DNA of 32,000 nucleotides from Candidatus Fokinia solitaria (GTDB lineage Bacteria; Pseudomonadota; Alphaproteobacteria; Rickettsiales; Midichloriaceae), in contig NZ_CP025989.1 of the NCBI RefSeq assembly GCF_003072485.1, forward strand, positions 90,001 to 122,000, in the 5' to 3' direction. The notes beneath the pieces were generated by a model. It saw only the letters and a program-made list of their open reading frames with translations, was not told where the DNA came from and ran no database searches. Both the position numbers and the translations under genes were made by a program. This document shows, piece by piece, positions 1 through 32,000 of the stretch (within the stretch, counting starts at the first letter, position 1; each line of letters opens with the position of its first letter).

Positions 1-94
1 GGTGTATGCTAAGCACAAAATAATAGTGGAAGATATGCAGACGAAAAGAAAGTCGGCGGATAATATCGTTGGACTCATGAACTCGAGATTGTTA

Positions 95-170
95 TGGTGA
101 TCCTGATGCGACTCGAACGCATGACCTACTGATTAAAAGTCAGTTGCTCTACCGACTGAGCTACAGGATC
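95..170 (-). tRNA. tRNA-Lys (anticodon UUU), 76 nt, CCA encoded
   Basis: Hand-folded cloverleaf on the minus strand. Acceptor GATCCTG/CAGGATC, D stem GCTC/GAGC, anticodon stem ACTGA/TCAGT with loop CTTTTAA (anticodon TTT). T stem ATGCG/CGCAT with loop TTCGAGT, discriminator A, then CCA. Confidence 0.9.
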
Positions 171-181
171 ACGGCAGTATC

Positions 182-207
182 TTGACACTACGAGTGGATG
201 GTATAAA
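182..207 (+). promoter_or_regulatory. Possible sigma70-like promoter facing the GHKL-nuclease ORF
   Basis: TTGACA at 182-187. TGgTATAAA (extended -10-like) at 199-207, so the spacer to TATAAA is only 14 bp. Motif match only. It would give a roughly 300-nt leader. Confidence 0.2.
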
Positions 208-423
208 AATATGGCTGACTTGTCTATATAATTCGGAAGTTTTCTGAAAATTTCCAAGAAGTTGCTTGGTGAACCGATTGGCGCTGAAGAGATGAGGAGA
301 GGAGGGGAGGAGATGATGGAGAACATGTAATTCTATTTTGTCTCTGAACTTTCGATGTCTTAAAATAACTCACCAAGCAGGCAGGGAGGGCTGTTTCCTT
401 CATGCGAGTTAACGATCATAGAC

Positions 424-446
424 TGTCACAGTTTGAAACTGTCTCA
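424..446. promoter_or_regulatory. Imperfect 23-bp palindrome (operator-like) upstream of the GHKL-nuclease ORF
   Basis: tgtcACAGTTTgAAACTGTctca. The core 7+7 arms are perfect (428-442) around centre g435, and the arms match 9/11 when extended. Lies 50-90 bp upstream of the candidate starts (496/535). A 7+7 palindrome alone is near chance expectation in 32 kb. Confidence 0.2.
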
Positions 447-495
447 AGTAGCGCTTTAGAGTATTTCTCATATCCGTTGAATTATTTGGTAGAAT

Positions 496-2553
496 TTGGT
501 AAATCGTACCAGATATGAATGTAGAGCGGATGATATGAGCTTTGAATTGCTAGGCACGCTGAATAGAGTTCGCAGAAAGAGTAATAAAGGATACGATGTG
601 CTAAGTCCTATTTATGAACTACTTCTCAATGCTGTCAATGCCGAATGTAATAACGAGAAGGTAGATAAAGATGTTACTATCGAGATAGAATACACAACGA
701 AGGAGATACATAAGAAAAAGTATATTAATTATATTAAAATTTCTGATTACGGAGTTGGATTTAGCGAAGACAATTTTCAATCATTCAAAAATCTGTACTC
801 AAGTACAAATCAAAAACTTGGCTGTAAGGGAGTAGGAAGATTTCAAATTATGAGATCTTTTCATCAGATCAAAGTTAAGAGCTTTGATGATAATAAAAGA
901 TTTTCTTTCGATTTAGCGGAGTGCAACTATAACCAAAACAACATAGAAGGATTTTCAGAGAAACAGAGCCTTAATAGTTGCGATGCTGAAGCGAAAAAAA
1001 CGGTAGTTGAATGTGTTTATGATATAGCGAAAAAGAATAAGGATTTTGATGATGCTATACCTATGGCAGCGCCTGATGAAGAGGACGTGAAGGAGAAAAT
1101 TTTTTCAAAATTACTACTGAAATTAATATTACTTAAGAAAAGTGAATTTTGCATCGATATTAAATTGCAAGGTAAAAGTTTCATTACAAATACTGATATT
1201 GACGATCTGTCTGATATTGAGCAATCTTTTACTATCAAGGATATTGATGATAAGTTTACAATCTATCATTTGGTGACTAACCGTATTAAAGCAAAAACGA
1301 ATGAATGTAGAAATTATATTACATATGTAGCGGATGCTGTTGAGGTGACGAAAGACACATCTTTTTTTCAAGGTAAATCAAAATTTTTATACGAAGATGA
1401 TGAGAAGAAGCGATATATAGGTATTATAGAAAGTGACTATTTAAATAAACATGTTTCAGATAATAGGGAGGAATTTGATATAAAGCAGGAGACTTTTGAT
1501 AGTATTACAGAGAGTTGCAATGAACAAGTTGAGCGTAAGCTGAAAAAGGAACTCGAAAAGTACTATTCTGTTCAAGAGGATAAAATTAATAGAGTAAACG
1601 ATATGTATCCATTCTTAAAAGTAAAAGATCGATGTTTTGAGTACAAGCCGGATGACACGGAGGATGATATAGCTGAAAAAGGTTACATTTATTTGGCAAA
1701 AAAAGGATTTAAAAGCTTTAATGGTCTTAAAGAAAGGCTACTACAGTTCAATGAGAAGATAGCAGATAACATAAAGGACAAACAAGGAACATTATTTCCA
1801 GAGACTTCTTTAAAAGAAGAAATTTGTAATATAGCTGACGCAATTCAGAATGTTAGGAAGGATTCTTTAGCACGCGCGGTAACAGAAGAGTATGTAATCT
1901 TGCGGTTACTCGAAGAATATATTAAGCAAGAAAGTAAAGAATCTTGTATACATGAGCTTGTCTTTCCAAGATTTAAAAAGTACAGTAACGAAGAAAAAGA
2001 AGCATATGATAAAGCCAATTTATGGCTGATTGACGACAAGTATATCGGTTATAACCATGAGTATATCGCTTCTGATCTAAAAATTGAAGACTTTGAAGTG
2101 GAACTATCAGACAGATCTGGGGCAGCGAATAAAGAGAAAAGAAAGAGGCCAGATTTATGTATATTCCAAGATAGTGAACACATCGAGCCAGTAGTGATAA
2201 TAGAGTTTAAATCACAATCATCACGAGAGCAAATAAAGCACGTTACTGACCAGGTCGAGGAGTATGCGAAGATAATCAGTGCAATGTCGAGTAATCGATA
2301 TTCGAGATTCACATTACTGATTATTCAGCCGATTGAAAAAATGGAATCTACTCAAGGTTATCTGAATGAAGAGGGCTGGACTATTTTGAAAGAGTCACAT
2401 CATTATATGAAGGTTCCGCAAGGTGTATATAATAACAAAAGAGAGCCAATACATCTAACGTATGAATTAATAAGTATAAAGAGATTTGCAGAATTAGCAA
2501 AAAAGCGCAAAGAGAAGTACATAAAAGCTTTAGGGCTAGAGCTGCCGAAATAG
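496..2553 (+). CDS. GHKL (Bergerat-fold) ATPase fused to a PD-(D/E)xK nuclease-like C-terminal domain; no recognised named family
   Basis: 685-aa ORF starting at TTG 496; the first ATG is at 535. N-box YELLLNAVNAE (E41, N45; nt 613-645). G1 box D84-Y-G-V-G88-F (nt 745-762). G2 box G109-CK-G112-V-G114-RF (nt 820-843). C-terminus: E487 in CIHELVFP (nt 1954-1956), P552-D553 in KRKRPDLCIF (nt 2149-2154), E570-F-K572 in VVIIEFKS (nt 2203-2211), then a QVEEY helix. The middle (about aa 130-480) is K/E/D/N-rich and looks helical. Confidence 0.8.
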   Translation: MVNRTRYECRADDMSFELLGTLNRVRRKSNKGYDVLSPIYELLLNAVNAECNNEKVDKDVTIEIEYTTKEIHKKKYINYIKISDYGVGFSEDNFQSFKNLYSSTNQKLGCKGVGRFQIMRSFHQIKVKSFDDNKRFSFDLAECNYNQNNIEGFSEKQSLNSCDAEAKKTVVECVYDIAKKNKDFDDAIPMAAPDEEDVKEKIFSKLLLKLILLKKSEFCIDIKLQGKSFITNTDIDDLSDIEQSFTIKDIDDKFTIYHLVTNRIKAKTNECRNYITYVADAVEVTKDTSFFQGKSKFLYEDDEKKRYIGIIESDYLNKHVSDNREEFDIKQETFDSITESCNEQVERKLKKELEKYYSVQEDKINRVNDMYPFLKVKDRCFEYKPDDTEDDIAEKGYIYLAKKGFKSFNGLKERLLQFNEKIADNIKDKQGTLFPETSLKEEICNIADAIQNVRKDSLARAVTEEYVILRLLEEYIKQESKESCIHELVFPRFKKYSNEEKEAYDKANLWLIDDKYIGYNHEYIASDLKIEDFEVELSDRSGAANKEKRKRPDLCIFQDSEHIEPVVIIEFKSQSSREQIKHVTDQVEEYAKIISAMSSNRYSRFTLLIIQPIEKMESTQGYLNEEGWTILKESHHYMKVPQGVYNNKREPIHLTYELISIKRFAELAKKRKEKYIKALGLELPK

Positions 2554-2676
2554 CTTATTTTAGCGAGTGTATTCAGCATTTTCGCAATTTCTGAATTCTC
2601 ATTTTGGATGGGTAGATTATCTTGATTACCCTAACCGTAAGCACAACTCGCCGTTACACGCGACCGTGCAGAGACT

Positions 2677-2751
2677 TGGCTCCCCGGGTTGGATTCGAAC
2701 CAACGGCCAAGCGGTTAACAGCCGCTTGCTCTGCCACTGAGCTACCGAGGA
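2677..2751 (-). tRNA. tRNA-Asn (anticodon GUU), 75 nt, CCA encoded
   Basis: Hand-folded on the minus strand. Acceptor TCCTCGG/CCGGGGA (one G-U pair), D stem GCTC/GAGC, anticodon stem AGCGG/CCGCT with loop CTGTTAA (anticodon GTT). T stem GTTGG/CCAAC with loop TTCGAAT, discriminator G, then CCA. Confidence 0.9.
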
Positions 2752-2843
2752 ATTTATGAGACATACATCATCTCACAATATAGAGTAGTATACGATTTTG
2801 AGTGTACGTTCAATTACAAATTAGCAAATTCACTTCTTAAATT

Positions 2844-3464
2844 CTAAAAACAAAAAATTTGCTCATTAAATCCGACAATATCTAGTGCAGCGATCGTTGG
2901 AATTACGTCAAAACATTTTTGTGCTACCTCCATTTTTCCATCTCTTATAAGGATCTTATTTAATTTCTCCACTAGCTTATGTAAATACAATACATCATAT
3001 GCAGCGTACTCCTTTTGTTCTTCTGTGAGGACTGCTTCTCCCCAATCCGATGTTTGTTGCGTTTTAGATAGTTTTACTCCGAGTAATTCTGCGCAAAGCG
3101 ATTTTAGTCCGTGATAATCCGTAAAGGTGCGTGACAACTTTGAAGCGATTTTTGTACAATATATATTCTTCATTGATATATTAAATGATTGCTGTAGTTT
3201 TGCTACATCAAATCTTGCGAAATGAAAGATCTTTAAGAGTTTTTCATTAGACAGGAGCGTAGTGAGATTGACCGCTTCTATATAGTCGTTTTTGCTGCGG
3301 AAATGCACGAGATGCACTTCATCTGTGCCGAAGCACAATTGCACTAAACACATCCTATCTCTCATTATATGCAATCCCATTGCTTCTGTATCAAGCGCTA
3401 CGGCAGTGTATTCATTCTCGAGTAGCGACGACGGTATATCGTTAATGTGATAGTGTACGATCAT
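2844..3464 (-). CDS. rnd: Ribonuclease D-like 3'-5' exonuclease (DEDDy domain only, about 206 aa, no HRDC domains)
   Basis: DEDDy motifs ALDTEAMGL (DxE), HFARFDV (D) and YAAYDVLYL (Yx3D). The start is placed at the internal ATG 3464 (MIVHYHINDIP...). The longer ORF to 3632 adds a low-complexity extension that overlaps gshA antisense. Confidence 0.75.
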   Translation of the reverse strand: MIVHYHINDIPSSLLENEYTAVALDTEAMGLHIMRDRMCLVQLCFGTDEVHLVHFRSKNDYIEAVNLTTLLSNEKLLKIFHFARFDVAKLQQSFNISMKNIYCTKIASKLSRTFTDYHGLKSLCAELLGVKLSKTQQTSDWGEAVLTEEQKEYAAYDVLYLHKLVEKLNKILIRDGKMEVAQKCFDVIPTIAALDIVGFNEQIFCF

Positions 3465-3531
3465 ACAAAAAGATTGACTAAAACAGTATCTAAGAGGAAG
3501 ATTATCATCCTTGTCTAGATTATAAAAAATC

Positions 3532-4770
3532 GTGAAAGAGTACAGTAAAATATGCGCTTTACTTTCTGAGAAGAAAGAAATGACTGCTAAGTGGTACAAA
3601 GAACTAGTTGATAGATACACTGCCAATGACATCGTTGTGCCTTTATATTACTCGATTGATTTCAGAGAGTCCTGCTATAAGAGTACCGTGGTAGATTGTA
3701 ATATGTTTCCTGCGGGTTTCATGCATGTACGGTATAATGAAGAAATTGTACAGGCATTTCAGAAGTATATTTCAGAATATACTGATAAGTTTCGTAAAAG
3801 TATATCAGCAATATATCTTATACCTGAGAACTTTACTCGAAACTCATTCTATATACGGAATGTTGTAAGATTGTCGAAGATTCTTCGAGAAGTGGCTTTA
3901 AGACTCAAGGTAGAGTTTTCTTTATTGTTGGACACTGATAACGAATTGTTATTTATCGAATTGCAAGATGCAATCATGAATTTTCGACAATTGCCAATTT
4001 TACAGTATAATACCACCATAAACGACGATGCTTTAATCATTTTGAATAAAGACCTTACAAATGGTATGTCTTCGATATTATCGTCTGCGAAGAGTGTGTT
4101 ACCTAATCCTCTATATGGCTGGTATCGCAGAAGTAAGTATAACTTTTTTCAAAAATATGAAGCGCTTGCAGTGGAAGTTTCAAAGATTCTGAATTGCGAT
4201 TCGTGGTTCTTTTGTTCGTTGATATCATATGTCTCAATGAGTGGAGATAGTTGGAAGAGTGAAAGCGAATCTTTAGCATTGGCAGTAGATTCTCTTATAA
4301 AAAGAATTAGCGAAAAATATGCATTATACGGGATTAAAGATGCACCTAAGGTATTTGTGAAATCAGACAACGGTACATTTGGTAGGGCGAATATTGCTGT
4401 ATTTTCAGGCGATGACATCAGAAAGCTTAATAAGAAGAATAGAGAAGAGCTTTATAAAAGCGGTATAGAAAATAACTTTGTAATACAAGAATGCGTGTAT
4501 AGCACTTTATGTAATGAAAACGAGAAGCTGTTTCTCTCATCATTAATGTCAGAGAATGCTTCGTGCGAACGTATGCTATATACTATTGGCGGACAGCATC
4601 ACGCCACTTTATTACGAACTAATACCAAAAAAGGAAGTGGCGAGAATCTGAATACTCCTGGAATGTCAATCGCAAATATAGACCATATACCTTACAGTAA
4701 TCCTTTGGAAGGCCTTATAGTACAACTTACTACTCTTGCTACTATGGAAGAGTTATCTTGTATATGCTAG
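3532..4770 (+). CDS. gshA: Glutamate--cysteine ligase, proteobacterial GshA family (Pfam GshA/PF08886-like, recalled from memory)
   Basis: Blocks recalled as typical of this family: DCNMFPAGF, LIPENFTRNSFY, GWYRRSKYNFF, KYALYGI, VFVKSDNGTFG, VIQECV, GENLNTPGM. GTG start at 3532; alternative ATG at 3580. Confidence 0.7.
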   Translation: MKEYSKICALLSEKKEMTAKWYKELVDRYTANDIVVPLYYSIDFRESCYKSTVVDCNMFPAGFMHVRYNEEIVQAFQKYISEYTDKFRKSISAIYLIPENFTRNSFYIRNVVRLSKILREVALRLKVEFSLLLDTDNELLFIELQDAIMNFRQLPILQYNTTINDDALIILNKDLTNGMSSILSSAKSVLPNPLYGWYRRSKYNFFQKYEALAVEVSKILNCDSWFFCSLISYVSMSGDSWKSESESLALAVDSLIKRISEKYALYGIKDAPKVFVKSDNGTFGRANIAVFSGDDIRKLNKKNREELYKSGIENNFVIQECVYSTLCNENEKLFLSSLMSENASCERMLYTIGGQHHATLLRTNTKKGSGENLNTPGMSIANIDHIPYSNPLEGLIVQLTTLATMEELSCIC

Positions 4771-4797
4771 ACTTCTACGTGTGAAGGAGCTTAATTC

Positions 4798-5247
4798 GTG
4801 AAAATGATACTGATACCATTAGATTATTGGATTTCAAATCTGATTTGGCTATGCATTTCTCTTGGTGCATTGTTTTTATTTTGTCATTTTGTATTTATTC
4901 CTAGACTTATGTATAGAAAGCGGCAAAGAGCGGATGTATTGCAGTCTAATGTCGCTTTAATAAGTAAGATCGAAAAAGAGATAGAGCTTATACAGGTACA
5001 AGTAGAGCAGGAACTGCATACTACTTCTCAAAAATGTAAAGATATCGATGCTAGCGCTATAATGAAAGCAAGGGACATAGTAGAATCTACTAGGACAAAG
5101 TTGAAGCAGCAGTACAGGGAGCGCTATATGAAAATGAGCGCAGAATTAACAGTGAGTGCAGAAGAATTACATAGTACTACTGATGAGTTAGTTAAGGACG
5201 CATATCTGCAAATTGTGGAAGAGTATCGCCTTAAATCACATCTCTAA
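4798..5247 (+). CDS. Small membrane-anchored coiled-coil protein, possibly ATP synthase F0 subunit b/b'-like
   Basis: One N-terminal TM helix (ISNLIWLCISLGALFLFCHFVFIP) followed by a charged helical region, as in subunit b. AAGGAG Shine-Dalgarno at 4784-4789, 8 nt before GTG 4798 (ATG at 4804). The 3' end overlaps the secD 3' end by 12 nt. The function call is weak. Confidence 0.45.
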   Translation: MKMILIPLDYWISNLIWLCISLGALFLFCHFVFIPRLMYRKRQRADVLQSNVALISKIEKEIELIQVQVEQELHTTSQKCKDIDASAIMKARDIVESTRTKLKQQYRERYMKMSAELTVSAEELHSTTDELVKDAYLQIVEEYRLKSHL

Positions 5248-6825
5248 TCTTTTCGCTTTTAAATTACTACACCATATTGCAGCGCAAAAGTACGTAGTAC
5301 CTACTGCTGTGAAGACAGATGATAGTATGCCTACAGTAATTGTAACTGCAAACCCTCTCAGCGCACTCATTCCGAATATGTACAAAGCGAGTGCTGCTAT
5401 GATTGTTGTGATGTTAGCGTCGAGAATTGTTCTCATTACCTGCGCATAAGACTTTTTAATCGTAGCAACGATATGTTTTTTAGAAATACTACCTTCTTCC
5501 GTTCTGATGTGACGAAGCTCCTCTTTTATTTTTTCAAAAATTAGAATATTTGCGTCAACTGCCATACCTAGAGTTAGTACGATACCTGCGATTCCTGGAA
5601 GCGTAAGTGTTGCATTCATAAGCGATATAATGCCAATTATGATAACAAGATTTAAGAACAAACTGATATTAGTAAAAAGTCCCCATATTTTGTAAAAGAG
5701 TATCATGAAAACTACGATACATAGCAGTGCAATGATAGTTGCGACGGTGCCAGAGTGTACCGATGCTTCTCCTAGTGTAGGACCTATTACCTTTTCTTCT
5801 ACTATTGTTAATGCTACTGGAAGACTACCAGAGCGCAGCATAGAAGCTAATTCGTTGGCACTTTCTAGTGAAAATGAACCTGATATCATACCATTTCCTC
5901 CACGTATAGGCTCTTTTATTGATGGCGCACTGATAATTCTATTATCGATGACAATTGCAATATATTTTCCTACGTTTTTAGATGTATATGTGCCGAATTT
6001 TTGCGCGCCTTCGCTATTTAAAGAAAATGATACTACATATTCACCACCATTACTCAGTGCTCTCGCATCAACTATCATAGAACCGTCTATAATAGGGCGC
6101 TTATAGACGTATAGTTTTTTCTGATCTATATCGTTATTCAAGAGAGGCAATTCTTCCATGGAAGTACTTCGTGTTCTCTGTTTATCTGATAAAACAACTT
6201 CTTTTAATTCAAGTTTTGCGGTAGTACCGAGTAATCTCTTGATACTCTGCATATCGTAGATTCCTGGTATATTGAGTAAAATTTTATTTTCCTGAAATTT
6301 TATCACCTCTATTTCTTTTGTCCCTGATTCATCAACTCTTTTTTTTATGATTTCTATAATTCTCTCTATCAACGATTCGGTAATTATTTGATTATGCTTT
6401 TCTGTAAGAGTGATGTTAATACCGTTTGTTGTTTCCGTTACGCATTGCGTACACGTAGTTTTTCCAAGATCTGAAACTAATTCTTTCAACTGTCTCTCAT
6501 CCAACTTTACACCTACGATTTGTAGTACGTTATCCTGTATATCTATACTCGAGTAGCTTATGTTATTCTTGTACAAGAAAGATTCAATATCCGTACTTTT
6601 AGACTCAAGAGCAGTCTTAATGTATGAATTAATATCGAGTTCCGCAGTGATGGAGATACCTCCTTTTAAATCTAACCCCATTGTGATTGGTGCAGTGATA
6701 AAATGCCTCTCATTATATTTGATACCTTTCGCATTTAAAAATGTAGGAATTGCACAATATGTAAAAAAGAAGCACACAAGACAGTAGAGTGTTAGCGACC
6801 ATTTAGAGTAATTCATTATTTTCAC
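5236..6825 (-). CDS. secD: Protein translocase subunit SecD
   Basis: 529 aa. N-terminal TM, GLDLKGG motif, large periplasmic domain, and C-terminal multi-TM RND-like block (GPTLG..., LPGIAGIVLTLGMAVDANILIFEKIKEE). No adjacent secF. Confidence 0.9.
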   Translation of the reverse strand: MKIMNYSKWSLTLYCLVCFFFTYCAIPTFLNAKGIKYNERHFITAPITMGLDLKGGISITAELDINSYIKTALESKSTDIESFLYKNNISYSSIDIQDNVLQIVGVKLDERQLKELVSDLGKTTCTQCVTETTNGINITLTEKHNQIITESLIERIIEIIKKRVDESGTKEIEVIKFQENKILLNIPGIYDMQSIKRLLGTTAKLELKEVVLSDKQRTRSTSMEELPLLNNDIDQKKLYVYKRPIIDGSMIVDARALSNGGEYVVSFSLNSEGAQKFGTYTSKNVGKYIAIVIDNRIISAPSIKEPIRGGNGMISGSFSLESANELASMLRSGSLPVALTIVEEKVIGPTLGEASVHSGTVATIIALLCIVVFMILFYKIWGLFTNISLFLNLVIIIGIISLMNATLTLPGIAGIVLTLGMAVDANILIFEKIKEELRHIRTEEGSISKKHIVATIKKSYAQVMRTILDANITTIIAALALYIFGMSALRGFAVTITVGILSSVFTAVGTTYFCAAIWCSNLKAKRLEM

Positions 6826-6828
6826 TTA

Positions 6829-7755
6829 TTAAAAATTCACCTTAGATACATATACTGACCAGTTATTTCGAGTTTTCCTTAACTTCTTTGCTTCCAATAA
6901 TGCTACTCTTTCGGTTACAAATAATCCAAAACATGCAGAACCAGTACCTGTCATACTGTAATATACGGCTGAAGTTGAAGCTAACGTCTTTAATATGTCT
7001 GATATCTCAGGATATAAAAGAACTGCCGTCTTCTCAAGATCGTTACCAATAGCGAATACAAAATCTTTTCTTATTTCCGGTGTATTTCTCATTTCGAGAA
7101 TTTTCTTGTCATACGTTTTATCCGCTTTTTTCAATACAAAATGTTGATATACGTCACTTGTATTGCAACTGAAATTAGGACACACTATGACTGCATAGTA
7201 GCGATAATACGGAGTGAGTTTTATAAGCTTCTCTCCTTTATGTCTGCCTAATGCGCATCGATAATTACGTGTAAAAAACGCAACATCTACTCCTATTTTA
7301 TAACTGATTAGCACGATATCTTTGATGGTGAGATGCTCTAAGTTCTCATATAGGAAACGTATTACTGTAGCAGCATTGGAAGAACCGCCGCCAAGCCCTG
7401 CACCGATAGGAATCCTTTTTTGGATCTTAATTCTCATTCTCGATATCAGATCTATAACGTAGTGTTGTTTACCATATTGCGCCTCTAGTAACTTCAGTAT
7501 TTCCATTACTGCGCTAAGTATAAGATTATGCTCTACACTTTCGATGCTTTCCCCGGTATCTGAGAACATGCTAATGCTAGCAGGAGAAAATTTAGACCTT
7601 CTTTTGTTAAATGTTATCGTAATTGTGTCAAACAGATTAATCTTCGCAAGCAATGTGCATACTTCGTGATAATTATCTGGTAATATGTCGCAAATTTTAA
7701 GGAAGAGATTCAATTTAGCGTACGATTTTGCTATGTATTCTTTTGTTATATCCAT
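6829..7755 (-). CDS. ispE: 4-diphosphocytidyl-2-C-methyl-D-erythritol kinase
   Basis: AKLNLFLKI N-terminal motif and GHMP kinase loop IPIGAGLGGGSSNAA. Stop is 3 bp before the secD start, so an ispE-secD operon is likely. Confidence 0.9.
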   Translation of the reverse strand: MDITKEYIAKSYAKLNLFLKICDILPDNYHEVCTLLAKINLFDTITITFNKRRSKFSPASISMFSDTGESIESVEHNLILSAVMEILKLLEAQYGKQHYVIDLISRMRIKIQKRIPIGAGLGGGSSNAATVIRFLYENLEHLTIKDIVLISYKIGVDVAFFTRNYRCALGRHKGEKLIKLTPYYRYYAVIVCPNFSCNTSDVYQHFVLKKADKTYDKKILEMRNTPEIRKDFVFAIGNDLEKTAVLLYPEISDILKTLASTSAVYYSMTGTGSACFGLFVTERVALLEAKKLRKTRNNWSVYVSKVNF

Positions 7756-7766
7756 TGCAGTACATA

Positions 7767-8966
7767 ATGCTTAACAAATATGATGTAGCGATTATCGGAG
7801 GAGGCGTTACAGGTATGACACTGGCACATACACTAGCTCACAATGATATGCATGTAATCCTTGTAATTGACAATGCAGATTGCACTTTACAGCAAACACA
7901 AATAAAACATGAAAAACGAAATGATAGAGCTTTTGCGCTTTCTCATAATGTTATATCATTTTTGCTGAAGAACAAGCTTTTAGATGAGTGTGATATAAGC
8001 AAAGAGAAGCGAATTGATGATATACTAGTAATAGATGAAGATGAAAAAGAATTGGTATCGATATCAAAAGCTGATAATGCTGGCAATAGTATAGGATATA
8101 TGATCTCAGAGTCAAAGCTGAGAACAACGATAGCGGATAAATTAAAAACGACTCTTCATAATGTGGAGTTATTGTTTGTGACATCCATTGATGAACTTCA
8201 TGTTGATGAAGGAGAAGTGCTTATACATTGCACCTCTGACGGAAAAAAAATTGAATGCAAGGCGAAGCTATTAGTTGCCGCTGATGGTAAGGATTCATTT
8301 GTTAGAAAGTATTTCAATATTGCTTCATATGAGAGAAGCTACATGCAAACAGCAATGTGCTTTAATATCAATCATCCGTATAGCATTAAGAATACGGCAA
8401 TAGAGAAGTTTAGCGCAAATTCCACAATTGCACTACTGCCGTATAGCTCTCCGTATGAGTCATCAGTAGTATTGATATTGAAAAATCAGAGTGCAGAAAA
8501 AATCAGTACTATATCTAACAGTGCACTAGAAAAGATATTAACTCTTGAATTGCGTAATCTATGTGGCAATGTCGAAATTACTTCAGAGATTCAATCGTAC
8601 CAGTTAATGGAAAAAAGAATGCAGAAGCTATATCACACAAGAACCGCTTTTGTAGGAGATGCTGGTCATGTAATACATCCTTTGGCAGGGCTTGGCCTTA
8701 ACCTTGGATTGCACGACGTGATCAGTTTAAGTGAATTAATACTGAGATATAACAGTGTACAGATTGATATTGGCGCAATGACGTTGTTAGAACAGTATCA
8801 CTGCGATAGAAAATTGCAGATTAATTCTGTGTCACTCATGACAAATGCAATGCACTATATTGGAGTACAAAGTAATAGCAAATTTATACGTAATATGATT
8901 AAGATAGGGATGAATGCATTCAATTGTATGAATCCGCTGAAAAGGAAGATTATGCAAAATATATAA
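7767..8966 (+). CDS. FAD-dependent monooxygenase, UbiH/UbiF/VisC/COQ6 family (ubiquinone ring hydroxylase)
   Basis: Rossmann motif YDVAIIGGGVTGMTLA, DG motif LLVAADGKDSFVR, and FVGDAGHVIHPLAGLGLNLGLHD. The start is placed at ATG 7767. The TTG at 7728 would overlap the ispE 5' end. Confidence 0.85.
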   Translation: MLNKYDVAIIGGGVTGMTLAHTLAHNDMHVILVIDNADCTLQQTQIKHEKRNDRAFALSHNVISFLLKNKLLDECDISKEKRIDDILVIDEDEKELVSISKADNAGNSIGYMISESKLRTTIADKLKTTLHNVELLFVTSIDELHVDEGEVLIHCTSDGKKIECKAKLLVAADGKDSFVRKYFNIASYERSYMQTAMCFNINHPYSIKNTAIEKFSANSTIALLPYSSPYESSVVLILKNQSAEKISTISNSALEKILTLELRNLCGNVEITSEIQSYQLMEKRMQKLYHTRTAFVGDAGHVIHPLAGLGLNLGLHDVISLSELILRYNSVQIDIGAMTLLEQYHCDRKLQINSVSLMTNAMHYIGVQSNSKFIRNMIKIGMNAFNCMNPLKRKIMQNI

Positions 8967-8977
8967 ATTTGTACTAA

Positions 8978-9736
8978 GTGATGAAGTCTAACAAGTTTGT
9001 CAATTCAGTATTGAAGCCGCTGCTGATAGCACTTCTGCTATCTTCTATTATAAGAAATTTTATCTTCGAAAATTTCGAAATACCAAGCTCTTCTATGGTG
9101 CCATCTTTGTTGGTAGGAGATGTAGTAATGGTAAGTAAATTTTCCTATGGATATGGTAATTACTCAAGTTGGATTAATCCGCATTTACATCATAGAATAT
9201 TCAATAAAAAGCCTCGTATTGGAGATGTCATTGTATTTCACTGCGGTTTAGTGAATGCACCTACGTGTATTAAGAGATTGATAGCAATGGAAGGAGATGT
9301 TGTCCGAGTGCACGGTGTCGATGTGTACGTGAATAATGTAATCGTAGAGAAAACTCAAATTGGTGATGGAGTTGAGGATTGCGATACTGGAAAATTATGC
9401 AAATATCGAGAATATACCGAAAAACTTCCAAATGGAAAAGAGTATGATGTTCGTTATAGAGAAGTGATGTATGTGCGTGAGAAGGAAGAATTTTCAATTC
9501 CAATTAGCATGATAAGAGCGGAAGGAACGTATGTAGTACCGCAAGGAAAATACTTTTTTATGGGCGATAATAGAGATAATTCTAATGATAGCAGAAACTT
9601 TAACGGCTTAGGTATGGTGGATGAGTTAGATCTTATAGGTAGAGCTGAATGTGTCATATGGAATACAGATAAGATAATAACTGCTATATCCGAAATGAAT
9701 GTCGCTAAAATGAAGGAGATTTTTAGAATATTATGA
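8978..9736 (+). CDS. lepB: Signal peptidase I
   Basis: IPSSSMVPSL (catalytic Ser box), GDVVMV, KRLIAMEGD (Lys box), GDNRDNSNDSR. GTG at 8978 is followed directly by ATG 8981. Confidence 0.9.
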   Translation: MMKSNKFVNSVLKPLLIALLLSSIIRNFIFENFEIPSSSMVPSLLVGDVVMVSKFSYGYGNYSSWINPHLHHRIFNKKPRIGDVIVFHCGLVNAPTCIKRLIAMEGDVVRVHGVDVYVNNVIVEKTQIGDGVEDCDTGKLCKYREYTEKLPNGKEYDVRYREVMYVREKEEFSIPISMIRAEGTYVVPQGKYFFMGDNRDNSNDSRNFNGLGMVDELDLIGRAECVIWNTDKIITAISEMNVAKMKEIFRIL

Positions 9737-10839
9737 ATAAGGTAGAGAGGAACGTACTTCTTATATGTGGTGGAGAATCGCCGGAGCATGAGGTATCTAT
9801 AATTTCCGGTAGAAATGTATTTAACTGCTTAAAAGATGATTTTAATGTGCTTGTAGTCACTATCAGTCGTAGCGGCATATGGTACTTACATGCGTCATTT
9901 CCTCATATTACATCGTGTGATGATGAAATGGCTGATAAATCGCAAATTTGCCATCTCATAAAGAATAACGATGGAGTGATGCTTCATACTGAAAATAAGC
10001 GCAAATATAGCATAGACGTAGCATTTCCGTTAGTACATGGTGCATCGGGGGAAGATGGTATGCTACAGGGTACATTAGAGTTATATGGCATAAAATACGT
10101 TGGTAGCAATATAGCAGGCTCGGTGATTTGCATGAACAAAATTCTGACAAGAAAGATTTTATCTTATCATGATATTGCAACAGTGCCTTTCTTGGAAATA
10201 AATGAAGAGAATTTCGTAGGGTATCATGAAGCTTCTAAGATGTTAGGAGTAGAGGATATGATTGTGAAGCCGTGTAGTTGTGGTTCTTCTATAGGAGTTT
10301 CCGCTGTACGTTCTGAAGTAGAATACGAAAACGCAATCAGAAATGCATTATTGTATAGTTCTGATGTATTGGTAGAAGTAATGATAAAAGGAATGGAGTT
10401 AGAATGTAGTGTTCTTGAAAAGATAGAAAACGGCAAGCGCACGTTATTTAGCTCAGATGCGGGACAGATAATAGTAGAAGATGGATTTTACTCATATGAA
10501 GCTAAGTATTGTAATCAGAAGAATGTCGTTACGGCAATACCTGCTTCCATTACGCATAAACAGCACGAAATTATCGCACATACTGCTGAATCTGCATTTA
10601 AAGTCTTGAAATGTAGAGGATGGGCAAGAGTAGATTTTTTAATGGATGATACTAACCTTTATGTGAATGAAATTAACACAATACCAGGTTGCACTTCGAT
10701 TAGCATGTATACGAAGTTATTAGAATCGAAAGGTATGTCACAGAAAGAAGTGTTCAAGACTTTAGTAGATGTAGCACTCAATGATAACGCAGAATTAGTG
10801 TCTTCATATCATTCAAATAGCGTGATAATGTGCAGGTAA
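9733..10839 (+). CDS. ddl: D-alanine--D-alanine ligase
   Basis: N-terminal LLICGGESPEHEVSIISG, HGASGEDGMLQG, an ATP-grasp core, and C-terminal YVNEINTIPG. The start overlaps the lepB stop (ATGA). Confidence 0.9.
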   Translation: MNKVERNVLLICGGESPEHEVSIISGRNVFNCLKDDFNVLVVTISRSGIWYLHASFPHITSCDDEMADKSQICHLIKNNDGVMLHTENKRKYSIDVAFPLVHGASGEDGMLQGTLELYGIKYVGSNIAGSVICMNKILTRKILSYHDIATVPFLEINEENFVGYHEASKMLGVEDMIVKPCSCGSSIGVSAVRSEVEYENAIRNALLYSSDVLVEVMIKGMELECSVLEKIENGKRTLFSSDAGQIIVEDGFYSYEAKYCNQKNVVTAIPASITHKQHEIIAHTAESAFKVLKCRGWARVDFLMDDTNLYVNEINTIPGCTSISMYTKLLESKGMSQKEVFKTLVDVALNDNAELVSSYHSNSVIMCR

Positions 10840-11055
10840 AAGTAATAAATCAAAGTCACGAAGCGCAAGAAAATAGTAGCAGTAGATGAGGTACAAGAGT
10901 GTACTATGCGGAAATTTATAAGTTTTTTTCATACTCTTTGATAACCTAAAAGTACAAGTTTCAACTTACGAGTATATAGAAAATAGAGTGACTTTAGTAT
11001 TTACGCCATAAATACCAGTTTATCGAAAAATGACGATGAGATGACTGAAATTGCA

Positions 11056-12342
11056 CTATCTTATTACAGCCCGTCCCTTTTTTATAAGACTGCTGTACTG
11101 AAGAGTAATTAAATAGTTTTGAATATATTGAAAAAGTTCGATAGAGACGTTTACGACTATTAGAAGACTTGTACCTCCTAAATAAAACGGTAACGAGTAT
11201 CTTGCGCCTAACATTTCCGGTACAATGCAAACAAACGATATATATGCCGCTCCTATAACATTAAGTTTTAACAGGATAGATTCTATATATCTTGCAGTAT
11301 GCTCACCAGGGCGTGTACCTGGTATAATAGCGCCATTCTTTTTTAGATTATTTGCAGTATCAGCAGGATTGAAAACGACGGAAGTATAGAAGAAGCTGAA
11401 AAAGATTATAAATATTAAGTATAACGCGATATATAATGGCTTACCATATCCAAAATTTTGCAAAAGCCAAGTCACTATCGGATTAGTAGAAGCGCTTAAA
11501 AGATTTATAACGGTAGAAGGGAAAATTAGTACAGAGCTAGCAAAAATAGGCGCTAAAACACCAGAAGTATTTATCTTTAGAGGGATGTGAGTAGAATCCC
11601 CGGAGTATATTTTATTACCAATCTGCTTTCTTGGATAAGTGACGGCAATAGGTCTGTACGCTCTTTCAAAAAATACTATGATGAAGAGAAGTACTGCAGT
11701 AAAGAATATAAAGCACAGTAATGAAAATACGGAAATAGCATTTACCTTCATCATACTAAAGAGTGAAGTGATTGAGGGGATCAAACCTGCTAAGATTCCA
11801 GAAAATATTATCATAGAACTACCATTACCTATTCCATGTTTGGTAATCTGATCGCTTAGCCATATCATGAATACAGTGCCACCTACCATGCTTATGGTAC
11901 CTACTAATCTGAAGTGAAATCCTGTTTTTATAACTATACCAGCGTTATCGATTGAAATCTGTTCTGCACCACTGACTAAAGCATAAGCTTGGAAAAATGC
12001 CAAAAGCAAAGCTAAATACTTCGTATACGAAGCGATTTTCCTTCTTCCTGTCTCGCCACCTTCTTTTTTCATTTCACTCAAGTAAGGTACTATTGCAGAT
12101 AACAGCTGCATCACGATGGAAGCAGTGATATATGGCATGATATTGAGGCCAAATATTGACATGCGTGACAAAGCGCCACCAGTAAACATATTGAAAACGC
12201 CTAATAATCCCTTTGCAGAAGCATCGTCTGCTACTTTCTTTAATACCGTCAAATCTATACCTGGAATCGTGACATAAGTTCCAAATCTGTACACTAAGAG
12301 GGCTCCTAAGACAAATAGCACTCTCTTAAGTATTGGCAGCAT
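11056..12342 (-). CDS. secY: Preprotein translocase subunit SecY
   Basis: 428 aa, 10-TM pattern. LLVYRFGTYVTIPGID near the N-terminus, GALSRMSIFGLNIMPYITASI, GRRKI loop, GIGNGSSMIIF. Confidence 0.95.
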   Translation of the reverse strand: MLPILKRVLFVLGALLVYRFGTYVTIPGIDLTVLKKVADDASAKGLLGVFNMFTGGALSRMSIFGLNIMPYITASIVMQLLSAIVPYLSEMKKEGGETGRRKIASYTKYLALLLAFFQAYALVSGAEQISIDNAGIVIKTGFHFRLVGTISMVGGTVFMIWLSDQITKHGIGNGSSMIIFSGILAGLIPSITSLFSMMKVNAISVFSLLCFIFFTAVLLFIIVFFERAYRPIAVTYPRKQIGNKIYSGDSTHIPLKINTSGVLAPIFASSVLIFPSTVINLLSASTNPIVTWLLQNFGYGKPLYIALYLIFIIFFSFFYTSVVFNPADTANNLKKNGAIIPGTRPGEHTARYIESILLKLNVIGAAYISFVCIVPEMLGARYSLPFYLGGTSLLIVVNVSIELFQYIQNYLITLQYSSLIKKGRAVIR

Positions 12343-12388
12343 CTCGTTGTAAGGGAAAAATGTTCTATATCATGCTATAGTACAATAG

Positions 12389-14236
12389 TTACAGCTTAAA
12401 GTACATTAGCAAGATTGCAATTGTAAGCACCGTAATACAGATTGCTCTAAGGGTAAATTCGATTCTTCCACGGTATATTTTTTGCAATACTTGAGAGATA
12501 AAAGTATATGCTTCTATAATTTTTGATACACCTCCATCGAGGACAGAATGCTCGATAAATATAGCTATATCAGCTATTTGATATAAGCTTCCGGCGCATT
12601 TCGCATAAAATTCTTCGAAGTAGAATTTTTTATTTACTGCAAGGTATGCAATGTTTTGAACTGTATTAGGTATAAATCGTAATGTAGTGTACTTTCGAGT
12701 CATGAGATATGCGACTATACCTCCTAATAATGTACATGCTATTGGTATGTGCTCAATTTGCGATGAGAGTGTCTGAACGTTAGTGGAAATTCTAAAGATG
12801 CTGGTGTGATATCCTACATAACCTATTATTGCCGATAATAGACTGAGGAGTATCAAAGGTGCCTTCATTTTCCATGTTTCAGTATCGCTTAAGTATTTTT
12901 GTGTGCCATTACTGTGAAAAATGATCAGCAACATTCTGAAAGAGTATATTGCGGTAAAGAATGCACTAATCAAACTTACTATATAAGCTATATAGCACAG
13001 CACACTATCGGCAGCGCTTTGATATATACCGCTTATAATCATTTCTTTAGAAAAGAATCCTCCAAATGGAAATACTCCTGTAATGGAGAAAATGCCAATT
13101 ATCATAGCGCAATAAGTAAGTGGCGTACTTCTAATAGAAAGTTTCATTTTAAAAATGTTCTGTTCTCCGTGCAGTGTATGTATGATGCTACCTGCGCACA
13201 AGAAAAGTAAGGCTTTAAAAAATGCATGAGTGATTAAGTGAAAGACTCCCGTTGAGTATAAGCGTATTCCGCATGACATGAACATATAACCGAGTTGACT
13301 GCATGTAGAGTAAGCGATGATTTTTTTAATATCAGTCTGAAAAATTGCCATTATCCCCATGAGGAAGGCAGTTATCGCGCCAACGCTTAATGTAATATTT
13401 GAAGCTATCGTTGAGTACTCAAATATCGTCTGACATTTTACGATTATAAAGATACCTGCTGCAACCATTGTTGCCGCATGTATCAATGCTGATACTGGAG
13501 TTGGTCCTTCCATTGCATCCGGTAACCATACGTGGAAAAGTATTTGCGCAGATTTGCCCATCGCACCGAGTAGAATACAGCATGCAATAATATCTATTGT
13601 AGCATCATGTTCTTGTAGTGAGCTGATATAAAGTGCGATGTTGTGAAAATCGGCACTTCCACACTTCAATACAAGTTGAATTATTCCAGCAAGAAGAAAA
13701 ATATCCGCGATTCTATTTGTAAGAAATGCTTTTAGCGCAGCTTTTGTAGCGCTGCTTTTCTCAAACCAAAAACATATTAGAAAATAAGAGCAACATCCTA
13801 CTCCCTCCCAGCCTATAAACATTTGAAGCAAATTTCCGGATATCAGAAGAAATACCATAAAGAATGTGAAAAGTGCTAAATATAGCATATATCGCTTAAT
13901 GGAAGGCTCATTACTCATGTATTCGATAGAATACAAATGTACCGCTGCGGAAACGATACAGACGACTAATAAAATTGCAGCAATTGTCGTATCTATTGTA
14001 ATGCTAAAGTCGAATTTTATATCTTCGACCTTCAGCCAACTGTAAAATGAATGCTGTATTTCTGCTGAAGAAAGGAAGATCTCATAAAAAAGTAATGCTG
14101 CGCAGAAAAGACTTAGCAAAATTCCTGTCATCGATATAAGTTCGCAATGCTTTCTAGTGGTACTACAAAAGAAGTATTGTATTATGCCACTTAGTAATGG
14201 TGCCGTTAGAGTAAGCGAAGCAAGGTATATCAGCAT
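12389..14236 (-). CDS. nuoL: NADH-quinone oxidoreductase subunit L (ND5 homologue)
   Basis: 615 aa. ND5 N-terminal block (SITIDTTIAAILLVVCIVSAAVHLYSIEYM), WEGVG, and WLPDAMEGPTPVSALIHAATMV. The long C-terminus is consistent with the lateral helix. An Mrp antiporter A/D-type paralogue cannot be fully excluded by eye. Confidence 0.8.
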   Translation of the reverse strand: MLIYLASLTLTAPLLSGIIQYFFCSTTRKHCELISMTGILLSLFCAALLFYEIFLSSAEIQHSFYSWLKVEDIKFDFSITIDTTIAAILLVVCIVSAAVHLYSIEYMSNEPSIKRYMLYLALFTFFMVFLLISGNLLQMFIGWEGVGCCSYFLICFWFEKSSATKAALKAFLTNRIADIFLLAGIIQLVLKCGSADFHNIALYISSLQEHDATIDIIACCILLGAMGKSAQILFHVWLPDAMEGPTPVSALIHAATMVAAGIFIIVKCQTIFEYSTIASNITLSVGAITAFLMGIMAIFQTDIKKIIAYSTCSQLGYMFMSCGIRLYSTGVFHLITHAFFKALLFLCAGSIIHTLHGEQNIFKMKLSIRSTPLTYCAMIIGIFSITGVFPFGGFFSKEMIISGIYQSAADSVLCYIAYIVSLISAFFTAIYSFRMLLIIFHSNGTQKYLSDTETWKMKAPLILLSLLSAIIGYVGYHTSIFRISTNVQTLSSQIEHIPIACTLLGGIVAYLMTRKYTTLRFIPNTVQNIAYLAVNKKFYFEEFYAKCAGSLYQIADIAIFIEHSVLDGGVSKIIEAYTFISQVLQKIYRGRIEFTLRAICITVLTIAILLMYFKL

Positions 14237-14296
14237 AAGTGAAGAGAACTATATTCATTGACGAGTGTGAATAAATTTATTAGAAACATCAAGGCT

Positions 14297-14347
14297 TGGA
14301 TTTCTAAAATCGTATGCGATACATGGTGATTTTTACGTCGAAATCCA
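14297..14347. promoter_or_regulatory. Three-helix nested hairpin in the nuoL/metK divergent intergenic region
   Basis: Outer stem tggatttc (14297-14304) pairs with gaaatcca (14340-14347). Middle stem aaaatc (14306-14311) pairs with gatttt (14328-14333). Inner stem gtat/atac has loop gcg. About 18 bp in total. Lies 107 nt upstream of the metK ATG and 61 nt upstream of the nuoL start on the other strand. Confidence 0.25.
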
Positions 14348-14453
14348 TAAGAAAAGTATTTATAACATCTTCGAAAACAGAGATTACATCATAGTAATTG
14401 CTTATCGTATGATGTTAATGATAAGGATTTTGATAACATAATAGTCTTGTGTA

Positions 14454-15599
14454 ATGCCTTTTTTACTCACTTCTGAATCTGTTTCAGAGGGGCATCCGGA
14501 TAAAGCTGCGGATCAAATTTCCGACGCAATCCTTGATGCGATCTTAAAGCAGGATAAAAATGCTCGTGTAGCGGCTGAAACTGTCGTGATGCGTGGACTA
14601 GTATTGCTATCCGGAGAGATTACTACTTTTGCAGATGTAGATTACTGTGGTGTAGTTCGTAATACGTTGAAAAGAATTGGATATACTGCTGGTGATTGTG
14701 GCTTTTCATCTGATACTTATCCAATATTAGTAAATTACAATAAACAGTCGGTAGATATAGCGCATGGTATACAGTGTAAGAATGATTCTGGCGAAGGCGC
14801 GGGAGATCAAGGCATTGTATTTGGTTATGCGTGTGATGAAACAAGCGTATTAATGCCTGCATCGATATATTATGCGCATTGCTTAATGAAAAAACATGCA
14901 AGTGTCAGAAAAAACGGCATGTTACAGTGGTTGAGACCAGATGCAAAAACTCAACTTACTGTGAGATATGATGAAGAAAGTGGTAAACCTATAGCTTTTG
15001 ATACTGTGATATTTTCTACGCAGCATGATGAATCTGTGAGAGATTCTGCTATTAAGCATGGTGTAATAGAAGAGATAATTAGACCAGTGCTGCCGGCGCA
15101 TATGATAGATGGAAATACGAAATTTCTCATTAATCCAGCAGGAAGATTTGTAATAGGTGGACCAATTGCAGATACAGGCTTAACGGGGCGGAAAATTGTT
15201 GTAGATACGTACGGCTGTGCTTCTCCGCATGGTGGAGGAGCATTTTCCGGAAAAGATCCGTCGAAAATTGATAGATCAGGTGCGTATTTTGCACGTTATA
15301 TTGCCAAGAATATTGTCGCTTCCAAATTAGTGAAAAAGTGCCAAGTGCAGATTGCTTATGCAATAGGAGTAGCCGCACCAGTAAGCATAAACATCAATAC
15401 ATTTGGCGTAGATGGTATCAGTGATCGTGCGTTAGAAAAGATTGTACAACAACACTTTGATCTGAGGCCGCGCGCAATTATAAAAGAGTTGAATTTATTA
15501 CAGCCGATATATGAGAAAACTGCTGTATATGGACATTTCGGACGAGAAGATGAAAGTTTTAAATGGGAAGACACAGATAAAGTACATCTGTTTAAATGA
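14454..15599 (+). CDS. metK: S-adenosylmethionine synthetase
   Basis: [77 protein letters not shown]. Intact at 381 aa. Confidence 0.95.
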
Positions 15600-15658
15600 A
15601 TGAAGATAGAGTATGAATAAGCAGTAAATGTAATTAAATTTGATATAGAATATAGAAA

Positions 15659-16633
15659 ATGGCACAAGATATTGTTTTACTGTTCCCTGGACAGGGCTCT
15701 CAGTACGTGAAAATGGGGCAAGATTTATATGAAGAATTTTCAGTTGCACGGGAAGTTTTTGAAGAGGTGGATGATGCGCTGGAGATGAAACTCACAGACG
15801 TTATCTTTGGTGATGATATAGAGTTGTTGACTACAACATATAATGCACAACCTGCAATAATGGCAGTTTCAATGGCAGTTGTACGTATCCTTCAGAAAGA
15901 AATGAAGAAGAAATTCTATAGTAGGATTAAAGTAGTAGCTGGACATTCTTTAGGCGAATACTCAGCACTTTGTGCAGCAAATGGTCTTAGTATTCGAAAT
16001 ACTGCAAAGCTTCTGTTTGAAAGAGGGAAAATAATGTATGATGCCGCAGCATCATCTGCTGGCGGAATGTTTGCATTACTTGGCTGTTATGATATTGCGG
16101 CGATAAAGGAAATGATTGCCTCAGTTAAAAAGTGCTGTGAAGACGATAGTATATGCGAAGTAGCGAATGATAATGGTGCAGGGCAGGTAATACTTAGTTG
16201 TACAGGTGATGCATTAGTAAAACTTCCAGTTTTTGCTTTAGAAAGAGGTATTAGAAAAGTAATAAAATTAAATGTTAATATGCCGTTTCATTCCTCTATA
16301 ATGAAGGAAGCTGCTTCATGCTTTACAAAATATTTGAATGTAATAGATATTAAAGATACTGATATTCCAATAGTTACAAATTATGATGCTAAGGCGCATG
16401 TCGTTGCAAGAGAAATAAAAGAAGTAATAGCATTGCAAATGAATAACTTGGTGAGATGGAAAGAATCTATCGAATACATACTTCAATCATGTAATCCGCA
16501 TTGTTTTGTAGAGGTAGGCCCTAAAAGAGTTTTGAGCGATCTTGCGACAAGGATGCTGCCAGATGAAGCTAATATCAAAGTATTTTCTACTAGTACGTTA
16601 GAAGAAATTTCAGATTTTCTGAATATTACTTAA
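15659..16633 (+). CDS. fabD: Malonyl-CoA:ACP transacylase
   Basis: LFPGQGSQYVKMG, active-site GHSLGEYSAL, and a downstream FHS motif (NMPFHSSIM). Confidence 0.9.
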   Translation: MAQDIVLLFPGQGSQYVKMGQDLYEEFSVAREVFEEVDDALEMKLTDVIFGDDIELLTTTYNAQPAIMAVSMAVVRILQKEMKKKFYSRIKVVAGHSLGEYSALCAANGLSIRNTAKLLFERGKIMYDAAASSAGGMFALLGCYDIAAIKEMIASVKKCCEDDSICEVANDNGAGQVILSCTGDALVKLPVFALERGIRKVIKLNVNMPFHSSIMKEAASCFTKYLNVIDIKDTDIPIVTNYDAKAHVVAREIKEVIALQMNNLVRWKESIEYILQSCNPHCFVEVGPKRVLSDLATRMLPDEANIKVFSTSTLEEISDFLNIT

Positions 16634-16753
16634 AGTTCTTCTGTTTTTGTAAAGAGAAGCTTCAAGCTGCTATATGATATCGCGATAATAGCTATTTTCT
16701 AATTGTAGCATTTATAAACGCGTACTGTGATTCACTGTAGTATAAAGCAGTGG

Positions 16754-17515
16754 CTAATCAGCTACGTAATCGTTGTTTTTATATGCTACAGGAGTGAGAA
16801 AAAGTTTTTCAGGAAAAATACGAAGATCTATTTTAGAATATTTTGTTATCATCGATGGCAAATATGGACGTAACGTGGAAAGCGCTATCTTTGCATTTTT
16901 TTGCGGCAGCATGATAACTGTGCCATTCTTGCATACTATATTCCATCTCCTGCTTTCAATAAGATGAAGGTAAAGTATGTGCGATGATATATTACCGATC
17001 ACATCGTAAATTATTTTTGCATTGTAGATCTGAAATGCTGCATTTTTACCGTATACCGAAAGCTTAATCTTGGATAATGGCTCATATAAAGCCTTATTTG
17101 CAGCGCTATGGTAAGATAGTACATCTCCGTATTGATCTATCACAAGAAATGTTGATGAATCCAAGGATTCATACCATAGTGCAAAAGGCTCTCTTTTTTC
17201 AGCTAATATGATAGCGGTATTGTCAATGAAGACTCTTACTGAGAGATTGTTTAGTAACGTATTTTGAGATGTTAGCGCATAGTAGATTTGATATGCAGAG
17301 GGATGTGTATTATAAAATGTTTTTTCAATTACTGTCTGAAGATATTTAGATAATCTTCGATCATTTGAGAGAACGGTAGTACTGAAACGAAAATGATGTA
17401 CCTTATCCTCGCGAAGCACAGCAAAAAGAACAGCTGCTAAAGTGGCATAAGTTACAAAAAATAGGATATAACATACAAATATACAGCGACACCTTTCGTA
17501 GAATGCGTGCTTCAT
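16754..17515 (-). CDS. ftsQ: Cell division protein FtsQ (POTRA domain)
   Basis: N-terminal TM (IFVCYILFFVTYATLAAVLFAVL). POTRA/FtsQ-type pattern LSVRVFIDNTAIILAEKREPFALWY....FLVIDQYGDVL. The start lies 2 bp after the efp stop. Confidence 0.65.
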   Translation of the reverse strand: MKHAFYERCRCIFVCYILFFVTYATLAAVLFAVLREDKVHHFRFSTTVLSNDRRLSKYLQTVIEKTFYNTHPSAYQIYYALTSQNTLLNNLSVRVFIDNTAIILAEKREPFALWYESLDSSTFLVIDQYGDVLSYHSAANKALYEPLSKIKLSVYGKNAAFQIYNAKIIYDVIGNISSHILYLHLIESRRWNIVCKNGTVIMLPQKNAKIALSTLRPYLPSMITKYSKIDLRIFPEKLFLTPVAYKNNDYVAD

Positions 17516-17517
17516 CG

Positions 17518-18081
17518 TTAGATTCTTTCCAGGTATACGTCATCTTCTGTTCTTACACGTATTTCGTCGCCATTTTTTATGAATTGCGGCACCATTACTT
17601 TAATCGAATTATTGACAATAGCAGGTTTATACGAACTTGTGACAGTTTGTCCCTTAATAGATTCTTCGCATTCAGTAACGGTAGCAACTACCGATTCCGG
17701 TAGGGTACATGATACTATATTTCCTTCATATTTTTGCATTTTTACTATCATGCTTTCCTTTAAATAGCCTACTTTCTCTTTTCCAATCATGTTCTCATGT
17801 ACGGTGATCTGTTCGTAGCTTACGAAATTAATGAAGGATAAATTTTCTGCAATGCTGTAAAGAAACTGATACTCTTCATCTTCGATATACGCTTTCTCCA
17901 CATTCTCGCTTGTTCTGAATCGTATATTTTTTTTCGTGCTATCTACTATATCCTTTATTTCAGTTTGCATATAAGCACCCCCTTTCCCTGGCTGTACATG
18001 CATCACCTTAATGACTCTCATCAGTTTCTTCTCGTACAGCAAAATATCACCTACTCTAATATCTACGGCGGAAATCTTCAT
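17518..18081 (-). CDS. efp: Elongation factor P
   Basis: 187 aa. VGDILLYEKKLMRVIKVMHVQPGKGGAYMQTEIKDI includes the conserved PGKG loop lysine. Confidence 0.9.
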   Translation of the reverse strand: MKISAVDIRVGDILLYEKKLMRVIKVMHVQPGKGGAYMQTEIKDIVDSTKKNIRFRTSENVEKAYIEDEEYQFLYSIAENLSFINFVSYEQITVHENMIGKEKVGYLKESMIVKMQKYEGNIVSCTLPESVVATVTECEESIKGQTVTSSYKPAIVNNSIKVMVPQFIKNGDEIRVRTEDDVYLERI

Positions 18082-18087
18082 ACTAAG

Positions 18088-18621
18088 CTACTTTTTCTTA
18101 CCTTCTTTCATGATAATACGTTCTCCTGCATACCTTACTCCTTTACCTTGGTAAGGCTCCGGTGGTCTGAGCTTTCTGATTTCTGAGGCAATTTCTCCTA
18201 CTACCTGCTTATCAATACCACTTATGACTATCTCTGTAGGAGTTGGAGTTTCAATACTGACGCTACTAGGAATACCGTAGAAAACAGGATGACTGAATCG
18301 CAATTCTAAGACCAATATCTTGCCTCGTATTGCAGCTTTATATCCAGTACCTACTAACTCCAACTTTTTGCTGAATCCTACACTAACGCCGCGCACCATA
18401 TTATTTACAACATTTCTTGCTGTGCCCCACATAGCTCTACCAAACTTATCCTCACTGTTCGTACTTACTGTAAGCGAATTACCTTCATGATGAAATTGTA
18501 CAAGCTTAGGAAAAGAGAATTCGAGTTCACCCTTAGGGCCAGAAGCTTTTATGTAACTACCGTCTATCTTCAGTGATATTCCTGTTGGAATCGTAATAGG
18601 TACCTTGCCAACTCTGGACAT
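18088..18621 (-). CDS. rplF: 50S ribosomal protein L6
   Basis: MSRVGKVPITIP...GPKGEL...LVGTGYKAA...FSHPV...TEIVISGIDKQVVGE...PEPYQGKGVRYAGE. Aligns by eye along its length with E. coli L6. Confidence 0.95.
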   Translation of the reverse strand: MSRVGKVPITIPTGISLKIDGSYIKASGPKGELEFSFPKLVQFHHEGNSLTVSTNSEDKFGRAMWGTARNVVNNMVRGVSVGFSKKLELVGTGYKAAIRGKILVLELRFSHPVFYGIPSSVSIETPTPTEIVISGIDKQVVGEIASEIRKLRPPEPYQGKGVRYAGERIIMKEGKKK

Positions 18622-18799
18622 TTCTCTGAAAAATCTATTATTTCATACAAATTAATACATACACGTACTTGCTTAGAAGATCAATGCGTGAAGCATTCTA
18701 AGATACTTGAGTGATTTCTTGGTAGAAATGATATTTTGCATAATTTTATGCTCATGATAATATTCTGATTATTAATGAAATAATTAGTGATGATCGACT

Positions 18800-21229
18800 A
18801 TGGTGACACCGATGATGATGCAGTATTTTGCACTCAAAAAAGCTAATAGTGAGTATATGCTTTTCTACAGAATGGGCGATTTTTATGAGTTATTCTTTGA
18901 TGATGCAGTCGTTGCGGCAAAAATACTTAATATAGTACTGACAAAACGTGGTAAGTGCGATGAAATCGATGTGCCGATGTGTGGTGTGCCGTATCATTCG
19001 AGTAATTTCTACATACAAAAATTACTGAAAGCAGGATATAAAGTAGCAATTTGTGAACAGTTAGAAACTGCGGAAGAAGCGAAGAAGAGAGGCGCAAAAA
19101 CTCTTGTGAAGAGAGATATTGTGAGAGTAATTACTCAAGGTACTTTTTTTGAGGAAGAGACAGAAAGCGGAGTGATACATAAGTATATTGCGTCTGTTCA
19201 TCCGTATAAATATGAAGGTAGCGATGATGAAGGATTTTGTATGGCTGTACTCGATCTTGGTACTGCCGATTTTTCTGTCATCAAAGGTCAGAAAAAAGAT
19301 TTTATGAACTACTTATACGAGTTCAAAATCATAGAACTATTATGCGCTGACAAAGTTGCAGAGAAATGTGATTGGATGCGAGAAGCGCTACGCCTTTATG
19401 GCGCTGATAACATCCTCACTAGAAGACCAGATGTCTTATTCAGTCACAGCAGAGCAGTAGAAGTTGTGAAAGATGTATATAACCTTCCAGCCGTATCTTC
19501 ATCTTTCGATGAGTACGAAATTATCGCAATGGGCGTGCTATTGGAGTATATCAAATTCACTCAAAAAGAGCATATACCGCAGCTTAATTTACCGAAAAGA
19601 AGAGATGACAGTATTTTTGTCAAAATAGATGCTGTAACGAGAAAGCATTTGGAGATAGAAGATAGCGCTAATGAAGGTAGTACGTTATTTTCCACAATAG
19701 ATTATACTGTTTCTTGCATTGGAAAGCGTCTTCTCAAGATGTATCTAAGAACTGTATCTAAAGAACTTCACGTGATTAATACTCGTTTAGATGGAGTGGA
19801 AACGTTTTTAGGACATATGAAAATCGTAAACGATATAAGAGAGTTGTTAAAACAAATGCCGGATATTGAGAGAGTAGCGACAAGAATAACAGCAGGTAGA
19901 TGCACAGTAAAAGATCTGATGAATATGCGTGATGGATTAAATGTAGCTACGCGAATTTTTCATTGTATAGAAAGAGAGGAGTTATCCAAAAAAGTTAGAG
20001 CGATAATAGAGGAAATGATATCATTTGATGATTTATTACACGTTCTGAATAGCACACTTAATCCTGTAGTACTGGATGTAACTGAGCATAGCACTTTTAT
20101 AAAAAGAGGATATCGTGCACCGTTAGATGCTTTATATGATTTAAGAAATAACGCTAGTAATAGAATTGATGCTTTAAGAAAAAAGTATGTTCAGTTAACA
20201 GGTATTGGTAATTTGAAGATCTCTAAAAGTAGTATTTACGGTTATTGTGTAGATATTACCTTATCTCAGTCTGAGAAGCTTTCAGGTACAATGTTCGTAA
20301 AAAAGCAATCACTTACGAATGTTGTACGTTATAAAACTGCTGAATTAGAAGAGTTAGAAACAGAAATTCTTACGGTGCAAAGCAAGATCGACGCTATGGA
20401 AAAAGAGATATTTGAAGAAACACGTTTAGCGATAGTAAAAAGAATAGAATATATCGCTATATGTGTTGCTGTAATCGGAAAAATTGACGTAATAACATCG
20501 TTTGCATTTTTGGCGAAATCTAGAAATTATGTCAGACCAACTATGACGAATGATTTCAATCTGTTGATTGAGGAGGGAAAGCATCCAGTATTGGACGTTC
20601 TTTTAGGAGAAAATTGTATATCAAATGATTGCATTTTTGATGAAAACGTCAATTTGCAAATCATTACCGGTGCAAATATGGCAGGCAAAAGTACCTTCTT
20701 GCGGCAAAATGCGCTCATTGTTATTATGGCGCAAATAGGGAGTTTTATACCGGCGAAGAGGGGGAGTATAGGATTAGTAGAAAGTATTATGACAAGAATA
20801 GGAGCAAGCGATAATATTACAAATGGAGAATCCACATTTATGGTGGAAATGCTGGAAACTGCACGCATATTGCAAAGCGCCTCTCAGAATTCTCTCATAT
20901 TACTCGATGAAGTAGGTCGCGGTACTTCAGCTAAAGAAGGTATGGCTATCGCAATAGCCGTCACAGAGTATGTCCATGAACAAATAAAAGCAAAAACTAT
21001 ATTCGCCACTCATTACCATGAATTAGGAAATTTAGAAAATACTCTCCATAAAGCTAAATCTTATAAAATGGATGTCACTGAACATAATGGTAAAATCACT
21101 TTCATGCATAAAATATCACAAGGTATAGCTACTCACTCATATGCATTACATATCGCAAAACTCGCAGGTATGCCTAAATCCCTCCTCCAAAGAGCTTCTC
21201 AAATCTTCCTCAATCACTCTTCTTATTAG
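18800..21229 (+). CDS. mutS: DNA mismatch repair protein MutS
   Basis: TPMMMQYFALKK...FYRMGDFYELFFDDA (mismatch-binding domain). Walker A ITGANMAGKSTFLRQ, STFMVEMLE, LLDEVGRGTS, FATHYHEL. Confidence 0.95.
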   Translation: MVTPMMMQYFALKKANSEYMLFYRMGDFYELFFDDAVVAAKILNIVLTKRGKCDEIDVPMCGVPYHSSNFYIQKLLKAGYKVAICEQLETAEEAKKRGAKTLVKRDIVRVITQGTFFEEETESGVIHKYIASVHPYKYEGSDDEGFCMAVLDLGTADFSVIKGQKKDFMNYLYEFKIIELLCADKVAEKCDWMREALRLYGADNILTRRPDVLFSHSRAVEVVKDVYNLPAVSSSFDEYEIIAMGVLLEYIKFTQKEHIPQLNLPKRRDDSIFVKIDAVTRKHLEIEDSANEGSTLFSTIDYTVSCIGKRLLKMYLRTVSKELHVINTRLDGVETFLGHMKIVNDIRELLKQMPDIERVATRITAGRCTVKDLMNMRDGLNVATRIFHCIEREELSKKVRAIIEEMISFDDLLHVLNSTLNPVVLDVTEHSTFIKRGYRAPLDALYDLRNNASNRIDALRKKYVQLTGIGNLKISKSSIYGYCVDITLSQSEKLSGTMFVKKQSLTNVVRYKTAELEELETEILTVQSKIDAMEKEIFEETRLAIVKRIEYIAICVAVIGKIDVITSFAFLAKSRNYVRPTMTNDFNLLIEEGKHPVLDVLLGENCISNDCIFDENVNLQIITGANMAGKSTFLRQNALIVIMAQIGSFIPAKRGSIGLVESIMTRIGASDNITNGESTFMVEMLETARILQSASQNSLILLDEVGRGTSAKEGMAIAIAVTEYVHEQIKAKTIFATHYHELGNLENTLHKAKSYKMDVTEHNGKITFMHKISQGIATHSYALHIAKLAGMPKSLLQRASQIFLNHSSY

Positions 21230-21308
21230 ATAGAGAATGTTGAAGTGTAAATATTTAAGATTGCAATTTTTTGTGTTTTTTGTAACATCTCATGATAAAT
21301 AAAGTGCG

Positions 21309-22862
21309 ATGTATGCTATGAATTCAAATATCCGCCGAACCTCTTCATTGAGTAAAAAAATAGAAAATTCTGACAGTGGCTTTAAGCTTGACGACAAAAT
21401 TCTCGTACTCGGAGTCGGAGGTGCGGGAAGTAATGCAGTAGAAAGAATGCTTGAAGCAGAAGTGCCAGGTATAGAGTTTTGTATAGCAAATACAGATGCA
21501 CAAGCATTACAAACGTCGAAATGTCCTAATCGTATACAGTTAGGACCAGAGATTACTATGGGGCTAGGTGCAGGTGCAGATGCTGATGTAGGCAGAGTAT
21601 CAGCAGAAGAATCAATGGATGAGGTGCAGAATATATTAAACGGTGTGCGCTTGTTGTTTATAGTATGTGGAATGGGCGGAGGTACAGGTACTGGCGCCTC
21701 TCCTGTAGTTGCGCAAATTGCACATTCTAAGAATATACTGACTGTCGCTATGGTTACGAAGCCATTTGATTTTGAAGGTAGTAGAAGAATGCGTGTAGCA
21801 GAAGCTGGTATTGAAGCATTAGAGCCATATGTCAATTCTATGATAGTAATGCCAAATCAGAATGCTTTTAGAGTGGCGACAGATAAAACTACCTTTGAAG
21901 CAGCATGTGCGCTTTCTGATGAAATCTTGAAACATACGTTACGCTCGATAACTGGACTGATAAAAGAGAAAGGGCTGATTAACTTAGATTTCGCTGATGT
22001 GAAATCTGTAATGTCTTTCAAAGGAAGAGCAATGGTAGGTGTTGGAGAAGCGAGTGGAGAGAATAGAGGAAGTGTCGCTGCAGAACAGGCTATACATAAT
22101 CCGCTTTTGGACGATACAACGATGGAACGAGCACAAGGCATATTGGTAAATGTCACTGGAGCAAATAATATGACGCTTTTTGAAATAGATGAGGTCGTTA
22201 ATAGAGTAAAAGAAAGATCTCCGGATGCTTTATTGATTTTTGGTGCGGTGTACAATAACGATAAAAAAGACGTGCTAAGTGTAACTGTAATAGCAACTGG
22301 ATTGGATCATGGCGCCGATGTAAAGCAAAAAAGTCCTGTTCAAACTACTCCTAAGTTAAGTGGACATAGTGTGCCTTGGAATCAATTACAACATGATGGA
22401 AATTTCCATAGATCTGAAGCGCAGCACAGTTTAAAAGTGACGATGGATAGTATTGCGAGTAAATCTCATCAGCAAGAAAGTGATGCTGATAGAATTGCAG
22501 TAGCTGAAAATCATGAAAATCCGTTGTATAATGTAGAGCGGCAGCATAATTCTTCTCAAGAGTTGAATGAAAAACGCAATTCTTCTTTGCGTAACATAAA
22601 TAATACTCTTTTTACGCCACCTAAGAAATATGAGCTTTTCAAGAACCTCGCTAGTAATACGCAAAATATAAAGGAAAATGACGATAGAAAAGTACGTATA
22701 GAAATAGAACCTGAGAGTAGTATAAATAACTCTGATGAGAGAGAGCCTGAGAAAAATGAACTCGATTCTACAAAGAGAGTAGAAGAAATTTCTGTATCAG
22801 ATGCACGTCCTAAGAAAAAAGATTTCTTTGATATTCCGTCGTTTTTACGTAGGAAGAAGTAA
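21309..22862 (+). CDS. ftsZ: Cell division GTPase FtsZ with a long C-terminal linker
   Basis: GVGGAGSNAV, tubulin signature GMGGGTGTGASPV, NLDFADV. The core ends near D333 (ATGLD). A polar linker of about 169 aa follows (nt about 22314-22820). The conserved C-terminal peptide is DFFDIPSFLRRKK. Confidence 0.95.
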   Translation: MYAMNSNIRRTSSLSKKIENSDSGFKLDDKILVLGVGGAGSNAVERMLEAEVPGIEFCIANTDAQALQTSKCPNRIQLGPEITMGLGAGADADVGRVSAEESMDEVQNILNGVRLLFIVCGMGGGTGTGASPVVAQIAHSKNILTVAMVTKPFDFEGSRRMRVAEAGIEALEPYVNSMIVMPNQNAFRVATDKTTFEAACALSDEILKHTLRSITGLIKEKGLINLDFADVKSVMSFKGRAMVGVGEASGENRGSVAAEQAIHNPLLDDTTMERAQGILVNVTGANNMTLFEIDEVVNRVKERSPDALLIFGAVYNNDKKDVLSVTVIATGLDHGADVKQKSPVQTTPKLSGHSVPWNQLQHDGNFHRSEAQHSLKVTMDSIASKSHQQESDADRIAVAENHENPLYNVERQHNSSQELNEKRNSSLRNINNTLFTPPKKYELFKNLASNTQNIKENDDRKVRIEIEPESSINNSDEREPEKNELDSTKRVEEISVSDARPKKKDFFDIPSFLRRKK

Positions 22863-23190
22863 TTTATTCATAGAGTAAGTAGCAGTAGATATCACTACTA
22901 CAACCTTTACTATTGTTGAAGTTTTGCGTATGTAGTGTTGCAGTCAAGAGAAGGCGAAGAAGTGAAAGTATTTGAAGAAGTTTCTGTTGTGTGTCTTTCA
23001 TTTTATTGAAAAACTTACTGAGCATCGAGACGTTTAAGTACTTCGCTTTATTGAAGGGTAAGAAAGTGTTATTTGCCTATTTTTGCTGATTCGATCTATG
23101 ATTTTTCATTAATGAAGAATACATTGTGAGTTTCTGCTTAGTGGAAAATTTCCTTCATAGAAAGCCATCTTAATGCAATATCTTCACCTT

Positions 23191-23487
23191 CTATTCTTTT
23201 ACCAAAGTAAAACTCATTATGTTTTTAATCTCAGGTATATTAGCCATTATTTCGTTAAACAAAGAGTACGACGTTATAGAATCAACTATCTTCTTAGGTA
23301 TGCTTTCAATCTTAAGTATGTCTCTATTATTTTCTTCGTTGAAGAGTGTTAGTTTTATAAGAAGTCTGTGATAAGTAACGTCATAAGCGGCCTTTGCATT
23401 TTTGTATACTGCGGTGCCACTTGTATTGCGACTTGCTTCTTGCAATCCACTTCTGATTAGCGCATCTTTCGTTATTGTATCAAGCAA
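23191..23487 (-). pseudogene. Diverged duplicate of the ligA C-terminal tail (98-codon ORF, TTG start), probably non-functional
   Basis: It encodes ..KDALIRSGLQEASRNTSG.. and ..LFNEENNRDILKIES... The ligA tail has ..EDALIGSGLQEASRGTEK.. and ..LKKRMEDELKDIIVKIEH... The DNA blocks match the ligA tail at about 85% identity (see repeat features). Confidence 0.4.
23324..23394. repeat. Dispersed repeat block X (partner X' at 23697..23768)
   Basis: ctattattttcttcgttgaagagtgttagttttataagaagt... matches ctattattttctttcgttgaagagtgttagttttataggaagt... About 85% identity with one indel (manual alignment). The core caatgaagaatgttgtttta-like string also resembles the 114-bp ligA tail unit. Confidence 0.8.
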
Positions 23488-23500
23488 AGAGGATAGTGTT
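23428..23500. repeat. Dispersed repeat block Y (partner Y' at 24111..24183 inside the ligA 3' end)
   Basis: gcgacttgcttcttgcaatccacttctgattagcgcatctttcgttattg... matches gcgacttgcttcttgcaatccacttccgatcagcgcatcttccattattt... About 10 mismatches in 73 nt (about 86%). Confidence 0.85.
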
Positions 23501-23696
23501 ATATCACAAATTTCTTCTTTAATTACTGTTTAGTCAGTATGCTGTCAGATCAATAGTATTATTTCATAGATCTATCAATGATATCGTAAGTACGTTCTGA
23601 ATTGCTTTGTTCACTGAAGAAATCTTTTATAGAGTGAGATTATTACCTCATAAAGCTATTTATAGAGTACAGCGCATCTATATTTTGACTTAGCTT

Positions 23697-23768
23697 CTAT
23701 TATTTTCTTTCGTTGAAGAGTGTTAGTTTTATAGGAAGTTCGTAGTAAGCAATATCATAAGCAGCTTC
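23697..23768. repeat. Dispersed repeat block X' (partner X at 23324..23394)
   Basis: See block X. The copies are 373 bp apart in the same orientation. Confidence 0.8.
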
Positions 23769-24035
23769 TGAATCTCTTCGCGTAGAGAAGGAATTTTACA
23801 GAGTATTTTATTTCGTTAGCGATGTATTCGGTGAAGAATGCGGCATATCTGTTTCTTTCAATTTCTTATCTTACGTTTAATGAGTTGTGTTCGACAAAGA
23901 GTGGTTATGCTGTAAGAGAATAGTAGTTAATGATTCAGCGGTGTTCTACATTTCCCTGCGTAGTGAGATGATCTGTATAAGGAGGACTATTTCTTTAGCG
24001 ACGCTATGCATGGAATGCAGCGCATTCTTTTGCGT

Positions 24036-26300
24036 TTATGTGGAAATTGCTGTTAGTTCTCGAACCTCCGTTGCTAATGGAAAGCAAGCTGAGAGATCTT
24101 TTTCTGTACCGCGACTTGCTTCTTGCAATCCACTTCCGATCAGCGCATCTTCCATTATTTCATCAGGCGAAGAGGATTGTTTTCGGTCATGTTCTATCTT
24201 CACGATAATATCCTTAAGTTCATCTTCCATTCTTTTTTTCAATGAAGAATGTTGTTTTAGAAGGAAAGCTTTTTTCTCACTGATGCTATTTATATAATGC
24301 AGAGCTTTATTTCTCACCATTTCTCTAATCAGTTCATCTTTCATTCTTTTCCTCAATGGAGAATGTTGTTTTAGAGGGAAAGCTTTTTTCTCACTGATGC
24401 TATTTGCATAGTGCAGAGTTTTATCTCTCACCATTTCTTTCAATGAAGAATGTTGTTCTATAGAGAGGATGTCATCCAATGCATGAATTAGTGCTATATT
24501 TTCTTGTGCAGTGAAGAAATTCTTTATAGAGGCAGCTGTTTTCTCACCTATGCCTTTCATACTAAGCGTTCCTTCTGATATTTTTCTCATTAGATCCTTC
24601 AATGAAGAGATTTGAGAAGCGATGATCTTTGCGCTTTCCTTACCAACATGCGGAATACATAATGATAATATGAGATTACATAGCGATACATTATAAGACT
24701 TCTTTATTGCGTATATAAGATTTTGCACACTCTCCTCTCGCCAGCCATCCAATCTTAATATACTCTCAATTTTTGCATTATCAGTTGCAATTTTTAATAT
24801 ATCGACAAACCCTTTTATAATTTCTGCTTGATATAATTGTCTGATTTGTTTTTCACCAAATCCCGCTATATTCATACAATCTTTGCTTACAAAATGTATC
24901 ATCCTTTGTATAGTTCTTTCACAACATGAAATATTTGGACAAATCAGTGTCGCGTCTGTTTCTCTTACTAATGAATGACCACAGAAAGGACATTCTGTGA
25001 TACTTGAAAATTTTGGCAACTCTGCTTTCTCATCTCTCTCGGAGTATAATACGTCGCAGATGCACGGTATAACTCCGCCAGATTTTTTGACAGTGATAAT
25101 ATCTCCTATTCTGATATCACGCTTCGTAATTTCTGCAAAGTTATGTAGAGTTACTCTCGTAATAGTTGTACCCGATATTATGATTGGTTCGACGACTGCA
25201 ATTGGTGTGAGATTGCCATGCTTCCCTACCTGTGGCACTATGGCCAATAATTTTGTTTCGTAAGAATCTGATGAGAACTTATATGCCATTGCACCTCTAG
25301 GCGCTGTAGCTGTATATCCAAGTGCATCCTGTATTTCGAGGTTATTTATTTTGCACACTATGCCATCTGTATCATACGAAATTTTTTTATTATTTTGCGC
25401 GACGGAAATATCATGATAAAACTCTCGAATTTCATTTATGCTATTCGCAATTTTAAATTCTGAAATAACGTCGAAACCGATTGTAGTTAAATATTTTCGT
25501 ACTTCGGTGTAATGCATTTTATCCTCTTGCAGAGTAGCGCTACCCCATACAAGATATGAGAGTATTTTATCGTTTTCGAATCTATTCTTTAACTGTCTTA
25601 ATATACCTGATGCCGCATTTCTTGTCGTGGAAAAAGGCTTTTCTCCATTTTTTCTCAAAGAACTATTAATTTCTTCAAATACACTATTTTTTATGAAAAT
25701 TTCTCCACGTACTTCAAATTCTTCGTAGTGACAGCCACTTTCTAGAAATGAAGGAAAATTCGCAATTAAATGTACATTTCTCGTAACGTCTTCTCCGTTT
25801 TCTCCATCGCCTCTAGTCAGAATGTGAGTCAATTTTCCATTCTTATACAGCGCGCTAAACGAAAGACCGTCCACTTTTGTTTCGCAGCATATAGGGTACA
25901 GCAGACTTATGTCCTGTTCTTTCTTTTTCAATAGAGTTGCAATTCTCTGTAACCACTCGTCTAATTCTTCCTCGTTAAATGCGTTATTTAATGAGTACAT
26001 TCGTTTTACATGAGATTTCTTTTCAAATCCTTTATTTGTGAGAAAGCCTACTGTACTGATGACACCGTTATCGTACATCTTCTGTACTGTTACTTTGTAA
26101 TCTGCTCTTAGATCAGATGCTTCCGGTATTTCATCAATCATCTTGAATAGCATCTCATAATACTGAATGAGCTTTTTCTTTCTTTCATCATACTCGCTGT
26201 CTGAGATGAGTGATTGATTTTGTACGTAGTACGCTCTGTTGTATTTTCTGAGTGCTTTCTCCAGCGTTTTAACTGTTGTTATCAGTGGAATAAGACTCAT
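24036..26300 (-). CDS. ligA: NAD+-dependent DNA ligase LigA, with the BRCT region replaced by a repeat-containing tail
   Basis: Ia domain (YYVQNQSLISDSEYD). Adenylation motif CETKVDGLS (K142, nt 25875-25877). OB domain, Zn finger CPFCGHSLVRETDATLICPNISCCERT, and HhH region (IPHVGKESAKII..., MKGIGEKTAASIKNFF). The last 144 aa or so (nt 24036-24470) have no BRCT-like pattern. Confidence 0.9.
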   Translation of the reverse strand: MSLIPLITTVKTLEKALRKYNRAYYVQNQSLISDSEYDERKKKLIQYYEMLFKMIDEIPEASDLRADYKVTVQKMYDNGVISTVGFLTNKGFEKKSHVKRMYSLNNAFNEEELDEWLQRIATLLKKKEQDISLLYPICCETKVDGLSFSALYKNGKLTHILTRGDGENGEDVTRNVHLIANFPSFLESGCHYEEFEVRGEIFIKNSVFEEINSSLRKNGEKPFSTTRNAASGILRQLKNRFENDKILSYLVWGSATLQEDKMHYTEVRKYLTTIGFDVISEFKIANSINEIREFYHDISVAQNNKKISYDTDGIVCKINNLEIQDALGYTATAPRGAMAYKFSSDSYETKLLAIVPQVGKHGNLTPIAVVEPIIISGTTITRVTLHNFAEITKRDIRIGDIITVKKSGGVIPCICDVLYSERDEKAELPKFSSITECPFCGHSLVRETDATLICPNISCCERTIQRMIHFVSKDCMNIAGFGEKQIRQLYQAEIIKGFVDILKIATDNAKIESILRLDGWREESVQNLIYAIKKSYNVSLCNLILSLCIPHVGKESAKIIASQISSLKDLMRKISEGTLSMKGIGEKTAASIKNFFTAQENIALIHALDDILSIEQHSSLKEMVRDKTLHYANSISEKKAFPLKQHSPLRKRMKDELIREMVRNKALHYINSISEKKAFLLKQHSSLKKRMEDELKDIIVKIEHDRKQSSSPDEIMEDALIGSGLQEASRGTEKDLSACFPLATEVRELTAIST
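24111..24183. repeat. Dispersed repeat block Y' (within the ligA coding tail)
   Basis: See block Y. It encodes ..SSSPDEIMEDALIGSGLQEASR.. on the minus strand. Confidence 0.85.
24218..24462. repeat. In-frame 114-bp tandem repeat (2 full copies plus a partial third) inside the ligA 3' coding region
   Basis: Copy 1 is 24218-24331 and copy 2 is 24332-24445 (period exactly 114 nt, 38 codons). There are about 10 mismatches over the first 107 nt (about 91%). A partial third copy (ttcaatgaagaatgttgtt) lies at about 24438-24460. Protein repeat: MVR[DN]K[TA]LHY[AI]NSISEKKAF[PL]LKQHS[PS]L[RK]KRM[KE]DEL. Confidence 0.9.
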
Positions 26301-26444
26301 AACTTGTGCATAAGCTTTATTATAGCATGGTACTTATATACGCCTTTACTCGCAAGATTTATATGCACTTTTATTAGTAAGATATTTGCAAATTCCTTCA
26401 TGTGTAGTAACAGATTATACAAAAAATCGTAAGTTTTATTTTGA

Positions 26445-27572
<1,128 letters not shown>

Positions 27573-27685
27573 AGCACAATACATTGATAGATTTAATCTT
27601 GTGAGAGTGATGCATTATGCTAAACTGATGTCGAGTAAGTGGTGTAAGATTATGCCTTAGTACTTTAATCGATTTGTAGATAAGT

Positions 27686-29794
27686 ATGTTTTCCATGTCG
27701 CGTAGGGAGGTAAAATCTGATTCCTCAGTCAAAATGTACTTGTGTTCCGGTATACTGAAAGGTGTTGGTGAGCAGATTGGACGAAAAATATACGAGCGTT
27801 TTGGTGAGGAGAGTCTGAAAGTAATGGAAGAAAGTTATGATAGATTGACAGCGATATCAGGAATCAGCTCAAGAAAAGCAAAAGATATACATGATTGTTT
27901 CATGAAAAATAAGCATGAATACAAAAGAGTGATGTTCTTTCAGCGATATAGTATTACACCGTACATAGCTTCTAAGATTATTCAACGGTATGGCGCAAAT
28001 TACGAAGAAGTGATTTCGAAAAATCCTTATAGATTAGCAAGAGAGATCAAGGGTGTAGGATTTTTAAGCGCTGATCGTATAGCTGAAAATTTCGGAATCG
28101 CAAAAAATTCTCAGGAAAGGATAATGGCCGGTATTATTCACGTCATATCCGAATTTGGAATTGACGGTTCTTCCGGAGTAAGTATTGGCACTTTGGCGAA
28201 TAAGAGTGCGATCACTTTAGAAGTATCTTCTGAGGATGTGCTGTCAGCACTTATGATTTTACTGAAAGAGAAGCAGCTCTTCTTATATGAGTATTCATTC
28301 TATTCTGGTGGTAGAAGGATAGAAAGTGAGGAGGAAATCAAGCGTCATCTATACAGTGCTGAAGACGATGTGCAGAGTATTGTAATGCTTCCTGTGTATT
28401 ACCATATGGAAAATGGAATAGCGCGAAAACTCGTACAAATTATCCGTAATAGTGGAAAGAACAAAATTCAATCTCTAGACATAGAAGAAGGATTACATTT
28501 CATTTCGACTGCGTTTAATGTGCAGTTATCAGATGGACAGATCAGTGCTTTTAGAAATATATTCACGCACAAAGTATCAATTATTACAGGAGGGCCTGGT
28601 ACTGGTAAGACGCAGCTAATATTTTCTGTTATTAAAGCAGCAAAACAGCAGATGTCAGATATAAAGATAAAGCTTGTTGCGCCAACAGGTAAAGCTGCGA
28701 AGAGAATAAAAGAGTCTTCAGGAGAGAATGCTACCACAGTTCATAGGTTACTTGAATTTGATCCAGTTATTAGCACTTTCAGGTATAATGAAGAGAACTT
28801 ATTGAAGTGCGATCTGATTGTAGTAGATGAAAGTTCAATGATAGATATCAGATTGATGAATGCTTTATTAAAAGCAGTTTCGTTGGATACTACCATGGTT
28901 TTTGTAGGAGATGTGGATCAGCTGCCATCGGTAGGTGCGGGGCAAGTTCTGAATGATATGATTACGTCGAATATGGTGAAAGTTGCTTACTTAGAGAAGA
29001 TTTTTAGACAAGTGGAGCATAGTAAAATAGTGCAATATGCACATATGATTAAAAATGGCAATGTACCTAGCTTTCAAGCAGGTACTGCAGTATGTGACGG
29101 CGGTGATGTAGTATTTTTTGAAGAAGAGTTACCGGCAAATGTCCCTAATACTGTGATCAATTTGCTTCAAGGAAATATGCTTCGTCTTTTATTTGGATTA
29201 GAGGATAGTAATGAGATGAAACGGCAAAATCTCAGATACATTATGGATAATGTGCAAGTGATATCGCCAATGCAAAAAGGAGAAGCAGGAGTGCGCGCAT
29301 TGAACATTGCTATGCAAGCAAAGTTGAATCAAACGCAAGAGTATGTGAAAGGGCTGAATTATATGTACAAAGTTGGAGATAAAGTAATGCAGGTGGAGAA
29401 TAACTATAGTAAAAAAGTCTTCAATGGCGAAATAGGAGTAATCGAAGGGATAGATGCACAACAAAAAGAAATTCGCGTACTATTCGAAGAAAGGGGAAAA
29501 GTTGCTTACAAAAGAACAGAATTGGAGCAACTGAGTCTTGCATATGCTATTACGATCCATAAATCTCAAGGTTCTGAGTACAGAGCAGCAATCATACCTA
29601 TCATGATGCAACATAGTGTGATGCTTGAGAGAAGGCTGATATATACCGCGCTTACTAGGGTAAAGGATATAGCAATTTTCGTAGGGCAGAAACGCGCATT
29701 TGGGATGGGAGTAAAACGCGCAAATTCGGCAAAAAGGTATACGGCTTTGCGGTATATATTACAGTCTCTTGATGATGGAAAAAATTGTCAATAA
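27686..29794 (+). CDS. recD2: RecD2-like SF1B ATP-dependent DNA helicase (RecD/TraA family)
   Basis: HhH-like N-terminus (LKGVGEQIGRKIYERFG, ISGISSRKAKDI, IKGVGFLSADRIA). Walker A ITGGPGTGKT, APTGKAAKR, Walker B VVDESSMID. Also VGDVDQLPSVGAGQV, ITIHKSQGSEY and IYTALTRVK. Confidence 0.8.
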   Translation: MFSMSRREVKSDSSVKMYLCSGILKGVGEQIGRKIYERFGEESLKVMEESYDRLTAISGISSRKAKDIHDCFMKNKHEYKRVMFFQRYSITPYIASKIIQRYGANYEEVISKNPYRLAREIKGVGFLSADRIAENFGIAKNSQERIMAGIIHVISEFGIDGSSGVSIGTLANKSAITLEVSSEDVLSALMILLKEKQLFLYEYSFYSGGRRIESEEEIKRHLYSAEDDVQSIVMLPVYYHMENGIARKLVQIIRNSGKNKIQSLDIEEGLHFISTAFNVQLSDGQISAFRNIFTHKVSIITGGPGTGKTQLIFSVIKAAKQQMSDIKIKLVAPTGKAAKRIKESSGENATTVHRLLEFDPVISTFRYNEENLLKCDLIVVDESSMIDIRLMNALLKAVSLDTTMVFVGDVDQLPSVGAGQVLNDMITSNMVKVAYLEKIFRQVEHSKIVQYAHMIKNGNVPSFQAGTAVCDGGDVVFFEEELPANVPNTVINLLQGNMLRLLFGLEDSNEMKRQNLRYIMDNVQVISPMQKGEAGVRALNIAMQAKLNQTQEYVKGLNYMYKVGDKVMQVENNYSKKVFNGEIGVIEGIDAQQKEIRVLFEERGKVAYKRTELEQLSLAYAITIHKSQGSEYRAAIIPIMMQHSVMLERRLIYTALTRVKDIAIFVGQKRAFGMGVKRANSAKRYTALRYILQSLDDGKNCQ

Positions 29795-30758
29795 AGTTAT
29801 TCTTGCACGTCCAAGTGGATTCTGTGCTGGTGTGAGGAGAGCGGTAGAAATATTAAACAGATGCTTGGATGCATATGGCACTCCGCTGTATGTGAAACAT
29901 AAAATTGTCCATAATCAAAGAGTTGTTTCGGATATGGAAAAGAGAGGTGTGGTCTTTATAGAAGATATAGAAGAAGTACCATGCAATTCGAATATCGTAT
30001 TTTCTGCGCATGGTGTCAGTAAAGAAGTAGAAGAGAAGGCAAAAGAAAAAAAGTTACGTATTATAGATGCTACATGTCCATTAGTTAAGAAGGTACATAG
30101 AAAGGTAGAAACAATATCTACTTCCGAAATGTATGAATTAGTAGTGATAGGATCGGCAAAGCATCCTGAGATTATAGGTACTATAGGACGTATACCAAAG
30201 CATATACGATACCATGTAATATCTTCTACAGACGAAGCTGAAAGCCTCAATACAGGTAGTGTCAATATACGATATATTACTCAAACAACTCTTAGTGTAG
30301 ATGAAGCACAAGACATAGTAAGTGTTTTAATAAAGCGTTTTCCAAGCATCAAACAAGAGAGTGATATTGATATATGCTATGCTACTCAAAATAGACAGGA
30401 TGGAGTAAAAAAACTCGTAGAAGTAGCAGATGTGATCCTTGTAGTAGGATCAGCTATCAGTTCCAATTCCAATAATTTGGTAAAAGTAGGTATGTATCAT
30501 GGCAAAAAGACATTTCTTATTGAATCACTTAGCGAATTGGATACTATTCATGAAGCAATTCTGCATGTAAGACAGTATGCAGTCGCGCCTATCAATATAG
30601 GTGTTACTGCTGGTGCGTCTACACCCGATGTAAGTATCATTGAGGTGGTAAGTACTTTGCGGAAGCGATATAAAGGAGTAATATATGAGGAGTTGGACGT
30701 GCACAATGAAGACGGTATCTCGTTTAAAATATCACATAAATTTTCTAATTCAAAATGA
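29772..30758 (+). CDS. ispH: 4-hydroxy-3-methylbut-2-enyl diphosphate reductase
   Basis: RPSGFCAGVRRAVEIL (Cys1), DATCPLVKKVH (Cys2), ICYATQNRQ (Cys3), GSAISSNSNNL. ATG at 29772 (TTG at 29769). Overlaps the recD2 3' end by about 23 nt. Confidence 0.9.
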   Translation: MMEKIVNKVILARPSGFCAGVRRAVEILNRCLDAYGTPLYVKHKIVHNQRVVSDMEKRGVVFIEDIEEVPCNSNIVFSAHGVSKEVEEKAKEKKLRIIDATCPLVKKVHRKVETISTSEMYELVVIGSAKHPEIIGTIGRIPKHIRYHVISSTDEAESLNTGSVNIRYITQTTLSVDEAQDIVSVLIKRFPSIKQESDIDICYATQNRQDGVKKLVEVADVILVVGSAISSNSNNLVKVGMYHGKKTFLIESLSELDTIHEAILHVRQYAVAPINIGVTAGASTPDVSIIEVVSTLRKRYKGVIYEELDVHNEDGISFKISHKFSNSK

Positions 30759-32000
30759 ATGATCTTATCTCATTTCTACAGAACCGTGGATTTGTATATC
30801 AGTCTACAGATCTGAATGCTACTAGAGAGCTTTTTTCGAATTCCGTTGCTGCGGGATACATAGGATTTGACTGTACAGCAAAATCATTACATATAGGAAG
30901 TTTAGTACAGCTAATGCTGTTATCACACGTAAGAAATGCAGGGCATAACGTGATAATAGTGCTAGGTACCGCTACCACTATGATCGGTGATCCTTCTGAT
31001 AAAACGGAGATGAGGCGTATGATGCCATATGACGAAATTGTCAGTAATAAACGTGCTATCAGAGCGAATCTTCTTCATTTTTTTGGAATAGATGAAGATA
31101 GAGATGGTGTTTTTCATCGGCAGGATAAAGGCGATCTCATTATTGTAGATAACAGAGATTGGTTAATGGATGTGAAGTATGTCGAATTTCTAAGAGATTA
31201 CGGTAAGTATGTGTCAATTAATCGGATGCTTTCATTTGAGCACGTCAAAAGAAGGCTTGAGTTAGATCAGCCACTTTCATTTCTCGAGTTTAACTACATG
31301 TTATTGCAAGCATATGATTTTCTCGAGTTGAATAAAAAGTACAATTGTAGTGTGCAGTTTGGTGGATCAGAACAGTGGGGTAACATTGTCGCAGGAATAG
31401 AACTGGCGAAGAAAGTATCTGGTATTGATACAATGTATGGTGTTACAACTCCACTTATTACCAATTCTAGTGGTGTGAAGATGGGGAAAACGGTGGATGG
31501 TGCTGTATGGTTGAATAGCGATATGAAAAGTTCATATGATTTTTGGCAATTTTGGAGAAGCGTGGACGATAAAGACGTAAGGAGATTTATGCAGTTATAC
31601 ACTTATATGAGCTTAGAGGAGATATCTGAAGTTTGTAATGATAATGATATTAATCAGCAGAAGGTTATACTTGCAAATGCTGTAACTACGATCTGTCATA
31701 GCGCAGAAGAGGCAGAGAAAGCACATGAAAAAGCTTCAGCGATATACGAGAAAAAGAATTTCGATGATGTGCAAAGTTTTACTGTAGATTTCTCTAGAGA
31801 TAAAAGTATTCCGTTATGCAATGTGATGGCTTCCACTGGTATTACATCGTCTATAGGTGAGGCTAAAAGACTGATTAGTGGTGGTGGTGTAAGGATAAAT
31901 GGTATCGTTGTTGAAGATGAGTTACATAATTTATCAAAGGAAGATATAGCCACAGAAAAATGCATCATTTCTATAGGGAAAAAACGTTACTTTAAGTTAG
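30755..32000 (+). CDS. tyrS: Tyrosyl-tRNA synthetase, 3'-partial (runs off the window)
   Basis: Not in the ORF track because there is no stop in the window. Manual translation from ATG 30755 gives MNDLISFLQNRGFVYQSTD...GFDCTAKSLHIGSL (HIGH motif)...FGGSEQWGNI...KMGKT (KMSKS motif). A C-terminal S4-like domain follows (GEAKRLISGGGVRINGIVV). The start overlaps the ispH stop (ATGA). Confidence 0.9.
   Translation, partial: MNDLISFLQNRGFVYQSTDLNATRELFSNSVAAGYIGFDCTAKSLHIGSLVQLMLLSHVRNAGHNVIIVLGTATTMIGDPSDKTEMRRMMPYDEIVSNKRAIRANLLHFFGIDEDRDGVFHRQDKGDLIIVDNRDWLMDVKYVEFLRDYGKYVSINRMLSFEHVKRRLELDQPLSFLEFNYMLLQAYDFLELNKKYNCSVQFGGSEQWGNIVAGIELAKKVSGIDTMYGVTTPLITNSSGVKMGKTVDGAVWLNSDMKSSYDFWQFWRSVDDKDVRRFMQLYTYMSLEEISEVCNDNDINQQKVILANAVTTICHSAEEAEKAHEKASAIYEKKNFDDVQSFTVDFSRDKSIPLCNVMASTGITSSIGEAKRLISGGGVRINGIVVEDELHNLSKEDIATEKCIISIGKKRYFKL

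Follow-up and report, generated by a model that had tools for sequence, protein, structure and literature searches.

The closest described systems are the paraMORC3 proteins, in which a GHKL ATPase with an S5 domain is followed by a C-terminal restriction endonuclease (RE)-fold domain carrying E-D-ExK (Iyer, Abhiman and Aravind 2008, Biol Direct 3:8; PMC2292703). They were described as stand-alone in proteobacteria and bacteroidetes, and a role accessory to restriction-modification (R-M) was proposed for the paraMORC proteins (PMC2292703). In 2023 the architecture was counted among the Shedu type I-D enzymes (Gu et al. 2023, bioRxiv 10.1101/2023.08.10.552793). In 2025 VcSduA (A1552VC_00276) of Vibrio cholerae was validated as an anti-phage gene that acts alone on expression in E. 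coli and whose defense is abolished by the substitutions E27A and K557A; proteins so organized "were previously annotated as paraMORC3" (Adams et al. 2025, PMC12137116). The first-pass annotation of the locus studied here could match its ATPase-nuclease fusion to no named defense family, but the architecture is on record from 2008, 2023, and 2025, and the gene probably belongs to an already characterized family, an outcome which that annotation had itself listed as counting against its proposal.

The analyzed window is a 32-kb stretch of the genome of Candidatus Fokinia solitaria, a Paramecium endosymbiont with an 837-kb genome. Its other genes encode an RNase D-like exonuclease, GshA, SecD, an IspE-like kinase, LepB, Ddl, SecY, NuoL, MetK, FabD, FtsQ, EF-P, L6, MutS, FtsZ, LigA, Tgt, and RecD2, and the ATPase-nuclease gene is, as first noted, essentially the only one of the 32 kb outside housekeeping. 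The open reading frame called at 496-2553 on the plus strand has 685 aa when counted from a TTG at 496. The NCBI record, with the product name 'putative conserved ATP-binding protein [Candidatus Fokinia solitaria]', and the closest homologue, P0022, both begin at the same methionine, M14 (ATG, 535); the TTG start is therefore probably an over-extension of 13 untranslated codons. Thus, the frame and its tRNA-Lys and tRNA-Asn flanks stand as first reported, while the start had probably been placed too early. Rfam and promoter/terminator scans of the gene flanks returned only these two tRNAs. Residues are given in the 685-aa numbering unless marked 672-aa; E41 and K572 correspond to E28 and K559 in the latter (Table 1).

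Table 1. Features of the ATPase-nuclease locus (positions in the 32-kb window)
Feature	Position	Strand	Residues, basis, or remark
tRNA-Lys(UUU)	95-170	-	upstream context, outside the system
Complete gene	535..2553	+	ATG start (M14), 672 aa + stop; NCBI record and P0022 alignment
GHKL (Bergerat-fold) ATPase domain	535..1059	+	motif conservation, Foldseek, HATPase_c_3 in homologues
Motif I E	616-618	+	E41
Motif I N	628-630	+	N45
Motif II DxGxG	745-759	+	D84/G86/G88
Motif III GxxGxG	820-837	+	G109/G112/G114
Motif IV T	1000-1002	+	T169
Beta-rich transducer (S5-like middle) domain	1060..1539	+	AF2 secondary structure, Foldseek
R324 codon	1465-1467	+	conserved in 167/168
Long helical hairpin, two helices of ~40 residues each	1540..1929	+	AF2; joins ATPase module to nuclease domain
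PD-(D/E)xK nuclease domain	1930..2550	+	domain-only AF2, Foldseek, HSDR_N_2, residue conservation
Helix E482xxxH486	1939-1953	+	nuclease domain
NLWLID (W510, D513)	2017-2034	+	nuclease domain
S526-D527	2071-2076	+	nuclease domain
P552-D553	2149-2154	+	nuclease domain
E570-F-K572	2203-2211	+	nuclease domain
Q586xxxY590	2251-2265	+	nuclease domain
tRNA-Asn(GUU)	2677-2751	-	downstream context, outside the system

The Fokinia protein contains all four Bergerat motifs (ExxxN, DxGxG, GxxGxG, and T) in order, and these are 93%–100% conserved in an alignment of 168 family sequences. E41 was found in 164 of the 168 sequences and N45 in 166, D84/G86/G88 and G109/G112/G114 were present in all, and motif IV T169 was retained in 157. 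The N, G1, and G2 boxes noticed in the first reading were thus confirmed, with motif IV in addition. The Pfam HATPase_c profile scored the Fokinia protein at 19.8 bits, below the cut-off of 26.4, while HATPase_c_3 matched 13 of 21 homologues (best E 3.2e-10). In a Foldseek search with the AF2 model (mean pLDDT 71.6), the N-terminal ~400 residues matched GyrB43, the TRAP1 NTD-middle region, MORC2/3/4, and the PMS1 NTD at E-values of 3e-7 to 1e-4. The alignments were 340-430 columns long, those of 360-430 columns spanning the entire GyrB 43-kDa, TRAP1 NTD-middle, and MORC ATPase modules, and structure comparison thus places a predicted transducer domain behind a predicted Bergerat fold. Arginine R324 is a candidate gamma-phosphate sensor. 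The family transducer motif 'CANxRxV' is degenerate in the Fokinia protein ('VADAVEV').

The predicted hairpin helices occupy residues 376-415 and 424-464 (672-aa numbering) and have pLDDT values of ~60-79. The two modules had been thought to be linked by about 350 helical residues, but the AF2 model and Foldseek assign ~130-330 to the remainder of the GHKL domain and the beta-rich transducer, and long helices are confined to ~330-475.

The PD...ExK...QxxxY core of the C-terminal domain is strongly conserved: D553 and K572 occur in all 168 sequences, E570 in 167, Q586 in 161, Y590 in 156, and P552 in 145. The restriction endonuclease pattern recognized earlier therefore holds in its core, although the helix residue then chosen, E487, is Glu in only 36 of 168 sequences, and the invariant residues of this helix are E482 and H486 (168/168 each). 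The domain also has a basic 'motif II' loop of 25 residues. Conservation of the ATPase and nuclease motifs is far above chance. The domain modeled separately (pLDDT 87.4, pTM 0.87) has an alpha-beta-beta-beta-alpha-beta topology, and its best PDB and viral Foldseek matches, weak as they were (E >= 3e-3), were nearly all PD-(D/E)xK nucleases, including R.BspD6I, Can2, CidB, BamHI, Mrr, and Cas4. The best single Pfam match was HSDR_N_2 (E 8.5e-5), which at 23.1 bits falls short of the cut-off of 25, and sequence searches of solved structures, with a profile or single sequences, gave no match to this domain at E<=10.

Taken together, the gene likely belongs, as a divergent member, to the family of stand-alone GHKL-transducer-PD-(D/E)xK proteins (paraMORC3, or Shedu type I-D in the classification of others) and would encode an ATP-gated clamp-nuclease. 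Dimerization, the gating of cleavage by ATP, and the target DNA are inferred, as is any remaining defense function of the Fokinia copy. Two subunits would dimerize via their GHKL domains in the ATP-bound state, in the manner of MutL, MORC, and GyrB, and the transducer, with R324 as its likely phosphate sensor, would shut the clamp around DNA. The helical hairpin could pass this movement on to the C-terminal nuclease domains, which, with the catalytic residues E482, D553, E570, and K572 and the basic loop for DNA binding, would cleave the captured DNA, and ATP hydrolysis would reset the enzyme. As a rule, a family member likely provides innate immunity from a single gene, directed at phage or other invading DNA. 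In VcSduA, both the ATPase Glu and the nuclease Lys are reported to be required for phage defense (PMC12137116).

A profile search yielded 4,655 cluster representatives at E<=1e-3 and, at the stricter E<=1e-30, 1,993, all full-length (~660-690 aa). A genome scan with the pattern NLWL[IL]D[ED][RKS][LF] found the family in the genomes of at least 509 species from many bacterial and archaeal phyla, with Proteobacteria and Bacteroidota dominating; the Fokinia variant, NLWLIDDKY, falls outside this pattern, and relatives sharing it may be missed. The distribution of the family in bacteria and archaea is patchy, not universal. Nine plasmids carry relatives with 22%–33% identity, while tblastn with the Fokinia protein found no match in phage genomes.

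Family members typically adjoin restriction-modification, GmrSD, Abi, TIR, or integrase genes. The 45%-identical homologue neighbors GmrSD, a P2-like prophage, HipA, and Fic; a homologue in a Moritella prophage lies with AbiTii and BstA, and another with AAA_15, a radical SAM gene, and GmrSD_N. The earlier proposal of a stand-alone ATPase-nuclease in defense or conflict is therefore supported, both by the domain composition (GHKL, transducer/helical module, PD-(D/E)xK) and by the placement of homologues in defense and mobile-element islands. Some homologues are operonic with R-M genes: in Vibrio, hsdR, AAA_15, hsdM, and hsdS are followed after a 10-nt gap by the homologue, forming a type I R-M operon in a trmE-integrated island, and elsewhere the gene follows SNF2, N6_N4_Mtase, and ResIII. 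The enzyme might then be an accessory ATPase-nuclease of an R-M system, as Iyer et al. proposed (PMC2292703), which in Fokinia would work with unlinked R-M partners and not alone. The 122 immediate neighbors examined included many R-M, TIR, AAA_21, BrxL, and integrase genes, with R-M the commonest, but no Pfam family occurred in more than 4 of them, and no conserved partner gene emerged. Moreover, the 32-kb window contains no methyltransferase or restriction gene, and VcSduA works alone in E. coli (PMC12137116), so that we regard dependence on R-M partners as improbable.

The total GC content of the gene is 33.3%, compared to 36.8 +/- 1.7% for 21 neighboring genes, as the first-pass annotation had noticed. 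This is not a foreign signature, since GC3 (30.9% vs 31.4 +/- 2.8% for the same neighbors) and codon usage, with a codon-usage distance among the lowest in the window, match the host, and the low GC reflects a protein rich in K, E, N, I, and D. Neither an integrase nor att-like direct repeats were found at the tRNA-Lys/tRNA-Asn locus. Recent horizontal acquisition at a tRNA hotspot is therefore not supported, and the argument for an island is weak.

A role in defense is not obvious in this host, which lives as an obligate intracellular symbiont, contains two IS elements and few phage sequences, and has the smallest genome of the Rickettsiales (PMC5905368). Within the sample, the most divergent members are the Fokinia protein and its single close relative, the 45%-identical homologue, which keep 62% and 58%, respectively, of the family-conserved positions (median 96%); R282 of the transducer motif and R465 are among the residues lost. 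Such divergence, the highest from the family consensus in the sample, together with little evident phage pressure in the niche, would suit a functionless relic of an old acquisition awaiting deletion. However, chance alone would not keep a frame of 672 codons open at a genomic GC content of 36%. Of the 25 family positions with >=98% conservation, the protein has kept 23, with all catalytic residues of the two domains among them, and the 45%-identical homologue has the same residues. We therefore give the relic little credence.

Another possibility is co-option of the gene for housekeeping DNA maintenance, such as MutL- or MORC-like clamping, repair, or chromosome resolution, which, if true, would explain its retention in the 837-kb genome. 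Consistent with this are codon usage and GC3 indistinguishable from those of housekeeping neighbors, an intact frame with all catalytic residues in so small a genome, the many otherwise conserved surface or regulatory positions altered in the Fokinia clade, and the GHKL-S5 module common to MutL and MORC. On the contrary, the only close relative lies in a defense/prophage island with no conserved housekeeping context, the family is patchy, and of the 80 loci retained from the genome scan, narrow as its pattern was, none came from another Rickettsiales genome. Co-option for housekeeping thus seems unlikely.

The clade was seen only in two AT-rich alphaproteobacteria, Fokinia and a metagenome-assembled genome (MAG), and two JGI metagenome scans revealed no further relatives. 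Conceivably, though we consider the chance slim, it is a rare, fast-evolving offshoot, perhaps retained in the smallest Rickettsiales genome for a use other than phage defense, which may be chromosome or DNA maintenance or a nuclease directed against competing symbionts or the host. If true, this would explain the loss of conserved non-catalytic residues with both active sites intact.

Returning to the reading that we favor, an ATP-gated clamp-nuclease of the paraMORC3/Shedu type I-D family, the gene is real, its architecture is already published, and it adds no new class of systems; the one unusual point is that its host, an endosymbiont of Paramecium, has a very small genome. Finding a seemingly intact nuclease of innate immunity in an obligate endosymbiont of this genome size is a small curiosity, which suggests that foreign DNA still reaches the symbiont within Paramecium or else that the enzyme has been put to another use. 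For annotation, the name paraMORC3/GHKL-Shedu-type ATPase-nuclease can be given to the Fokinia protein and to thousands of relatives recorded only as "ATP-binding protein". The family as a whole is missed by Pfam, NCBIfam (2026), and PADLOC v2, and since anti-phage activity has been reported for one member, this gap deserves to be closed. PADLOC v2 gave no defense-related match for the Fokinia protein, 21 homologues, or 42 C-terminal domains.

Among known systems, the GHKL proteins MutL, MORC, and GyrB share with the Fokinia protein the Bergerat fold, the transducer, and the expected ATP-driven dimerization clamp. Unlike them, it has no MutL C-terminal dimerization/endonuclease domain, Toprim, or CW or coiled-coil MORC additions, and its C-terminus is a PD-(D/E)xK nuclease. 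The family profile gave only 23-residue matches to PMS2 near DxGxG, at E~1, when searched against the PDB for MutL membership. Identity with MutL, HtpG, or a topoisomerase subunit was rejected, in agreement with the initial reading, since the match is limited to the generic GHKL module. The N-terminal nuclease of the type I restriction enzyme HsdR is also similar, its HSDR_N_2 match, below the gathering threshold, covering the PD...ExK...QxxxY core, but the Fokinia protein has no SF2 helicase motor, and the GHKL module would drive the nuclease instead.

Like VcSduA and other Shedu type I-D enzymes, the Fokinia protein combines a GHKL ATPase, a clamp-like middle domain, and a PD-(D/E)xK nuclease in one polypeptide, with the catalytic Glu and Lys present. 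These lie at close positions, E27/K557 in VcSduA and E28/K559 (672-aa) in Fokinia, a comparison by residue number that links the two proteins indirectly; across the family, the motif I Glu falls within residues 25-30 and the Lys of ExK within 548-563 (E27/K556 in V. cholerae members). Four of these members, P0189, P0190, P0201, and P0209, were considered as VcSduA itself and rejected: they carry K556 and sit in the trmE island, and are therefore not the VSP-II gene. As described for Shedu, the catalytic Asp is preceded by a long loop, and ExK is followed by a long helix. The SduA_C profile (DUF4263, PF14082) left the Fokinia domain unmatched at E<=10 and matched 5 of 42 family C-terminal domains weakly (best E 0.0067), and solved Shedu structures were absent from the best 50 Foldseek matches of the nuclease domain. 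Canonical Shedu forms tetramers via the nuclease domain.

The agreement with paraMORC3, matched by description, covers the intact-motif GHKL domain, the S5/transducer, and the C-terminal RE-fold domain with E-D-ExK (RecB-like, QxxxY), in which E482, D553, E570, and K572 are invariant or nearly so and the domain model has an RE-type core. It extends to the distribution, sporadic, chiefly in Proteobacteria and Bacteroidota, and often stand-alone, as also seen here in the at least 509 species genomes with no conserved partner. In contrast to described paraMORC3 proteins, the Fokinia/MAG clade shows unusual divergence, and the Arg conserved in 'CANxRxV' has been lost from it.

The product of the Fokinia ORF, a GHKL ATPase fused to a PD-(D/E)xK nuclease, was 100% identical to the NCBI 'putative conserved ATP-binding protein' and is encoded on an 837,348-bp contig. 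The first-pass annotation had listed this ORF at 496-2553(+) with the start codon TTG. The ORF is present, but both the NCBI protein and the closest homologue, P0022, begin at the ATG at 535, 13 codons after this TTG, and therefore the gene most likely spans 535-2553 and encodes 672 aa. As had been proposed, it lies between two tRNA genes and is essentially the only non-housekeeping gene in 32 kb: all remaining sizeable ORFs with a Pfam match at E≤1e-5 in the window had housekeeping functions, including SecD, SecY, Ddl, MetK, FabD, FtsQ, FtsZ, EF-P, L6, MutS, LigA, Tgt, RecD2, NuoL, and GshA.

The 364-nt spacer between tRNA-Lys and the gene (171-534) is non-coding, with a purine-rich run at about 296-325; it had no match in Rfam, and its promoter-like sites did not exceed chance expectation. 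The ORFs of an RNase D-like exonuclease (2844-3632, minus strand) and a GshA-like protein (3532-4770, plus strand) overlap at their 5' ends by 101 nt as listed, and their real starts probably lie further downstream. The region 22863-24440, between ftsZ and the 3' end of ligA (24036-26300, minus strand), is gene-poor and contains decayed duplications. Owing to these duplications, a repeated peptide is found in the C-terminal tail of LigA.

Coordinates of the tRNA genes flanking the Fokinia gene and of repeats in the window
Feature	Position	Strand	Remark
tRNA-Lys(UUU)	95-170	(-), opposite to gene	flank
tRNA-Asn(GUU)	2677-2751	(-), opposite to gene	flank
tandem pair, 114-nt	24217-24324 + 24331-24438		91%
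repeat, 79-nt	23422-23500 + 24105-24183		85%
repeat, 70-nt	23330-23399 + 23704-23773		80%

Conservation was assessed in an alignment of 168 full-length family members (685-aa numbering). The Bergerat motifs recognized in the first-pass annotation were retained throughout: E41 in 164 members, N45 in 166, and D84, G86, G88, G109, G112, and G114 in all 168. In addition, T169 of motif IV was found in 157. The same holds for the nuclease pattern, with D553 and K572 in 168/168, E570 in 167, P552 in 145, Q586 in 161, and Y590 in 156. The proposed helix glutamate E487 was conserved in only 36/168 proteins, whereas E482 and H486 of the same helix are invariant. W510 and S526 (168/168 each), R324 (167/168), and D513 (166/168) were also near-invariant.

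The full-length AlphaFold2 model (mean pLDDT 71.6) matched in Foldseek the GyrB 43-kDa fragments, the TRAP1 NTD-middle region, the ATPase modules of MORC2/3/4, and the N-terminal domain of PMS1 (E 3e-7 to 1e-4). Since these matches extend over 340-430 alignment columns, the N-terminal ~400 residues of the model represent a GHKL domain and a transducer (S5-like) domain, the latter replacing the long helical linker assumed earlier. Next to the transducer, on its C-terminal side, come two helices, each about 40 residues long. The C-terminal 233 residues, modelled alone with 42 sequences (pLDDT 87.4, pTM 0.87), are predicted to adopt an alpha-beta-beta-beta-alpha-beta core. In this model, the first helix bears E482/H486, D553 is at the start of the second strand, E570-x-K572 is on the third, and Q586xxxY590 is on the long helix after it. 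Foldseek matches of this domain were weak (best E 6.6e-3) but consistent: the best PDB matches were mostly PD-(D/E)xK nucleases, among them R.BspD6I, the Can2 nuclease domain, the Wolbachia CidB nuclease domains, arenavirus cap-snatching endonucleases, BamHI, and XisH, and annotated viral-model matches included Mrr, Cas4, VRR-NUC, and restriction endonucleases.

Curated libraries hardly recognized the Fokinia protein. Its sole Pfam match was HATPase_c at 19.8 bits, below the cut-off of 26.4; PADLOC models gave no match, NCBIfam gave a single match at chance level, and no sequence relation to any solved structure was found. The top Pfam match of the isolated C-terminal domain was HSDR_N_2 (E 8.5e-5, 23.1 vs cut-off 25 bits), and SduA_C/DUF4263 weakly matched 5 of 42 family members (best E 0.0067). 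The first homology search found six distant relatives (23–24% identity), and a profile search yielded P0022 (45% identity) and more members. When 1.84 billion cluster representatives were searched exhaustively with the profile, 4,655 matched at E≤1e-3 and 1,993 did so at E≤1e-30; of the 4,655, the 150 top-ranking matches were essentially all full-length (about 620-730 aa). A useful by-product of this work is that this large family escapes Pfam, NCBIfam, and PADLOC v2. Relatives were carried by nine plasmids. Upon scanning one genome per GTDB species, they were found in at least 509 species. The matches listed came from Bacteroidota, Proteobacteria, Firmicutes, Planctomycetota, Verrucomicrobiota, Saccharibacteria, and archaea, a patchy spread typical of horizontally mobile genes.

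The Fokinia gene itself was not recently imported. The AT-richness noticed earlier was real for total GC, the lower value originating from second codon positions, but GC3 is host-like (30.9% vs 31.4 ± 2.8% in neighbours). Its codon-usage distance from other genes was among the lowest in the window, and no flanking integrase or att-like repeats were found. The published description of the Fokinia genome mentions two IS elements but few sequences of phage origin (PMC5905368). Reuse of this host-like gene in housekeeping DNA maintenance is, in our view, improbable. The protein and one close relative were the most divergent of the members sampled; the Fokinia protein kept 62% of family-conserved positions (median 96%) and 23 of the 25 positions conserved at ≥98%, including all catalytic residues, and the gene is unlikely to be a functionless relic. 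Ahead of the catalytic Asp lies a loop of 25 residues, longer than in any other sampled member and unusually basic (seven K/R vs median three). No more members of the Fokinia clade were found in JGI metagenomes.

The neighbour survey covered 122 immediate neighbours from loci of 64 of the at least 509 species. They included DNA methylases, ResIII and DEAD helicases, restriction endonucleases, TIR_2, AAA_21, SLFN/AlbA_2, BrxL, integrases, resolvases, and phage genes. In the P0022 locus (L001 6965-12064; MAG C8_D7_3, labelled Alphaproteobacteria, 35% GC), genes for a GmrSD-type enzyme and for a protein with DUF4268 adjoin, next to P2-like tail genes, an ankyrin-repeat protein, HipA, and Fic/RhuM; the juxtaposition with GmrSD and DUF4268 recalls the pairing of GrwAB with VcSduA that was reported for VSP-II of V. 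cholerae. A Moritella viscosa member resides inside a prophage with AbiTii and BstA_C, while others adjoin a RES toxin, occur with AAA_15, radical SAM, and GmrSD_N, or come after SNF2, MTase, and ResIII. PADLOC mad2 and mad3 (MADS system) matched immediate neighbours in 3/64 loci (E down to 1e-54), which hints that certain members may lie beside or within MADS-like loci. The 672-aa Vibrio cholerae member (L089 10001-12019, GCA_037154475.1; also L090 and L091) is fifth in an operon after hsdR, AAA_15, hsdM, and hsdS, 10 nt 3' of hsdS, and is followed by RhuM; this operon belongs to a trmE-integrated island that also carries an integrase, MobI, and DUF927. Other hosts of this subfamily include V. 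parahaemolyticus, Klebsiella, and E. coli, and its members from Vibrio, Klebsiella, E. coli, Morganella, and Aeromonas are 81–84% identical. No conserved partner emerged among the 122 neighbours, every Pfam family being found in at most four, and we assign a low probability to the Fokinia protein being an accessory to a restriction-modification system with unlinked partners.

Apart from the corrected start, helix glutamate, linker, and GC origin, the initial observation was confirmed, and motifs, folds, and contexts support its reading as an ATPase-nuclease enzyme of defence type. In such an enzyme, the GHKL domains would dimerise upon ATP binding, the transducer domain would shut the clamp round DNA, the helical hairpin could pass this movement on to the nuclease domains, these would cut DNA as the probable target, and ATP hydrolysis would reset the enzyme. 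The motifs, folds, and contexts in this scheme were observed here, while the need for both activities would carry over from VcSduA (PMC12137116).

Contrary to what the first-pass annotation had implied, this architecture is not new. All features quoted for the known family paraMORC3 (Iyer, Abhiman and Aravind 2008, PMC2292703) were tested and found here, in the Fokinia protein or in its relatives. The Shedu homologues listed by Gu et al. 2023 (10.1101/2023.08.10.552793) include some that combine a GHKL (HATPase_c_3) fold with a linked middle domain. VcSduA, with the same architecture, guards E. coli and V. cholerae against phages (Adams et al. 2025, PMC12137116); protection requires E27 (ATPase) and K557 (nuclease) and does not kill the host, and such proteins "were previously annotated as paraMORC3" (PMC12137116). 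The Fokinia protein is probably a new, divergent member of this already known family.
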